Shown here one piece after another: positions 1 to 64,000 of a stretch of DNA of 64,000 nt (position 1 is its first letter; every line of letters starts with the position of its first letter). Both the position numbers and the translations under genes were made by a program. This DNA comes from a virus. Below the pieces are notes generated by a model, which worked only from the letters and a program-made list of their open reading frames with translations, made no database searches and was not told the DNA's origin. The stretch lies in IMG/VR virus record IMGVR_UViG_3300033141_005269, positions 1 to 64,000 of that record; one strand, given 5' to 3'.

Positions 1-25
1 AACAATTCCACACGAAAGCGTAATA

Positions 26-601
26 TTGATCAATGAATTAAACCCGAAGGATCGAGTTTTAGACCTTGGCTGCGGGAATGGCTGGGTGTATCACGATGTT
101 TTGCTACCAGCTGGATATGATGGAGAATATGTTGGTTATGATGATGACAAGAGCCTAATCGCGAAAGATTTCAAACTTTATCACGACTGGGACGAGTTAG
201 TTCGAAATGAGGAAAGATTCGATGTTGTAATAATCTTCAATTTGTTAGAGCATCTAGATTTCGAACACGTTATCAATTGGTTAGAATTTATAAGTAAGAA
301 TTTGATGAAAAAGAAGAGCAAAATGCTCATTTTGACCCCGAACGTCTTTTGCTTCGATTATCTGTTTAAAGACCCTCAACACAAAACGTTTTGGTCGTTC
401 GAGGCACTGTACGGATTACTAAAGGCGCTGAACTTCGACAAAATTAGTATGTGGAGATGTAAAGGCTATCACCAACTTCGAAAAGGGATATGGAATGAAC
501 GTCAAATAGAAATTTGCAAAGCCTTGTTTTTGGACTGGTATGGAAATATTCTCGCACTTGGAGCAAGAGGAAAAGAAAATGTGCAAGCTAGGACTTCATA
601 A
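26..601 (+). CDS. Class I SAM-dependent methyltransferase
   Basis: VLDLGCGNG motif I; FDVV..LLEHL; ILTPN. Confidence 0.85.
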   Translation: MINELNPKDRVLDLGCGNGWVYHDVLLPAGYDGEYVGYDDDKSLIAKDFKLYHDWDELVRNEERFDVVIIFNLLEHLDFEHVINWLEFISKNLMKKKSKMLILTPNVFCFDYLFKDPQHKTFWSFEALYGLLKALNFDKISMWRCKGYHQLRKGIWNERQIEICKALFLDWYGNILALGARGKENVQARTS

Positions 602-811
602 ATGGAAATATATAAACAATGTTATGCGATACTGCGTTAAATGTTGTTTAGTAGAACATTTCGAGAATGGGAAATGGGTGAGGAGTGAAATTGGAAATTA
701 AACATATTTTCGCTGAAACAACAACGACTGATGGAAAGCGAGTTCTGCTAGCTGGAAGGCCAAATGGTGCAACTGGAGATGTTGAGGAAATAATTATCGA
801 GGAGATAAGGC

Positions 812-1705
812 ATGAAAATTTTCTTATTGAGTAGTTTCAGCTTTGGAGAATACGGAGTATTAGTTTATTACGCTTTGCGAGATTTGGGACATCAAGTCTT
901 CGCCTTTGATTATCGAAAAACTCTTGCGCAGTTCGGCGAAGAGGAGATGAACTATAGATTCATAAAAAGTGCGCTTGCTTGGGAACCCGATGTTTTATTC
1001 GCGATAAAAGCTGAATGGATGAGAAAAAACGTTCTTGATTTGTTATCATGCAGAAAAATTTTGTGGTTTCCGGATGCTGGGACTAGATATGCTCGCTTTG
1101 AACAGATTAAGGACAGCTTTGATGAAGTTTACATGACAGAATTCGGTAGGGGATATGATACCTTGTATCCGGGGGCATACCCACCGGTCCATCGCGAGGT
1201 GGAGTTGAAGGGAGACGACCTCTGGAAATACAAGACCGATTGCGTCTTCGTTGGTACAGCACATCCACAAAGAATTAAAAGTTTCCGGAAGTTAATCAAT
1301 GGTCTTTCTGTTAGAATGAAAATTTGGGGTAATGGTTGGCCAGAAGATTTTCCGTATTATGCTGGCGGACCGAAATATTTCCTCGAATTATCAAAAGCAA
1401 TTAGTGGCGCGAAAGTTGTGATAAATTTTCATTATGATTGGCCATACACGCCGAGTATTCGAGCTTTCGAGGTTACTGCCTGTAAGCGCTGTTATATTAG
1501 CGAAGAAGGAGAAGGACTAAATAATTGTTTCGAGCCGAACAAGGAGTATGTTCTATTTAATACTATTGAAGAAGCTCGAGAAAAAATCAAGTATTATCTG
1601 GAACACGACGATGAACGAGAACGAATTGCGGAGAATGGATATAAGAGATGTATGCGAGATCATTTATTAACAAAAAGATTAGAAGGAGTTTTGAGAAATG
1701 GTTGA
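812..1705 (+). CDS. Glycosyltransferase, CgeB/Glyco_trans_1_2-like
   Basis: VFVGT..R, IWGNGW, RAFEVTAC, YYLEHDDERERIAENGY. Confidence 0.85.
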   Translation: MKIFLLSSFSFGEYGVLVYYALRDLGHQVFAFDYRKTLAQFGEEEMNYRFIKSALAWEPDVLFAIKAEWMRKNVLDLLSCRKILWFPDAGTRYARFEQIKDSFDEVYMTEFGRGYDTLYPGAYPPVHREVELKGDDLWKYKTDCVFVGTAHPQRIKSFRKLINGLSVRMKIWGNGWPEDFPYYAGGPKYFLELSKAISGAKVVINFHYDWPYTPSIRAFEVTACKRCYISEEGEGLNNCFEPNKEYVLFNTIEEAREKIKYYLEHDDERERIAENGYKRCMRDHLLTKRLEGVLRNG

Positions 1706-2762
1706 TGTTATCTATACTGGGAAAGTTGAGTTGGGCGGGGCCGGAATTGGAAAAACTGCGCTTCATCAAGTTAAACCTCTTATCGAGAAGAATTTGTTAA
1801 AAAGAGCCTATGTTGCGAATACTGTTCCAGAGTTCAAAGAATATGTAACGATTATACCAACGGTTAAAGCTGACTATGCGAGCCAGGACCTTATGTTTGA
1901 CTCAGTAACTTCTTTAGTTGCTCAATCATCCAAATTATTACAGAGTTGGTTATCGCACAGTTTATTTACAATGCAGAGCTTGAACTTTGAATACAAGGTA
2001 GTTAATTGCTTCAGTGCTCATGTCCAAGAACAGGAAGAATTAATCGAAAAAGCGATTGGACCTACAATGATTATTCATCCACTTCTAAAAGAGAAAATTA
2101 TTCGAGAAATGAAGCTCGCGACGCATATTTTATGCCCTTCAGAATTTGTTTTCGAGAGTTTGAAAAAACACGGACTTGCATCGAAAGCTCAGATAATTCC
2201 ATTTGGTGTTGACACAGAGAAGTTTGTTCCTGGAAAGAAACTAGATGAGAAGTTTCGAATATTATTTATTGGAAGAAACTGGATAAGGAAAGGATTAATT
2301 TATTTGCTAAGTGCTTGGAACGAACTTGAATTGAAGGATGCAGAATTACTCGTCATAACTTCCAAAATACCAGAACAAGTTGAACTACCTCCAAACACTC
2401 GAGTTGTTGAATGGGTTGACGATATTATCGAAACTTATCAAAACTCCGATGTATTTGTCTTGCCCGCAATAGAAGACGGATGCCCACTAGTTACTTATGA
2501 GGCGCTGGCTTGTGGTTTGCCCGTAATTATAAGTAAGACAACTGGAACGAAGCAGCATGTTTGGAATGGAACTAATGGCTTCGTGATTGATTCAGGCAAT
2601 GTTTCAGAGATTGCAGATCGAATAAAATTTCTTTACGAACATCGAAACGAGCTTGCTGAAATGAAGAAAAAGGCTCGAGAAAGCGTTATGGGCTTAACAT
2701 GGAAGAGTTTTGAAGAGCAATATGCGAAATGGATCCAAGGCATATTAAATGGTAATTTTTGA
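1698..2762 (+). CDS. GT4 family glycosyltransferase
   Basis: IPFGVD, RKG, DVFVLPAIEDGCPLVTYEALACGLPVI. Confidence 0.9.
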   Translation: MVDVIYTGKVELGGAGIGKTALHQVKPLIEKNLLKRAYVANTVPEFKEYVTIIPTVKADYASQDLMFDSVTSLVAQSSKLLQSWLSHSLFTMQSLNFEYKVVNCFSAHVQEQEELIEKAIGPTMIIHPLLKEKIIREMKLATHILCPSEFVFESLKKHGLASKAQIIPFGVDTEKFVPGKKLDEKFRILFIGRNWIRKGLIYLLSAWNELELKDAELLVITSKIPEQVELPPNTRVVEWVDDIIETYQNSDVFVLPAIEDGCPLVTYEALACGLPVIISKTTGTKQHVWNGTNGFVIDSGNVSEIADRIKFLYEHRNELAEMKKKARESVMGLTWKSFEEQYAKWIQGILNGNF

Positions 2763-2984
2763 GCATTTTAAAAGAAGGGCAAAATCAGAATATTTTGACG
2801 AAAGAAGAACGTAGAATGCTCCTTTTGTTATAAAATTATAATGACTTGCGATCATAAGTGCATATTTTGAAGCCGCGGAACCTAGATTTCCCGATTACAA
2901 AATTTTAGGGAGTACTTGATACGGAAAAGATAAGGAATATTTAAATATCAAAGAATAACTAAGGAGTATATGAGGTGATTAAAT

Positions 2985-3158
2985 ATGGAAAATCTAGAAG
3001 TTGCAGAAAATCTGAGGTTTCTGAAGCTTACTTTTACATGTCCTGAGAACCTAATCGAGGGGTTAGATAAACTCTGTAAAGCTAAAGGGTACCATCGAAG
3101 CGAAGCGATAAGAAGTGCGATAAGAGATAAACTCGATCGCGAAAGAATCAAGTATTGA
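2985..3158 (+). CDS. Ribbon-helix-helix (CopG-like) regulator, 57 aa, below the ORF-track cutoff
   Basis: Manual translation MENLEVAENLRFLKLTFTCPENLIEGLDKLCKAKGYHRSEAIRSAIRD; GAGGTG SD. Confidence 0.8.
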   Translation: MENLEVAENLRFLKLTFTCPENLIEGLDKLCKAKGYHRSEAIRSAIRDKLDRERIKY

Positions 3159-3252
3159 GGGAACAGACCCTTCTCGAGAACTACAACTTCCTTTATTTTT
3201 TACTCGAAATGTTTAAATAATTGTATGTCTTAAAGTTATATCGGTGAAACAA

Positions 3253-3402
3253 ATGCCAACACGGGTTGTTCATGAGAAGAAAGTAATTTTTAGAATGTCC
3301 GTTGACCTATTAGATAAGCTTGATCGTTACTGTGAAGCTTATGGTTATACTCGAAGCGAAGCAATACGGAAAGCTATCAGATCATTGGTCGGTATAAAAT
3401 GA
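3253..3402 (+). CDS. Ribbon-helix-helix regulator, 49 aa
   Basis: Manual translation includes [33 protein letters not shown]. Confidence 0.8.
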
Positions 3403-3671
3403 TCTTGTCATATGAAGATGAGATCGCGAATGAGCTTGGAATAACGGAAGAAACCTTTGTTGGGACTATTGAAGTTATTGGCAGGCGTTTGAATATCTGT
3501 CCTTATGTAATTGACCTTAGGAACTTACGGAAGATTATTCGAAAGGCTAGTAAACTCGGATATCAAGTTGCTTTACCGCGAGCTGTTTTGAGTAACTCGA
3601 AAGTCTTAAGAATTAAAGGCTTTTATAAAACAGAGAATTTTTGGGTATTGGAACCTCAAGAGAAAAGATGA
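3399..3671 (+). CDS. Hypothetical protein
   Basis: ATGA overlap with the upstream RHH gene. Confidence 0.5.
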
Positions 3672-3964
3672 GGATAACGCTCCTTTATTTTTCTATATTC
3701 CTCAACTTCATCGAGAAGACGATTTATTAACTCGTTCCACTTTTCGCCGAAGAATCCGAAGCGTTGAAGACGAATTTTTGTTCCTGTTCGAATCGAGATA
3801 GTTGTAATTTTCCAGTCTGGAAACTCGATATCTAAACTCGGGTTTCGTTCGTGTTCGAGTCTATGACAGCGAGAACAAAGCGGAATGAATTGCTCCGGAG
3901 AATGAGCTATCCAGTGAACTTCAATATTTTTGCGAGAACCGCAATTGCGACAAACTCGATCCAA
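3656..3964 (-). CDS. HNH-like Zn domain with a C-terminal DNA-binding-like domain
   Basis: CRNCG..EVH..LCSRCH; TTISIR...LINRLLD. Confidence 0.6.
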   Translation of the reverse strand: MDRVCRNCGSRKNIEVHWIAHSPEQFIPLCSRCHRLEHERNPSLDIEFPDWKITTISIRTGTKIRLQRFGFFGEKWNELINRLLDEVEEYRKIKERYPHLFS

Positions 3965-4077
3965 GCCTAACCCATGTGAAAATAAGTATTGTTTAATTAA
4001 TAAAAATTGCTATTTGCAGAAACTTTATAAAGTAAGTTTACAAGAACTTCGAATGAATAAATTAGAGGTGGAAATGA

Positions 4078-4869
4078 ATGAGTGTAGCGAAAAGAGCCTG
4101 GTTACCAGAAGAAATTCAGTTATTGAAGTCAGAGTATGCCACTAACTCGCTTGATGAACTCTGTAAAGTAATAGGTCGTCATAGCCGAAGAGCGATACGA
4201 CAAAAAGCTTATACACTAAACTTAAGAAAACATCCTTGGAAATACGAAGTGAATCATAACTTTTTTGAAGAATGGAATGAAGAGATGGCTTATATCTTAG
4301 GCTTTTTCTGCGCCGATGGTTGTCTGAAAGATAGAAACAGGATTAATTTTTCGAATTGCGAATATGAAATAATTCGTCTTATAAAATTGGCTTTACAAGC
4401 TGAAAATCCGATTTATGAATTCAATCGAGAAAATAGAAAAACACTTTATGTTTTGGAATTTACTTCTAAGAAAATTAAAGAAAAACTCGAAGAGATTGGA
4501 TTGACTGAAAAGAAATCCTCTACTCTCAAATTTCCAAAAGTTCCAATTGATTATTTGAAAGATTTTATTCGTGGATTTTTTGATGGCGATGGGGGACTTC
4601 ACATTTCGAAACGAAACAATCAACTAATTATTTACTTTGCTTCTGGCTCGGAAGCGTTTATAAAGAGCTTGGAAAAGAAATTACGTTGCAAACTCAAATT
4701 GAGAGAAAAGAAAATAAACTTTCGAGGAGGAGTTTATAGATTGAGGTATTATTCAAACGAAGCGAAAACAATTCTATCTTGGTTATATGAAGGCGCTTCA
4801 TTATTCATGAAATCGAAATACGAAAAGTTTATGGTCCTATCGGACATAAGAAGAAACAAAGGAGGTTAA
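4078..4869 (+). CDS. Free-standing two-motif LAGLIDADG homing endonuclease
   Basis: YILGFFCADG and FIRGFFDGDG motifs. Confidence 0.9.
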   Translation: MSVAKRAWLPEEIQLLKSEYATNSLDELCKVIGRHSRRAIRQKAYTLNLRKHPWKYEVNHNFFEEWNEEMAYILGFFCADGCLKDRNRINFSNCEYEIIRLIKLALQAENPIYEFNRENRKTLYVLEFTSKKIKEKLEEIGLTEKKSSTLKFPKVPIDYLKDFIRGFFDGDGGLHISKRNNQLIIYFASGSEAFIKSLEKKLRCKLKLREKKINFRGGVYRLRYYSNEAKTILSWLYEGASLFMKSKYEKFMVLSDIRRNKGG

Positions 4870-4904
4870 AAAATGGGAGAGTTGAAAAGTGAGGTGACCT
4901 TCCC

Positions 4905-5304
4905 ATGAGTGTTGCCAAATGAGCTTTGAGGAAACCTCAAGCTCTGGTTAAGAGCTTGGGAAGGCCATATCAAGAAAGACGGATCGGAAATCGGTTTCGC
5001 GGAAGGAAGTATAACTATAGATCGTGGACTGCAAACGTTTTATGAACTCGGAAATTATGATCTGGCGGCTAGACGAGAAACAGCTCGCGAAATAACAGGA
5101 ACAATTGATCATGGGTTTATAGATCCCACGCTGTTTGGTACTTTAGCTACGGGAAATAACATGACAACTTTCCAAATCGAAATGAGTACTGCTGACGGGC
5201 GCTTTACCCTGAGCGGATGTACAATCGAAAGCTACGACTTCGATATTCCAACTGATGGTTGGATAACTGAAAGCATAGATTTCAGAGCTAAGGGATTTGG
5301 ATGA
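4905..5304 (+). CDS. Tail tube-like protein 1, spliced join(4905..4919,4951..5304), 122 aa
   Basis: GAGGTG SD before ATG 4905. Spliced product is MSVAK|RAWEGHIKKDG. Its C-terminus FTLSGCTIESYDFDIPTDGWITESIDFRAKG parallels the next gene (FKFSGCYIESLDQDNAADDWSTFSVDLRALG). Confidence 0.8.
4920..4950 (+). other. 31-nt BHB intron in the tail tube gene
   Basis: GCCA/UGGU central helix, bulges AAU and UAA, intron hairpin GAGCUU(U)GAGG-AAA-CCUCAAGCUC. Removal deletes an in-frame TGA and fixes the frame. Confidence 0.85.
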
Positions 5305-5315
5305 GGTGATTAGAA

Positions 5316-5726
5316 ATGAGCGTGCAGACTGGAAAAGATGTAGAGGTTTATTATCATAATGGAGCTTTCGCTGATTTGTTTGCGTCTGGAACACTGATTG
5401 GATTAGCTGAAACTGCGACTTGGAGCATGGATGAAGGACTCGAAGAATATCATGGCGCTGGTAAGCGATTACCATGGGGTATTGCACCTGGTCCAAAAAG
5501 TGTAACCTTAACACTCGAAGGATTATGGGTTGAGAGCGGAGCACAGAAATTTTTCATGGACGAAATAGTGAAAAGCGGAGCAACAAATCAATTCCATGTT
5601 GGAATAAGTGGTTTAGATCGCGCCTTTAAGTTCAGTGGTTGTTATATCGAGAGCTTGGATCAAGACAATGCAGCAGATGATTGGTCAACTTTCAGTGTGG
5701 ACTTACGTGCACTTGGGATAAGCTAG
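5316..5726 (+). CDS. Tail tube-like protein 2
   Basis: Beta-rich, 136 aa, immediately before the chaperone and tape measure genes. Confidence 0.7.
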   Translation: MSVQTGKDVEVYYHNGAFADLFASGTLIGLAETATWSMDEGLEEYHGAGKRLPWGIAPGPKSVTLTLEGLWVESGAQKFFMDEIVKSGATNQFHVGISGLDRAFKFSGCYIESLDQDNAADDWSTFSVDLRALGIS

Positions 5727-5735
5727 GTGGAATAA

Positions 5736-6152
5736 ATGTCTAAGGAAGAGGAAAGAAGGAAACGCGTAGAAGAAGCTCGGAAAAGAATACAAGCTGAACG
5801 CGAAAAACTGCTTAAAGAAGCGCCAAAACTCACAGCAGAATTATTGCAAGGAGTGGCAGTAAGCGAAGAAGTTCCAGTTCGGTTGAAGAATGGAAAATTC
5901 GCGAAGATTACAGTTCATGCGCTGAGCGAAGGTGATATGCTCGAGGCACTTGCTTCGAAACCAAATCTGAACCTTGGGAACTTGACGATCAGTGATTATG
6001 ATGTGTTAGTTAAAATCGCTACGAAAGCCACTGATTTCGATGAAGAACAATTGAAACAAGGACTCGCTTTTGGAGAAAGCGCAGTTATCGCGAATAAAGC
6101 TCTGGAATTAAGTGGCTTTGGTCAGGAGAAAGAAATCGAGTCCTTTCGTTAG
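5736..6152 (+). CDS. Tail assembly chaperone
   Basis: Lies between tube and TMP genes; ends at TCC TTT CGT TAG. Confidence 0.7.
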   Translation: MSKEEERRKRVEEARKRIQAEREKLLKEAPKLTAELLQGVAVSEEVPVRLKNGKFAKITVHALSEGDMLEALASKPNLNLGNLTISDYDVLVKIATKATDFDEEQLKQGLAFGESAVIANKALELSGFGQEKEIESFR

Positions 6153-6333
6153 AAGAACGAGTATTGGAAAAGCTTTTGCCTTTTTAGTAACAAAGGGCCA
6201 TACATTGGCCGAACTGAGAAACTGTACACACACGCAGATATTGTTTTACTTGGAAGCGTATCGCTGGCAAGCAACGGAAGAAAGAAGAGCTATGAGGCGC
6301 GCGAGAAGAAAATCACGACCAAGGTTGAAGTAA
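6145..6333 (+). CDS. Tail assembly chaperone C-terminal extension via a putative +1 frameshift
   Basis: The +1 frame is open from the TTT-CGT site to just before the TMP start and has no evident SD or start of its own. Confidence 0.6.
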   Translation, partial: FVRRTSIGKAFAFLVTKGHTLAELRNCTHTQILFYLEAYRWQATEERRAMRRARRKSRPRLK

Positions 6334-6334
6334 T

Positions 6335-8617
6335 ATGAGTATGGGAACAAGTACGTTAAGGATTATTCTGCGGGGAGAAGTTAGTGGACTCGAGGGAGCA
6401 TTAACGCGCGCCGTAATGTCTTTGACAAACTTTCGAGATGCGGTTAAGAAGGTTTCAGATGCACATCCTGGGCTAATTTCAGCTTTGACCGCAGCAAGCG
6501 CATATTACTCAGCTTTGGGCGTCGCTGTTGGAAAAGCAGTTAATGCAACGAGAGATTTTGAATACCAGATGTATAGAATAAAATCACTTTTCGTCGCGCT
6601 TGAAAGCTCAACGGAAGACGCAACGAAGGCTTATGAAGAAATGCACGATGCGGCATTGAGAATAGGCAAAACAACTATTTTCAGCGCGACGGAAGCTGCA
6701 GATGCAATGGGCAAATTAATAGAGGCTGGACTTACAGTTAATGAAGTGATGAGCTCAGTCGACAAGGTATTAAAATTCGCTGCTATTTCATCGATTAGTT
6801 TGGAAAGAGCCTCAATTATCGCAGTCCAGGTAATGCGAGCATTTGGCTTGGAAGCTGAGCAGCTTGATAAGGCGCTTGGCGTAATGACTATAGCCGCACT
6901 TGAGTCAACTGGAAGAATTTCAGATATGGCATTATCAATTGGATATGTCGCTGGTGTCGCTGGTGAACTTGGACTAACACTCGAGGAAACAGCAATGTGG
7001 ACGGGTGTCTTAACAAACGTTTTGACAACCACGACTGGAACCTTCATGCAAGCTGGAAAAGCTGGGCGATATTTGAGAACCTTGTTAATGGAGCTTTCAG
7101 AACCGAAAACAGCACGCCGCCTCGAAGCTGTTGGTATACAAGTCTGGGATGAAAGCGGAGATAAAATGCGGGATTTAACTGGTATATTTATGGATTTCAG
7201 GGATTTAGCAGGAAAGATGAGTAAGCGGGAATTGTTTTGGTTTGCAGATCAGCTCGGATTGAGCCAGGTAGCCGCAAGCGCGTTGTACTACGCGATGAGA
7301 GCCGGAGAAGAGGTAATAGGTCGTTTTCGGAAGGAATTGCAAGATGTGAGCGATTGGCAAGAAATCTACGCTGAGAGATCAATGTCGCTTAACTGGCAAC
7401 TTGAAAGGTTAAAAAATGTGACTGATGTCTTATGGATTTCAATGGGAGAAGGATTAGTTCCTTCGCTTAAAGATCTAGTTGATTCGATAACAAACCTTCT
7501 TGATCAAGGAGATTCGGTAGAAGGATTTTTGAAAGGATTCGGAGAAGGAATCGCCGAGTATACTATAAATCCGCTTGCAGAAGCGATTAAGTTCATAGGC
7601 AGATTTACAAATAAACTCGATGGCTTAGGTGTGGATGTCGAAGACTTCGGAAAAAAGCTGGGAAACTTATCAATTATTTTACCAACGCTTATGCTTATTG
7701 CAAAGTTTCTTCATCCAGGGTTAGCAATTGCACTTGGTTTATTATCCGCTGCATGGGAATCGAATTTCCTTGGGATGAGAGATGCTTTAGAACCACTTGT
7801 CGAAGAAATTTCTAAAACCCTTCCAGATGCTTTAGCAATGTTTCTTGCTTCCTTCACAACAACTGATTGGGGCGCAGTGGTCAGGAAGTGGATACATGGT
7901 ATCGAAATCAATATAAAGAAAGGTCTTTTAACTATAGCTCAAGCATTTTTACCACTGACGAAAGCCTTAGCAACCATATTACCTATTTCTGCTGAACCCC
8001 TCGAAAAATATATTGAAAGCCTGAAGCGAGATATCGGATGGGGAAAATTCGCTCCGCCAGACTGGGTACCGAACGAAATCCAAGAATATATAAATCGATA
8101 TGCAGATTGGACGAATACCGCTAATAGGTCAAGTTCGGAATGGTCAAACACCACCAGGGAAACTGCTGTAGACATAACACACTCATACGATTTGATGGGA
8201 AGCGGACTCGTCGATTTGAATAAGATTAGTAATAATACTACGGCTAACATGAACAAAAATTTGAATAATTGGAAAGCAAACCTTAATGCTGTTCTGGATG
8301 TTTACTCTGAAGCGAAAAAAGGAGTTGAATCCACTGGATTTTTAGGCGAAAGCTTACTCGAACAAATTCAACGGTCGGCACGAGATTTCCTGCAGAGTAT
8401 AGGAGCTTTCCAAACTTTCGAATTTAACCCACCAACTGGCGGGAATGAGGGAGCTTTGGGAGCTACAGGTGAAAACACAATAGTGAATACAGATAAATTG
8501 GTTAACATCGAAAATTTAAATCTTACCGGGTTTGAAGATGTCGATGCTATTTCTTCTTATCTTGGTTCTCAAATAGAACGCGAACTAAGAGAAAGAGGAG
8601 GTGGAATTCCTGCCTAA
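6335..8617 (+). CDS. Tape measure protein (TP901-like core)
   Basis: TIFSATEAADAMGKLIEAGL; helical, Ala-rich, 760 aa. Confidence 0.9.
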   Translation: MSMGTSTLRIILRGEVSGLEGALTRAVMSLTNFRDAVKKVSDAHPGLISALTAASAYYSALGVAVGKAVNATRDFEYQMYRIKSLFVALESSTEDATKAYEEMHDAALRIGKTTIFSATEAADAMGKLIEAGLTVNEVMSSVDKVLKFAAISSISLERASIIAVQVMRAFGLEAEQLDKALGVMTIAALESTGRISDMALSIGYVAGVAGELGLTLEETAMWTGVLTNVLTTTTGTFMQAGKAGRYLRTLLMELSEPKTARRLEAVGIQVWDESGDKMRDLTGIFMDFRDLAGKMSKRELFWFADQLGLSQVAASALYYAMRAGEEVIGRFRKELQDVSDWQEIYAERSMSLNWQLERLKNVTDVLWISMGEGLVPSLKDLVDSITNLLDQGDSVEGFLKGFGEGIAEYTINPLAEAIKFIGRFTNKLDGLGVDVEDFGKKLGNLSIILPTLMLIAKFLHPGLAIALGLLSAAWESNFLGMRDALEPLVEEISKTLPDALAMFLASFTTTDWGAVVRKWIHGIEINIKKGLLTIAQAFLPLTKALATILPISAEPLEKYIESLKRDIGWGKFAPPDWVPNEIQEYINRYADWTNTANRSSSEWSNTTRETAVDITHSYDLMGSGLVDLNKISNNTTANMNKNLNNWKANLNAVLDVYSEAKKGVESTGFLGESLLEQIQRSARDFLQSIGAFQTFEFNPPTGGNEGALGATGENTIVNTDKLVNIENLNLTGFEDVDAISSYLGSQIERELRERGGGIPA

Positions 8618-10808
8618 TCCGGATTATAAAATAACTTTTCGTGGCAGCTCATATTACCCTGAAACGTTAATCGTAAAAAGAGAGGTTAATCGACCAGCTA
8701 CTTTCGAGTTTACATTGCCAAATGAGGAGGGTGAATACACAGATATTTTCGCTCCGGGAAATACAGGAATAATGGTCAATTTGGAAGGAAAGAATGTTCT
8801 ATATGGCTTAATAAGAAACGTGCGGCACAGTATCGACGAGAATGGAGAAATTGTTCGAGTTATTGGCGAGGATTACCTAGGTCCGTGTGCTGATGAATTA
8901 ATATTCAGATACTTCTTTAAAAGCGATGTCGCCGATATAGTAGTTAACGTTTTGCCTTCAGACTTCGATACGACAGATGTTGTAAGCACGCATACAAGCG
9001 GATCGTTACTAGCTTTCGAAGATGAGAGCCGTTTAAGGGTCGTAAGGGATTTAGCTGAAATCGCGAGATCTGAGACGCAATTCGGTTATGACTTTTATCT
9101 TTCGCCAAGCAAAACATTCCACTTCTTTCCGAGAAAGTCAAGAGATAGTTACAAGCGATTTGTTTATGGTTCAGACTTCGCGACTTTTAACTATGAGAAG
9201 GACATCTCCCAACTCGCGAATATAGTTCGAGTTTACGGACAAGGTAGATTGTATAAACCACCAGACAAAGAACTCGGAACTGAAGGTCAAAGCACTGGAT
9301 GGGATGGATTAGGATTTGGCGGAGGAACACCAACTGAGAAGACTGGAGCGGAATATGTAGCAACGGGAACTTATTCAATTAAATTCGAAATTGCTGCGAC
9401 AGAATCGGGTGGTTATTGGAATGTCTTATATCCTAGTGGAAAAAACCTAAATTATAATCTTCGAGGGTTTGAATACTTCAGAGTTAAAATGCTTGATGCA
9501 ACTGGAGCACTAACCGTCAAATTAAAAACGGCTCCGAGTGATTACTTCTACTGGGAATGGAAGAATCCAAGCGATGGATGGCGAGAAGTTTTCGCACCTT
9601 TAAAAGATTTCAAAGTTTATGGCAAACCTGACTGGAACGAAATTAATTACGTTCAATTCGACTTCTCGAGAGTAGATGTTGGGCACGAACTTTATCTGGA
9701 CGGAATGTATTTTTATGGCAGAACATTTTATGAAGTTTCAGACCAAGCTTCAATTTTGACTTATGGAAGTAAAATGAAGGTAATTCAAGACTGGAGCATA
9801 TCGACTTCAGATGAAGCTCGCTTTGTCGCTGAAGCAATCCTCGATCAGCTTAAAGAACCGATAGAAAGAATTCAGTTCGAGACAGAGGGTGATCCAGAAT
9901 TAGACCCGGGATATCTCGTTCAATTAAAAGTCCCGCAGTTAAATGTAACTGGACATTATCGAACAGTTGGAATAACTCATATGGTCGATGAAGGCGGATT
10001 TAGAAATCAAGTTAGGTGTGCTTATGAACCACCAGATTTCAATAATATGATAGGAAATTTAGCGAATGTGCTTTCGATGAGCGCGCCTAAAAGAAAAGGA
10101 ATTAATGAGCCGGGAGCTTTAAGCGAATGGGAGCCAGATATAACTCGCGAGAAAATCGCACCTCAAGCTATTACGACGAGAAAGATAGATGAAAGTGCAG
10201 TAACAGTAGAGAAAATTGATGACACGCGGGACATTTATCTTAATAAACAACATGTAAGATTTACCGGGGAGTCCGAGTCTGGATATACGAGATATACTCA
10301 GGGCTCGGCTTCGATATCAGTTGTCGCAGGCAGAATTCAACTTTCAACTGGAGCAACTGCCGGGAGCATAGCAAGAATTTATTCTACGGCAGAAGTTCTA
10401 GACTATAGCAAAAATCCGCGATTCAAAGCCAAAATTAAATACGTGACAGTTAATTTCCAGGCGGGCAGCCGTGCTTTAGTCCTAAATTTTTCAAGCGCTG
10501 GTGACGAGGGCTTTGGGTTTTATGTAGATAATGGGACGTTGAAAACATGGATTAATGCGGGGGGAACGTTATATAACCATACGATAAAATCATTGAATGA
10601 TGGCGATACTGTCATACTGGAAGCGATTTACTATAGCGGCGAGAAGATTGAGTTTTATGTGGACGATGTATTAGAATATACAGAAACAACTCATCTGCCG
10701 GATACGAATGCGAAGGGCAATCAGATGTACCTCGATGCATATAATGGAACTGAAGCTGCCGATAGAGTATTACAATTAGAATATTGGAGCGCGTTTCAAG
10801 ATTGGTAA
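8601..10808 (+). CDS. Tail hub/tip protein with inserted carbohydrate-binding-like and C-terminal lectin-like domains
   Basis: Follows TMP; NIVRVYG, GDPELDPG; ITREKI/ITTRKI/VTVEKI repeats. Confidence 0.7.
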   Translation: MEFLPNPDYKITFRGSSYYPETLIVKREVNRPATFEFTLPNEEGEYTDIFAPGNTGIMVNLEGKNVLYGLIRNVRHSIDENGEIVRVIGEDYLGPCADELIFRYFFKSDVADIVVNVLPSDFDTTDVVSTHTSGSLLAFEDESRLRVVRDLAEIARSETQFGYDFYLSPSKTFHFFPRKSRDSYKRFVYGSDFATFNYEKDISQLANIVRVYGQGRLYKPPDKELGTEGQSTGWDGLGFGGGTPTEKTGAEYVATGTYSIKFEIAATESGGYWNVLYPSGKNLNYNLRGFEYFRVKMLDATGALTVKLKTAPSDYFYWEWKNPSDGWREVFAPLKDFKVYGKPDWNEINYVQFDFSRVDVGHELYLDGMYFYGRTFYEVSDQASILTYGSKMKVIQDWSISTSDEARFVAEAILDQLKEPIERIQFETEGDPELDPGYLVQLKVPQLNVTGHYRTVGITHMVDEGGFRNQVRCAYEPPDFNNMIGNLANVLSMSAPKRKGINEPGALSEWEPDITREKIAPQAITTRKIDESAVTVEKIDDTRDIYLNKQHVRFTGESESGYTRYTQGSASISVVAGRIQLSTGATAGSIARIYSTAEVLDYSKNPRFKAKIKYVTVNFQAGSRALVLNFSSAGDEGFGFYVDNGTLKTWINAGGTLYNHTIKSLNDGDTVILEAIYYSGEKIEFYVDDVLEYTETTHLPDTNAKGNQMYLDAYNGTEAADRVLQLEYWSAFQDW

Positions 10809-11071
10809 GAATAAAATTTAAAAAGAAAATTTTCTCTCCGGAGACATTAACACGAAAAACTCCAATTCGTGCTATCGAAGAGTCTCCAGAAGGAATTACT
10901 ATAGATTTTGATGGAACGCCTTCTGCCAATGAATTGAAAGAAATAAAAGAGTATATCATGAGAGTTAAAGGATACGTTGAAGATGGCATAGTCATAAAAA
11001 CTGAAGAAAAAGACTTATCCGTGTTACATCCTTATTCTGATATCAATGAATCGGAGGATAAGAAACAATGA
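10784..11071 (+). CDS. Hypothetical tail-region protein
   Basis: Co-oriented ORF in the tail operon. Confidence 0.45.
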   Translation: MERVSRLVRIKFKKKIFSPETLTRKTPIRAIEESPEGITIDFDGTPSANELKEIKEYIMRVKGYVEDGIVIKTEEKDLSVLHPYSDINESEDKKQ

Positions 11072-11490
11072 CTTTTGTGATTGGTGTCGTAGAATTACCT
11101 GAACCCTTGGCATTAGAACGGATAAATGAAATTATTCGAATTCGAAGTGCAGTGCACAACATCGCACATGGACTTTCAAAAGTTAGGTGGTTCGGAGTTG
11201 GAAAGCCACGCAGAAGATATAGCGGAAGATGCTACGACGAAAGCGCTTTAAGAAAACTCGAGAGTTTGAAAGAGATGTTTAGAAATCCAAGTTTCAATTA
11301 TCCGTTATATGCCATGCTTGACGAAAACTTTTTCTTTATTCCAGAAAGCTTTAGTTATGATAAAATTGGCGGGTATAATGATTATTTCCGCTTCGACCTC
11401 GCGTTAATTTGGTATGGAAATACCGGAGGCCATGTAAGAGGTTATAAGGTAGAAGATTTAGAATCAATTAGTAATGATTGGGGGCTGTAG
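11068..11490 (+). CDS. Putative distal-tail-like protein
   Basis: Beta-rich, 140 aa, in the tail operon. Confidence 0.45.
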   Translation: MTFVIGVVELPEPLALERINEIIRIRSAVHNIAHGLSKVRWFGVGKPRRRYSGRCYDESALRKLESLKEMFRNPSFNYPLYAMLDENFFFIPESFSYDKIGGYNDYFRFDLALIWYGNTGGHVRGYKVEDLESISNDWGL

Positions 11491-11503
11491 TAGGTGAAAA
11501 AGA

Positions 11504-11767
11504 ATGATAAGAATTAAAAGTTTAGCTCGAGAATTAGACGCAGCAGTGATAACTATTGAATTCGATGATTCAGATGGCAACTTGCACGAAATAACGCATA
11601 AAGTGTCAGCTAGCTTGCTGAATAATATGACGGAAGAAGAAATAAAAAGGAAAATTAAGAATGTAGTCGCCATTAAGAGAATGAATTTAATCGAGACAAG
11701 CTTGCGCGAGAAACTCGAGAAAATGATGGGTGTTGATTTGGAGGCAGGTGAAAGTGCCGAGTTATGA
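11504..11767 (+). CDS. Hypothetical protein
   Basis: AGGTG SD; within the tail operon. Confidence 0.55.
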   Translation: MIRIKSLARELDAAVITIEFDDSDGNLHEITHKVSASLLNNMTEEEIKRKIKNVVAIKRMNLIETSLREKLEKMMGVDLEAGESAEL

Positions 11768-14700
11768 GTTAGCCCTTCCTCCGGGCACGAAGAACATTAA
11801 GATTAAAACTTCAACGCAAGAAATCCCAGTAGACTGGTCGTTTACTCGAGATGGTAAGGACGGAGCAGAGGTAATTGTGCCCCTCATGTCGGGCGACGAG
11901 TTCGTCGGTGAAGTCTTAGAAGGCAACTGGCTAAAAGGTGACGATGGAAGTATTCAAGGACCGTTCACGGCGAAGATAAATAATGGATACTTAGAGATGA
12001 CTGGGAGAAGCAATTCGGCAGGAACATATAGAAGTGGTTGGCTTTCCTCACAAAATAAGATACCACTACTCGATGACTTGATAATTGATATTCATCTCAA
12101 ACTGCCAAGCCATTCCTCTTCGGACGCCTTCGAATTTCAATTCTTGTTGTCGGATACTGGTCAAGGTTCTAATCCTGTTTCAAGTAACTATCTACGGGTG
12201 ATGATTCATACAGACACTTCTTCTTATAAGATTTATGCAGACAAAACAATAAATGGCGTTACTACTCGTCTAATAGATTATGTAACAGTTTCGAATTCAG
12301 AAGGCATCTTCCGGATAAAATTCGAAGAGAATAAAAGCGGACATTATCATACACATATTTATTATCATGATGGATCTGGTTCAGTAGATGAAACAACTGA
12401 TGAAGTCTCTGGAAGTCCATTTCAGCTTGGTCTATCTATATCATCAGCGTACCCCGCATTTAGATTTCCGATATCAGAAACAACCAATCGCACAGTCAGC
12501 AGCGACTTCGTTCGCGTCACCTATCCAGACTTCAAGGTTGTTTACGACTTAGACGACGATGCGGTTATTGGTGAAGGCGAAGAGTTACTCGAGAAGGCCT
12601 GGGATACATCAGGGAATGAGAACCATGGAACGGTGCATGAAGCGACGTGGCGAAGAGATGGGAAGTATGGAAAGGCGCTAGAATTTGACGGTGATGACTA
12701 CGTGGACATGGGTAATGCGTTATCCTCGATTGGAAGCTTTACTATTGAGGCATGGATAAAACCAGATGATATATCTGGCATCAAAACTATCGCAGGAAAA
12801 CTTTCTTATGGCGCCCTAACTGGTCAAGTTGAATGGGGACTTTATATTTGGAATGAAAGAATTGCAGTCAATATAGCGGATGGAACAGTTAGTAAACTAA
12901 GTTTTGCTGGTCAGTATTTAACAGTTGGTATCTGGCAGCATGTCGCAGTAACTTGGACTCAAGGAGGAACTGTTACTCTATATTTAAACGGGGAAGGAAC
13001 ATCCTCTAGCTATGCTGGAGGAACCCTTAATGATACAGAACCACTTAGAATCGGAGCGTCTAGCCCAAGTTTAGGGAATTATTTCGACGGCATCATCGAC
13101 GAGGTTCGCATCTACAACCGAGCCTTAAGCGAACCAGAAATCCAAACACTCTATAATGGCGGCGAAGTTACAAGCGGCTTGGTCGGCGAATGGCTTTTCG
13201 ACGGAGGCAACAATCGAGGCGAAGTCAAATGTTATTCGGAAGACACTGAAGTTTTAACTAGAAATGGCTTTAAACTTTTCAAAGACTTAACTTTCGAGGA
13301 TGAAATTGCGACACTAAATCCGAAAACTGGTTTGATCGAGTATCATGAACCGAGTAGAATAATTTCGTACTTCTATCATGGCAAAATGTATCGTTTTGGA
13401 GGCAAGAACTCTCCAATCGACTTGCTAGTAACGCCGGATCATAATATGTTCGTAAAGGAAGATCGCTGGAGCAAATATCGATTTATGGATGCCGAAGAAC
13501 TAGCTAAGAAAGCGCCATCGAAGCATTATTCTATAAAGAGAGATGCAAGATGGAAGGGAAAAGAGACTGAATGGTTTGAGCTTCCAATTCCAGAAATTAA
13601 GAAGAAAAGAACCTTCAAACCGAGAATTAAAAAGAAAGTTCCAATTGAATCCTTCCTAAGATTTTTGGGTTGGTATTTAGCTGAGGGCTGTGCAATAAAG
13701 CGAAAAGATGGAGCCTATGAAATTTACATAAGGCAGAAAGACCCCGCAAATGTAGAAGAAATAATCAACTCAGTGGAAGGAATGGGCTTTCATGCTTGGT
13801 ATGATGGGAAATATGTCCGAATAGGTTCAAAACAATTATTCAAATACGTGAAACAGTTCGGGAAATCCTATGAAAAATTTGTTCCGGGATTTATAAAAGA
13901 GCTTAGCCCACATCTGATTAAAATTTTCTTTGAAGCTTTGATGAAAGGCGATGGTCATTATCAAAATGGCAAACTTCGTTCCTTCACTACTACTTCTCCA
14001 AAACTTCGCGATGATGTTCAAGAACTCGCCTTGAAACTTGGAATTCCGGTGGTTATAAGAGAGCGTTCGGGAGAATATAATAAATCAATGGCGAAAGGGA
14101 AATGGAGCCAATTTAACTATCGAACTAGCTGGCAATTATCCTTCGCTACGAAACAACCTAATGCCAGAGCCACGAAAGTTGAGGAAGTTGAATACTCTGG
14201 AATGGTCTATGATGTTACGGTTCCAAATCATACATTATATGTTCGAAGAAATGGAAAGGCAGTTTGGTCGGGCAACTGCTACGACACAAACAACAGCGAT
14301 AATGAGTCTGAGTGGATTCGAGTCCTTGACGTGAACCATCAGTTTGAAGGAGACTGCGTAATAGAAAATGGGCTGATAAGGCTGTGGATAAATGAAGGAG
14401 CACATCAAGGTCTAAAATTCTATTGGTGGAATGGCTCATCGTGGACACTTCAAGTTAGTGATATTGGTATCAAAAGAACCAATGACTGCGATTATCCATT
14501 TCTGAAATCTATTAACTTCATTTCAACTGAATCTGCATGCCTGAATATACGACTAGAAGATTCGGCAACACAAGACAATGATTATTTTGTAGATATACAA
14601 ATAACCCTGAAAAGAGGAAGTTATGCCTTTGAAGTTGATTTTCAACAGGCTTATCCGAATGGTTCAATAGAACCAGACATCAGAGGGTTTGGCGGTGGAT

Positions 14701-15491
14701 TTGTTTATGTCCAAGATGACTTGATAGGCGGTGGAAAACTGAGTCTTACTGCGAATAATCCAACGATGACTGACAATTTCATAGCACAGTTTCTCGAAAC
14801 TGGAAATGCTATTCTATTCGTTGTGGCTGTAAACAAGAAACCTGCAGCAAGTAACCAGTGGTTCAGAAGTTGGACAGGAACAACAATAGAACTAGAAAAT
14901 ATTGATAGCAACGATATAGAAGCCACTAAAATGTATTTGGGACTTATTCCTTTCGCTTACGTTTCCAACCTGTTCAAGGAAGCCGAAAACGCAACGCTTG
15001 GCGGTGGAGCAACAGTTGATTCGTCACAGGGTGATGACAGTGGAGATTCGGTGTTGCTGGATGCACAAGGAAACTTTTTGACTGGAACGGGAGATTATGT
15101 ACATTATCAACTGGCTGACGTCCTCAACAAGCTACCAAAAGGTAGGTACCTTCTGTTTGTGAGAGCTAAGGACTCTGCACAGATAACTGACGATTTAAGG
15201 TTCTACGTTAGAAACACCACAGACAACCGCTACCTTAATGAAGAGAACGATAAGGTTACTAGGACCCTGACTGGTTCCTTCGCTTATTATGGTATCGTGT
15301 TCGATTTGACTGACGATGATTCCGGAGATACAGTGAGTTTCGTAGCAGAAAAGGCAACCACATCCACCAATAGCATTTGGGTCGACTACTTCCTCATCAT
15401 TCCAATTTCAAACGGCAGATCATGGGCACAGGATTTGGCACACGGAGCGTTACGAACGCTTACTCAAACACCAAAAGTTTATCCTCGATAA
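11730..15491 (+). CDS. Large tail/adsorption protein with a LamG domain, intein-containing (true start likely GTG 11748 or 11754)
   Basis: LamG motifs ALEFDGDDYV, FTIEAWIKP, WQHVAVT, FDGIIDEVRIYNRALS. Confidence 0.85.
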   Translation: MLIWRQVKVPSYELALPPGTKNIKIKTSTQEIPVDWSFTRDGKDGAEVIVPLMSGDEFVGEVLEGNWLKGDDGSIQGPFTAKINNGYLEMTGRSNSAGTYRSGWLSSQNKIPLLDDLIIDIHLKLPSHSSSDAFEFQFLLSDTGQGSNPVSSNYLRVMIHTDTSSYKIYADKTINGVTTRLIDYVTVSNSEGIFRIKFEENKSGHYHTHIYYHDGSGSVDETTDEVSGSPFQLGLSISSAYPAFRFPISETTNRTVSSDFVRVTYPDFKVVYDLDDDAVIGEGEELLEKAWDTSGNENHGTVHEATWRRDGKYGKALEFDGDDYVDMGNALSSIGSFTIEAWIKPDDISGIKTIAGKLSYGALTGQVEWGLYIWNERIAVNIADGTVSKLSFAGQYLTVGIWQHVAVTWTQGGTVTLYLNGEGTSSSYAGGTLNDTEPLRIGASSPSLGNYFDGIIDEVRIYNRALSEPEIQTLYNGGEVTSGLVGEWLFDGGNNRGEVKCYSEDTEVLTRNGFKLFKDLTFEDEIATLNPKTGLIEYHEPSRIISYFYHGKMYRFGGKNSPIDLLVTPDHNMFVKEDRWSKYRFMDAEELAKKAPSKHYSIKRDARWKGKETEWFELPIPEIKKKRTFKPRIKKKVPIESFLRFLGWYLAEGCAIKRKDGAYEIYIRQKDPANVEEIINSVEGMGFHAWYDGKYVRIGSKQLFKYVKQFGKSYEKFVPGFIKELSPHLIKIFFEALMKGDGHYQNGKLRSFTTTSPKLRDDVQELALKLGIPVVIRERSGEYNKSMAKGKWSQFNYRTSWQLSFATKQPNARATKVEEVEYSGMVYDVTVPNHTLYVRRNGKAVWSGNCYDTNNSDNESEWIRVLDVNHQFEGDCVIENGLIRLWINEGAHQGLKFYWWNGSSWTLQVSDIGIKRTNDCDYPFLKSINFISTESACLNIRLEDSATQDNDYFVDIQITLKRGSYAFEVDFQQAYPNGSIEPDIRGFGGGFVYVQDDLIGGGKLSLTANNPTMTDNFIAQFLETGNAILFVVAVNKKPAASNQWFRSWTGTTIELENIDSNDIEATKMYLGLIPFAYVSNLFKEAENATLGGGATVDSSQGDDSGDSVLLDAQGNFLTGTGDYVHYQLADVLNKLPKGRYLLFVRAKDSAQITDDLRFYVRNTTDNRYLNEENDKVTRTLTGSFAYYGIVFDLTDDDSGDTVSFVAEKATTSTNSIWVDYFLIIPISNGRSWAQDLAHGALRTLTQTPKVYPR
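13230..14276 (+). mobile_element. Intein with LAGLIDADG domain (349 aa)
   Basis: Starts CYSEDTEVLT; block B VTPDH; LGWYLAEG and LMKGDG; ends VYDVTVPNHTLYVRRNGKAVWSGN followed by Cys+1. Confidence 0.92.
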
Positions 15492-15493
15492 AA

Positions 15494-15772
15494 TTAATGA
15501 GTTAAATATTTCTTGAGATACTTGCGCCACAAAGCTTTCTTAACTCGCTCGATAATTTCGATTACGCCGAAAGTCGCAGCCCACTCATAAGCTTCATCAT
15601 ATGTTACGCCGAAACCAGTCGCAGCGCCACCAACTATCGCGCCAACAATTACTGTTTGAAAGAATTTTTCCGCGTCAAAGTCCTCTTTATCAATCGATTT
15701 CGCATATCCTAACGCGGCATTAAGCATGCCATTAAACATTCCGATTGCGATGTTTTTGAAAAATTCTAACAT
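15494..15772 (-). CDS. Small membrane protein (holin-like)
   Basis: Hydrophobic Gly/Ala segments and a basic C-terminus. Confidence 0.5.
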   Translation of the reverse strand: MLEFFKNIAIGMFNGMLNAALGYAKSIDKEDFDAEKFFQTVIVGAIVGGAATGFGVTYDEAYEWAATFGVIEIIERVKKALWRKYLKKYLTH

Positions 15773-15822
15773 TTCGTTTGAACCTCAGTTAAACTTTTTA
15801 GTCTGAAGTTACTTAAAAAGTT

Positions 15823-16137
15823 TTGGTGTGCAGAGTGGCAAGTAAAAAGACATCGAATAATGAAATATACCGTGTATTACTTGACCACAGCGATAGACTC
15901 GGAAGGATTGAAGGCGAAGTCACGAAGATCAATGAATTGAAAGAAACAATTGAAAAGAATTTTAAGGATTTGAAAAAAGATCTGGGGAACCTCGAAACTA
16001 AAGTCCAGGAGAACTCGAATGATATCATAAAGATTAAGCAGACCGCGAGAACGATAACAAAAGTTGGAGGAATCAGTGGCGGAATTATATCATTTGCTTA
16101 TTTTGTCTTTCAACTGCTTGCTAGTATTGGTAAGTAA
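15823..16137 (+). CDS. Coiled-coil protein with a C-terminal TM helix
   Basis: Heptad pattern followed by GGISGGIISFAYFVFQLL. Confidence 0.5.
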   Translation: MVCRVASKKTSNNEIYRVLLDHSDRLGRIEGEVTKINELKETIEKNFKDLKKDLGNLETKVQENSNDIIKIKQTARTITKVGGISGGIISFAYFVFQLLASIGK

Positions 16138-16785
16138 AACTTCTCGAATATGTTGCAATGCCTTTTTACCGAGACCCTTTATCGAAATGTTTTGCTGATT
16201 AACTGCCTCGAAGAAAGCTTCCGGTGAACCATATTCCGAAAGAATAACTTCTGATATCTTCGCGCCAATGCCCGGTAAACCTTGTAGTAAATATTTTTGC
16301 TTATCACACAAACTCATGCTTTTAGCCGGACTGGTTCGAAGAGTGAATGGGTTTTTAATCCCGCCAGCTCGACGAGCAAGCGAGGCAAGAAAACTTACCG
16401 TCCATGAGCGAGAGGGTAGAACTATAATTGGAACCTTCCAACCATATAAAATACTCGAGATTGCACCGGTTATTGAATTGATATCGACTTTAATCCACTT
16501 ACGTGGATATGCAAGCGAACCTTCAATTAGAATTACTGGACTTGCTTCTGTTTCCTTCATACGTTTAAGCTGATCAAAAATTCGATTTTGGAAAATTGAA
16601 CTCATAAAATCGGTTGGAGTTTTTCGTTCAATTATGAAAGATGTCTTCTCATCACCCCCAAAAATTAGGAAGTCCCCAGTTGGAAGTTTCTGAATGTCCA
16701 CTTGAAGTCCTTTCGAAGCGAGTTTATCGCGAAAGTATTTTTTATGATGCTCGCGAGAATCGATTATTATATCCAAACTAATCAC
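16090..16785 (-). CDS. ERCC4/XPF-family nuclease with HhH domain
   Basis: IDSRE, GDF, ERKT..D, LPGIG, IKGLG. Confidence 0.92.
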   Translation of the reverse strand: MISLDIIIDSREHHKKYFRDKLASKGLQVDIQKLPTGDFLIFGGDEKTSFIIERKTPTDFMSSIFQNRIFDQLKRMKETEASPVILIEGSLAYPRKWIKVDINSITGAISSILYGWKVPIIVLPSRSWTVSFLASLARRAGGIKNPFTLRTSPAKSMSLCDKQKYLLQGLPGIGAKISEVILSEYGSPEAFFEAVNQQNISIKGLGKKALQHIREVLLTNTSKQLKDKISK

Positions 16786-17278
16786 CCTTTGCGGCTTTGC
16801 ATCCCTCTTTAAATCCTTCGAGATAAGCTTCCTGAATCAGCGAAGTTTTCATTAAGTTACGATACATTGCGAAGATTGGATCTGGATACTCGATTTCATA
16901 ACTGAACAATTTCCAGCTTTCGGCTAAGACTCGATCATAGCCTTCTAATAAACGCTGAAAAGAAGCTCCGGAAAGCTTGTTTTGTTCCATCATGCCTATC
17001 GCGCGCAGAATACCCTCGATTGTTTGCTTTTGAAGTTTACGGTGCGCTTTGAGTGGATTATGCCCTTTTGTTTGTTCAGCTTTGACAGCAAAATGACACT
17101 CGGGACAAAGTAAGACGAGATTATCGTACGAGTTACTCGCTGGATTTCCATCTTTATGATGACGATGAAAACCATTGCTCAGAGGATTATTACAATTAAC
17201 ATTACCGCATACTCCGTCTTGCTCGATATATTTACGGGTTACCATGAATTCTGGAAAGTCCTTACGAATTTTGCTCAT
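16778..17278 (-). CDS. HNH endonuclease
   Basis: HHKDGNPASNSYDNLVLLCPECH. Confidence 0.85.
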   Translation of the reverse strand: MSKIRKDFPEFMVTRKYIEQDGVCGNVNCNNPLSNGFHRHHKDGNPASNSYDNLVLLCPECHFAVKAEQTKGHNPLKAHRKLQKQTIEGILRAIGMMEQNKLSGASFQRLLEGYDRVLAESWKLFSYEIEYPDPIFAMYRNLMKTSLIQEAYLEGFKEGCKAAKGD

Positions 17279-17290
17279 TATAAATCACCT

Positions 17291-17710
17291 CTAATTTACC
17301 CAAGATTTTTTTCGCAACCACTTTTTCACTTCGAAACGCGAGTCCTTACCAGCTGGTATATAATGCCCGCCACGCTTTGCAATTTCAAGTTTAACACGTG
17401 CGAAAATGTCTGAGCCGAGATAAGTCTTTGGTTTAATTATCCAGCGATCACCTGCATCCTCGAAATTGAGTAACTTTTTGTCTTCATCATTGAACCAAAA
17501 AGAAGGGTGTTTGCCGAGGTCGAGTTCGAGATACATCGAGACAAGTTTGAAAATATCTTTTCCAAGCTGCGTTATGCCATCGTTTATTAATTGCAACTGG
17601 ACCGAGAGCGAAGTTTCAAGTTTATCTAAACGCTTAAGCAAGGCGTCCTCGAAGTTTTTCTTCTCATCCAATTTAAATCGCCCTAACTTTTTCGCCATCG
17701 AATTCGGCAA
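17291..17710 (-). CDS. Hypothetical protein (start uncertain)
   Basis: Co-oriented ORF in a minus-strand cluster. Confidence 0.55.
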   Translation of the reverse strand: MPNSMAKKLGRFKLDEKKNFEDALLKRLDKLETSLSVQLQLINDGITQLGKDIFKLVSMYLELDLGKHPSFWFNDEDKKLLNFEDAGDRWIIKPKTYLGSDIFARVKLEIAKRGGHYIPAGKDSRFEVKKWLRKKSWVN

Positions 17711-18263
17711 TACCCTGTTTAACCATTTCCCGAATTATTTCGTTTACTGGCGGGTGCTTTGCGAACTTATTGTCAAACCATCTATTCATTTCATCAATGG
17801 TTATTTCGCGAAGAATGGTGAAAACATCCTTGAACGATTCGACATAACTCGAAATATCTTCCTTTGGAACAACTTTTGGAGCCGCAGCCTTAAGGAGCGG
17901 CCCCGAAACCTTTTCAGCGGTGTATACTCGATTGTTCCGAATTTTCGTTTCGCCACGAGCTATTTTTGCCATTTTGTTTTTCAATTTTGGAACCTCATCT
18001 GGGTTGCTTGGATCAGCAAATGCTCTTGAAAGTGCTATCGCGAGTGTTTTGCCTATCCATAGAGTATATGTCTTACCTTTTTCAGCCGGACCAACACTCG
18101 AAAGAGCAGTGCCTTCAACATATTCAACGTCAACACACCATCTGTCCTCATCTTTAACCTGAACCATCCTTGGCTCAGCAAGAAATCGAACGACTGCCCA
18201 TTGTGGATAATTGATTTTCAGGCTTGGTGGATATCTGCTTCTAGAAGCTGAATACCAGCTCAT
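17673..18263 (-). CDS. Hypothetical protein, possibly ssDNA-binding
   Basis: GGAGGTG SD; beta-rich N-domain; in the recombination gene cluster. Confidence 0.5.
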   Translation of the reverse strand: MSWYSASRSRYPPSLKINYPQWAVVRFLAEPRMVQVKDEDRWCVDVEYVEGTALSSVGPAEKGKTYTLWIGKTLAIALSRAFADPSNPDEVPKLKNKMAKIARGETKIRNNRVYTAEKVSGPLLKAAAPKVVPKEDISSYVESFKDVFTILREITIDEMNRWFDNKFAKHPPVNEIIREMVKQGIAEFDGEKVRAI

Positions 18264-18636
18264 TTTGACACCTCCGTAACTATTTCAAAGCCTATTGCGT
18301 CGAAGTTTTCATTAACTTCGGTCCTAATATCGACTACTTCTTCGTCTTCTGGAATTTCCAGAAGCTTGCATAGCTCGTTTATCGAATATCGCCTTATCAC
18401 ATGAAGTTTCTTTTCCAAACTCAAAACCTCCAAATCGATACTTGATGTATGTCTTTGTGTTATATTTAAACATTGTGCTACTAACCGGGGAAGCTTTATA
18501 TATGGCGTTTTGACATACTAAATTCGTGAAGAGGTGAAAAAACTGAACAAATTAATGCTTGGAATACTAATACTTTGCTTACCTTTCATAACCCTGGTTC
18601 CGGCATTAGCTTTGATTATGCTACGAAAAGCGAGGA

Positions 18637-19851
18637 TTGATGAAGATGCTTGATAGGCTGCAACATATCGTATCGCCGAGAGTATTCAAGAGATCTGAGA
18701 AAGTCGTGCCAAGGATATTTAAACTCGAAGAGATCAACGGTTGTATTACAGCGTATATTCGAGGAAGCAAACAACCAGAAGTACACACGGCAAGCATTGA
18801 CAAGAACGGCAATTACTTTTGCAATTGTCAAGGGTTCATGTCTCACAGCGAGAAGTTATGTTCGCACCTCTTCGCATTACTTCGAAAAATGGAAGAAGAT
18901 GGAAAAGATATTACACCATATGTAAAAGGAATACTGGGTTTTGGTGATGAGAAAATGGAAATAATTAAAACAAGTCTTGAAGGCTATAACAAACTATTCG
19001 ATGGATTGCATAAGGGAAGAATAAACGCGATATATGGCAAACCAGAAATGGGAAAAAGCATACTTGATATGCAATTCGCGATAGATGTAATGGAAGCTGA
19101 GGAAGGAAACTCGCTAATAATCGATACGGAAGGCGGAGTTGAAGTAGATTGGTTGAAATATTTTCTGAAGAGAAATCCAGACTTGAGCATCGAACGAGTA
19201 ACTTGGCCGGTTGAAGAAGTAGTAAGCGAGAAAGGAAATGCTGTAGAGAAGCGAGTATTGTTTAACTATGATGACTTAGAGTATAAGCCAACTCAAAAGA
19301 ACACGATTTACATCTGGGAGTGCAGAACGCTTTTACCAGTTTTAGCTTTTCATGGTAGACCGCTTTACTTCAAGGAATCGGGCGGAGTCATCGAACCAAT
19401 CGACGAAGTTAGCCAGCTTAGAACAGTTACGAAGAGCCCAATAGGAAGAATGGTCAAGGAATGCAAAATAAAATACATTGGATATGATAGCATAAGCGCG
19501 CCGGTAGAGAGCGAGTTCACGGGTGGGCAGAGTAACTGGAGGACGCGAGCAAAAACAGAGTTTGTCTTATTGAATAGAACTCAGCAATTGCTCGATAAAT
19601 TCAATTTGGTTGCGATGCTGGTGATTCATTCGACGCAAGGCGGATTTAAGAAGCCAGAGCCTGTAGGCGGAAAAGCTTTACTACATAACTCGAAGTTTGT
19701 AACATATATCACGCAGATAACCAAGCGCAGTGGACCATGGGCTGGTAGCAAATCGCTGAGAAAACTCGAAATTTATCGAAGTCAGTTCAAGGAAAGCTGG
19801 AGTGAAAGCGCAGAAGTAGTGATTACTGATGAAGGCTTTAAGGACGCATAG
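18637..19851 (+). CDS. SWIM Zn-finger fused to a RadA/RecA-family ATPase
   Basis: CNC-x9-CSH; IYGKPEMGKS Walker A; IIDTEGG; YDSISAP; PVGGKALLH. Confidence 0.85.
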   Translation: MMKMLDRLQHIVSPRVFKRSEKVVPRIFKLEEINGCITAYIRGSKQPEVHTASIDKNGNYFCNCQGFMSHSEKLCSHLFALLRKMEEDGKDITPYVKGILGFGDEKMEIIKTSLEGYNKLFDGLHKGRINAIYGKPEMGKSILDMQFAIDVMEAEEGNSLIIDTEGGVEVDWLKYFLKRNPDLSIERVTWPVEEVVSEKGNAVEKRVLFNYDDLEYKPTQKNTIYIWECRTLLPVLAFHGRPLYFKESGGVIEPIDEVSQLRTVTKSPIGRMVKECKIKYIGYDSISAPVESEFTGGQSNWRTRAKTEFVLLNRTQQLLDKFNLVAMLVIHSTQGGFKKPEPVGGKALLHNSKFVTYITQITKRSGPWAGSKSLRKLEIYRSQFKESWSESAEVVITDEGFKDA

Positions 19852-20080
19852 CCGGTTCATGGATTATGTTAAGGATATAAAATATCTGCCCGACGGAGAA
19901 TTCATGGTAAAGCTGAAAGGGAACTGTAGGATTTGCGGGAAGCTCTTCGAGAAAGAAATAAAACTGAAGAAAGAAGCTTTAATATATAATTACCCCCAAA
20001 AATTCGAGGAAGTACTAAGTAGAAAATGTGTTTGCGATGAAGAACTGTGCAAAATAGCTATTGGATTGACCGCTGGTTAA
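19829..20080 (+). CDS. Small Cys-containing protein
   Basis: CRICGK...CVCDEELC. Confidence 0.5.
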   Translation: MKALRTHSRFMDYVKDIKYLPDGEFMVKLKGNCRICGKLFEKEIKLKKEALIYNYPQKFEEVLSRKCVCDEELCKIAIGLTAG

Positions 20081-21017
20081 CCCAATTTGCACAAGAACCA
20101 TCGCATATTCCCAAATTTTTCAATGTTTCTTCTTTGAATGGTCGTAAACCGTTTTGTTGGACGCGACGCAGAGTATATTCGATTTGATATCGAGTTTGTT
20201 CCTCGTCGAAATCACTACATATCCGGAATCGATCAATTATCTTTTCAATTGGAATGCCAGCGAAAATAGCATCTAAAACGTAAGCAAGCCTTACTTCATG
20301 GTCTGGAGATTTACGAAAAGCTTTCTCGATACATGGACGGATCCTAAAATGTCCCAGGTTTTCGCATCCCTCAACTTTATTTTTGCTTTGTTTTATCGCT
20401 GCTTGAACGGCAAGTTTCATTGTATTATTTCGAATATGATGCTCGAGTAAGTCTTGAATATCGATTTCCTCGATAAGCTTTCCGTGCTCGTCATACGGCA
20501 AAACTTGTTTGTTTGTCTTTTCATGTATAGAATATGGAACGCGGCAAAGCGCCGCTAAATGAAGCGGTTTTTTATCGAGGGTCGGGTATACCTTGTTAAT
20601 TTTTTGCCAATCACAACCCACAAGAATTTTTATTAGTTCGCGGTAAGCTCTAAAAGCGATTATTTGCTCATCGTATTTGTAAACAATCGGTGAATCCGAA
20701 ACGAAGGCGTATAAATGATAACCACGATTTCCTGTATCAAAGATAATTGGTTTTGCTCCGAAGCTTTGGAGACGACTATTCAGTTTCAAACAATCCAAAC
20801 GGGCTAACCATTTGTTTTTCGAATCAAAATCGAAGAAAACTTTAAAGATGGAATTTTTTGGTTGCACGGAGACAAAGGCTGGCTCGGAATTAATTGTGCA
20901 ATGTTTGACCCATTCCGAAAGCTCATCCGAATTATAGATTTTAACGTTCCGAAATCGTCCGAATGTGTAGACCAGATAATCTGGCCCGAACCAATCATTC
21001 CAAAACTCTTTTCTCAT
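20058..21017 (-). CDS. Archaeo-eukaryotic primase: PriS domain plus a PriL-CTD/PriX-like C-terminus
   Basis: FFDFD, TGNRGYHLY, RVPYSIHEKT; RPCI...FDEEQTRYQIEY. Confidence 0.85.
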   Translation of the reverse strand: MRKEFWNDWFGPDYLVYTFGRFRNVKIYNSDELSEWVKHCTINSEPAFVSVQPKNSIFKVFFDFDSKNKWLARLDCLKLNSRLQSFGAKPIIFDTGNRGYHLYAFVSDSPIVYKYDEQIIAFRAYRELIKILVGCDWQKINKVYPTLDKKPLHLAALCRVPYSIHEKTNKQVLPYDEHGKLIEEIDIQDLLEHHIRNNTMKLAVQAAIKQSKNKVEGCENLGHFRIRPCIEKAFRKSPDHEVRLAYVLDAIFAGIPIEKIIDRFRICSDFDEEQTRYQIEYTLRRVQQNGLRPFKEETLKNLGICDGSCANWVNQRSIQ

Positions 21018-21034
21018 ATCTCAAAAGCACTTCC

Positions 21035-21379
21035 TCACAATTCGCCGCCGATTGGAGTTGAAGGAAACAGTTTACGGATGCGACTAAGTAAGATACTTCG
21101 ATGACAGTGGCTAGCATCCTTTTCGTAGCAAACTAATACAACGTCTTTTTGCCTTGCACGAGTAGCAATGTTTTTCATCCACGTCCAAGCTTCAATATTT
21201 TCAAGTTTTTCGCGATAACGTCGAGAATATTCATGCCATGAAATTGAACCGTTTTTATAAGCCTCAAGATCGTCTTTGTTCGGCGCGACTATATCATTAC
21301 CACGTCCTATCATCACGTAGACTACTTCGAAATTATCTGGGAAACTTCTCTTTTTGCTTAAGTATGAAGTATAAAGCAA
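21035..21379 (-). CDS. DUF488-like protein
   Basis: LYTSY, VAP, VVLVCYEKDASHCHRSIL. Confidence 0.75.
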   Translation of the reverse strand: MLYTSYLSKKRSFPDNFEVVYVMIGRGNDIVAPNKDDLEAYKNGSISWHEYSRRYREKLENIEAWTWMKNIATRARQKDVVLVCYEKDASHCHRSILLSRIRKLFPSTPIGGEL

Positions 21380-21458
21380 GAAATCGAACCTCCAAAATTA
21401 ATGATTTGCTCAGGAAACATCATCGCGAAACACTGCAAGATAATAAATTTGGAAGTTT

Positions 21459-22313
21459 TTAAGTATTACTATCTAGAGATTTCGATGGTTTTAACAAAGA
21501 AATTGGAGTTTCAAGGTAAATTCGATACATGTTTCGCGGAACTGCAAAGTTATGCTCCCTAGCCTCGATAGTTAAATGCTTCGCGACAACTGGCATGGCT
21601 ATTCGTTTATTGTCCCAATTATCCTCGCCAACTTCATCAAAAGCGTGCTGTAGAGCGCGAATTATGCGATCGTGAGGCATTTCTGGGAGCTGAACTTTCG
21701 GTGGCTTCTTAACTTTGGGGAGTTTTGGTAAATCAACTTTTTCTTTGAAGAAGACCTGATTTTTATAATCCTTTCCGACTACTCCTTCCCGTCTGTGTCG
21801 TCTGCACCACTTAAGCGCTTGTTCAATATGCTCGAAAAGATCATCTGTGGAAGCGGGAATAAATCTGTCTACAACTCGAACAATCGGTAAGCGATGATGA
21901 AAGGCTTTTTGATAAATGATATTATATCCAAGAAAACGTTCTGTTTGACAGTCCCAAATATCGAATAATATCCAATGAATATGTTTGCGCTTGGGCTCGA
22001 TCCTGGTAGGCGAAATGCGCTTAAGTAACTCGCCGAATAGGATGTAATCGTTACCATAAATTTGCTCGTCGCGAAGAAGCTCAACTGCTTTCGAAAATTC
22101 AGGAGTTGATTTAAGGCGAGTTTGGATATCATTTGATGCTTGTTCTAGATTGCGGCTTGAGATCCTAACTACTCCGGAGTCATCAAGCCAGATTGAAACG
22201 TTTTCGCCGTCTCGTTTTTCAGTTAGATGAAGAAGCTGACCAATTAATTCGCGACCTTGATTTCGCAAACGGCGAATCGGTTCCAAATCATAATATTTTC
22301 TCCATCGAGTCAT
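21459..22313 (-). CDS. ATP-dependent RNA ligase family protein
   Basis: TEKRDGEN motif I, LFGE, LFDI, EGVV, FKEK. Confidence 0.8.
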   Translation of the reverse strand: MTRWRKYYDLEPIRRLRNQGRELIGQLLHLTEKRDGENVSIWLDDSGVVRISSRNLEQASNDIQTRLKSTPEFSKAVELLRDEQIYGNDYILFGELLKRISPTRIEPKRKHIHWILFDIWDCQTERFLGYNIIYQKAFHHRLPIVRVVDRFIPASTDDLFEHIEQALKWCRRHRREGVVGKDYKNQVFFKEKVDLPKLPKVKKPPKVQLPEMPHDRIIRALQHAFDEVGEDNWDNKRIAMPVVAKHLTIEAREHNFAVPRNMYRIYLETPISLLKPSKSLDSNT

Positions 22314-22352
22314 AATTTCGTCCTCTTTTTCGAGGAATACTCAAATGAATGT

Positions 22353-23090
22353 TCAAATTATCAATCCAAAAATGAAGTTTTTATATTGTTGTTTCCACGC
22401 GAATATATACTGACAATTGCTTTGAGGCCATGTTGAAACTGCTTCTATCGTTGCCCAACTTGCGATATCATTTCCCCAATCGTAACTATATTTTTCGAAA
22501 AGCGGCACATCCGATAAATCGACGAAGTTATCATCAACTGCTAATTGAACATAATGTTCTTTGTCGAAATCAGCTATCATTAACACGTTATGCCACTTTT
22601 TATCAATTGGAATGACAAGCCCAGAGTCTACATTACCATTTCTTGTAGCAACAAACACCTTGCCTCGCTTGCCATCAGGTGACCATGGATTTAGCTTTCG
22701 GAACATTGATGCTTCAATCCGACGATGTGAACCTCTGCCAAATTGGTTTCGACCATCATAAATCGTCATGTTCCAGTCGTGTTGTTCAGCATTAAATATT
22801 TGCGAGGTTGAAGGTTTTGGTATAGTTGGCATCCGTGTTTGAAACGCTAAGAACATCTTGGTCAAGTGTATCGGTATGTCTCCCCACGCTTCTTGATATT
22901 TCTTTCCTACCAACGCGTTTGCCCAAGTGTGACGCAACCTTACATTCGAGATAACTTCGCCGTATGTCTCGAGTATTTCCAATGCAACATCATCGATGCT
23001 ACAAGGACAGCTGGTGCCGCCACCGGGATTGCATTCAACATTTAACGATAAGCCCTCAAGATTTGGGGAATAAAACAATGGTTTATACAT
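22353..23090 (-). CDS. Hypothetical protein
   Basis: 245-aa ORF with a GAGG SD. Confidence 0.6.
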   Translation of the reverse strand: MYKPLFYSPNLEGLSLNVECNPGGGTSCPCSIDDVALEILETYGEVISNVRLRHTWANALVGKKYQEAWGDIPIHLTKMFLAFQTRMPTIPKPSTSQIFNAEQHDWNMTIYDGRNQFGRGSHRRIEASMFRKLNPWSPDGKRGKVFVATRNGNVDSGLVIPIDKKWHNVLMIADFDKEHYVQLAVDDNFVDLSDVPLFEKYSYDWGNDIASWATIEAVSTWPQSNCQYIFAWKQQYKNFIFGLII

Positions 23091-23123
23091 CGTGTTAATT
23101 CGCCTCTTTAGCTGCTAACTCGA

Positions 23124-23209
23124 AGCAGATCCCGGGTTATCGTCCCGACGGCACGCCGAAGTCAGGACCATCATAGCTAGGCACGCGCAGCCTCGGGTTA
23201 GCATCTGCT
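23124..23209. ncRNA. Candidate small structured RNA element
   Basis: GC-rich intergenic stretch closed by AGCAGAT/ATCTGCT, with internal hairpins. Confidence 0.4.
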
Positions 23210-23889
23210 AAGGTCATTTCACTATTGGATTCCTTTTGATGAAAAGATCAGCGCTCGCCTTTGTAAATTTTGCGATGTCCTCTGGTTCGCCTTCAATTTC
23301 CATATCTGCTTGCTTGAGTATAACTCGAATTTTCCCCAAATTAATACCTCCTATTTATTGTTGAAGAAAGCTTCTTTAACTTTCAAATCGTTTGCAACTT
23401 CTCGAATTAATTCCTCGTCTTTGGAATGGCAAAACATCCAACCGTTCCTGTATACCACCCATATTTTCCCCTCTTGTTTGACGTTAATCAACCAAGCCAA
23501 CCTCCTTCGCACATTCATAATGTCTAAGCTTAACTCGACCATTTGCGAGACTAGAAGCTATTTTATCTCCAATATCGAGTTTTCCACCACAAGTGTAGCA
23601 AACAAGCTTTACTCCGCGAGTTATAAGCAACCTTTTGATCGGTTCATCAATTGTATAAACTTTCAATTCGTAACCTCCAAATTATTTTTCATGAATCGCT
23701 GGTCTCGCTCAGTGAATATCCATGACAGCTTCTTGATCGCGAACAGAAGGAAATCGTTTATGTCAATGCTTGGGTGATCACTCCAAACTGTAATGATATG
23801 TTCCCTCTTTTCACGGCCAGCAATTGCCGAGCGCAAATAAACTTCGAACCGCTCTTTGTTATATATTATCTCGAACTCAAAAGTAGCCA

Positions 23890-24075
23890 TCATCTGGACT
23901 CCTTGATCTTTACTCCTTCCCTCTTCAACTTTTCGCGAATAGCTTGCCGGATTGCTTCACTACGTTGCGAACCCAATTGTTTGCACATTTCGTCGAGTGC
24001 TTCAAGAAGATTCGCAGGACAAGTAAAGGTAACCCGTAGAAATGCCGGATTTATTCCAATATTGTCTGGTTTCAT
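23890..24075 (-). CDS. Ribbon-helix-helix regulator, paralog of 2985..3158
   Basis: FLRVTFTCPANLLEALDEMCKQLGSQRSEAIRQAIRE. Confidence 0.85.
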   Translation of the reverse strand: MKPDNIGINPAFLRVTFTCPANLLEALDEMCKQLGSQRSEAIRQAIREKLKREGVKIKESR

Positions 24076-24499
24076 ATTTGATTACCACCGAATGTAATTA
24101 AATAGAATTAAAGTATATAAAGATTACTATATTTTATGAATTAGACATTACCAATAATTTTGAAGCCGAGACATCTAGGTTTCTGGACCTCAAAATATGC
24201 GATCGTGTTTCGAGAAGCGATAGAATTTGAGCAAAAAGGGGCTAATTTTGAGCGGCAATGGCGCTTGGAAGGCTATTTCTCCGTCCTTTGAAAATACTGA
24301 AATTATGCAACATTCGAGTGGTTTTCCTGTTGAATCATAACGCCACATGAAATCGCGAATTATTGCTTGGAAGTCATCCTTCGAGAATGATTTCTCCTCT
24401 GTAAGCTGTGACCAGAACCCTTCGAATGCTTCAAAATTTGTTAAATCAAAAAAATTGGAAAGGGTCTGAATGTTCTGGAAGATTACTCGAGTGGGGAGC

Positions 24500-25408
24500 T
24501 TAGCTGCACCCTTTAAGCCATTCATATGTCCTCGCTAACCCTTCCTCTAAATTAATTTTTGGAGACCAACCCAAGCTTTTTGCCTTCGAGATGTCGAGTG
24601 CAAGTCGGAGACCCTTTTCGCCAGGTCTGAAAGGTTTAATCGTAAGCTTGCTGCTACTTTTGGCAACTTTAATACAGAGCTCAGCGAGTTCCTTGATAGA
24701 AGTTTCGCGTCCAGATGCCACGTTGTAAATTTCGCCTATCGTCTTATCCGGGTTTTCAATTGCTGTCAAAACAAAATCGACATAATTCGAAACATAGTTG
24801 AAATCCCTAGTTTGTGTTCCGCCTTCAACAGTTATCGGTTTACCTTCGAGTGCTTGTTTGAGGAAAATTGAAACTACTTGTTTCATTCGCATGGTAGGTC
24901 CGTAAAGCGTACCGCTTCGCAGTATGGTGATGGGTAATTCGAAACATCTGGCATAAGTCTGCGCTAAAATATCAGCCGATGCTTTTGTCGCGCCGTAAAT
25001 ATTGGTTGGTCTTAGCGGATGTTTTTCATCTATTGGCAAGTATTCAGCTCGACCATAAACTGACTCGGAGCTCATATGAATGAAATGTTTGACCTTACTT
25101 CGCGATAAAACCTCCAAAAGATTGAGCGTGCCGAAGATATTTGTCTGTGCGGTGTAAGATGGGGAAGTGAATGCGAATGGAACATCAGCTTGTGCAGATA
25201 GGTGTACTGCTACATCGTATGGAAGGCTTCGAATGTCTTGTATACTCTGCCAATGATAGTTTACTTTATTCATGATATCAAAGAGTCTTCGCGCAGAAGT
25301 CGGTGGTAAAATATCTACGCCATGAACCTCATATCCATGCTGAATAAGCTCGCGAGCGAGGGCCGAGCCAACAAATCCTGCTATCCCAGTTATTAAAACC
25401 GAAGTCAT
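24500..25408 (-). CDS. NAD-dependent nucleotide-sugar epimerase/dehydratase
   Basis: ITGIAGFVG, SSESVYG, YGATK, TRDFNYV. Confidence 0.92.
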   Translation of the reverse strand: MTSVLITGIAGFVGSALARELIQHGYEVHGVDILPPTSARRLFDIMNKVNYHWQSIQDIRSLPYDVAVHLSAQADVPFAFTSPSYTAQTNIFGTLNLLEVLSRSKVKHFIHMSSESVYGRAEYLPIDEKHPLRPTNIYGATKASADILAQTYARCFELPITILRSGTLYGPTMRMKQVVSIFLKQALEGKPITVEGGTQTRDFNYVSNYVDFVLTAIENPDKTIGEIYNVASGRETSIKELAELCIKVAKSSSKLTIKPFRPGEKGLRLALDISKAKSLGWSPKINLEEGLARTYEWLKGCS

Positions 25409-25455
25409 GAAAACACCGAAGAAGTAAGAAAGATTGCAAATATATAAATTTACGT

Positions 25456-26286
25456 CTAGGATATCGATTTTATTTCGACTTTGAACGGGAAAACATGCTT
25501 CTCTGTCCATTTAATTGTGATGACCGGCGAACCAAGTGTTGTTGGAACATAGCTTTTGGCTTCAACATATGATATAGCATTCGGCATGTAACCTTTCAGG
25601 AAACTACCAGTGAAAACGAAGTTTTGTTTCATTTCGCGAACATTTAAACCATTATCGACTTGAAGCTGAACTCGCGGTGGAATTGGCCCAAGCAAGTGAA
25701 CATGACCTTGGAGATAAAGCGGAAGATTCGGAAAAATACTCGCGAGATCAGTTATTCTGTTTATGCGTCCGCCCATAGTTCTGGCTGTTGTCCACCCGTG
25801 ATGAGCATAAAAGTCGAATTGCTTTTGTTTTGCGCGCTTGCCACTATTTCGCTTGAAAACTAATCGAATGTAAGCATCAATTGTAAGATAAGGAACGCCA
25901 AGATCATAAGCTAAAGAGTCAACATAGTTATGATTGTGGAGCTTCCAGTGCAGATAGTCATGATTTCCATCCAATAAGCCCAAACATTTTTCTTTAATTG
26001 GTTCGAATAATTCGCGAATCCGACGATATTGTTTATCTGGTGTTGGATAATTCGGGTCGATACTGTTTAAGTCAAAGCGTCTGTCCTTCACTGTAATAGC
26101 ATCTGCATAATCACCCATGCCAAGCCAGAGGCAATTATCCTCGTTTTTTATGAAGTTAATCACTTTGTTCAAAACCCGCAAATCAACGTTTCGATGTCCA
26201 AGATGAATGTCGCCGAGCGCTACAAGCTTAAGGGTCCCATCATCACCAGACGAGTACTCGAAAACTTTTTTCAAAACTTGCATCAA
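25456..26286 (-). CDS. Calcineurin-like metallophosphoesterase
   Basis: GDIHLG, GD, GNHD, HHG, GHVH. Confidence 0.88.
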   Translation of the reverse strand: MMQVLKKVFEYSSGDDGTLKLVALGDIHLGHRNVDLRVLNKVINFIKNEDNCLWLGMGDYADAITVKDRRFDLNSIDPNYPTPDKQYRRIRELFEPIKEKCLGLLDGNHDYLHWKLHNHNYVDSLAYDLGVPYLTIDAYIRLVFKRNSGKRAKQKQFDFYAHHGWTTARTMGGRINRITDLASIFPNLPLYLQGHVHLLGPIPPRVQLQVDNGLNVREMKQNFVFTGSFLKGYMPNAISYVEAKSYVPTTLGSPVITIKWTEKHVFPFKVEIKSIS

Positions 26287-26347
26287 ATCAACCTCGAGAC
26301 TTGTAGATTTAAATAATTGGCAAGAATTTAAATATTATGATTTCAAG

Positions 26348-27670
26348 ATGTCAAGTCAGAAGCTAGTAGGCCTCCAAAACGATCCGGTAAAGTTTTATAA
26401 TGAATTCCTGAAAATTAAAGGGGAAAAGCTTCACTGGTATCAAAAAGAATTCTTAAGATGTAAAGCTCGAGTAATCACTGTTCTGAAAGGGCGGAGTATA
26501 GGAATAAGCTGGGCTGGTGGGATTAAAGCCTTACATCGAGCTTTACTATGGCCAAATCAAAACGTATTAATTGTAAGCTGGAATGAAGACCAAGCGAAGA
26601 AAATATTAGAATACGCGAAAATGTTCGTAAGACGAAATAGTGACTTGGAGAGCCTTGTCAGAAGCTCGCCATCGCTTGCGCTTGTCTTTCGAAATGGAAG
26701 CAGAATCGATGCTACTGGAACAACGAGACCAAATGCTGATAACGTGAGAAACTTTCATTGTAACTTATTATTCGTTGATGAAGCAGCTTTAATTTATGAT
26801 GAAATGTTCGCAGCGATAACTCCAACTACGCGAGGAATGGAAAACCCGCAAGAAATCTACATTAGTACCGCTGGACGAGTTGGAAGCTTTTTCCATAGGC
26901 AGTTTTTAGCGGCACGAAAGCATGGAACTAAACAAGGCGAAGTTGCTCCGGATGGCTCAGCATGGTTTATGATACCGAGCACTGAATGTGATAGGATAAG
27001 CGAAGAAGAACTTCAAACAGAAAGAGAAAGACTTGGAAAACTAAGATTCGAGCGAGAATATCTATGTCAATGGGTCGGCGCGAAAAATCAAATATTTCCA
27101 AAGGTTCCGAAATTACAATACAACTTGCCAATGAGGAGCGAGCAACCATGTGTTGCTGGGTTAGATGTTGGCTTGGTGGAGAACCCAACCGTTTTAGTAG
27201 TACTCGAACCCATAGATGACGAGAGAATGCGAGTTGTTAATGTTACAGAATGGCGAAGAACCGGAACCGAAGAAATGTTCCCGGAAATCATGCAATTACT
27301 GGAAATGTACAACGTAAAACGCTTGATTATAGATGCCGAGGGGATAGGAGAAGGATTATTCACATTACTACTTGGAGCAAATGCTCCAGTTCATGGAATG
27401 AAGATTAAGGATAAACAGAAAAACGAACTAATGTTTAATTTAGCCAGATTACTCGAGAAAGAACAAGTGTATTTGCCGAAAGATGGGAATGAAGCGACCA
27501 GAGAATTAAACTTTGAGTTGCAAAGCTACATCGCAACGCCTTCGAAATCGAAACCCGGAATTTATAAATTTGATTCGTTGATTGGACGCGAAGATTATGT
27601 GATTGCATTAGCCTTAGCGCTTGAAGCCAGTAAAATCGAGAGTTATCAACCAATAATTAAGATTGTGTAG
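26348..27670 (+). CDS. Terminase large subunit
   Basis: YQ motif, KGRSIGIS Walker A variant, LFVDEAA, ISTA, FEREYLC, GLDVG, DYVIALALA. Confidence 0.9.
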   Translation: MSSQKLVGLQNDPVKFYNEFLKIKGEKLHWYQKEFLRCKARVITVLKGRSIGISWAGGIKALHRALLWPNQNVLIVSWNEDQAKKILEYAKMFVRRNSDLESLVRSSPSLALVFRNGSRIDATGTTRPNADNVRNFHCNLLFVDEAALIYDEMFAAITPTTRGMENPQEIYISTAGRVGSFFHRQFLAARKHGTKQGEVAPDGSAWFMIPSTECDRISEEELQTERERLGKLRFEREYLCQWVGAKNQIFPKVPKLQYNLPMRSEQPCVAGLDVGLVENPTVLVVLEPIDDERMRVVNVTEWRRTGTEEMFPEIMQLLEMYNVKRLIIDAEGIGEGLFTLLLGANAPVHGMKIKDKQKNELMFNLARLLEKEQVYLPKDGNEATRELNFELQSYIATPSKSKPGIYKFDSLIGREDYVIALALALEASKIESYQPIIKIV

Positions 27671-28328
27671 ACCATTCAAGATCGCGTTGATTTATTAGTA
27701 ACCAATGCTTAAAGCAGATCGGAACATCTTCAAAGATTTTTCCATGTTTCATTCGAATTGAAACTATTATATCATCTCGATTGCATCTTCGATATGAAGT
27801 ACCAAGCATTTTATTGAGACGATGAATTTGACACTTCATGAAATTGCCTCAATGAACTTGTTCAGTTTTGTTAACTCATTTCGTAAATATCGCTTGATCA
27901 TGAATAAGAATCGAAGTAAAAACTTAAGCAACTCAATCAGTCCTTGAATGGCGTCATCCACTTATTCGATTTCGGAGCTGGCATATTCACAAAAATTCGA
28001 TCTTTTGGAACTTCAAGAAATACTTCGAGTGCGTGACGCAGGCTATGCAACTTCGCATATTCCTTATTTGAGGCTGTTCGTTCCGCTTTGATTACTTCAT
28101 GCAGCAACTCACTCGCCTTTTCACGAATATTCATCAATCAGTGCCTCCCGCGAAGTATGGATTATCAGTTTCGAAATAATCATCAAAAGCTTGCATCATT
28201 GAGTCGACTAAATCTTTAATCTCCTTAACATCAGTTCCTATCGAATAAAAAGTAAGTAGAAGCTGGTTTTTCACTATTCGACGAATATATTTAATCTTTT
28301 CTTCATCCAATTAATCCGCCTCCAAAAT

Positions 28329-28796
28329 TTAGCTTGTCATAGAATCGGCGATAAGAAGCGGTCCAAGTGTTTTGCCAATATTTTCCAAGACTTCGGCTAT
28401 TTCAGAACTTTCTGCTTCCACTTCTTCGCGAGTTTTCTTCAAGTTAATCAAAAAATCATCGAAATGCTCTATGAACGACTTTATCTTGTAGAAATCCTTA
28501 AAGTTTTCTTTACGATTAAGAAAATCCCAAATCTTTGGAGCTTGGGGAATTTTGTTTTCAGTCCACCAGAGTATAAAGTAAGGCGAAGTCCAAGAAATCT
28601 GCACTTCAAGCCAGTCAGTTACTGGGACACGAATGAAGAAAACGTGACCGGGAGTTCTTTTAAACTCCTTTTTCATGAAGGCTCGAAACTTAGTGAACCA
28701 GTGAAAAATTTCGTTGATATTGTTTGATGTTTTGTCAAGAGTTTTGATGATAGATTTAATTTCCGTTACTACTCCCTCGACCTCGATTGTAACCAC
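28329..28796 (-). CDS. Hypothetical protein
   Basis: GGAGG SD; ends with the recurrent C-terminal motif. Confidence 0.6.
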   Translation of the reverse strand: MVTIEVEGVVTEIKSIIKTLDKTSNNINEIFHWFTKFRAFMKKEFKRTPGHVFFIRVPVTDWLEVQISWTSPYFILWWTENKIPQAPKIWDFLNRKENFKDFYKIKSFIEHFDDFLINLKKTREEVEAESSEIAEVLENIGKTLGPLLIADSMTS

Positions 28797-29503
28797 GCCT
28801 CCGCCTTTTGAATTGATTTAAACGAACCACAGTCCCACCAAACAACGGGTTCGGGGAATACTTGGACTTGATATTCGGGCATGGAAATAATCTGGGGTAT
28901 TACATCCGAGAAGATGTCAAGATGTGGACTGAAAAAGTAAAGAGTCGAATTATTCGCGGCTAGAATGCCAATAGTTGCGAAATAATTATGATTTGGGCAG
29001 AACTTGAAATCGGAAAGCTTTGGCTTTTCATGCATAGAAATAGAGCCGGAAGGCTTCGTCGCAATTACACCAAATGGAACCTGCACATTATCCGAAACCG
29101 CGATAGTCAAATCAGAATTAGTCTCCTTATGAGCTTGCCAGAACTTCGACAAATTTAAATCGGTGATTATATCGCCATAGTAAATCATGAAATCATCCTC
29201 GATTAAGTTTTGTTTGCAAGCATTCCATATTTCCCCAGCTGTTCCCAAGCCACGTGAAACAGAATATGAGATTTCCAGCCCGTATTGTGACCCATCTCGA
29301 AAGAAGGATTTAATGAACTCAGCGTATTTTTCGTTAACGCAAAGGAGCACTCGCTTCCCGCCATGTTTCGCGATATGCTTCATTATGTGCTCGCCAAGCG
29401 GTCGTCCATAAACTGGAATTAAGATTTTTGGCAAAACATTCGAAAGTGGCAAAAGTCGTTTTGCTTCGCCAGCTGCTAGAATGATAACTTGTGGTAAGCT
29501 CAT
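28769..29503 (-). CDS. Sugar-phosphate nucleotidyltransferase
   Basis: ILAAGEAKRLLPL..PK, LGTAG, YGD, HEKP, WWDCG. Confidence 0.9.
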   Translation of the reverse strand: MSLPQVIILAAGEAKRLLPLSNVLPKILIPVYGRPLGEHIMKHIAKHGGKRVLLCVNEKYAEFIKSFFRDGSQYGLEISYSVSRGLGTAGEIWNACKQNLIEDDFMIYYGDIITDLNLSKFWQAHKETNSDLTIAVSDNVQVPFGVIATKPSGSISMHEKPKLSDFKFCPNHNYFATIGILAANNSTLYFFSPHLDIFSDVIPQIISMPEYQVQVFPEPVVWWDCGSFKSIQKAEAWLQSRSRE

Positions 29504-29780
29504 CTTTTATCCACCTCTGGCAAAACTTCTGCGCCTTCAAGTGAATCGAGATCGCGAATTAATGTTTTGCCGTCTTGATGCCAGATTTGATGCCAGATGC
29601 CATCTGAAGTCTGAAAAAGCTTTGTTGTTTGTTCTTTGACTTTATCATAATTTTCATAGTGAAAAGTCTGCTTTGCAATTAAAACCCGTGAGTTAATTAC
29701 TCGAGACAAATTACATCCTCCAAGACTAAAGATGAAAAGTATTTAAATATTACCAATTTGTATAAGAAACTAGAAAATAA

Positions 29781-30296
29781 TTGATGGTAGTTATAGAAAT
29801 GAATGTTAATCCTCGAGATAGAATACCGGAAGAGAAGAGATGCAAGGCAATAAAGAAAGACGGGACAAGATGCAAAAATGCGGTAATGCCCGGATCCGAT
29901 TATTGCTATTCGCACTCAGCGCAAATTCAAAGAATTCATTTGCAGCGCAGTTTGAAAGGCGCTTTTTCATTTAAGTGTAATGATTGCAGTATAAAAGATA
30001 TCTGCCCTTACTACGAGAAAGATGCTATCTGTGGAGTAACATTACCAATTAAGAACGCGAGATTAAAAGACGAAGAAACTTTACTAAGTGTATGGGAAAA
30101 AGTGCTTAAACTAGCTATTCAGAATTATTCGCGAATGCTATGGAAAGAAGAATTAACTGGGAAACCATCGAAAGAAGCTGAGGAACATCTAGTTCGAATA
30201 ACAAAAGCTTTTGATGCTTTTTCGAGAGCACTTGAAAGACATAAAAAGAAAAGAAAAGCAAAAAGCTTCGAAGATATACTGAAAGCCAGGCGTTAA
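29781..30296 (+). CDS. Zn-finger protein, possible terminase small subunit
   Basis: RCKAIKKDGTRCKN..YCYSH plus a second Cys cluster; the TerS role is inference only. Confidence 0.45.
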   Translation: MMVVIEMNVNPRDRIPEEKRCKAIKKDGTRCKNAVMPGSDYCYSHSAQIQRIHLQRSLKGAFSFKCNDCSIKDICPYYEKDAICGVTLPIKNARLKDEETLLSVWEKVLKLAIQNYSRMLWKEELTGKPSKEAEEHLVRITKAFDAFSRALERHKKKRKAKSFEDILKARR

Positions 30297-30343
30297 ACTT
30301 AATATTAGTAAAATTGAAAAACTGTTAGAAAAGCTTTGGATGT

Positions 30344-30493
30344 TTAGCCTCCAAAAACAATCCTCTTATAAGGATTGCGTCGCTGTAGCGCAGTTTGTAT
30401 TTTGTTTAAACACTCGCGACAGTGAGTTCTGGTCGAAGTCGTTTGCACCCAGAATTCCTTACCGCATAGAGAACAAATCCTTTTTTCCTTCAT
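30344..30493 (-). CDS. Small Zn-finger protein, 49 aa
   Basis: Manual translation MKEKRICSLCGKEF...HCRECL; ATGA overlap with the upstream gene. Confidence 0.65.
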   Translation of the reverse strand: MKEKRICSLCGKEFWVQTTSTRTHCRECLNKIQTALQRRNPYKRIVFGG

Positions 30494-30846
30494 TTTTCAT
30501 CTCCAGATAAATTCTCGGAAATTAGAGCGAGTTCAAGCTCCTCATTTATTATTTTTAATTTATTAGCTACTTCCTCAGAGGATTTCGTTTCGAGGTCCTT
30601 TTCGAATAATTCCAAAAGCTCGTTATATTTCGTTGCCCAGGTAGCAGGAGATGACTTAAAGTTTGAACGCAAACTGTAGAATTTTAGAAGTTCCCGTCTG
30701 AAATCCTTCGAGTTTTGAATATGCTTTCGAACAAATTTCCTTAACTCTTGAATATGGCGCGGATCTTCTTCTGATACAAAAAACAAAACGAGTCCTTGCA
30801 TAAGTTCTGTTCTTATCTTAGCTAATCGTTCGCCCATCGAGTCCAT
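30490..30846 (-). CDS. Hypothetical protein
   Basis: Co-oriented ORF. Confidence 0.55.
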   Translation of the reverse strand: MDSMGERLAKIRTELMQGLVLFFVSEEDPRHIQELRKFVRKHIQNSKDFRRELLKFYSLRSNFKSSPATWATKYNELLELFEKDLETKSSEEVANKLKIINEELELALISENLSGDEK

Positions 30847-32128
30847 TTGGCAACTTGACCTCCATAAGAGTCAAAATTGTCGGCGTGATGTCCAATATGC
30901 TAGCTATTTGTTCGCCAGTTTTCGAAGCCGGCGAAACGCAATAAAAACCATTCATATCATGATCTGAGTAATTAAACTGTTGATAACGCCGCGTACCAAT
31001 TCGAACCCAATGAACGAAATATCCAGCTTTAGAATTGGGAAGACAGAGGATATCTGGCATGTATTTCAGATAAGGGCCGGACCAAACTTCATCTTTCCTA
31101 AAAATACCTTCGAAAGGCGAAGCATTAGTTGCTGGATCGAGCTCTGAGTTGAGAATATCGAATAAGGCATCATGAACGCTAGAATTTGTAACCTTATTAT
31201 GAAACCGATCATCATTAATGACTATCGCGCCTTGACCAACTGACCAAGCATACGTTTGGGTGAAATCAATTGAATCCAAGTCGAGATAAACTGGATATGT
31301 GAAGAAAAGCTCCCTAGCTTTGGATTTAAGCTGAATGAAACCCTTTTCGAGAAGCATTGTATTTAAATTAAAAGCTCGAGAAACGGGGTGCATACCATGA
31401 TCACTTGCTATAACAACATATTCCGGCTTAGTCGCTTCAATTAATTCTCCTATCGCATCATCGATTAATTTATGAGCCCAGCGTAAAAGAGGTTCGCCTT
31501 GTTTAAGATGCATCAACTGATGTTGTAGCCGATCGAGTATTAGAAATCCGATAAACGCGAAGTCATAATTATCTCCTCGAAGAAGCTTTAATGCAGTCGA
31601 TTTAATCAGTTGAGTCCGATCAAACCAATAGCGTGCATAGTCTTGCAAGTTATTGAAATCGCGGATATTTTTTTCCCATGGTATAAAACCCCATTTCGCT
31701 AAATCACCTTTAACCACTTCATCGCTTGCCCATTTATCACCTGTCGCGTCATAACTTGCAATTTGCACGCCATTGATTGGTTTAGCTGGGTAGGTCATCG
31801 GTAGATTAAAGACGAGGCATTTAAATCCTTCTCGAGATAGGATATCCCATACTCGATCGCCTACAAGCTTATCAGCCTTATCAAAGAACGTCATGCGGTA
31901 GTCTTGCCCGGTCGAATCGAAGCAAAACGATCGCGATTTACCCGGATTTAGACCTTGAAACATCGCGGGAAAACCAATCGAGGTTGTTGGCGGTGGAACA
32001 GTGCGCAAAATACCGCTTAAACCTTTTGAGCGTAGTTGCCCCAAATTTGGCATATACCGTGAAAATTGTTGAAAAGCAGAAAAGCTCGCAGCGTCAAGCG
32101 CTATAGCTAAGACTTTCATATTGAACAC
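30818..32128 (-). CDS. Alkaline phosphatase superfamily (type I phosphodiesterase-like) protein
   Basis: IALDA, TVPPTT, DRLQH, SDHG, DHDMNG, DITPTIL. Confidence 0.88.
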   Translation of the reverse strand: MFNMKVLAIALDAASFSAFQQFSRYMPNLGQLRSKGLSGILRTVPPPTTSIGFPAMFQGLNPGKSRSFCFDSTGQDYRMTFFDKADKLVGDRVWDILSREGFKCLVFNLPMTYPAKPINGVQIASYDATGDKWASDEVVKGDLAKWGFIPWEKNIRDFNNLQDYARYWFDRTQLIKSTALKLLRGDNYDFAFIGFLILDRLQHQLMHLKQGEPLLRWAHKLIDDAIGELIEATKPEYVVIASDHGMHPVSRAFNLNTMLLEKGFIQLKSKARELFFTYPVYLDLDSIDFTQTYAWSVGQGAIVINDDRFHNKVTNSSVHDALFDILNSELDPATNASPFEGIFRKDEVWSGPYLKYMPDILCLPNSKAGYFVHWVRIGTRRYQQFNYSDHDMNGFYCVSPASKTGEQIASILDITPTILTLMEVKLPNGLDGRTIS

Positions 32129-34847
32129 CTAGAACTCAAAAACATCTTCTGGTTTTACTTTAGGAAATCCGTGAGTTGTAATCGCGAATGCTGCGGCAGT
32201 ATCAAGCTTGGCCATATCTGCTTGGCTAATCCATCTCCCATGTTTGCCTAATTTAGACATTATTTCCTTCGCCTCATCTAGGGTTATGTCATCTATGACT
32301 AAATAACCTTTCATTCGATATTTCCTCCAAAACTATGGACTTTTTCCTTCGGCTTGAAACAAGACTTCGAAAATTGCTTTGGCAACTTCGAGCCTAGTTC
32401 TTCTTTTCCGATTAGCTTTTATTTTAACCTCCTCCGTAAATAGCAATCCCGCCGACAGAGTCTATGACTTCGGGTTTTCGCTTAACCGCGGAAACAAATT
32501 CCTCGAAAGTGCTTCTTCTAAGCGGACAACTATAATCGCAGATTTCCCAAGCCAATGTTTCCCATTCGAGTTCCCCTGTTTTCGCCTTTGTATAAATAAA
32601 TTTTAATGCCTCCTCATAGCTTTCTGCATGGACGACAGCTACGCCGCAGGTATAATCGCACAAAACATTTTTCCAAACAAACATTTTCATTTTGCTAAGT
32701 CCTCTCCGGGTTCACGGCTGCTCGAAGGCGCGGTATTTATTTGATTGCCGAGATAATTGCTGTCCCCTTCCAGCGCCCCGCATCTCCTTCCGAGCAATTG
32801 CCGACCCAGCGGACGCAATTTTTAAAGCCTTTTCAAGTTCAACCTCTATACCTTCCGCATAAACTCCAAGAATTTGAGCGTCCTTGAATTGCCTAAAGTG
32901 GGATAAAACCATCTCCAGATATCCCCGAAGTTTTTCAAGACGATTTTTACAATCCTCTAATTCATCAGCGTATTTAACATCATTTCTTGTTAAATCGGAA
33001 ATATAATCTCTTAATTCCTGGACTTCTTTCTGCGCATCCTCGAGTCGAACCCACTTCTGGTCCAACAGCGGATTATGCACTCCATCTACAGTTTTTGCCC
33101 ATGCTTCTTTCCATAACGCGTAAACTTCTTCGTAAGACTTCGCTTTGTTTTTCAAACTCATCGAGAAACCTCCTTAGCTAATGCCTCGAAAAGTTCTTCA
33201 TGCTTCGCGATATCTTTGCGCAACCAAGCCTCGAGAAACTTTTGCTGAAAGTGAATAAGCAAGCTTTTAATTCGGATCATCCAAATCAACCAGCTGATAA
33301 TCATAACCGAGAATAGCCGTTTCGAGACCAGAAAGAAAGCAACCAAATCGATCGCGAAAATCAAAATGTTCTATCGTCCATCGCTTAGTGTCCGGGTTAT
33401 AATTTGGAATGTAAGTTTGAGCAAGCCAGCTTATCGCGCCTTTTAAATACAATAATCTTTCGAGTATGGAAAGCCTGCGTTTAACAAATTTCAAATTAAT
33501 CTTCCTCCAAGTGATCCCATGGAAACTTCCAACCATGCCGTCGCTTTTCATGCATAAGCAAGCTATGAGCTGCCATGCCGAGTATGAATGAACAAATGCA
33601 CGAAACAATGAAGTTCACAAAATCGATCACTGATTATTCCCCCAAAATGAATAGCGAATTATTCGCTTATATTTGCACTATCTGTTTTGAAAGCTTCCAG
33701 GAGTGCAGGAGACATCCGGACGAAATATCGATTCGGTTTATGATCTTCAAGGTGTACTCGAGAACCATGCTTGCGCGCGAAATTACGAATTTCAGTATAT
33801 TCCGACTTCGTCATCCGAACTACTACTTCTCCGCGTTTATATTTATAAACTTCCAACTTACAACCTCCAAAATAAGGGAAAGATTTTTCGTATATAAACT
33901 ATTCTTCCCTAAGTATTACTTTCAAATTACCTGACAACGGAAGCTTATTTAGTCTCATATAATCACTATTAAGAATAGTTGCTTCAATCGAAAGTCTAGT
34001 CTCCATTGGATCGAATGAAACACTGAGTTCGCGAACAGTTGCCTTAAGATAGATTTTCTTTCCTTTCAGTGCATCAGCTAGCTCCTCAATTTCAATTTCG
34101 TCCAATTATTGCACTTCCCCTTCATCTGGATTAAGTCCAAGCTCCATATCAATTAGAAGAGCGATTTCGAAGGTTAACTTCATCAACCGTCTAAAATCAT
34201 CCCAAGTCCACAGCTTGTTAAGATGCCCGTGGCCAATACCTATTCCCAAATCCTTAAGCTCATTAACTTTTCTTTCGAGTTCTGAGCCTTTTAAACGCTC
34301 TGGAACTTCAATTTCCAAAAGATGATCAGATGCTCTGCTTGCCCAGCTTTCGATTAGCCTTGAAGACTCCCTCGAATTCGAAAGCGATGTTTTGAGAACT
34401 GTCGGGTCCATAAAATGCATTGCAAACTTGACCAAGCAAATAACTAGCCCGCGCCCATATTCTGACGGTGGAATATTTTTAATTGCATCTGCAAGTCGTT
34501 TAGCTTCGAGTGACAAGAATAAACCTCCAAAACTTTGCGAAGGCGAAGTTGTTGATAGGCTTCAGAAGCCGGTAGTTTGTAAGGTTTGCGGAAATCGAGT
34601 AAGACTAAAAATAAAGTAATGAAGATTAGAAGAACTGGCAATATTAATCCCAGCTTTATTCAATTTTTCGCCAGGAAAGCCAAGAATTGAACATCGCGAC
34701 TATTTTTTCATCTTCCCAAATTTTAAGTCTAGACTCCTCATCAACCGTGACCTTACTTATGTTTTCGAAAATTTCTTTGAATAATCTGTCTAGAGCACCC
34801 TCGACAAATACAGCAACTTTCAACCGAAAACACCTCCAAAACGGAGT

Positions 34848-35435
34848 TTAATGCTTGATCATAGCCACACGCTTCCCATCTCCTCGAATAAAACAATAAT
34901 TACAATTTACAAGGCAATGATTGAGCTTAACCGAACAAATGAACCAATTGTCTCGATACTTTTGAACTTCATCCTTTTCGATTATTGTTGCAATATTTCC
35001 TTGTTCTGGAATTAAATTATCCCACTTACTCCAAGTTGAATGAAACAAGATGAAATTTGACGGTAAATTCGAGAAATCGAGAATATGCGCTTTAGTGTAT
35101 GCAAGAAAAGTTACTTCTGGAAGCTGACGTGATATAGAAACCCATTTATCGAGATAAGACTGATTATAGAAATCACCAGAAACATGCACCCTAATGTAAC
35201 GTCCCTTCATCTTCTTAATTTTATTCACCATAAGCTCTGGAAAGTCCTCGCGAAGGGAAAGCTTATAATTGCGCAAACGTGAAGCCAAAACTCCCGGGTA
35301 TAATCGTTCAGCCTTCTTCGCATAACAAATTGAAGCGCATCGGCCCGCGCCAATACAGGTAAGCTTTGTTGGCAAAGACCAAGTTAAGATTTCCTTACTC
35401 AGTTTTAGATTACCACGTCCTAAGAAAAGCGACAA
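34848..35435 (-). CDS. Phage gp88-like Cys-rich protein
   Basis: GNLKL, WSLP..TC..C..CYA, IRVHVSGDFY, AYTK. Confidence 0.7.
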   Translation of the reverse strand: MSLFLGRGNLKLSKEILTWSLPTKLTCIGAGRCASICYAKKAERLYPGVLASRLRNYKLSLREDFPELMVNKIKKMKGRYIRVHVSGDFYNQSYLDKWVSISRQLPEVTFLAYTKAHILDFSNLPSNFILFHSTWSKWDNLIPEQGNIATIIEKDEVQKYRDNWFICSVKLNHCLVNCNYCFIRGDGKRVAMIKH

Positions 35436-36271
35436 AGCAAAGCCTCCAAAAATGGAGTGGTTAGGCGCAACATTTTCGTAGCGCCTCGACGACTTCCTCG
35501 ATAACTTTTTCGAAGTCTGCAGTATATACGGTAAACGATCTCGAACCAGAGTATCTACCATTACTAAATCTGCGAATTGAAACGCTTACATAGTCTGGTC
35601 GCTTGCCTATTATTATTCGCTGAGCTCGTGGCAAAACTTTCCCTCCAAAAATAAAGATTTATCGATGACTTCTCTTTCTTCTTATTGAAGTCATCATTGT
35701 TCGCCTACCCGCCGACCAAGCCTTATTGGGACGGATTCCACTTCTTTTCAGCGAATCAGCAATTTCTTCTATCATCTTATTATACTCGCGCCATTTGGAG
35801 TGGAAATACTTAAAGAGTGCGAATGATGGCCAGATAAGGAATGAAATTGATAGAATGAGACAAGCTAGATACTCACTGAACGATAAGCTAATTAAGCCAA
35901 TGAGATGATCAATCAGTACATACAGCGAAATAGTAAAGCAAATGAAATGAATAATAAGCGAAGAAATTATTATGCTTTCTCGAGTTAATTTCGAGGTTAT
36001 GTCGCGAAGGCAGAACTTCAGGAAATCAAATATCATCCTGATCATTTTTAAAACCCTCCGCTATAGCATGTGGTTCAACTTGTTCTAGAAGATCGCTAAG
36101 AACTTGAAACAGAACCTTTGCGTTAGGAAAGAATAGAACTATTTTCCCAGACTCGCTGGAAAAGTCTATAGTGCAAAAACCCTCATGATTTTCGAAGCGA
36201 ACTGTTTCATCTTCATGATTAGAGTAATAGCAAACCAAAATGCCCAAGATATTTCCTCCAAAATAAAGGGA

Positions 36272-36649
36272 TTATTTGCCAAGAGAACGAGCAATATCTA
36301 GAAGCTCTAGACTAGATTCAACAAACTCCGCGAAAGAACAATCGAGAATCACTTCGCCAAGATCGATTACTCGAATCCGTTGGTTTTTGCAGTCCACCTC
36401 GATGAGACGCCAAATATCACCATGTTGATTGGTACAAATCCCATATCCAGTCTCGCCATCGAGGTCACCGTGAAGCATTTCGCAAAAGATTATCCGGGCT
36501 AAATAACATGAATCGTCCCAACGCGCTCGTCTACTTAAAGCGCGATGGACATCTTCTATTAAATAAGTCGCGCCCCAGTGAGTGTAAAGGTAAACAGCTT
36601 TTGTCTCATCCCAAGAATCAATAATTTTAACTTGTCCGCGATCGCCCAA
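36272..36649 (-). CDS. Phage-type hypothetical protein
   Basis: MGDRGQV...YLYTHWG N-terminus; GGAGG SD. Confidence 0.6.
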   Translation of the reverse strand: MGDRGQVKIIDSWDETKAVYLYTHWGATYLIEDVHRALSRRARWDDSCYLARIIFCEMLHGDLDGETGYGICTNQHGDIWRLIEVDCKNQRIRVIDLGEVILDCSFAEFVESSLELLDIARSLGK

Positions 36650-39600
36650 AATTTACCCTCCAAAACTCGAGTTACTTCAAGAGAGAATCAGAAATCGCAT
36701 GAGCTGATAATAGATTTAAGACACTTTGCTTTGTTTCGCCGTCTAAGAGCATACTTTTAACTTTAAACCAGACACGATATTTCGAAGAAGGAATGAGCTC
36801 CAAGAACTTAAGAAATTCGATATCTTCTTGCGCTTCGAAATTATAAGTCTTCTTTAAATTAACATTTCTACGACCGAAAAGAAATAATTTCACCGCTTCA
36901 GCTTTGTAAGTACTTATCCCGAAACTGGAAAGTGTTCGCCATAAACATGATCCAACAGATGGAACAAATTCATGTCCTTTGACAACGAGATATGTATTTT
37001 CGAAGATTCGACCATGTTTCACAAAGTTTCGAGTTATAATTCGAAATACAACTTCCAAGATTATCACCACCTCAACTAGATAAGGCCTCGGATAAAGCTT
37101 CGAGCTCAAGAAACTCCAAAACGTCTTTCCGGCTTTTATGTTCAACAAATATCATATTGTAAGCTTTGCGCCAAACGCTAAATCGTTGAGCTGAAAATTG
37201 GCTCGCAACTTCTAAAAATCTCTTATCATTATCCGAGAGTTGCGTGGAAAACAAGCCCGCATCATCGACTTCTACTTTCTTGTTATGGAATAAAAAATAT
37301 TTGGCGACGAGATCGCGATAAGATGTATTGCTTTGTTGAATACCAACTGGAAGACCATTCACCCTGCCCACGAAGGCTGTATCCACATATGCATAATATC
37401 CATCATATATGAACTCGAGAGTTATTCTATCCTTCCCCATTTTTTATCAGCTCTAAATCCTTTCTGCAAGCTCGGCAAAGTCCATTCGAAAGATACTGGA
37501 TTGGAACGCGAGCTCCACATCGCCTACACTTTCCCATTGCAACCAAAGAGTTAATTCGCAGAAGAATCGGAACATCAACCAAATGAAAACCTCCAAAACA
37601 ATTGTCTTTAGAAAATCGATAAGCAAGCCATAGATTTACAATGAACAGAACTAGGAAGAAGAAAGCGTCTGCCGCGTTTTCAGCAGTAAAGAAAGCATTT
37701 AAACTTGTTCCCGAACCGAAAGCTACTAAATGGCTCCAGAACTTGTTACTCATTAATCTAATCCTCCAAAATTAACTTTCGCGAAGTGCGTCGATTACTT
37801 GCCACAAAATCCGCTTATCTATGCAGATGTAATCATCATATGGTTTTTTCTCGATAAGTTTTTCAAGATGTCTTGCGAGTGAGCGTTTGCGCATAGAATC
37901 ACCCTAATAATGAGCATTGAAAGGAGTTATGAAAACATCGAGACCTTCATATATGTCATTCATATTTGTTTTTTCTAGTACGCGAGAAAATCTAGATAAT
38001 ACCTTTTCAAGATATGTTCGATTGGTTATTTCAAATCCATCGTTATCGAATAGATAAACGGAATGTGAACAACCGTAACGAGAAAGCTCATGGAATAGAA
38101 ACTGGTTTAAATGTAAGCCTCGAAACATCTTATCATCATTCGTCAAACCAGCGGAGATTTTCTTTAATTCGTTTGGTTCCAATTCGAAAATTTCTTCGTC
38201 GGAAAAGTTCTCAAGAAGTGAACGGATTTCAGAAATCGCGCTTTTAAAGTCTTTCCAAGTAGCATCCATAAGTCGCTCAATCAACTTTTTGCCTTCAGGC
38301 GAATCAGCACGACATACTGTTGGGAGTTTACCCCATCTACTGATCGCGAACTCATCATCAAATGGTATCGCATAATCGAAATGATCTCGCTCGATTAATT
38401 CCTCAATTACGTTATTAGCCTTGCGAAAAGCTTCATCTTCATTCGAAGCATATGTTATTACACCAATGAGCATATGCAAAAGCTTCCCTCCAAAACTTAA
38501 GCATCGACCCATCCAAGAATTTGACGTTTAACAAGCTTGCCATTATCATAGATTAGACGTTCGCCGTCCATGCTTTCTTCTCCAAAGTATTTCAATTCGA
38601 TGTCGCATTCGAGTTGTTGTGAAATGTCTTTTAGCCCGAAACCTTCGAAAATTCCATCGCCATCGTAAAACGATTTCCCCACTACAACCAAAGTTAACGA
38701 GGCATTTCCTCGAATTATGGAGAATTCAAAATTATTCTCAAAGAACGAGATAAGTTTCGGAAAGGACATATTTAAAGCAATCCAGATTGAATTAGGATCG
38801 AATCCCTTCTTCGCGAAGGTTATCGAAACTTCTTGATAATAGCCCATGTTTAATCATCCTTTAGTTTATTGGCAAGGTAAGATGAAACGAAAGAATCGGA
38901 TAAAATCCCAAGAGACTCAAAGATTTGTGAAGAATAACCATATACCGCGAAAAGCTCCTTGCAGAGGATACAGGCATAGAAACGAACCATTACTGTATTG
39001 AGTATGCTATTATCCACTGTTTCGTCCCAAACTTTCTTTTTAACTCCATGTTTTTCCGTGAAGAAACCTTGGTTTCGCGAAAACTTTCCACTAGCAATGA
39101 GAACTAATCGCTGCCCGCACTTGTGACAATAAACACCTGACATGAAAAACCTCCAAAACATTGTCTAGAAATAAGCCATGTAATCGGTTTCAATAAAGCG
39201 AGCTAAGATGCCTTTGGAACGTAAGAAATCATACCACTTATCACTATCATAGTCAAAAGCCATGTTACGTCTAAACTCCATAAGCAAATCTTGAACTTTA
39301 TTCTTTGGAGCCCAAATTTCCATCAAGAAATTTTGACCGGATTTGCTGCCACAAAGGAATTGATAGATATATGAACGCTCGCCTTTTAGTCTAGCTGCTA
39401 ATATCTCCTCCTCGCTCATTGCCTTTCAACCCTTGAGTTATCATAATTGGTGCGAAGAAACTTTCGAGTTCTTCGACTTTATTTTTTAAATTGGCTAACT
39501 CGTTCTGTTTTTCATCTATTAAGAGCTTGAATGTGTAAATTAAACTCGAAAGGTTTTCATAGATATTTAAAATATTTCCTATCGTGAGCTTAATACCTTC

Positions 39601-40746
39601 GACTTCCCAGCTATTATAGGACAACCTTCTAAAGTTATGATTCGGAAATGGTTTTGGATGATAGCTTTCGAGAAAATTATTCATCAACCTAATGAGTTTT
39701 ACTAATTGAGAATAGATTTCGATGAAGTCATCCAAATGCTTTAACCTCCAAAAAGCTCAGCGTCCTAAATTTTTCGCGAGAACTTGATATTGTAGAGATG
39801 AAAGCTTATCACAGTATTTCTGAACTTCTGGATTATCCTTAAAGTATTCGCGAATGCCGTTTAGAACATCTTCTGAAGGGAGTGTTGGACGCCTTTGCCT
39901 GCAGAGTGAATTATAAACACTTCGAAGGATTTTCACTATTGAGTTAGTCCCATCTTTCATTAAACGAGCGAATAAAGTCGAATTAGTGTATATAGAAGTG
40001 AGTGAAATCAGTTTTGCTATGTCAAGATATATGAGCTTTCCGGATTCGATGAGTTCGAGGAATTTAAGAATTGAAGTTTGGTACCCGCAGAATATCCAAG
40101 AACCTTGAATGACTAATCCGTAACTTGTTTCATAAGCTGATGTGTAAAATTTCAAAGAGATTGGAATGTCGTTGATTGTAAAGGAAATACCATTGTAATG
40201 AATTTCATCTATATCGATAGTAACCAAAAACAGAACCTCCAAAACGTAAGTTTAAGTTAATTTCCCCGCAACTATTTCAGCCCATAAATCAGCTAATTTT
40301 GGATGCTCGAGTATCAAATCTCGAAACCGAAAAAGTTCTCTATTTTCTTCTTCCAGCTCCTCGATTCTGTCTTCTGCGGCTTCGAGTTCGCTTTCGAGCT
40401 CCTCGCAATGTCTTTGTAAGTCTTTGAAACACTCACCGCATACAACAGCATCTTTTATCTCATATCCGCAATTATCACACCAAATTTTAACTTCAACGTC
40501 CAATTATTTCAACGCTCCGTAATTTCTGAGAGTTTGGAAACTAATCGTCCAAGAAGCGGGACGTCGAATAACCAGTCAGCTAAATAGAACCCAAATGAAT
40601 TACTGCGAAGCTTCAGTAATATGAAATGAAAGATGCAAACTCTAAACCAGCTGTTTTCAGTAAAAGCTTCAGCGAATGCTGGGAGATTGCATAAATCGCA
40701 TTGCCAATATCGAGTAAACATTTGATTTGCCTCCAAAAAGAAGGAG

Positions 40747-42946
40747 TTAATTTTCGTTATTGATTTCAACTTTGACGTAAACCCATCCTTGAGGCATTGG
40801 GTCTGGTCGTTGACCAGTTGAAACTAATACCGCGACAGAAGCCTTACTAGCAACATCTGAAAGTAATTGTTGAGTTTCCTCGTTATCCCAATCATAGATG
40901 TAAAAATCCGAGAAAATCACTACAATGTCCTTTGAACGCATTAAATTAATAACTCGACGTAGAACCGGAGCGACTTCAGTACCTCCGCCGCCACGAATAT
41001 GCGAAATTACCTTCTCGATTACGTCTTGTTGAGTTCGCCCTTCAATTGTTTCGTAAGCCGAAGAATCCCAGCAGATAACCGTAAATTCACATTTCCTCGC
41101 GATAGAATAAAGCTCTGTCATAGCTTGCGTGATTTCCGTATCAGACATCGAGCCACTCATATCTGGCAAGAAGAACACCTTGGGAATTGTATACCTGATT
41201 ATCCCTGGCAACGCTGGATGCTTGCGAGATGCTCGCCGATAACTTGAAACAACGGTTTTCCCAAGCCCAGTCATTATCGCTTGTCGAAGAATTGTTTCCC
41301 AGCTTACTTTCGAGTGTAGCATGCGGTCAATAACTCGTTTAAGTCCAGCTGGAACAGTACCCGCTAACTTCTGCGTGGAATAAGCTCGAATAACCCGGTC
41401 TCGCCATTTCTGCTCGAGGTCGTCTTCGGAGTTTTCTTGATTGTAAATTTCGGGGTCGCCTTCCTGCAAGACTTTGCCTTCGAGGTTATCATCGCCTTTG
41501 AGGTCATGAGTTAATCCATCTTCAATTTCATCGATTGGAATTTCAATCCCTTGTCCACCAGAACCTTTTTCGAACTGAACTTGTGAAGTCCACTCATGAC
41601 CACAAGAATCACATTTGAATTTAGCTTCGCCGTATTTAACTGAAAACTTCTTGATTCGAATTTGTTTGCTGCCACAAGCCGGGCATTTTGGAGCTCCGCC
41701 TGAAGGCATAGAAATTTTTGGGATTAAATCGTAAATTTCCTCTTTGCTCATTTTAGCTAAATCCTCTTCGTTATACTGAAACTTTTTGAAGAAATCATAG
41801 AACGCATTGAAAAACCGACGAATTGTCCAAGTCAGTCCGCTGAGCTGATATGGCGTTCGCAAGAAATCATCAATCATATCGTTGTTTAAAGAGTTTTGAC
41901 TCGCATATATCGCCATATTTTCTTATTATTTCTTTTCCTAAACTAAATTGGAATTCTGGATTTCGTTCTTGCCCCTGTTTATGCAGTTCCTTAAGAGCCC
42001 AGAAAATCCATTTAATTTCATCGGTTTCCCATGTCAAATTTCTAAGACGCTGTTTGCCTCGAATTTGAATCAAACGGTAAACTAGAAGGGCTTGAGGTTT
42101 TTTGATTATAAGAAAAGGAATTATTTGTTCTAAAATTGATTTTGAGCGAAACCAACTGACACATTCAAAGTTTAAATATAGATCTACTCCTTTGCCACGC
42201 TTTCTTCTTATTTTTCTGATTTTGAAACCAAATTTTCTTGAGATTTCTTTTCCAAAAAGGCTACTTTGTGTTATTCTAATTACAGGATGAGGGTATCGCT
42301 TGCCATTGACATTACTAAAGGTGATGGAAATCGTTCCATCTCCATCTATTAGTCCAGCTAAATAAGCTCTTTCGGTTTCTGAAAAGAGTTTTTCCTTGTC
42401 GATCCACCGTTTTTTCCAAATGTCTTCCATTGTCAATCTTCCGCTTAAACCTTTTCTATCAAGGAAACCTTTCAAAGTTGTCCAACGACAACCTAATTGT
42501 TTTGCAATATCATCTAATTTCATTACTCGATAATTTTCAAGAACGAATTTCTCCCGCTCGGGAGTCCAGAAAACCCGCTTTGATTTCATCTTATATCAAG
42601 AAATTATTACATAAATTCCCTAATAAGCCTTTCCTTTTGGCGACATAATGCGATCTGTCACAAGATTCCACATGAAATGATTTCGATGACCTGCTCGTTT
42701 GGCATCTCGGAAAGCAATATGCATTGTCTCATGTGCGAGAAGCCATGCTTTAGCATCAGATTGCAGATTAGCCCAGAATTTGGGATTAATTGCCATGATA
42801 TCGTTTCGAGTTACTCCAGCAGTAGGCACATCTTCGCTTAAGATTATGCGAACCCGGCGAAGTAAGCTTGAGATGAATGGAGCCACGACTGTTAAGGCTG
42901 AGCTAAACTCATCATAATCCTTTTTAATTCGCTCGAATAAATCCAA
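40747..42946 (-). CDS. HExxH metallopeptidase-like + VWA protein (DUF2201-like), spliced complement(join(40747..41894,42655..42946)), about 479 aa
   Basis: LAHETMH; junction WNLVT-D-SLNND; MIDAS DMSGSM, GGGGT, FSD; adjacent to the AAA gene. Confidence 0.85.
41870..42589 (-). CDS. Intron-encoded LAGLIDADG endonuclease with N-terminal HTH; linear stop lies in the downstream exon
   Basis: YLAGLIDGDG; IIPFLIIKKPQA. Confidence 0.9.
   Translation of the reverse strand: MKSKRVFWTPEREKFVLENYRVMKLDDIAKQLGCRWTTLKGFLDRKGLSGRLTMEDIWKKRWIDKEKLFSETERAYLAGLIDGDGTISITFSNVNGKRYPHPVIRITQSSLFGKEISRKFGFKIRKIRRKRGKGVDLYLNFECVSWFRSKSILEQIIPFLIIKKPQALLVYRLIQIRGKQRLRNLTWETDEIKWIFWALKELHKQGQERNPEFQFSLGKEIIRKYGDICESKLFKQRYD
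41895..42654 (-). other. 760-nt BHB intron in the VWA gene
   Basis: UGAC/GUCA central helix, bulges AGA and AAA, about 15-bp intron helix. Confidence 0.9.
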
Positions 42947-42972
42947 AAACGAATCCTCCAAAAAATTAAGGA

Positions 42973-45900
42973 TTAAGCTGCAATCGCATCTTTTAATCCA
43001 ATCGCTATTTTGCTGAGTGTTTTGCGATAATGAGGTTGGTGGAGTATCAACTGTTGAAGAAGTTTTATTAATTTCTGTCTTTTCATCGAAGTGCAAGTTA
43101 TGACCAGAAATTCAGTTCGCATGGAAGACATTACATCGATGAGCGGAAAAGCTTTCTTCATATCCTTCGCTTTGCTGAGCCAACTCGCGAGCATAATCGC
43201 ACTCATGTATTGAGCATCGAACGCCAAGTTACGAAAGCTTTCTGGTTTCTTGATTAATTCGTTTATGTTGACTTGAGTTTTCATGAACGCTTGAAATTTG
43301 GCTCCAACTTCTTGCCCAACATATCCTTTTATATCATCTGGTGAATCAAAGCCTTCTTTCAATTCGAGAGCGAGCCAAGACCATGTTATGCCGGAAGCTT
43401 ATAACTTCTCTCGGCACGGGATATGGGTCAAGTGTCTCGCGTCTTCTCGGTGGCATCATTAGATAATTTTCGTCCTGAAATGCTATTTCCCGGCTATAAA
43501 TGGTTTTCCCTTCTTTTTTGGCATTCATTCAAAAGTTTGAGAGCAACACCCTTTTTGATTTTAAGAAATGGAATTATCGACTCAAGAAAAATTATAATAT
43601 CGGTCATACGTTGAATTCGCCAGTTCCAACAAATGCCATATTTTCCATGTTTAGAACCATAAATGAATCCGCCGACCTTATCTTTCAGCCAAAGCATGAT
43701 TTCCTTATTTTTATTTGCAATTCCTAAATGGTGTTGATAGCCCTTTATTTTGTCGAAATGACAATAACCTTCTCCATCAAAAAGACCAGCAATATAGAGG
43801 AGATCATCTTTGGGCGGAATTTTGATTGTTTGTTCGAATAGTTTCGGTTTTCTAGTCTTTAGTCCAATACTTTCCAAATATTCAGAAATTATCTTTCGAT
43901 CGCGATGAAGAAATTTAGTAATTTGTCTTATCGTGAATCCTTTTGAATATAGTTTTCTAGCTTGCTCTTTTTCGGCATCTGAGAATTTTTTTCTTCGCCT
44001 TTTAATTTGATCCTCAAACTTCTTTAATACGCGAATTACAGTTGTAACCGCGCAACCAGATCTTTTAGCGATTTCCTCTAACGAAAGACCCTTTCTATAA
44101 AGTCTAAGGATCGATTGATTACGCCTCGAAATTTCTGATCTTTTCTCTTTGGAAAGTTTCGGACTTCTTCTCATTTCATTTGGTAGAGTTTTCAAAATTC
44201 GCGAAAGAGTAGAATGACCGATACCATATTTAGAAAGAATCTTTTTCCATTTAATTCCATTGATGTAATCGGAAACTATTGCTTTTCGGGTGTCCTCAGA
44301 TAACTTCATTATTGCCACAATAATAAAAGAGGGAAAACTCACTTATAAACCTGTAGGAAAGCATATGTTCGCTTGTCCCAAGCATCGCCATATTTCTCAT
44401 CCATCCACTTCCGCCAGTCATCTCAGCGGTTATAAGGAAAAGCCCACATATTCTTCTATTTCATTTATGACCATGGAAACTTTATCGCGTTTAATAACCA
44501 GATAAGGAAGAATTAGCTTCAAGATTTTGCCTACTTCAAGAAGAGGGTATTTCGCCCAAGCATAAACATTCTTTTTGGAGGTATATCCCGCTATTTGCTT
44601 GCCCTTTGGATCGGAAATTGTTATTCCGCCACCAAATCTACTTACTAGCCAAGACATGATATCTTTTGATGTATTATAAACAGAGAGTCTGACTTCTAAA
44701 GTTTCTTTTTTCCAACGTTTCCGTCGTTGAGTTACTAACGAACCCTCGCCATCGAATAAACCTGCAAAGTAAATTAAATCTTTTTCTGGAATATTATTCC
44801 TCATCACTGGATGTTTGAATCGATGGCGGGTTATTCCATGCTTTTCAAGAATATATAAAATCGTAGTGTTCGAGACTCCAAGTTGACGCGCAACCTCTTT
44901 GGCATTATGGCAAGCTAAATAAAGGCGAATTACTTCCTCTTCATTAAGTTTAGATTTAAATTTTTTCGCTCGGAGTTTCCATGACATCTATTTCAACCAT
45001 AAGAAAGTAGTGGGCGGTAACTTATAACCTTTACTGTTGGTGGTTGGATGCGAATGATTTTAAATCGCGAGGCTAACGGGGCAGAAATTAAATGTGCAAT
45101 GCTGGAATGTTCAGGGGCATTGCCCGCTGCGATAACCATAGTTCCAGAACTGAATTGAACAAAGCCCGCTAGATGGTCAAGAATTACTGGATAGCTAGCA
45201 GCTTCGACATCGGGCCTATTAATTTGTGTGAATTCGTCCGCGAATAGTATTCCAGAAGTGCATGAATGCAACACAGCCCAAGCGATTCGCCGGAAGGCTA
45301 AACCTCAGCCAAATTTTCTATTATAATACTCGACTAGGATAGGATACTTTTCTTCAAGAAATCTTATTACTTTTTCCGCTTGCTTTCGCTTTACGATTAG
45401 ATATGGCAAAACCGATTTTAGAATGATGTAAGCCTTGAACCGATCATAAGTTTGCCAATGATAAACTATTTCTTGATGGAAAGAATAAGGCTTTGAGGCG
45501 TAATAATTAGATCCAAATTTCTTCTTCAGCCATTCAGCTAACTCTTTCGAGGTATTTGCAACTCGCACGCCTATTCGCCTTTGATAATCCCGTCCCTTCC
45601 ATTTATCGAATTTGATATTGCCATCAGCATCAAGCATACCCGCAAAATAAATTAAGGAATCTTTGTCTGGTAACTCGAAATTTTTAATAAACGGTCTTCT
45701 CGTCTTCGGCTTAATCAAGCCAAGTCTAATTGCTGTCATCCTTACACAAGCGGAAGAACATCCTATAATCTCTGCAATTTGTTTATAAGTTAAATTCGAA
45801 GTAATTAAGAACTCCTTGATTTTGTTTACTTTGAACTTATCTAGTCGGTTCATAATAGGAAATATAGCCTCATGGGATTTAAACCCTCCTGTGGCTCGTA

Positions 45901-46239
45901 GAATGAAGTATGATTATGGCTTCTGGGAATGCCTATCAAATCCTCTGGGGCAATTGTTGATAAGCGGATATCAGTTAGCACGAAGTAATTATCTGGCGCG
46001 TTCAATATTTCGAAGAACTCTTTTTCTCCATCGTGAGAAATCACGAACTTGCCTTGTTTCCAACGCAATCGCATGCATATGAACTTCTTGCCGAGTTTTT
46101 GTGCGATTTGTTCCGCGGCTTCATAAACCGAAATTGATTTCCCGATTCCTGGCGCACCTAGTACGAGCAAAGCTCGTCGCCTTGCTACTTCACTGAAATA
46201 TCTTCTGACTATATAATTCCGAAGCTCGGAAATCCTCAT
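42973..46239 (-). CDS. MoxR-like AAA+ ATPase in five exons (45891..46239, 45031..45285, 44353..44421, 43410..43485, 42973..43387), 387 aa
   Basis: GAPGIGKS, DLIGIP, ILFADEF, AAGN, LASRF, PVPRTW; exons sum to 1164 nt = 388 codons. Confidence 0.9.
43388..43409 (-). other. 22-nt BHB intron 4 of the AAA gene
   Basis: GCCG/CGGC helix, bulges AGA and AUA, hairpin GAAGUU-AUA-AGCUUC. Confidence 0.88.
43486..44352 (-). other. 867-nt BHB intron 3 of the AAA gene
   Basis: UCCU/GGGA helix, bulges ACA and AAU, long intron stem; junction AFL-L-AFQ. Confidence 0.85.
43494..44318 (-). CDS. Intron-encoded LAGLIDADG endonuclease with tandem N-terminal HTH repeats (start GTG 44318 or ATG 44309)
   Basis: YIAGLFDGEG; three HTH-like segments. 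Confidence 0.88.
   Translation of the reverse strand: MAIMKLSEDTRKAIVSDYINGIKWKKILSKYGIGHSTLSRILKTLPNEMRRSPKLSKEKRSEISRRNQSILRLYRKGLSLEEIAKRSGCAVTTVIRVLKKFEDQIKRRRKKFSDAEKEQARKLYSKGFTIRQITKFLHRDRKIISEYLESIGLKTRKPKLFEQTIKIPPKDDLLYIAGLFDGEGYCHFDKIKGYQHHLGIANKNKEIMLWLKDKVGGFIYGSKHGKYGICWNWRIQRMTDIIIFLESIIPFLKIKKGVALKLLNECQKRRENHL
44422..45030 (-). other. 609-nt BHB intron 2 of the AAA gene
   Basis: CAGU/GCUG helix, bulges AAA and AGA, perfect GGUUAUAAG/CUUAUAACC stem; junction PPTV-N-DW. Confidence 0.9.
44430..44987 (-). CDS. Intron-encoded HTH-LAGLIDADG endonuclease
   Basis: YFAGLFDGEG; ILPYLVIKR. Confidence 0.9.
   Translation of the reverse strand: MSWKLRAKKFKSKLNEEEVIRLYLACHNAKEVARQLGVSNTTILYILEKHGITRHRFKHPVMRNNIPEKDLIYFAGLFDGEGSLVTQRRKRWKKETLEVRLSVYNTSKDIMSWLVSRFGGGITISDPKGKQIAGYTSKKNVYAWAKYPLLEVGKILKLILPYLVIKRDKVSMVINEIEEYVGFSL
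45286..45890 (-). other. 605-nt relaxed BHB intron 1 of the AAA gene
   Basis: AGCC/GGCG helix with one A-G mismatch, bulges ACA and AAU, GGAGGG/CCUUCC stem; junction YEP-L-AW. Confidence 0.8.
45305..45853 (-). CDS. Intron-encoded HTH-LAGLIDADG endonuclease
   Basis: YFAGMLDADG; VLPYLIVKRKQA. Confidence 0.9.
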   Translation of the reverse strand: MNRLDKFKVNKIKEFLITSNLTYKQIAEIIGCSSACVRMTAIRLGLIKPKTRRPFIKNFELPDKDSLIYFAGMLDADGNIKFDKWKGRDYQRRIGVRVANTSKELAEWLKKKFGSNYYASKPYSFHQEIVYHWQTYDRFKAYIILKSVLPYLIVKRKQAEKVIRFLEEKYPILVEYYNRKFG

Positions 46240-46263
46240 GTTAATCCTCCAAAAATTCGAGAG

Positions 46264-46992
46264 TTACTTCAAGGCTTTACTCAATCGATACGGCGCAACC
46301 ACATCTTCCATTTGTTGGATTATTGCGTTATTATGCTCGCGAATATCTTTTACTTGCTGGTCAGCTAATTTGAAAAGCTCAACTAACTCATCGATAAACT
46401 GAGAAGCAAAATGAATATCGCTGTAATAGTTAATATGAAAGCTTTTCGAGAAGCTTCGATTGGAATAAATCTCTATTCTTGATGGTGTATTTGTTTCGAG
46501 TTTAATTGCAGAAACTTCGAGAGGAGTTAGTCTGAATGAACGAGAAAGAGAATAATCGAAAACCTTCTTTACTTCTGGTAGTTTATAAATTACTTCATTA
46601 TCAGATGGTCGTTTTATCTGCTTTGTAAGCTTCACTAACTTATCGAAGTCTTCCATAATGCTTTTGCGAAGATGTGGAAGAATCTGGTCTCCGTACTTGA
46701 TGATAAATTCGATGAAATCGGTGTAAAGATTTCTTCCATAAGTATACCAGCTGGTCTTAGCTCGGAACCAAGTACCAATTGCCAGACGAGTAGGACGCCA
46801 ACCTTCATCGAGCTCAATTTGAGTTACTGTATATTTTCTGCGAAGCGGTTTAAGTGATTCAAACGCAAATTTAGTTCGCGAATAAATCATGTTTTCAAGT
46901 AAGCGAGTGTTAACCTTTTCTGCAGTTTCGAGTATGAAAACGAGTTTTGGTTTAATTTCCCGAAGATGTTGAATTATCATGAAAACCTCCAA
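46264..46992 (-). CDS. Hypothetical protein (start likely ATG 46980)
   Basis: Long ORF immediately upstream of the AAA gene. Confidence 0.65.
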   Translation of the reverse strand: MEVFMIIQHLREIKPKLVFILETAEKVNTRLLENMIYSRTKFAFESLKPLRRKYTVTQIELDEGWRPTRLAIGTWFRAKTSWYTYGRNLYTDFIEFIIKYGDQILPHLRKSIMEDFDKLVKLTKQIKRPSDNEVIYKLPEVKKVFDYSLSRSFRLTPLEVSAIKLETNTPSRIEIYSNRSFSKSFHINYYSDIHFASQFIDELVELFKLADQQVKDIREHNNAIIQQMEDVVAPYRLSKALK

Positions 46993-47221
46993 AATAGAAA
47001 GAATGTTAAGTTAGTCCAATCCGGCTATGAATGCCGCTAGAATAGAAAGTATGAAAATGTAAAGTCCAATACAAAAGACAAGTGAAACTAAATTTTGCCA
47101 GAAGCCGATTGGTTGAAGGAATTGCCATAGCAACCATACTGGAATTGCTGGAACGATGAGTACTATTATGACTATTAGAATTAGAAACAAATCTTCACGA
47201 GACATTTTTTCCCTCCAAAAC

Positions 47222-47425
47222 TTAAGATGTCAAGCAATTAGCCAAGATTTCCTCGAGAGAAACTCGTTTACCACAAGACTTCCAAAAATCAACTAGAGAG
47301 GAGCCTATTTTGACTAGAGTGCAAACAGATGGACATGAAGAAAGATCTGGACAGAACCTGCAACAAATGAATTTGTCTAAACCAGATTTAATTTCGCACT
47401 CCTGAAGGCAATATTTTCTAGTCAT
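47222..47425 (-). CDS. Cys-rich small protein
   Basis: KYC..CCRFC..SLEEILANCLTS; paralog of 47739..47915. Confidence 0.65.
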   Translation of the reverse strand: MTRKYCLQECEIKSGLDKFICCRFCPDLSSCPSVCTLVKIGSSLVDFWKSCGKRVSLEEILANCLTS

Positions 47426-47706
47426 TTGCGACGCAACCTTTCAGTAATTAAGATTATTTCGTCAGAAATTTGCTCATCAAACTCGATAACTTTGAAAGCC
47501 TTTTGCAAACTGAGTAAGTATTTTCCAATTACCGAGTCGTGGAAAAATTCTGGATTTATTTCCCCGGTATAACAAAGAACTGCTAATGCATGTGGGCAGA
47601 AAATATCATCGATTTGACAAGTACAAGTCAGCGATTCGTCAGAAAACTTAACCAAGAAAAGATTATTCCTTTTGTCTTTAACCAAGAATTTTCGCATGAT
47701 TATCAC
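47422..47706 (-). CDS. SWIM Zn-finger protein
   Basis: RKFLVKDK..CTC..CPH. Confidence 0.7.
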   Translation of the reverse strand: MIIMRKFLVKDKRNNLFLVKFSDESLTCTCQIDDIFCPHALAVLCYTGEINPEFFHDSVIGKYLLSLQKAFKVIEFDEQISDEIILITERLRRK

Positions 47707-47738
47707 TTGTAATAAGTATTAAATACCTCCTCCAAAAA

Positions 47739-47915
47739 TTAAGAAGTTAATTGTTCAGCAATAAGCTCCTCAAGAGAACATCTGTATGGGCAAGGGTCAC
47801 GATAGAAAACGCACATGGGTGACCGTATACATGTTTTGAACTTTTCGCAAAAATAACAACAATATACCTTTCCATGTCTGCAAGGACCTAATCGGCAATA
47901 TTTTTTCTCGGACAT
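47739..47915 (-). CDS. Cys-rich small protein, 58 aa
   Basis: Manual translation MSEKKYC..CCYFC..SLEELIAEQLTS. Confidence 0.65.
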   Translation of the reverse strand: MSEKKYCRLGPCRHGKVYCCYFCEKFKTCIRSPMCVFYRDPCPYRCSLEELIAEQLTS

Positions 47916-47917
47916 TA

Positions 47918-48217
47918 TTATCCACGCCCCATAGAATCAGCAAGACGGATTATTGTGCCGGTAAGCTCTGGGTCGATTTCCTCAACATTAAACAGACTGC
48001 TTAATGATTCGACATAAGAAATATCATCAAGCTCATCGATTTTGCCGAGATTAATGTTGAACTTGAACCACACTTGCAGAATATGCTTGCATGTCTTCCT
48101 TCTGAAAATCCAGTATTTACAGTCGCACTGCCACTCATCGTTTCGAGTTAAGCTCACAATGTATTTTTTCCTCGAAAGTTTATCAGTAACAACAAATTTC
48201 CTTTTCCATCGTCCCAT
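47918..48217 (-). CDS. SWIM Zn-finger protein
   Basis: WQCDC..CKHI. Confidence 0.8.
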   Translation of the reverse strand: MGRWKRKFVVTDKLSRKKYIVSLTRNDEWQCDCKYWIFRRKTCKHILQVWFKFNINLGKIDELDDISYVESLSSLFNVEEIDPELTGTIIRLADSMGRG

Positions 48218-48513
48218 TATTCATCACCCTTTAAAGCGAAAGAAATTAAGGCTATATCATTCGGAATATCCGGATTAATTTCGATAATGCGAAAAAGGTC
48301 TTTAACCGCGAAAGATATTAAAGTAATTGAATAACCAAGTGAGTCTAAAACGACTACCGCATGAATGCAAGGACGAGGAACTTTATTTCGACCACAAGTA
48401 CAAGAAATCCGTGGTACATCATCTATTGGAGCCATAAGCTCAACGATGAATTTTTTCTTTGTAAGTTTATTTTCAACCAGAAACTTCCTCTTCATACTTC
48501 TGGACGAGCTCAT
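48217..48513 (-). CDS. SWIM Zn-finger protein
   Basis: RKFLVENK..SCTC..PCIH. Confidence 0.75.
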   Translation of the reverse strand: MSSSRSMKRKFLVENKLTKKKFIVELMAPIDDVPRISCTCGRNKVPRPCIHAVVVLDSLGYSITLISFAVKDLFRIIEINPDIPNDIALISFALKGDE

Positions 48514-48708
48514 GTTTAATGCCCTTCATTTCGAGGAAACTAAGAAACTCCTTGAGTCCGTCTCGTGGTTTACGCTTTCTGAATTCGCGCCAGACCCTTT
48601 TCATATAAACTGGGTCAGCCCAAATTTTGATTATTTGAATCATATCATTTGTGCGAATCCAGTAAAAACGTGCTTCCAAAGAAAGCAAACCTCCAAAAAA
48701 TAATTTGC

Positions 48709-48960
48709 TCACTTGGTGAGCTGAATTTCGATTGTTGAGACCCGAGTTACTTTTCCTTCGTTTTCGAGTTCCTCTGTGCCAATTTGAACGCTTTGAACCG
48801 AAGCTGAAAGCGTCCGAGCGGCTACTTGTGCAACATCAACGGCATGACTGATTGCACGTCCTCTAGCCTTAATGACTACTTCTGGTTCCTCGTTGAAAGC
48901 GTTTACGCATGCCAAAACGTAAACCCATGTCGGCTTTTTACCTACGAGAACTTCCTGCAT
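48709..48960 (-). CDS. albA: Alba DNA/RNA-binding chromatin protein
   Basis: VLVGKKP..YVLA, VVIKARGRAISHAVDVA, IGTE, VSTIEIQL. Confidence 0.92.
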   Translation of the reverse strand: MQEVLVGKKPTWVYVLACVNAFNEEPEVVIKARGRAISHAVDVAQVAARTLSASVQSVQIGTEELENEGKVTRVSTIEIQLTK

Positions 48961-48976
48961 GTCAAGTCCTCCAAAA

Positions 48977-51590
48977 TTATCCAAGCGAATTAGCTATCAT
49001 AAAAACTTCGAAGCGTTTCATGAATTCATCGAGAGAAATAATCCCCATTACGAATTCCATGACTAAATGCTTTTGCTTCTTGTTTCGAAGGTCAAGAGTA
49101 TCACCAAGAATTTTCATAGTTTTCACAAATTTATCTTCGATACGCAAGGTTATTCCGCCATAAGCATGTAATTGAATAATTTTGTATTCTGATTGAAAGA
49201 GAAGTCTATAAAATAACATGCGTCTAATCGAATGATGCATCCCAAAATATATCCATTTTCCGTTGTCTTTAATTAGAACATGCGGCCCAGCGAATCCACG
49301 ATACCATAGCGTAATCATCGCCATGAAGTTTAATCCTCCAAAAGCTCATTTTGGCTTGCCCAATAAATTTTCAATTTGAATCGGAGAATTCGAAATAACT
49401 GCTTTGCCATTATGCCCAATAAGCCGTTGCGCGTCATCCGGAAATTTAAGTCTAATAATTATCGGTCGTCCAGTTTGTATCGAGAATCGAATTGCTTCGT
49501 AAATATCTGTCCAAGCGCGAACAGGAGGAAGAATGCACCCTTGTCGATAATATCGCATAAGCTTTTTGAATGAAGTGACATGATAAACAATCATGGAAAT
49601 CCTCCAAAAATGAATTAAGAGGAAGTTGCATTTACTTCTTCGATAGATAAGACATATCCTCGAATTTCAAAGCCAAGAATTGTAAACCATGGCTGATTAA
49701 TGAAAGTTATTTTATATGTTTTGCCTACTTCCAAATTCACGAAGCCAATAAGCCGATAGCTCACATCTTGGTCTCCATAGACTCGAGCCCAAACATTTGT
49801 GTGTTGACCGAAGCGTGTGCTATGCTCGATAGCTTGAACCGTCACTGTAACTTCATATGTTTGCCCAGCAAAAGTTAGAGCGTATAAATATGAACCACCA
49901 TAAACTACACCAACAAGAATTCCAAGAACAATGAGTACGGCTATCGCCGAGGCTAATAAGTCATATTTGTCCATTTTAATCCTCCAAATATAAAAAATAG
50001 GGGAGTTTATTTGTAGAAGCTGATTGGATATGGAGGTCTTGTCTGGTCAAACAAAACCGCAAAGACTGAACCCCAAGCTGAAGCAAACCACTGATTAGCT
50101 ACTCGAAACAGCTTGATATCCTCGCACGCCTCGAAAGAGATTATTGGGTCTCGTCTATCGAAGAACACTCGAGTGTTTTTGGGGATTTTCAACTGAATAG
50201 TTGGAGTTCGAATTGTGAAGCCCTTGAATAGAACACCACTGAGCAAATCGTAAGCCTCCAAAACTATTAATCAACTAATCGCTTCGAAATTTTATCATCA
50301 TCTAAAGGTTCGAGACAATTTGGACAAATGAATTTATCAAAATCATAGCTCATTATGAAATGCTCATCGTCGCAACCCTTATGATAGAATCCGTCACGGC
50401 GAAAATGAAATCTGCCAAGAACCTTACAAGTTGAATGTCCTTGATAAATAATATCATCGAGAATAGAGCCACAATGAGGACAGATTATCCTCTTATCTCC
50501 CTTTATTGCATGAGCCAACCGCTTTGCTTCAATTGAATTATTCATATTAATCCTCCAAAATTAGAATTAGTAAACTCGAAAGCCACCACAATTAAGGCAG
50601 AAGTTAGCCCATTTTTCCACAAGCTTTCTGTCGAGGTGATAACCGGGCGGCAAAAACTCTTCTATCTCCTTTTTCTTCTTTTCGAATTTGCAAGTTAGGG
50701 CATTGAAAATTGCCTCGACATCATCTTTTCCGTGGAGAAATTCAAGAACCCTTCGACCTATCTTTTCGGCGTCTTCTTGCTCGATTAAAAACCCATCGTT
50801 ATAAAGACCAACTTGAAACTTGTAATATTTTCGAGTTTCTTTATTTCCATCTTCATCCTCGATTTCGATTTCCATTTCCTCTTTTAGAAAATCATGGCAA
50901 AGAATGTAAACTAAACCCCATATTGGTGTCCAATACCACCAGTTTAGCGAGAAAAATTCTCCGTCTTTGTTCTTCGGGTTAATGCCAACAATGTCCACTC
51001 CCAAGATAAATCCTCCAAATAAAAATGGAAAATTACTTAATTCTGCGATAAGGTATTTGCTCGATTTCGAAGCTGATGAAGACTTTATGTCTTCGAACCT
51101 CGAAAGAAACATCCTTTGCCTCGAGTACTTTAAGTATCATTAGAACCTCATCAAGAGTTATATTTTCTGTATCGTTGGTAATCATTTCTGCGACCTCCGA
51201 TTATCAAAATGAGAGCCTTGAACCAGAACGAATTGATTATTTTTGCGAATTGTTTGGAAAGCTCTTGGGAACTCAAAAGTTTTTCCTCCTCGAAGAGATT
51301 TTAGCTTCGATAAGAATCAGTGCTGAAGAAAGCACGATGACTATCGAGAAGCTCCAGAAAATCATTTGGGTTGAAATCAACTGATAGCCTCCAAAAAGAG
51401 CTTATGCGAGATAATAGACTAAAGGTTTTCCTTTCGAATCAGTAGCTAAAATCCATTTGCCCTTCCATTTGCCGTTTGCCTCGAATTGTTTTTCGAGTAA
51501 GAAGTAGAGGGTATGATAACCGTTACTCCCAAGAATCATTCTTTTTCCGAGCTTGAACCTTCGCAAATTTGAACCTCCAATTATTTTCAC
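48977..51590 (-). other. Array of short hypothetical ORFs, including a membrane-anchored protein at 49615..49974
   Basis: Co-oriented ORFs with TTGGAGG SD motifs. Confidence 0.65.
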
Positions 51591-52036
51591 GGGACAAGGC
51601 GGGAAAGGGCTTTCCCTTACCGAGCCAGCTTTTCAGCTGACCGCTCCACGCAGGGAGGAACTCGCTTCGAGTCTGCCCTACAAGGCTTTTCACTGTTCGC
51701 CTTATGCGATGCCCTTCGAGCTTCATATCTCGAGGAAAGCTTGGAGCTGGGTGCCTCACAACCCGAGCACTTTAGCTCGAGCTGCTTCGTCTTACTGGAG
51801 GTGTTCGACAACTCTCTCCTTTCAGTTATGGAGAAGAGCCGGCACTCGCCCGAGCGGTCACCCGCTACTCTCGCCTTGTTGCCCGCCCTCGAGGCCAGGT
51901 CGGCTCTATGCCTCTGATTCGCTTGGCATAAGGTGGAGGACGCCTTCCAACTCGCAGTCGGAGCTGGAGTTGCCGCCTGCACTCCCGAGGGTTCGGCGAT
52001 GAGCTTCTCCTTTCACTGCAGTCCCGCCTCATTCCC
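51591..52036 (-). ncRNA. Candidate large (about 450 nt) structured ncRNA
   Basis: GC-rich island; 5' GGGAAUGAGGCGGGA pairs with 3' UCCCGCCUUGUCCC; many internal hairpins. Confidence 0.65.
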
Positions 52037-52231
52037 ACTCAAAAATTCGAGAAGGACGATTTACGAGCTGAACCTTACACCCTCGCAAACTCCTTCTCAT
52101 AGTTAATCTTTTTGGCTCAGAGCACGGGATTTCTGCGAAAGCTCTTTTCTGCCCGAAGCTCCTTCTTGCGAGGGAGGATTTGACTCCTCGAGAACCTCGC
52201 CTCAACAGAAAAAGAAAGGGGAATTTGAGAT

Positions 52232-52675
52232 TTATTTAGATTTCTTCTTGGGCTTTTCCTTCTTGACAGAACGCCGAGCGACAATTGCCTTGATTTCGCT
52301 TGGTACTCGTTTGATTGGTTTGATTGGCGTTCCTGCTTTTTCTTCCAGCATCTCCTTTGCTTCCTCGTCCACGAAGCGAATCGCTTTGCTTAATGGACGA
52401 GCCTTCTCGTTATAAGGAGCTCTTGCTTCTTTGAGTTGAGCTTGTAGCTCTTCGAGCTCCTTATGGGCTCTTTGGAGATGCGGGATTACTGAAGTGTCGC
52501 CTTTCTGAATCAGCTGAACAAAAAACTTGTTTAGCTGACCAGACACCGCACTTTTTGCCTGAACAAGAGCTTTGGTTGCCTTGTTCTTCTCGCTGTTTAT
52601 CTCTTTACGCCCGAAGCTTAAGCCCAATCGATAGTAGTAGAGCCTTTCCGCTGGAGTTAAATCAGTGTCGGACAT
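52232..52675 (-). CDS. Basic coiled-coil protein
   Basis: 147-aa ORF with a Lys-rich tail. Confidence 0.65.
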   Translation of the reverse strand: MSDTDLTPAERLYYYRLGLSFGRKEINSEKNKATKALVQAKSAVSGQLNKFFVQLIQKGDTSVIPHLQRAHKELEELQAQLKEARAPYNEKARPLSKAIRFVDEEAKEMLEEKAGTPIKPIKRVPSEIKAIVARRSVKKEKPKKKSK

Positions 52676-52762
52676 TTTTAATCCCTTTCGATAGGGAGCT
52701 TCGGTTTACAGAAGAGCTTTAACTCCCCGTCCAGCCTCGTGGCATATAAAAAATATGGGCTT

Positions 52763-53014
52763 TTAAAGAATCGGTTGGAGCCTAACGGCTTTCCAATATT
52801 CTGAATGCTCAAAAGCTTCTTTGTAAAGTTCGTAGTCTTCTCTGCGAATTTTCCTGATAAACGCTTGTTTTTCGATAATTTGAAAATCTTCTGTTTTTTC
52901 GAACAAGACTTTATGAGAATTCCTGAAATGCTCGATTAGCTGTTGCTCAATCCGTTCAAGTGTCAGCCCTATAAATCTCTGGTTACACTTTCGACATCTC
53001 GCCCAATATGGCAT
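52763..53014 (-). CDS. C2H2-like Zn-finger protein
   Basis: CRKC-x15-HFRNSH. Confidence 0.6.
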   Translation of the reverse strand: MPYWARCRKCNQRFIGLTLERIEQQLIEHFRNSHKVLFEKTEDFQIIEKQAFIRKIRREDYELYKEAFEHSEYWKAVRLQPIL

Positions 53015-53019
53015 TTTAG

Positions 53020-53305
53020 CTCACGCTGGACGGTCTGGAGAAGCTCGTTGTTAGCGTTCTCACTTGTCCGTTCCCCGCCCTCCCCTCGCCCGCTACGCTT
53101 TATCCTTAAGGCGAGATTCGTTACGCCTTAAGATTCAGCGCTCGTTTCTACACCGTCCGCCCGCATTACGACGCACGATAAACCATAACGTGCGTCCGTC
53201 GGTACGGTGTATCCCGTCGTGCGTCGTGTCGCCACGAGCGCACTTAACGGTTTGTTGGTTTTTGCACATACGTGCAATAGGCACGGTGTGCTTATCCAAA
53301 CCGTT
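53020..53305 (-). ncRNA. Candidate structured leader RNA of the minus-strand array
   Basis: Nested inverted repeats downstream of a TTTATATA box near 53320. Confidence 0.4.
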
Positions 53306-53699
53306 TGGGTGTCGGAAATATATAAAAAAGGAATATTATTTAAGCCTTTATAACATGCTATAATATATGAAACAAATATTTTATATCGAATATTATATAA
53401 TTTGGTTTATCCTTGACAAACAACCAAAAAGGAATTATGGGCAAGGCACGAATAACAACAAACGCTTTAAACCCTTTAACATCCCTTTATTTTTTGTTTT
53501 TGTCTTTTTGTGAAAACCTTTTTCGAGAATAAGAGCAAATTATGCCTTTTGTATGTTGTTTGTGCCTCAACCTTATTCGATAACTTAACAATAGTAACTT
53601 ATCCCGTATAGAACACTTCAGCTATGTTATACTATACTATTAGAGCTTATTACTCGAAATAATCAAGAAATTTCATAACTCGAATAAGTTTCAAGAATA

Positions 53700-53823
53700 T
53701 CGAGATTAAGCTATAAGCTATTAGCTATAAGCTATAGAGGGCTGGAGGGCTGTTAAACATTCGAGATTAATCCATGCAGAGAAAACAAATTATTCGAGAT
53801 TAATCAAATATTCGAGAAAAATC
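53700..53823. repeat. Direct-repeat cluster in the AT-rich divergent intergenic region
   Basis: 4x AGCTAT(A/T), 2x GAGGGCTG, about 4x TCGAGA(TT/AA)AA. Confidence 0.75.
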
Positions 53824-53965
53824 ACATAGTCCGCCGAGCCTTAAGTAATAATAATAATATTCGGTGTTGGGCAGAGGGAAAGGGAAAGATGCTTAACCAT
53901 TACTTTCCAAGTGAGTACATGGAAATAGGCGAAAATTTAAATAGAGAAAAGCGAAAAAGAGTTCA

Positions 53966-54370
53966 GTGATTCCGATGTGGATTTTGATAATTGGCTTCTT
54001 GATTTTGTATGGATTAGCAAAGCTTTTTAATTTATTGTCTGAAGAACCTACTTCATACTCGATCGAGTGTTCGAGACCTATGGGCTCGGAACCACCAACT
54101 CCAGGACCGGAAACAAATCCTATTATTCGCGGTCATATTTTCGAGCAACAAGCGCCCTTGCTAAAATTTCCTGAAGATATGCGAGATGCTCGCTTTATTG
54201 GGGGACCAGTTGATTATGTAATATTCAAGAATTGTTCTAAGGGCGGTCCTGTGGAAATACTCTTCGTTGAAGTTAAATCAGGAAGTTCGAATTTGAGTAA
54301 GCGAGAAGAATTAATAAAAGAAGCCGTATTGAATAAAAGGGTGAAATGGCTCGAAGTGAGGAGATCATAA
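53966..54370 (+). CDS. Holliday junction resolvase-like PD-(D/E)XK nuclease with an N-terminal TM helix
   Basis: EQQAP, DARFIGGPVDYVIF, FVEVKSG. Confidence 0.8.
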   Translation: MIPMWILIIGFLILYGLAKLFNLLSEEPTSYSIECSRPMGSEPPTPGPETNPIIRGHIFEQQAPLLKFPEDMRDARFIGGPVDYVIFKNCSKGGPVEILFVEVKSGSSNLSKREELIKEAVLNKRVKWLEVRRS

Positions 54371-54382
54371 AAACTTTGGGCA

Positions 54383-55618
54383 GTGAGTGAGTTGAAACAG
54401 GTTGTTTTGATAAACTTACCAAGTCCATTTTTGATTGATGATCAGGTGATGCCTCCACTTGGTCTGCTTTACATTTCGAGTTATTTGAAGAAGCATAAAG
54501 TTTCAGTTGAAGTTATCGATCTATCTGGGGGAGAAAAGTTTCCATCGATTAATGCGGATTGGATTGGAATATCTGCTACAACGCCACAGTATGAGGAAGC
54601 CTTGAGAATATTAACGAAGATTAAAGCGAGAAATCGATATCAGAGAGTTATTATAGGCGGACCTCATGCGACATGCATGGGCGAAAAATTACTCTTCGAT
54701 GGATTCGATGGAGTTGTAATAGGCGAGGGGGAACGGGCAATGTATAAAATAGTTTGCTTCGGAAACGATGTTTTGCCAGTAGTCCAAGAACCAGAAATTG
54801 AAGATTTAGATATTTTACCGTTTCCAGATCGAGAAGCGATTAATTTGGAAAAATACAAATACTTTATAGACGACGAACGAGCAACAACGATGATTACCTC
54901 GAGAGGGTGCCCCTTTCATTGTGCGTTTTGTTCCCATACCTGGGAATCAGTGCGATTTAGGAGCGCTGGGAACGTGCTCGCAGAAGTCGATGAAATACAG
55001 AAAAAGTTTGGGTACAACGCGATAATGTTCTATGACGATAATTTTACTTTGAACATCTCGAGGTTGAAAAAGATTTGCAAAGGCTTGAAAAAACGCGGTG
55101 TGAAATGGCGATGTTTGGTTAGAGCGAATTTAGTTAATGAAGAATTATTAAAGAGGATGAGAAAGAGTGGATGCGTCGAAATATTAGCAGGCTTGGAGTC
55201 AATGGACCAAGATATCTTAAATGGAATAAATAAGGGAACGACTGTGGAACAAAATTATGAAGTTACCAGGCTTGCAAGGAAAGCCGGTTTGCGTTTCAAG
55301 GCATTATTAATGATTGGATTGCCAGGAGAGAGTCACGAGAGCGTGGAGAAGATTCGAGAGTATTTGGAGAAAATGCAACCAGATGATTTCGACTTAACGA
55401 TTTACACACCTTATCCAAAGAGCTTAATTTGGGAATTCCCTGAAATGTTCGATATTAAGATAGACTACGAGAAACTTGGTTGGTATAAGGGTAGAATTGG
55501 AGAGTATAGGTGCGCCGTGAGCACTTCGAAATTAAGAAGCGATGAAATTGTAAGATTGCGTGATGAAATCGAGAAAGAATTCAGCTACCTCAAGAAAAGT
55601 AATAAAACATTCTATTAA
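54383..55618 (+). CDS. B12-binding radical SAM protein
   Basis: PPLGLLY, GGPHAT, TSRGCPFHCAFC, YDDNF. Confidence 0.92.
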   Translation: MSELKQVVLINLPSPFLIDDQVMPPLGLLYISSYLKKHKVSVEVIDLSGGEKFPSINADWIGISATTPQYEEALRILTKIKARNRYQRVIIGGPHATCMGEKLLFDGFDGVVIGEGERAMYKIVCFGNDVLPVVQEPEIEDLDILPFPDREAINLEKYKYFIDDERATTMITSRGCPFHCAFCSHTWESVRFRSAGNVLAEVDEIQKKFGYNAIMFYDDNFTLNISRLKKICKGLKKRGVKWRCLVRANLVNEELLKRMRKSGCVEILAGLESMDQDILNGINKGTTVEQNYEVTRLARKAGLRFKALLMIGLPGESHESVEKIREYLEKMQPDDFDLTIYTPYPKSLIWEFPEMFDIKIDYEKLGWYKGRIGEYRCAVSTSKLRSDEIVRLRDEIEKEFSYLKKSNKTFY

Positions 55619-56448
55619 AAATAGCCTAGAGCGCGTAGAGTTTCCATTAGATATTTTTCTTTCTCGGTATGTCGACCAGCACGCTCCGAAGTTTTGGTTT
55701 TTTCGATTTCTTTAATTATCTCATCGACTGTTTTTGCGTTTGAACGAATTGGTTTTGAGCATGGCCAGCAACCCAGGCTACGATATCTCCAACTATCTTT
55801 TGAGAAATAGAGTGGGTTAACTGGCAAGTTTCTGGATTTGATATAGCGCCAAACATCCAACTCAGTCCAATGAAGAAGCGGATGCACGCGAACATGATTA
55901 CAGTTGGAACCGAAATCTGAGGCATATAAATCCCAAAGCTCTGCGTCTTGGAGCGCTTCATAATTACTATCGGAATTTGGCGATATTATCGTTTTTTGCT
56001 GATAAACTTTCCAACGCCAGTTTTCATCTCGTGGCGACATAACTCGTTCCTTACTCCGAATGGCATGTTCGTCGCGTCGAATTGAAACCATTAGAGCATC
56101 GAGTTTGTTCTGTTCTACTACTTGTTTAAGCGCTGTCATTTTGTGCTCGGTGCAACATTGTTGAACTGAGTTCTGGAACGGGTTAACCTTGGAATCCGAC
56201 TTCGCGATGATTAACTTTAACTTCCAATCAGAAGCAATTTGATCTCTGAAGTCTAAAAGCTCTTGAAAGTGGAAACCTGTGTCGATATGAATTACCGGGA
56301 ATGGAATTGTTCCGAAGAAAGCTTCTCGAACAAGAGAAAGTAAGGTCGTGGAGTCCTTGCCAGTACTCCAAAGAACTGCAATGTTTTCGAACTTTGCATT
56401 TGCCTCTCGAATTATGTAAATTGATTTTTCGACTAGATCGTCAAGCAA
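55615..56448 (-). CDS. cysD: Sulfate adenylyltransferase subunit 2 / PAPS reductase family
   Basis: WSTGKDS, HIDTG, IRRDEH..RSKER, RVHPLLHWTE, YRSLGC, LRALGYF. Confidence 0.75.
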   Translation of the reverse strand: MLDDLVEKSIYIIREANAKFENIAVLWSTGKDSTTLLSLVREAFFGTIPFPVIHIDTGFHFQELLDFRDQIASDWKLKLIIAKSDSKVNPFQNSVQQCCTEHKMTALKQVVEQNKLDALMVSIRRDEHAIRSKERVMSPRDENWRWKVYQQKTIISPNSDSNYEALQDAELWDLYASDFGSNCNHVRVHPLLHWTELDVWRYIKSRNLPVNPLYFSKDSWRYRSLGCWPCSKPIRSNAKTVDEIIKEIEKTKTSERAGRHTEKEKYLMETLRALGYF

Positions 56449-56454
56449 AGTTAA

Positions 56455-57062
56455 TCACTTCCCCAAAGAAAGGACTATCCCGCACAGCTCACTGCAAATT
56501 GGCACGAAAGAATCGTGATTAGAATCGTAATACCATTTGAGTTTATCTAGCGGAATTTCTTTTCCGCAGATAGCACAGATAAATTTTATTCCCTTGGGAG
56601 GTAATACAGGACCGGTCGCCGACACCCCCGAGGAGAAAAATTGATATTCCAAATTACCCCCTCCCCAGTCTATATGCAACTTCACATGTTTCAGAACAGA
56701 AAACAAGGAAAGTACGTCTTTTTTCATCGTAGTATATTCTGTACGGATGTCCTACAATTATACATTTGCAATTTTTACAAATCCAAGGCGAAAAAACATC
56801 TTTTAATTGATCAGTGTAATCTATAATTTTTTTCACGCCCCAAATTGTAAACAATTTCACAGAGTTCCGAACAAGTAGCTTTTCGTGAGAACTCGAGATA
56901 TTTTTCATATGGCAAATTCACAAAGCATATAGCTTTGCCGCAAATAACACAGCAGATTATTCCAGATACTGTTGTTATTGATTCAGTGCTTAGTGTTTGT
57001 TGATTAGGAGTCCAATTAATTACTACACTCATTTTGCTCGAAAAACTCCTTAACCTTTTCAA
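56455..57062 (-). other. Three tandem TRASH-like Zn-finger ORFs
   Basis: CxxC..CSELC, CSETC and CSELC. Confidence 0.6.
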
Positions 57063-58119
57063 TTATGAAATTTTGCTCTTCTTTAAACATTTCGGGGAAA
57101 AGTGGTAAACTCAATAATTCGCGAGATGCTTGTTCAGCAATTGGCAAATCACCAGGTTTATAGTTAAGATGTTTATATGAAGGTTGTAAATGTGAAGGAG
57201 TTGGAAAATGAATACCAGTTTGTATACCAGCTTTTTCGAGGAAAATTTTAAGCTGATCACGTAACGGAGTGCGAATGGCGTAGAGGTAGAAAACATGCTT
57301 AGCCCAAGGAGCTTCGTATGGAGTGACAACCAATTTATTTAAATGTTGGGTGTATCGCTGCGCGAGTTGCCTTCGTTTCGAAATCCACTTGTTGACGTGG
57401 TCCAGTTTTACTGAGAGGATTGCAGCTTGCAAAGCATCTAGGCGACTATTATAGCCTATGCAAACATGATGATCACGCTTAATCTGTCCATACTCACGAA
57501 GAATTCGCGCCCGCTTAGCGATTTCTGGATCAGAAGTAACTATTGCTCCGCCATCGCCGTAACACCCGAGAACCTTGGTTGGATAGAATGAATAACAAAC
57601 TGCATTGCCAAAATGTCCGAGTTTAAATCCTTCGAAGGTTGAGCCGAGGGCTTGTGCAGCATCGAAAATTATTTTTGTATCATCATCCAAAGCATTAAAG
57701 ATCGAAAGAATATCTGCTGGATGGCCGAATAAGTGAACTGGTATCACGGCTTTAATCTTTAAGCTGATAAGATGTTTTGCGTTTAGGGTTAAAGTTTTTG
57801 GCTCAACGTCCAGTAGGAGTGGGTGAGCGCCAAGACGTGGAATACAATCAACTGTCGATATCCAAGAATTAGGGACAGTCGCTACTTTATCATCGGTTGA
57901 AATGCCACAAGCTCGAAGAGCTATGAGTAGAGCATCTGTGCCACTGTTAACTCCAATTGCATAGCTTGCGCCAACTGCTCGTGCGAATTGTTCCTCGAAG
58001 TCCTCAAGAAACTTGCCCTTGATGAAGTGACCGCTTTGGAGAACTTCTTTAATTGCCGAATCAATCTCGTCTTTAATTTCCTGATATTGTCTTGTTAGAT
58101 CGCAAAGTGGAATTTGCAT
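57016..58119 (-). CDS. DegT/DnrJ/EryC1 sugar aminotransferase
   Basis: NSGTDAL, PVHLFG, DAAQA, SFYPTKVLGCYGDGG, GYNSRLD. Confidence 0.93.
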   Translation of the reverse strand: MQIPLCDLTRQYQEIKDEIDSAIKEVLQSGHFIKGKFLEDFEEQFARAVGASYAIGVNSGTDALLIALRACGISTDDKVATVPNSWISTVDCIPRLGAHPLLLDVEPKTLTLNAKHLISLKIKAVIPVHLFGHPADILSIFNALDDDTKIIFDAAQALGSTFEGFKLGHFGNAVCYSFYPTKVLGCYGDGGAIVTSDPEIAKRARILREYGQIKRDHHVCIGYNSRLDALQAAILSVKLDHVNKWISKRRQLAQRYTQHLNKLVVTPYEAPWAKHVFYLYAIRTPLRDQLKIFLEKAGIQTGIHFPTPSHLQPSYKHLNYKPGDLPIAEQASRELLSLPLFPEMFKEEQNFIIEKVKEFFEQNECSN

Positions 58120-58121
58120 TG

Positions 58122-59009
58122 TTAACCCCTTAATGAATTGATTATTTTGACAACCTTCGCAGCGAACTTAAAATTAGTCAATGGCTCGAGATCGTTTTGA
58201 ATACAATCAATAAAATGAGAGCAAGAAACTGTGAGTGGAGGCGTAGGGTCAATTTGAGAGCTCTTTTCAATACCGAAGAACTTGATGCATTTTTCGCGTG
58301 GCAGATTGATTTCATCGAATAGAATTGCTTGTTTATCATAAATGACATTAATTATTCGTTGCTTCATCATTTCATAACTAACTGTAACATGGAAAAAGGA
58401 ATTTTTATCGAAGAAAGTAGCTAGAGCAGTCTTTTGATCGATTTCGATACATCCGCCAGGTCGTAATTGTTTAAAGAATGAAAGTAAGATCGAAGTGGGG
58501 TGGGGCATCCAGTCGTTGAAAGCGCTGAGATCCACTCTGAAGGGTTCGAAATTAGAGAAAAGAATACTTATGAATTTTGGCTTACCAAACTCTGAAATTA
58601 ATTCTCCTAATTTTTGAATGCCTGGGTGATACAAGTAAGTATAGTCAACCATACAGGTTAAATCGTCTGGTTTATTAAGTTTGAGATATTTCGCATCGCG
58701 ATAAGAAAGCGTGAAAGGTTTTTCGACAAAACAATGCAAATTGTATTTCAAAGCTTGGTATGTAAGCTCGAAATGAGTGACTGCCGGGGTAGCGATTGCA
58801 ACCGCATCTATATCAGCGGATTTGAAAAAATCATCTCGATTAGAAAAAGTGCTTATTGATCCGTAAGAATTTATCGCTTCATGCAGTTTAGCTTCCGAGG
58901 AGTCGCAGATTGCGGTTAATTTGCAGTTGGGAATGTTTGTGAATGTTTTCGCGAGATTGTGTCCCCATCGGCCGAAACCAATCAAACCCACCTTAATCAA
59001 GTATTTCAC
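58122..59009 (-). CDS. Gfo/Idh/MocA oxidoreductase
   Basis: IGFGRWG, IATP..H, FVEKP. Confidence 0.9.
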   Translation of the reverse strand: MKYLIKVGLIGFGRWGHNLAKTFTNIPNCKLTAICDSSEAKLHEAINSYGSISTFSNRDDFFKSADIDAVAIATPAVTHFELTYQALKYNLHCFVEKPFTLSYRDAKYLKLNKPDDLTCMVDYTYLYHPGIQKLGELISEFGKPKFISILFSNFEPFRVDLSAFNDWMPHPTSILLSFFKQLRPGGCIEIDQKTALATFFDKNSFFHVTVSYEMMKQRIINVIYDKQAILFDEINLPREKCIKFFGIEKSSQIDPTPPLTVSCSHFIDCIQNDLEPLTNFKFAAKVVKIINSLRG

Positions 59010-59082
59010 CTTTATATTTTTATAATTGTTCGAGAAAATAATAAAAGAAGCAATTACATAAACTTTCTGTTGAAAGAGGAAC

Positions 59083-60354
59083 GTGAGAGAAAGGATGTCT
59101 TTTCTAAGGAATTTGGCGAGAAGAAAACCGAGAAAACCTGAGAAATGGGTATATTTAGTGAACAGTGAGTTGTCCAGAGCTTGGGAAATGAGTAAGGGAA
59201 TTGTCAGAAAAAGTAGAATTTCTAGTATTTGGGGAGAGCCATTACGTCATCAAACACGAAAGATTCGAATGGAGAAATATCAAGAATATTATCAGAGCGA
59301 TGGATTAGTTCGTCGAGCGATAGACACGTACGTAAATAGCGCACTGACTGGCTTCCAATTGATTGATTTAGAGTCGGGGCAAAGTGACACCAAAGAAGTT
59401 GAGATATGCAAACAGCTTATGGATAGAATTAATGCGGAAGAAGTTTTAGCTCGAATGTTTGCTGAAGTATTAGTTTTCGGGACCGCTTTTATGGAGCTTG
59501 ATATCCAAAATGGGAAAATCGAAAGAGTTCTGTTTTTGAATCCAAAGGATATGAGGATACATATTGATGAACATGGGCGAATAATTAAGATCAGTCAACG
59601 AAGAACTAGCGAAGAAGGAGAATATCCAACTTGGGAGGGGGAAGAACTTGAGGATATTATTCCAGTGACATGGGATGTAGTTGGGTCTGAGCCATATGGT
59701 CTTGGTTTGATCGAACCTATCGCAGACTTACTCGAAAAGAAAGAAGAAATAGAAAAAGACCTTGCTGTTGTAACTCATTTGTTTGCGCACCCATGGATAC
59801 TCGTGAAAGTTGGAACTGATCAGTACCCGGCGAGCCCTTCCTCTGTAGATTCAGTTCGAAAAGAACTCGAGAATTATAAGCCGGGAAAATATCTAGTGAC
59901 CAGGCATAATGTGAATATTGACATGTTAACGCCAAGGGTGCCTCAAGGTTTGCAGGAGCACTATGATAGAATAGTTGAGAATATAATAGTCGGGCTTGGC
60001 GTGCCGAGGACTTTCCTAGCTGGCGGCGGAAGAGTAACTGGTGGAGCCGAAAGATCACCTTTGCAGGCGCGAATTATTTTCGATAGAAACGTCAGAAGGT
60101 TACAACATCTCGGAGCGTTTGTTTTCGAGGAAAGAATTTTTCCACGAGAGCTCGAACTCGCTGGGCTTGGGAAGAAACAAGTTGTTGGGATGAGATGGAA
60201 TGCTTCCGAATTACCAATCGAATTGTCAGGCAAAGAGTTAACAGAATTGCTTGCTGGTGGAATATTGTCGAAAGAAGAAGCGAGAAGATATTTGCAATCA
60301 AGGGGCGTGCCTATAAGTGAGAAAGGTGAATTTGAAAGTGGGGAAGTTATCTAG
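59083..60354 (+). CDS. Portal protein
   Basis: LVFGTAFME, YGLGLIEP, GLGVP, GGILSKEEAR. Confidence 0.85.
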   Translation: MRERMSFLRNLARRKPRKPEKWVYLVNSELSRAWEMSKGIVRKSRISSIWGEPLRHQTRKIRMEKYQEYYQSDGLVRRAIDTYVNSALTGFQLIDLESGQSDTKEVEICKQLMDRINAEEVLARMFAEVLVFGTAFMELDIQNGKIERVLFLNPKDMRIHIDEHGRIIKISQRRTSEEGEYPTWEGEELEDIIPVTWDVVGSEPYGLGLIEPIADLLEKKEEIEKDLAVVTHLFAHPWILVKVGTDQYPASPSSVDSVRKELENYKPGKYLVTRHNVNIDMLTPRVPQGLQEHYDRIVENIIVGLGVPRTFLAGGGRVTGGAERSPLQARIIFDRNVRRLQHLGAFVFEERIFPRELELAGLGKKQVVGMRWNASELPIELSGKELTELLAGGILSKEEARRYLQSRGVPISEKGEFESGEVI

Positions 60355-60580
60355 AAAATATCCTAATCCGTATCCGAAACCGAAATGCCCATATGCGTTG
60401 ATATGCCCATTTACAAAACCAGATCCGAAACGCTTCGCGGAAGCTTTCCCAAGATACTATGGGAGAAGGTTACGATGTCATTATGTCAACGTGTTTGAAT
60501 GCCCAGTTGAAGATAAATATCCTTCGAGTAAGCGATATGATGAACGCTGGCCATACCCAATATTTTATCGGAGATGGTAG
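60317..60580 (+). CDS. Hypothetical Cys/Pro-rich protein
   Basis: ORF between the portal and ligase genes. Confidence 0.4.
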   Translation: MRKVNLKVGKLSRKYPNPYPKPKCPYALICPFTKPDPKRFAEAFPRYYGRRLRCHYVNVFECPVEDKYPSSKRYDERWPYPIFYRRW

Positions 60581-60583
60581 AGG

Positions 60584-62809
60584 ATGGATTTACCAGTTCG
60601 TCCTGGCATAATGCTAGTGAAGCCACATGCCGAGTTGCTTTGGAAAGGCGAGAAGAAGATCATAATCAAGGCGAAACGATTCGATAAATATAATGACACA
60701 CGGATTTACTGGTTTGATGATGATTACGTTTATGGTATGTTAATACTTGGAAAACCACGCGGACCCATCACTCGAGAAGAGGCAAAGGCACTATCTTCAG
60801 AATCAAGAATTACTGATGAAGAATTCGAGAAATGGTGGCCAGACCAGAAAGAATTCTGGGTGTGGAGACCAAGAATTTTAGTTCGCTTCAAGGAGCCGAT
60901 AAAACATCCAAAGTGGGAAGGCATACAAACCTTCAAGCGTCAAATTGCGCTCAGTGAAAAGCAAGAATACGGTCCTCCATATGCTCCGGTGCCCAGATCG
61001 GGAAAGAAGCTGGGTGAGCTGATAAAACTCAAGGATGTTTTGGACGGCGGTTTCAAGCCCATAGTGTTGCAAGACTTGCTTGTTAATTTGACGGGAGGAC
61101 TGGTTAATACTGGCGAGACGGAAGGCGATGTGGATATACCTTATCGAGCTCCTTCACCTCAACCAATAACTTCTGAAATGGAAAAATTATCCGATTTATT
61201 CGAACAATTACCAGACAGTGAGCTTAAAGGACAGATTAAAGCGGTTGGAGAAAATCTTTTCAGCAAAATTATCGAATATTTAGACTTCTGGGACAACGCG
61301 ATAAGATTTCGTCTTTATAGGTACTTAGAAGGTACACGACCCAAATTGAAAGGGAGACTTCATATCTTTCCAGATTTGCGTGGACCGATAACAAGTTATA
61401 TTCCGTTATATAGCCTAATGCTAGTGCCCATAAAGCCGCTAAAACGAGTGGAGATGAGTGAGATTGATTTAGCCAGAGATGATATCGCTGACAAGATATT
61501 CGAACTGATCAAGACTGGAAAATGGGAGAAAATTAAAGCTGATGAAAGAGTCGAGATGATGAAGAAGCAAAAAGAAATTACTCCTCCTTTACCAATCGTG
61601 CCAACTAAAACATCAAAGGCTGGATATCGAGAACTCGAGTTATTCGAAAAACGCTCGGTTGCTAAGCTTGCCTCAGAATGGCTAAAAGAACATCCTGGAG
61701 CCAAAATTTATACGGAAGTTAAATTCGATGGGATGAGATTAATACTTGTTAAGGATAAGGACAAGGCTTGGATGTGGACAGAGAGCGGGGAGAATGTAGC
61801 TGATGTTTTGCCGAACTTAAGGAAGGACTTACTGTCACTGAATGCGGAAACAGTCTATCTGGATAGTGAAGTCGTGCCATATGATGAAGGAGGACGAGCA
61901 CTCGGTCGAAGAGCAGCAATGGGAGCTATGGGGAAAGGAGAAATTGATGATAGTCACTGGATAGCTCATGTTTTTGACTGTATTTACCTAAATGGATCAC
62001 AGCTTTGGAAGAAACCATATGAAGAAAGAAGGAAAATTTTGCGTGGCATCGAATTGCCGCGAGCTGATGTACCTAAAAGTTTCAAGTTCCATTTGCAAGA
62101 AAATATACCAAGGATCGCGACAAGTCCTGAAGAAGTCATTAAGTTCACAAATGAGGTTTCAGCAATACCATACAGCGAAGGCGCTATGTACAAACTGAGC
62201 GATTCGATATATCCAATTGGAAAGAGGACGCCGAGCTGGGCGAAACTCAAAAAGTTTGCTGATGTAGACGTGCTTGTAGTTGCTAAGTTCGCGAAGACCT
62301 ATAGAACTGGTCCGCAGAAAGGGAAACCGATACCAGGTCAATGGATGCTTGCTGGTGCTGTTGGTCCAGTTGATCCGAAGGATTTGCCGAAAAACGCGAA
62401 AGTTTGGAAACCCAATGAATTAACTCATGACGGCGTGAAGAAGAATAAGCAAGTTTTCGTGAAATGGAACGGAAAGATTTATTCTCTGCTCGGGTTAACT
62501 TTCGCGACCGCGGAGAAAATAAAGCCTGGTGAAATAGTTCGGGTAACGGTACGTTTGATACGAAAGATAAGTCCGGTTGAGTACCACTGGTTGATACCGA
62601 GGGTATTAGAGAAAAGACCAGAAAAGAAGGAACCAGATCCGCTGAGTGTTGTAAGTGCAATTGCGAAGAAAACACAGTATAAAATCGAACGCGAGAAAAA
62701 GATGAGTGAAGAAGAGATTTGGGAGCTATACGAGGGATTAAACGATTATTTGGCGAGTTTAGAACTTAATGAGTTAAACGAAAAGATACCGGAGTTTGAC
62801 GTCGAATGA
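60584..62809 (+). CDS. Multidomain protein with a C-terminal ATP-dependent DNA ligase
   Basis: KFDGMR, LDSE, VFDCIYLNG, EGAMYK, WAKLK; N-terminal ASCH-like and GG..DVD segments. Confidence 0.85.
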   Translation: MDLPVRPGIMLVKPHAELLWKGEKKIIIKAKRFDKYNDTRIYWFDDDYVYGMLILGKPRGPITREEAKALSSESRITDEEFEKWWPDQKEFWVWRPRILVRFKEPIKHPKWEGIQTFKRQIALSEKQEYGPPYAPVPRSGKKLGELIKLKDVLDGGFKPIVLQDLLVNLTGGLVNTGETEGDVDIPYRAPSPQPITSEMEKLSDLFEQLPDSELKGQIKAVGENLFSKIIEYLDFWDNAIRFRLYRYLEGTRPKLKGRLHIFPDLRGPITSYIPLYSLMLVPIKPLKRVEMSEIDLARDDIADKIFELIKTGKWEKIKADERVEMMKKQKEITPPLPIVPTKTSKAGYRELELFEKRSVAKLASEWLKEHPGAKIYTEVKFDGMRLILVKDKDKAWMWTESGENVADVLPNLRKDLLSLNAETVYLDSEVVPYDEGGRALGRRAAMGAMGKGEIDDSHWIAHVFDCIYLNGSQLWKKPYEERRKILRGIELPRADVPKSFKFHLQENIPRIATSPEEVIKFTNEVSAIPYSEGAMYKLSDSIYPIGKRTPSWAKLKKFADVDVLVVAKFAKTYRTGPQKGKPIPGQWMLAGAVGPVDPKDLPKNAKVWKPNELTHDGVKKNKQVFVKWNGKIYSLLGLTFATAEKIKPGEIVRVTVRLIRKISPVEYHWLIPRVLEKRPEKKEPDPLSVVSAIAKKTQYKIEREKKMSEEEIWELYEGLNDYLASLELNELNEKIPEFDVE

Positions 62810-63387
62810 GCGAAGTTGTTAAGAAACGTTTTACTGAATGCGAATGGGTGAAAGATATTCTTGGAAGAAGAAAAGAGTTTCAAGAAACACCATCAGAAAC
62901 CTTGGGCATGAATGGTCCTCTGAAACCACGAGTGAAATTCGCCTTGCAGATAGCTTCGGAAATTACCCCGAAGGGAAAGGCTTTAGATGTTGGTTGCGGA
63001 TCGCAATTGTATTTCGCGCATGGGCTTGAGAAACTTGGGTATGAAGTTTACTGTGTAGATGTTTTGCCAAGACAGTTCGAAAGATTTGTTTTGGCTGACG
63101 CACACAGACTACCATTTCGAAGCAATGTCTTCCATCTGGTGAACTGTGGATCAGTTTTAGAGTACTTATTTTACCCAGAACTTTTCGTTGAAGAAACTTT
63201 TCGAATAACAGATGATGGAGGTTATTTCATTTTGCACGTACCAGAGAAGCCAGATTGGGGCAAATGGCCATTGATCGCTAGAGGATTTACTAGAAACGAG
63301 ATTGAGAGCATGATGAGTGATGCTGGTTTCGAAATAATGGGTTGGAAGAAATTTGGGGAAAATTTAGTTGAGGTGGGGAGAAAGTAA
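62806..63387 (+). CDS. Class I SAM-dependent methyltransferase
   Basis: ALDVGCGS, DAHRLPF. Confidence 0.88.
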   Translation: MSEVVKKRFTECEWVKDILGRRKEFQETPSETLGMNGPLKPRVKFALQIASEITPKGKALDVGCGSQLYFAHGLEKLGYEVYCVDVLPRQFERFVLADAHRLPFRSNVFHLVNCGSVLEYLFYPELFVEETFRITDDGGYFILHVPEKPDWGKWPLIARGFTRNEIESMMSDAGFEIMGWKKFGENLVEVGRK

Positions 63388-64000
63388 TGCCAATACTTCA
63401 TTTCCTTGGGACAAGAGGCGAAATTCAAGAAACTCGAAGCGGGCATGAAAAACATTCTGGATTACTTATTAAGTACTATAAGGAACGGATTTTATTTGAT
63501 TGTGGAGAACCAGAGTTTTTGAAGGAAAATCCGAATTATATCTTCTTAACTCATGCTCATCCAGATCACGCTGCTGGTTTGAACGGTGAAAAGGGAGAAG
63601 GTACAAAAATTCCAGTTTATTGCACTGAAGAAACTCGAAATCTGTTAGAAGAAGCTAAAGTAAAGGTTCGTTACTGGCGCGAAATAAAACCTCAAAAAAC
63701 GATAAAACTTGGATCGTTTAGGATAACTGCTTTTCGAGTTTTGCATAGCATAAAAGCTCCAGCAGTTTGTTTCAAAATCGAGGTTGGTAGAAAAACTTTC
63801 CTTTACGCGCCAGATGTCATTAAAATACTCGATGAAAGCGCTTATGATAATGTGCAAGTTTACATCGCTGATGGATCGAGTTTAGATCGAGATTTGATTA
63901 GAAAGAAGAACAAGAAGATATTTGGGCACGCGAGCTTGAAAAGTCAAATAACTGAAATCAGAAAGCATAAAATCCCAGAGATGATAATTACTCATTGGGG
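63387..64000 (+). CDS. MBL-fold metallo-hydrolase, truncated by the window end
   Basis: Manual translation: FLGTRG, LFDCG, THAHPDH, VLHS, YAPD, GHAS. Confidence 0.85.
   Translation, partial: MPILHFLGTRGEIQETRSGHEKHSGLLIKYYKERILFDCGEPEFLKENPNYIFLTHAHPDHAAGLNGEKGEGTKIPVYCTEETRNLLEEAKVKVRYWREIKPQKTIKLGSFRITAFRVLHSIKAPAVCFKIEVGRKTFLYAPDVIKILDESAYDNVQVYIADGSSLDRDLIRKKNKKIFGHASLKSQITEIRKHKIPEMIITHW

What the first reader, a model, noticed from the sequence alone, without database searches (positions are those of the whole stretch)
43388..43409. 22-nt minimal intron inside the sensor-II Arg codon
Seen: the insert AGAAGUUAUAAGCUUCCGGCAU has a perfect GCCG/CGGC core. It shifts the frame, and its removal gives PYPVPRTW. 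It keeps the GUUAUAAG found at the 5' end of endonuclease-bearing intron 2, and intron 3 starts with the similar GUUUAUAAG. Inference: it is the remnant of an endonuclease intron that lost its ORF but still blocks the homing site. Annotation pipelines would call it a frameshift.
Basis: partly seen in the sequence, partly recalled or inferred. Interest (0 to 1): 0.85.

Follow-up and report, generated by a model that had tools for sequence, protein, structure and literature searches.

The report
Tiny tRNA-type intron in viral gene
A 22-base insert that breaks a conserved ATPase gene of a tailed archaeal virus has the shape that the archaeal tRNA-splicing enzyme cuts out, so the gene is probably repaired at the RNA level rather than dead, which would mean such introns also colonise viral protein genes.

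Summary
Window 43409..43388 (minus strand) is a 22-nt, frame-breaking insert inside the Arg codon of the invariant PR(T/S)W motif of a MoxR/NorQ-like AAA+ ATPase gene. The record is a 77-kb tailed-virus genome.

The insert fits the archaeal bulge-helix-bulge (BHB) rule: a 4-bp GCCG/CGGC helix, 3-nt bulges AGA and AUA, and a 6-bp inner stem. Cutting after bulge nucleotide 2 restores PYPVP-R-TW. With the three LAGLIDADG-bearing introns removed by the same rule, the gene gives a 387-aa protein collinear with intron-less homologues.

Metagenome contig L041 carries a homologous 24-nt, stop-containing intron at the same codon, with a compensatory G-C to C-G change in the central helix. Contigs whose proteins are 90-99% identical to L041's have the site empty.

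Many relatives carry 20-64-nt BHB mini-introns at other sites of this gene. At one of those sites a 608-nt endonuclease intron in one contig and a 20-nt mini-intron in two others occupy the same position.

Splicing is inferred, not shown: no RNA reads were available and the host is unknown. Origin as an ORF-less remnant is plausible but not shown at this site.

This scan has noted BHB micro-introns before on other DNA, including other archaeal viruses. I found no paper describing them in viral protein genes.

The parts
43388..43409 (-). 22-nt BHB mini-intron (AGAAGUUAUAAGCUUCCGGCAU)
   Evidence: It is the top-scoring BHB register. Its removal restores the frame and PR-TW.
43412..43415 (-). 5' strand of the central 4-bp helix (GCCG), in exon 4. 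Its first G is the third base of a Val codon.
   Evidence: This base covaries with the intron base at 43390 when compared with L041.
43409..43411 (-). 5' bulge AG^A; predicted cut between 43410 and 43409
   Evidence: Unpaired in the minimum-energy and centroid folds.
43394..43408 (-). Inner hairpin h' (GAAGUU / AGCUUC, loop AUA), containing the UUAUAAG motif
   Evidence: The motif is shared with endonuclease-bearing introns.
43390..43393 (-). 3' strand of the central helix (CGGC), in the intron
43387..43389 (-). 3' bulge AU^A; predicted cut between 43388 and 43387
   Evidence: Free-RNA folding prefers to pair this AU with the upstream GU instead.
43410..43485 (-). Exon 4 (AFQDENYLMMPPRRRETLDPYPVP + AG of the Arg codon)
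   Evidence: Against L041, pN is 0.10 and pS 0.83.
42973..43387 (-). Exon 5 (A of the Arg codon + TWSWLALELKEGF... to the stop)
   Evidence: It is 74% identical to P0001.
43486..44352 (-). Intron 3, 867 nt, BHB (UCCU/GGGA, bulges ACA and AAU), with a LAGLIDADG ORF
44353..44421 (-). Exon 3
44422..45030 (-). Intron 2, 609 nt, BHB (CAGU/GCUG, bulges AAA and AGA, 9-bp inner stem GGUUAUAAG), with a LAGLIDADG ORF
45031..45285 (-). Exon 2 (Walker B, sensor 1)
45286..45890 (-). Intron 1, 605 nt, BHB (AGCC/GGCG with one mismatch, bulges ACA and AAU), with a LAGLIDADG ORF. L037 has a homologous intron at the same site.
45891..46239 (-). Exon 1 (start codon, Walker A)

Best explanation
The 22 nt are an archaeal bulge-helix-bulge (tRNA-type) intron in the pre-mRNA of a viral MoxR/NorQ-like AAA+ ATPase. 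The transcript would fold so that exon bases GCCG pair with intron bases CGGC. This 4-bp helix is flanked by the 3-nt bulges AGA and AUA, by a 6-bp intron hairpin, and by a short exon-exon helix. The host's tRNA-splicing endonuclease (EndA) would cut after the second nucleotide of each bulge. The host RNA ligase (RtcB) would join the exons, and probably circularise the 22-mer. That re-creates the AGA codon for the invariant arginine and puts the C-terminal lid domain back in frame. Together with three larger introns removed the same way, this gives a 387-aa protein. Shown: the geometry, the exact restoration of frame and conserved residues, a homologous intron with a compensatory base change in an independent contig, and empty sites in close relatives. 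Inferred: that cleavage and ligation actually happen, that the host is an archaeon with EndA and RtcB, and (with about even to 60% odds) that the element descends from a LAGLIDADG-bearing intron by loss of its ORF.
For: 1. Eleven intron-less homologues (49-74% identical over the region compared) run straight through ...P-x-P-R-(T/S)-W.... Of 90 related loci that span the site, 89 are uninterrupted there.
2. The register with a 4/4 Watson-Crick central helix, 3-nt bulges, 6-bp h' and 2-bp h is the top of 289 neighbouring registers, and it is the one that gives PR-TW. Random 22-nt pairs reach its score 3 times in 200,000.
3. The same rule picks the frame- and residue-restoring register as top score for introns 1-3 (EP-L-AW, V-N-DW, FL-L-AF). 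It does so for most of the 20-64-nt and 250-1000-nt inserts in related contigs.
4. The spliced CDS is 1164 nt with no internal stop. It aligns end to end with P0002 at 65% identity with one gap.
5. L041, from another metagenome, has a 24-nt insert with an in-frame stop at the same AG|A position. Its central helix is CCCG/CGGG against GCCG/CGGC here, a G-C to C-G double change whose exon side is a synonymous Val change. The intron-less contigs L029 and L027 carry T and A at that base.
6. Both flanks are under purifying selection between the window and L041: pN 0.10 and 0.32 against saturated pS of about 0.83-0.85.
7. The virus record encodes neither EndA nor RtcB, so it would depend on host enzymes.
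8. Rfam gives no group I or II intron match.
Against: No RNA evidence is available. As free RNA, the 3' bulge is not the preferred fold: RNAfold pairs the upstream GU with the AU of the bulge (centroid -12.3 kcal/mol), while the strict BHB conformer scores -8.5 kcal/mol. The outer helix is only 2 bp. Overall folding energy is not exceptional (z = -1.2). BHB-like motifs are as common in the window as in shuffled sequence, so the motif alone proves nothing. The host is not identified. The archaeal assignment rests on the introns themselves and on two relatives that NCBI labels Nitrososphaerota and Bathyarchaeia MAGs. Covariation rests on a single pair in two sequences.
Confidence: 0.82

Rival explanations
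1. It is a real BHB intron but not a remnant of an endonuclease intron. It arose or arrived as a mini-intron, for example copied in by recombination or trans-homing from another allele, or by reverse splicing. It persists because its sequence and structure are under selection.
For: No endonuclease-bearing intron was seen at this codon in 90 loci. The intron is 20 of 22 aligned positions identical between the window and L041, although silent sites of the flanking exons are saturated. That fits recent spread or strong constraint. Mini-introns of 20-64 nt are more common than long ones in relatives.
Against: Its 5' half carries the UUAUAAG motif and its 3' half the CUUCCGG motif of endonuclease-bearing introns 2 and 1 of the same gene. 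At the R-x-D|V site, a 608-nt LAGLIDADG intron (L063) and a 20-nt mini-intron (L029) share position, bulges and stem sequence. Protein P0168 reads at least 27 codons into a longer insert right after the same PR.
Confidence: 0.35
2. It is an inactivating frameshift, or a gene split into two polypeptides. The 22 nt are never removed, and the virus makes a truncated ATPase core, with or without a separate C-terminal piece started at TTG 43362.
For: An ORF with a TTG start (43362..42973) exists downstream. The unspliced frame still encodes P-R before diverging. There is no RNA evidence for splicing.
Against: The insert has exact BHB geometry in the one register that restores the motif. The nine codons between the insert and TTG 43362 still encode the conserved TWxWLAxEL seen in homologues. 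L041 has CTT where the window has that TTG. A compensatory change maintains the exon-intron helix. The rest of the gene is intact and under purifying selection.
Confidence: 0.08
3. Translational recoding: the ribosome shifts frame or hops over the insert, so the RNA is not spliced.
For: Twenty-two nt is 7 codons plus 1, so a single +1 shift before the stop at 43346 would reach the downstream frame. A stable hairpin lies in the insert.
Against: No slippery or take-off/landing codon pair is evident. A shift would leave 7 foreign residues inside the invariant PR(T/S)W motif, which no homologue has. The L041 allele is in frame but carries a stop, so it needs a different trick. The BHB rule explains both alleles, and also the three large introns, which recoding cannot.
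Confidence: 0.03
4. It is an assembly or sequencing artefact.
For: Read support could not be checked: no sequencing run was listed.
Against: A 22-nt structured insertion is not a typical error. An independent assembly (L041) and three ENA gene calls (P0015, P0165, P0166) show a homologous insert at the same codon.
Confidence: 0.02

Closest known systems
cbf5 pre-mRNA BHB intron of Crenarchaeota (Watanabe et al. 2002; Yokobori et al. 2009, PMC2738675)
   Same: A short BHB intron (33-39 bp are quoted for some species) in a protein-coding gene, removed by the tRNA-splicing endonuclease. It is often mis-annotated as a frameshift, and shows lineage-specific presence and absence.
   Different: That one is a cellular housekeeping gene with a single intron. 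Here the gene is viral, carries four BHB introns (three with homing endonuclease genes), and the mini-intron splits an invariant catalytic-type codon. As of 2020 only this mRNA and one Haloferax mRNA were listed as EndA substrates (PMC7714728).
Archaeal rRNA BHB introns carrying LAGLIDADG homing endonucleases (e.g. the Vulcanisaeta rRNA-intron enzyme, PDB 3e54) and their ORF-less small derivatives in Thermoproteales 16S rRNA (PMC4496867)
   Same: They have BHB splice sites, single-motif LAGLIDADG ORFs, and coexisting ORF-bearing and ORF-less forms. The profile of the intron ORFs studied here matches 3e54 at E 4.6e-9.
   Different: Those sit in rRNA genes of cells, where there is no reading frame to restore. 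These sit in a viral protein gene, where the cut must be exact to the nucleotide.
ORF-less group I introns of phages mobilised or protected in trans ('collaborative homing', cyanophage S-PM2 psbA/F-CphI) and intron-endonuclease competition between co-infecting phages (PMC11620839)
   Same: An endonuclease-free intron occupies a conserved site of a viral gene and would make that site immune to a cognate endonuclease.
   Different: Those introns are self-splicing ribozymes of several hundred nt. This one is a 22-nt substrate of a host protein enzyme, and no cognate endonuclease is identified.
12-bp putative introns in SIRV1 variants (Peng et al., cited in PMC2738675)
   Same: Very short insertions in protein genes of an archaeal virus, proposed to be introns.
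   Different: Those are in frame, splicing was never shown, and the citing paper reports no splicing structure for them. This insert has a canonical BHB and breaks the frame.

Membership tests
Archaeal BHB (tRNA-type) intron | Central helix of 4 bp | tested here: met
   GCCG (43415-43412) pairs with CGGC (43393-43390), 4/4 Watson-Crick. The definition is taken from PMC7714728.
Archaeal BHB (tRNA-type) intron | Two 3-nt bulges on opposite strands flanking that helix | tested here: inconclusive
   The 5' bulge AGA is predicted in the MFE and centroid folds. The 3' bulge AUA forms only if the 2-bp outer helix GU/AC forms. Free-RNA folding prefers GU pairing with the AU of the bulge (-12.3 against -8.5 kcal/mol).
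Archaeal BHB (tRNA-type) intron | Flanking helices h' (intron) and h (exon-exon) | tested here: met
   h' is 6 bp (GAAGUU/AGCUUC). h is only 2 bp and therefore weak.
Archaeal BHB (tRNA-type) intron | Cutting after bulge nucleotide 2 on both sides gives the functional product | tested here: met
   It gives CCG AG|A ACA UGG = PR-TW, which 11 of 11 homologues share, and a 387-aa collinear protein. The same rule works for the other three introns and for most inserts in relatives.
Archaeal BHB (tRNA-type) intron | Base pairs maintained by compensatory change | tested here: met
   One pair changes from G-C to C-G between the window and L041. Intron-less alleles have T or A at that exon base. This rests on only two intron-bearing sequences.
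Archaeal BHB (tRNA-type) intron | Excision by EndA and ligation by RtcB in vivo | not testable with these tools
   No sequencing run was listed. The virus record has neither PF01974 nor PF01139. The host is unknown.
ORF-less derivative of a LAGLIDADG homing intron | An endonuclease-bearing intron at the same site in relatives | tested here: inconclusive
   None was found among 90 loci. P0168 and P0120 read at least 27 codons into a longer insert after the same PR, but their DNA could not be fetched.
ORF-less derivative of a LAGLIDADG homing intron | Ends resemble those of endonuclease-bearing introns | tested here: met
   GUUAUAAG is shared with intron 2 and CUUCCGG with intron 1. The UAUAAG motif recurs in long and short introns of relatives. 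The intron ORFs are of the I-CreI/I-MsoI type.
ORF-less derivative of a LAGLIDADG homing intron | Presence/absence polymorphism among close relatives | tested here: met
   L041 (P0164) carries the intron. L029 (P0001), L027 (P0172) and P0173 are empty at 90-99% protein identity.
ORF-less derivative of a LAGLIDADG homing intron | The empty site is cut by a cognate endonuclease and the occupied site is immune | not testable with these tools
   No candidate enzyme is assigned to this site.
Group I / group II self-splicing intron | Ribozyme core | tested here: not met
   Twenty-two nt is far too short for a ribozyme. Rfam finds no intron family in 40700-46400.
MoxR-class AAA+ ATPase, sensor-2 arginine | The split codon encodes the sensor-2 Arg | tested here: inconclusive
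   The Arg is invariant in 11 of 11 homologues and present in 89 of 90 loci. In the model of homologue P0002 (pLDDT 83.9) it sits at the start of lid helix 249-261. The best fold matches are NorQ and CbbQ. No residue-level superposition was made, and the PDB sequence search did not reach the lid.

The most novel reading that the evidence does not exclude
ORF-less BHB micro-introns are themselves mobile among divergent archaeal viruses. They would be copied into empty sites when a LAGLIDADG enzyme from a co-infecting relative cuts there (trans-homing), or would insert by reverse splicing. This would explain why the 22/24-nt intron is about 90% identical between two genes whose silent sites are saturated. 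It would also explain why near-identical genes differ only by the presence of mini-introns. Viral genes would then be a reservoir and vehicle for tRNA-type introns entering protein-coding genes.
Probability: 0.3. Interest if true: 0.85.

Novelty: new variant of a known kind. Interest (0 to 1): 0.7.

Why it matters
The literature I could search gives only the cbf5 mRNA and one Haloferax mRNA as protein-coding-transcript substrates of the archaeal splicing endonuclease (PMC7714728).

Here a virus appears to make expression of an ATPase depend on the host tRNA-splicing enzymes at four places in one gene. One of these is a 22-nt intron inside an invariant codon. Related contigs show the same gene family peppered with 20-64-nt introns.

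If splicing is confirmed, three things follow:
- Gene callers systematically truncate or miss genes of archaeal viruses. The public calls P0164, P0015 and others are such truncations.
- Homing-endonuclease introns and their decayed remnants can be followed site by site in a natural population.
- There is a simple system for asking how tRNA-type introns spread into protein genes.

Tried and rejected
- RNA or DNA read support: the look-up of sequencing runs listed no run, so read laying could not be used.
The contigs behind P0015, P0165, P0166, P0107, P0120, P0168, P0054, P0132 and P0169 could therefore not be fetched. Their same-site inserts are known only from protein ends.
- Viral-contig scans with exon 5 and with P0001 found nothing. 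The family alignment found only two distant viral loci, both uninterrupted at the site. An exact-pattern scan for the mini-intron in viral contigs found none; the window's own record is left out by design.
- The genome-contig scan gave only distant relatives at 24-37% identity.
- The PDB sequence search with the family profile reached only the Walker A/B region.
- Terminase homologues gave no host name.
- The whole-window census of BHB-like motifs showed no excess over shuffles, so the motif cannot be used alone as a detector.
- Rfam gave only a sub-threshold, unrelated match.
- I considered and rejected a tandem duplication or transposon footprint: the insert shares no direct repeat with its flanks.
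Full report
**What is there**

The window belongs to a 77,415-bp virus record with direct terminal repeats. It encodes a tape-measure protein, a large terminase and a Mu-type portal, so it is a tailed virus.

On the minus strand, 46239..42973 holds fragments of one AAA+ ATPase gene. Read through, the frame gives PYPVPREVISF... and stops at 43346. With the 22 nt removed, the sequence reads CCG AG|A ACA UGG = PYPVP-R-TW and continues to the stop at 42973.

**Homologues**

Exon 5 alone finds P0001 at 74% identity, which runs straight through ...DPYPVPRTWTWLALEL.... Ten further full-length, uninterrupted homologues of 373-396 aa all have P-R-(T/S)-W at this point. One of them is labelled by NCBI as a Nitrososphaerota MAG protein.

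Of 90 related loci whose match spans the site, 89 are uninterrupted there.

An AlphaFold model of homologue P0002 (pLDDT 83.9) matches the MoxR-class ATPases NorQ and CbbQ best. It places the arginine at the start of a lid helix. This fits a sensor-2 role but is not a residue-level test. The next gene downstream is a DUF2201 metallopeptidase/VWA protein, the usual kind of MoxR partner.

**Geometry**

The archaeal splicing endonuclease recognises a 4-bp helix flanked by two 3-nt bulges (PMC7714728). By established knowledge it cuts after the second nucleotide of each bulge.

I scored every boundary pair around each break for three things: central-helix pairs, the inner stem and the outer stem.

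- For the 22-mer, the best of 289 registers scores 16 (the next scores 11). It has GCCG/CGGC, bulges AG^A and AU^A, a 6-bp inner stem and a 2-bp outer stem. It is exactly the register that restores PR-TW.
- For the three large inserts, the top register among 625 is again the one that restores the frame and the residue seen in homologues:
  - 45890..45286 gives EP-L-AW.
  - 45030..44422 gives V-N-DW.
  - 44352..43486 gives FL-L-AF.
- Splicing all four gives a 1164-nt CDS without internal stops. The 387-aa product aligns end to end with P0002 at 65% identity with one gap.
- The ORFs in the three large introns are single-motif LAGLIDADG endonucleases. A profile of them matches I-CreI and I-MsoI at about 1e-13 and an archaeal rRNA-intron enzyme at 4.6e-9.
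- Rfam finds no group I or II intron in the region.

**Chance**

BHB-like motifs as such are not enriched: the window has 661 strict short ones, against 607-692 in four shuffles. The evidence lies in the coincidence. A random 22-nt pair reaches score 16 only 3 times in 200,000. Only 30 of 4000 random loci have any such pair among 289 neighbours. Here the pair is also the single one that rebuilds an invariant motif, and the same thing happens four times in one gene.

**The same site in relatives**

Contig L041, from another metagenome, has at the identical AG|A position a 24-nt insert, AGAAGCGUUUUAAGCUUCCGGGAU. It is in frame but carries a UAA stop. It aligns with the 22-mer at 20 of 22 aligned positions plus a 2-nt indel in the hairpin.

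Its central helix is CCCG/CGGG where the window has GCCG/CGGC. The exon-side change is a synonymous GTG to GTC (Val), and it is matched by C to G in the intron. The intron-less contigs L029 and L027 carry T and A at that base, and their Arg codon is AGG.

Proteins of L029 (P0001), L027 (P0172) and P0173 are 90-99% identical to the L041 product, yet their site is empty.

Gene calls from three ENA contigs (P0015, P0165, P0166) end in the same ...PREAF*. They also carry a 10-11-residue in-frame insert exactly at the window's intron-2 site.

In more distant relatives:
- P0107 stops two residues after PR.
- P0120 and P0168 read 27 codons into a longer insert after PR.
- P0054, P0132 and P0169 start a few codons upstream of RTW.

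**Selection**

Between the window and L041, silent sites are saturated (pS 0.83-0.85). Replacement differences are few on both sides of the insert: pN is 0.10 in exon 4 and 0.32 in exon 5. The nine codons between the insert and the first possible downstream start still encode the conserved TWxWLAxEL. L041 has CTT where the window has that TTG start. Both halves therefore appear to be translated in the frames that only splicing connects.

**The wider picture**

In related metagenome contigs the same gene carries frame-breaking inserts of 20, 28, 29, 31, 34, 35, 47, 50, 62 and 64 nt, and of about 250-1000 nt, at many sites. In most cases the top BHB register among 4000-4900 pairs restores frame and sequence.

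Their ends share a pattern: the intron starts with A then G, the 3' bulge starts with A, and UAUAAG is frequent near the 5' end.

The long introns carry LAGLIDADG ORFs. L037 has a 599-nt intron homologous to intron 1 at the same site.

At the R-x-D|V site, L063 has a 608-nt LAGLIDADG intron, while L029 (and L041, from the same 17-nt break at residue 142) has a 20-nt mini-intron. L063 and L029 share the same bulges (AU^A and AA^G) and similar stem sequence. This is the best support for the idea that mini-introns are what is left when the endonuclease gene is lost. It is an analogy, not a demonstration for the PR|TW site.

**Mechanism and caveats**

The virus record has no EndA and no RtcB, so host enzymes would do the work. 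That the host is an archaeon is inferred from the introns and from relatives labelled Nitrososphaerota and Bathyarchaeia.

As free RNA the 5' bulge, central helix and hairpin are predicted. The 3' bulge, however, competes with a two-pair extension of the helix, and the strict BHB conformer is about 4 kcal/mol less stable than the centroid. No sequencing run was listed, so neither splicing nor read support could be checked.

**Comparison and novelty**

The element works like, and meets the sequence-level definition of, an archaeal BHB intron such as the one in cbf5 pre-mRNA (PMC2738675). The long neighbours resemble the LAGLIDADG-bearing BHB introns of archaeal rRNA genes.

New here are the setting and the position. 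The setting is a viral protein-coding gene with four such introns. The position is inside an invariant codon.

Five library searches found no paper describing BHB introns in protein genes of archaeal viruses. The nearest is the unproven 12-bp 'introns' of SIRV1.

Earlier notes of this scan describe the same reading of this gene. They also describe BHB micro-introns on other DNA, including a Bathyarchaeia provirus capsid gene and another tailed archaeal virus. Those are unpublished AI notes and were not used as evidence.

**Verdict**

- The intron reading is very likely correct (about 0.8).
- Remnant origin is plausible (about 0.5-0.6).
- Blocking of the homing site is untested.

Noticed in passing
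window 45883-45877, 45027-45022, 44349-44343 (minus strand); compare 43404-43399: Each endonuclease-bearing intron begins, just after the 5' splice site, with a TATA-box-like element (TTTAAAT, TTATAA, TTTATAA). It lies about 27-37 nt upstream of the endonuclease start codon and could be an internal archaeal promoter for the endonuclease gene. The mini-intron keeps the same TTATAA, which would then be a relic of that promoter.
   Followed up: no
window 43388-43409 versus L041:1388-1411: The mini-intron is 20 of 22 aligned positions identical between two genes whose silent sites are saturated (pS about 0.85). Either the intron sequence is under very strong constraint, or it spread recently between divergent viruses.
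   Followed up: partly
L025, L029, L035/L036, L039, L045, L047, L053-L056, L074/L075 (coordinates): Related metagenome contigs carry 20-64-nt frame-breaking BHB mini-introns at about ten other sites of the same AAA+ gene, including one inside the Walker A motif (GPPG|IGKS) of L029.
   Followed up: partly
window 42654..41895 (alternative 42646..41902), minus strand: The downstream DUF2201 metallopeptidase/VWA gene is also split by an insert of about 750 nt carrying a LAGLIDADG ORF. Two BHB registers score similarly: a 760-nt one with UGAC/GUCA that joins WNLVT-D-SLNND, and a 745-nt one. I fetched no homologues to decide between them.
   Followed up: partly
   Followed up: partly
protein P0167 (NCBI MEM2447879.1, Bathyarchaeia MAG, 45-kb contig): This 83-aa gene call starts exactly at the window's intron-1 site (MWAVLHS...). 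After NPLL it runs into foreign sequence, at the site where L063 has its intron of about 1 kb. The same gene is therefore multiply interrupted in a contig binned as Bathyarchaeia.
   Followed up: no
proteins P0015, P0165, P0166 (ENA contigs): A 10-11-residue in-frame insert (K/R-ATR..SCSRRD) sits exactly at the window's intron-2 site in genes 99% identical to the uninterrupted P0001. It probably reflects a 30-33-nt mini-intron that gene callers translated through.
   Followed up: no

Follow-up and report, generated by a model that had tools for sequence, protein, structure and literature searches.

The leftward gene array of the tailed virus recorded as IMGVR_UViG_3300033141_005269 is interrupted by a GC-rich stretch devoid of recognisable genes (island 1), which raises the question of whether this stretch is selected to fold as RNA, or whether its unusual sequence has another origin. 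The IMG/VR record has a length of 77,415 bp and carries direct terminal repeats, and the window examined here consists of its first 64 kb (64,000 nt). The virus encodes TerL, a Mu-type portal, an HK97-type capsid protein, a tape-measure protein and further tail genes, and was therefore classed as a tailed virus. Between about 53.0 kb and about 28 kb, every gene is encoded on the minus strand. Island 1 is located near the start of this leftward array amid small ORFs, for which no family was found in Pfam or PHROGs.

Position, composition and coding capacity of island 1

The ORF-free gap on the minus strand extends for approximately 610 nt, from the stop codon of the preceding gene (52232) and a T-rich run to the Shine-Dalgarno site of the following small ORF (Table 1), which begins about 15 nt past the closing helix of island 1, with no terminator-like site between the two. 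The preceding ORF is a real gene and has a single relative (P0012, 57% identical), although searches of Pfam, PHROGs and the Atlas gave neither a family match nor a functional lead. An initial annotation of this DNA had proposed a GC-rich structured RNA of about 450 nt within the small-ORF array. The enrichment was confirmed, with a GC fraction of 0.56-0.65 compared to 0.40 for both the window and the genome, whereas the structured stretch was found to measure about 610 nt. Across the 77-kb genome, just one other non-coding stretch reaches this GC level, and a third GC island coincides with a clean capsid-cement ORF of 128 aa. The minus strand of island 1 consists of 31% G, 25% C, 25% A and 19% U, and this excess of G over C and of A over U is a pattern typical of structural RNA. 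The island contains no internal tandem or CRISPR-like repeats, and lacks terminal repeats and target duplications.

Table 1. Coordinates of island 1, its predicted substructures and neighbouring features in the window.
Feature	Position	Strand	Remarks
Island 1	51590..52205	minus	entire candidate structured RNA; GC-rich, free of ORFs, folds strongly
5′ rod-like hairpin domain	52010..52141	minus	predicted helices, p 0.72-0.99
Middle domain, 117 nt	51881..51997	minus	helices of the predicted MFE structure
3′ domain, 296 nt	51590..51885	minus	predicted to be closed by a 12-bp helix
11-bp hairpin	51785-51758	minus	predicted within the 3′ domain
Further 3′-domain hairpins	51833-51816, 51732-51717, 51681-51650, 51617-51606	minus	
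GUGA and GAAA tetraloop candidates	51866-51855 and 51640-51625	minus	within the 3′ domain
Alternative 5′ partner of the 3′ terminal strand	52022..52036	minus	8+4 bp with 51604-51591; closure of ~450 nt
3′ arm of long-range pairing with 52704-52682	52153..52175	minus	inverted repeat, 10 perfect bp plus more
P0001, 147-aa basic helical ORF	52232..52675	minus	upstream of island 1; real gene
Downstream small ORF	51402..51577	minus	GGAGG Shine-Dalgarno at 51577-51573; start 51566 or 51541
Island 2, second GC-rich ORF-free island	53015..53320	minus	putative structured leader of the 83-aa zinc-finger ORF

Reading island 1 through stop codons in all six frames gave no match to Pfam, and neither of its longer ORFs had a relative, with the 121-aa minus-strand ORF searched against 1.84 billion representative proteins and the 149-aa plus-strand ORF against a 5.8-billion-protein index. 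Three-base periodicity was not significant (p=0.067), compared to p-values of 0.000-0.016 in three of the four neighbouring genes tested. Homologues, a family match and codon periodicity, any of which would mark a protein-coding gene, were all lacking, in agreement with the earlier view that the overlapping ORFs are spurious. We consider it highly improbable that a small protein, or more than one, has gone unrecognised in the island, either the 121-aa ORF (51982-51617) or a 65-aa Cys-containing product. The first is a 121-codon open frame on the putatively transcribed strand and an AGGAG sequence at approximately 51819 precedes an internal UUG from which the second could be translated, but besides the negative outcome of two exhaustive protein searches, of Pfam and of the periodicity analysis, the 121-aa ORF is of low complexity and rich in Ser, Arg and Ala, its frame has an atypical GC2 > GC1, and sequence of 60% GC is expected to contain an open frame this long by chance.

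Searches for related DNA were likewise negative. Comparison of island 1 with GenBank phages and plasmids by blastn gave nothing, and no homologous DNA was detected in phages, plasmids, IMG/VR, JGI metagenomes, GTDB contigs and one related metagenome-assembled genome (MAG), while exact-motif scans returned seed-length matches without extended similarity. Locus searches of IMG/VR, JGI metagenomes and GTDB contigs anchored on proteins (the 147-aa neighbour, a radical SAM protein, TerL, and alignments A1 and A2) yielded nothing beyond TerL relatives with 22-26% identity and a MAG contig of 2.5 kb. Sampling of this lineage is very sparse, with just two close relatives for TerL (77% and 66% identity) and one for P0001 (57%). 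Two of these three exist only as Logan contigs (P0012, of 145 aa, on one of 19 kb, and the TerL relative P0006 on one of 28 kb). The third is on the 2.5-kb contig, which belongs to the MAG of isolate AUK226; neither elsewhere in this MAG nor in its whole phylum (26 genomes) is there a copy of the island 1 RNA or of P0001. A 24-nt hairpin sequence of island 1 (51735-51712) is identical to G024:C11:65983-66006, in a genome from the small phylum to which the MAG with the TerL relative also belongs. This match was considered as a possible CRISPR spacer, and was rejected as such since it has no flanking repeats and lies within a 765-aa ORF.

Folding strength, strand and predicted domains

Folding was assessed by z-scores of the predicted energy relative to 100 dinucleotide-preserving shuffles. 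The minus strand of island 1 (52205-51595, 611 nt) had a z-score of -4.14, the 296-nt 3′ domain one of -4.05 and the 5′ domain one of -3.63, with 0/100 shuffles as stable in each case, while the middle domain folded alone was weakly better than its shuffles (z -2.2). For 41 control windows of 300 nt spread over the genome, the mean was +0.27 with a standard deviation of 0.93 and a minimum of -1.66, which places island 1 and the second island described below far outside the genome's own distribution. The predicted folding of the stretch therefore exceeds chance, and since the shuffles share its composition, composition alone does not explain these scores.

This last result bears on the possibility that island 1 is inert foreign or decayed DNA, such as a mobile-element remnant, a degraded gene from a GC-richer genome or an assembly chimera, in which folding would be a by-product of composition and repeated words. 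The island does depart sharply in composition from the rest of the genome, where several homing-endonuclease-type ORFs and an intein-like insertion indicate that mobile DNA is frequent, and the 24-nt exact match to an unrelated bacterial ORF and the weak, non-significant 3-base periodicity are compatible with such an origin. We nevertheless regard it as unlikely, given the z-scores obtained with shuffles of the same composition, the lack of protein-family similarity in six frames and of similarity to phage, plasmid, viral or metagenome DNA, the absence of terminal repeats or target duplications, and the occurrence of two separate islands within a single transcription unit, both directly preceding an ORF.

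The plus strand of island 1 also beats its shuffles (z -3.16), and folding energy alone therefore does not fix the strand. The assignment to the minus strand is based mainly on the orientation of the genes, on a composition in which G exceeds C and A exceeds U, and on loop sequences of the GNRA type. The candidate tetraloops (GUGA and GAAA in island 1, GCGA and GUGA in island 2) read as GNRA in the minus orientation only, as had been claimed for island 1, whereas a similar preference claimed for G-U pairs was not recovered, with 21 vs 22 such pairs on the two strands. Neither the fraction of unpaired adenosines nor the GC contrast between stems and loops in island 1 exceeded that of the shuffles.

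Folded as RNA, island 1 is predicted to form three or four domains, comprising a 5′ rod hairpin, a middle domain and the 3′ domain. The 12-bp helix closing the 3′ domain (51885-51882/51593-51590 plus 51879-51872/51601-51594, with a 2-nt bulge) has a pair probability of 0.97 at 37 °C and of 0.93-0.94 at 65 °C, and key predicted helices of island 1 retain p>0.9 at 65 °C. Within the middle domain, a hairpin with a UAUGCC/GGCAUA stem (51930-51907) reaches a probability of 0.98, and the base of the rod domain has a bulge-helix-bulge (BHB) geometry, with an outer CUUUC/GAAAG helix, a central GCAG/CUGC helix, bulges AAA and AGU, and an inner UCCCGU/GCGGGA helix. The hairpins named in the initial annotation, which besides this UAUGCC/GGCAUA element were GCGG-GUGA-CCGC, GCUCUUCUCC/GGAGAGAGU and UCAGCU-GAAA-AGCUGG, were all located in the sequence, as was a further pairing upstream, CCCUCGCAAG/UUUGCGAGGG. 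A terminal helix of about 14 bp had also been described, and does exist as 52036-52022/51604-51591 (8+4 bp), but it is the less stable of two exclusive closures. Constrained folds with this closure of ~450 nt had energies of -249.7 kcal/mol at 37 °C and -61.0 kcal/mol at 80 °C, compared to -257.0 and -62.3 kcal/mol for the 296-nt closure, a disadvantage of 7.3 and 1.3 kcal/mol, respectively. As both closures use the same 3′ strand, the 3′ tail would have two mutually exclusive upstream partners, and could pair with either. Many of the helices consist of mutually complementary CUCGRG words, which makes further alternative pairings available. With such competitors for several of the predicted helices, the exact structure of island 1 is uncertain.

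At the DNA level, the word CTCGAG is present four times in 642 nt where 0.47 would be expected at the genome's own rate, an enrichment of about 8-fold, which by itself raises the predicted stability of island 1 and could reflect protein-binding sites. The island might thus be a DNA element rather than an RNA, either a cluster of palindromic CTCGAG/CTCGRG sites that a viral or host protein would bind, serving in regulation, partition or replication, or a G-rich R-loop primer next to an iteron-bearing AT-rich region, as for ColE1 RNA II and the T4 R-loop origins. The related core TCTCGAA occurs five times in the AT-rich divergent region 1.3 kb away (53529-53818), both strands of island 1 beat their shuffles as would a palindrome-rich element, and the strand corresponding to the transcript is G-rich. 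We still judge a DNA element improbable, because the CTCGAG sites are irregularly spaced and share no flanks, many robust helices contain no CTCG word, and a size of 610 bp at 60% GC is not normal for protein-binding arrays or origins, which usually span tens of bp and are rich in AT; for the R-loop variant, transcription heads away from the AT-rich region.

A second island and predicted long-range pairing in the transcription unit

The other non-coding GC island (island 2) is located 0.8 kb upstream of island 1 in the same leftward transcription unit, between an AT-rich putative promoter region and an 83-aa C2H2-like zinc-finger ORF. Its GC content reaches 0.58, and it folds with a z-score of -4.80 (0/100 shuffles as stable). 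No Rfam match was obtained for island 2 at the gathering score, and those at E<=10 were chance matches. The two islands were also compared as potential paralogues, which was rejected since the best local alignment score was within the shuffled range.

The window was further searched for hBHBh' motifs, in which two 3-nt bulges on opposite strands are separated by 4 bp and flanked by helices. The motif at the base of the rod domain (52141-52124/52027-52010, 5+4+6 bp) belongs to a class seen eight times in the window, compared to 6.4 expected. A second motif, located 0.6 kb further upstream (53046-53025/52735-52714, minus strand), has 19 Watson-Crick pairs (6 + 4 + 9 bp) with bulges AGA and UUA, and is the only one of such strength in the window, as Markov-shuffled genomes give about 0. 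It brackets the entire 83-aa zinc-finger ORF, and the predicted cut would excise 314 nt. A BHB enclosing island 1, which would make the island an intron or an excised circular RNA, was rejected because the enclosing candidates have flanking helices of only 3-4 bp. Elsewhere in the window, another hBHBh' motif (32799-32712, minus strand; GGGU-CGGC-AAU-UGCUCG with CGAGCA-GCCG-UGA-ACCC) would excise 85 nt at the end of an ORF, and by pairing strength alone falls in the chance-frequency class.

Two long-range helices of 10 perfect bp end in island 1. The first (52704-52695/52162-52153) brackets the whole 147-aa ORF, and the second (53046-53037/52010-52001, minus strand) spans a 1-kb block of two genes, with each of them alone being within chance for a 2-kb region. 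Together with the 19-bp BHB motif, these bracketing helices give the whole 53.3-51.6 kb transcript the appearance of being organised by RNA structure, and island 1 may be a module of such a transcript and not an isolated gene.

Proposed role, related systems and host

With a probability of roughly 0.6, we interpret island 1 as a part of the leftward early transcript whose RNA structure is under selection. It would then be a stable structured element that resides within the polycistronic early transcript or is cut out of it. A new large viral non-coding RNA is plausible. Since the island is part of a polycistronic unit and its 3′ end lacks any terminator-like site, a free-standing RNA and a leader or intergenic structure acting in cis have about equal odds. 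In the first case it could act as a free RNA or as a scaffold for a ribonucleoprotein, and in the second it could protect, process or gate the flanking small early genes. A more elaborate model, which we think doubtful, is that islands 1 and 2 and the ORF-bracketing helices direct processing by the splicing endonuclease of the host, and that the RNA thereby released has a two-state terminal helix, is possibly a scaffold or a decoy against host functions, and would be the first multi-domain stable RNA of about 600 nt from a tailed virus of thermophilic archaea. Large structured RNAs of unassigned function are rare and concentrated in bacteria and their phages, and we know of no established example in tailed viruses of archaea. 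Covariation in relatives would make island 1 a novel class of RNA, from a vent-associated virus lineage of which little has been sampled, and the locus, taken with island 2 and the ORF-bracketing helices, would then also offer a tractable case of RNA-level organisation of viral early gene expression at high temperature. Otherwise, island 1 would be an orphan with anomalous composition, found on one metagenomic contig.

Rfam 15 gave no match at gathering score over the whole genome, and for the region 51200-52500 the matches at E<=10 were chance matches of 9-16 bits (miRNA, Transposase-2 and beta-tmRNA models). Island 1 is therefore below the gathering threshold of all families in this database, which covers RNase P, SRP, tmRNA, 6S, group I and II introns, GOLLD, ROOL, OLE, HEARO, riboswitches and ribozymes. 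The initial annotation could not assign the stretch to RNase P, SRP RNA or group I/II introns, in line with the lack of a match at gathering score or a convincing one at E<=10, and its suggestion that the RNA may be new is likewise unaffected by any known family. ARAGORN detected 0 tRNA genes in the 64 kb, and the Rfam tRNA model had no match at E<=10 in 51200-52500, hence the region is not a tRNA gene cluster.

GOLLD and ROOL are large ornate RNAs of phages and prophages (PMC12286853). Like these, island 1 is a candidate RNA of >500 nt with multiple domains and unassigned function that is borne by a tailed virus. It matches neither model even at E<=10, has no adjacent tRNA, and differs further in being a candidate known from a single sequence and in its probably archaeal host, as GOLLD and ROOL are found in Lactobacillales or other bacterial groups.

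Phage early polycistronic mRNAs contain structured elements for processing or stabilisation, such as the RNase III sites of T7 and the put RNAs of HK022. Island 1 resembles these in its location between small early genes just downstream of a divergent promoter region, in the lack of a terminator separating it from the next ORF, and in the long-range helices that bracket neighbouring ORFs, but the T7 and HK022 elements are 60-80 nt in length, compared to 610 nt with several domains for island 1. Archaeal RNAs processed at BHB motifs (rRNA processing stems, introns and circular RNAs) share the geometry found at 52141-52124/52027-52010 of island 1, although no convincing BHB encloses the island as a whole, the internal motif is no stronger than chance matches, and the archaeal host of the virus is a probable one.

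GC-rich islands in the AT-rich genomes of hyperthermophiles were reportedly used as a screening principle for non-coding RNAs by Klein, Misulovin and Eddy in 2002. Island 1 has in common with these islands a sharp rise in GC content within an AT-rich genome, the absence of an ORF and strong folding, whereas the hyperthermophile islands were validated as known or expressed cellular RNAs and island 1 is viral, about 610 nt long, without a family and known from its sequence alone. A GC contrast of this kind is classically associated with RNAs whose fold has to withstand high temperature, and to our knowledge only such RNAs are pushed to about 60% GC in the AT-rich genomes of thermophiles. In the one cellular genome of this environment examined for GC contrast, a vent MAG, the tmRNA and SRP RNA had 57-59% GC with flanks of 37-45%, the same contrast as for the viral islands, and growth at high temperature could therefore be the cause of their GC enrichment.

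The isolate name AUK226 and the contig prefix PB_MBMC are presumed to refer to the Auka vent field in the Pescadero Basin, and on this reading the lineage would be hydrothermal and probably thermophilic. The virus thus probably comes from a hot-vent setting, with its nearest detectable relative in a hydrothermal-vent metagenome. The AUK226 MAG is bacterial, with a tmRNA at 181 bits, but the viral contig in this MAG has 52% GC compared to mostly 36-47% for the other sampled loci, which makes its binning doubtful. An archaeal host is favoured by an XPF-type nuclease, an Hjc-related endonuclease and a T6-ATAT intergenic motif, which is present three times in the small-ORF array and resembles an archaeal oligo-T terminator followed by a TATA box. 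The best solved relatives of the nuclease are Aeropyrum XPF (full length, E 2e-24) and Pyrococcus Hef. Based on these sequence features we consider it fairly likely that the host is an archaeon, and it is probably a thermophile. Matches to sigma-70-type promoters were not enriched in the window (20 vs 29 in shuffles), and a match of 11/12 at 53419-53392 is therefore weak evidence for a bacterial host.

Several further features of the genome were recorded. The XPF-type nuclease is a short protein of 231 aa with ERCC4 and HhH domains, encoded at 16090-16785 (minus). The region of divergent transcription at 53330-53960 is AT-rich (28-37% GC) and is a candidate origin or early promoter-operator region. 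It contains TCTCGA(A/T) at five sites between 53529 and 53818, of which three or four belong to a longer shared consensus near GATTAATCTCGAAT, as well as three overlapping TAGCT(T/A)ATAGCT repeats at 53720-53745. An intergenic motif, YYYWT-TTTTTTATAT, is located at about 53335, 52760 and 50003 on the minus strand, directly upstream of island 2, the 147-aa ORF and a 119-aa ORF, respectively, and looks like an oligo-T terminator combined with a TATA-like promoter. A LAGLIDADG domain is present within a 1253-aa tail-fibre-like protein (11730-15491, plus strand) in an intein-like arrangement, and a free-standing LAGLIDADG ORF is located at 4078-4869 (plus strand). An AAA/VWA gene pair at 40.7-46.3 kb (minus strand) is split into several ORFs interleaved with HTH-domain and family-less ORFs, and this region (searched over 40.7-46.4 kb for group I introns) has no group I intron signal and no GC-rich core. 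CpG-centred words exceed the expectation from base composition throughout the genome (TCGCGA 7.3x, TTCGAG 6.2x and CTCGAG 5.2x), which may be due to NNC|GAR codon pairs, although these would not explain TCGCGA. Finally, an RNA ligase-family protein (PF09414) without a solved relative is encoded at 21459-22313 (minus strand), and could bear on RNA repair or circularisation.
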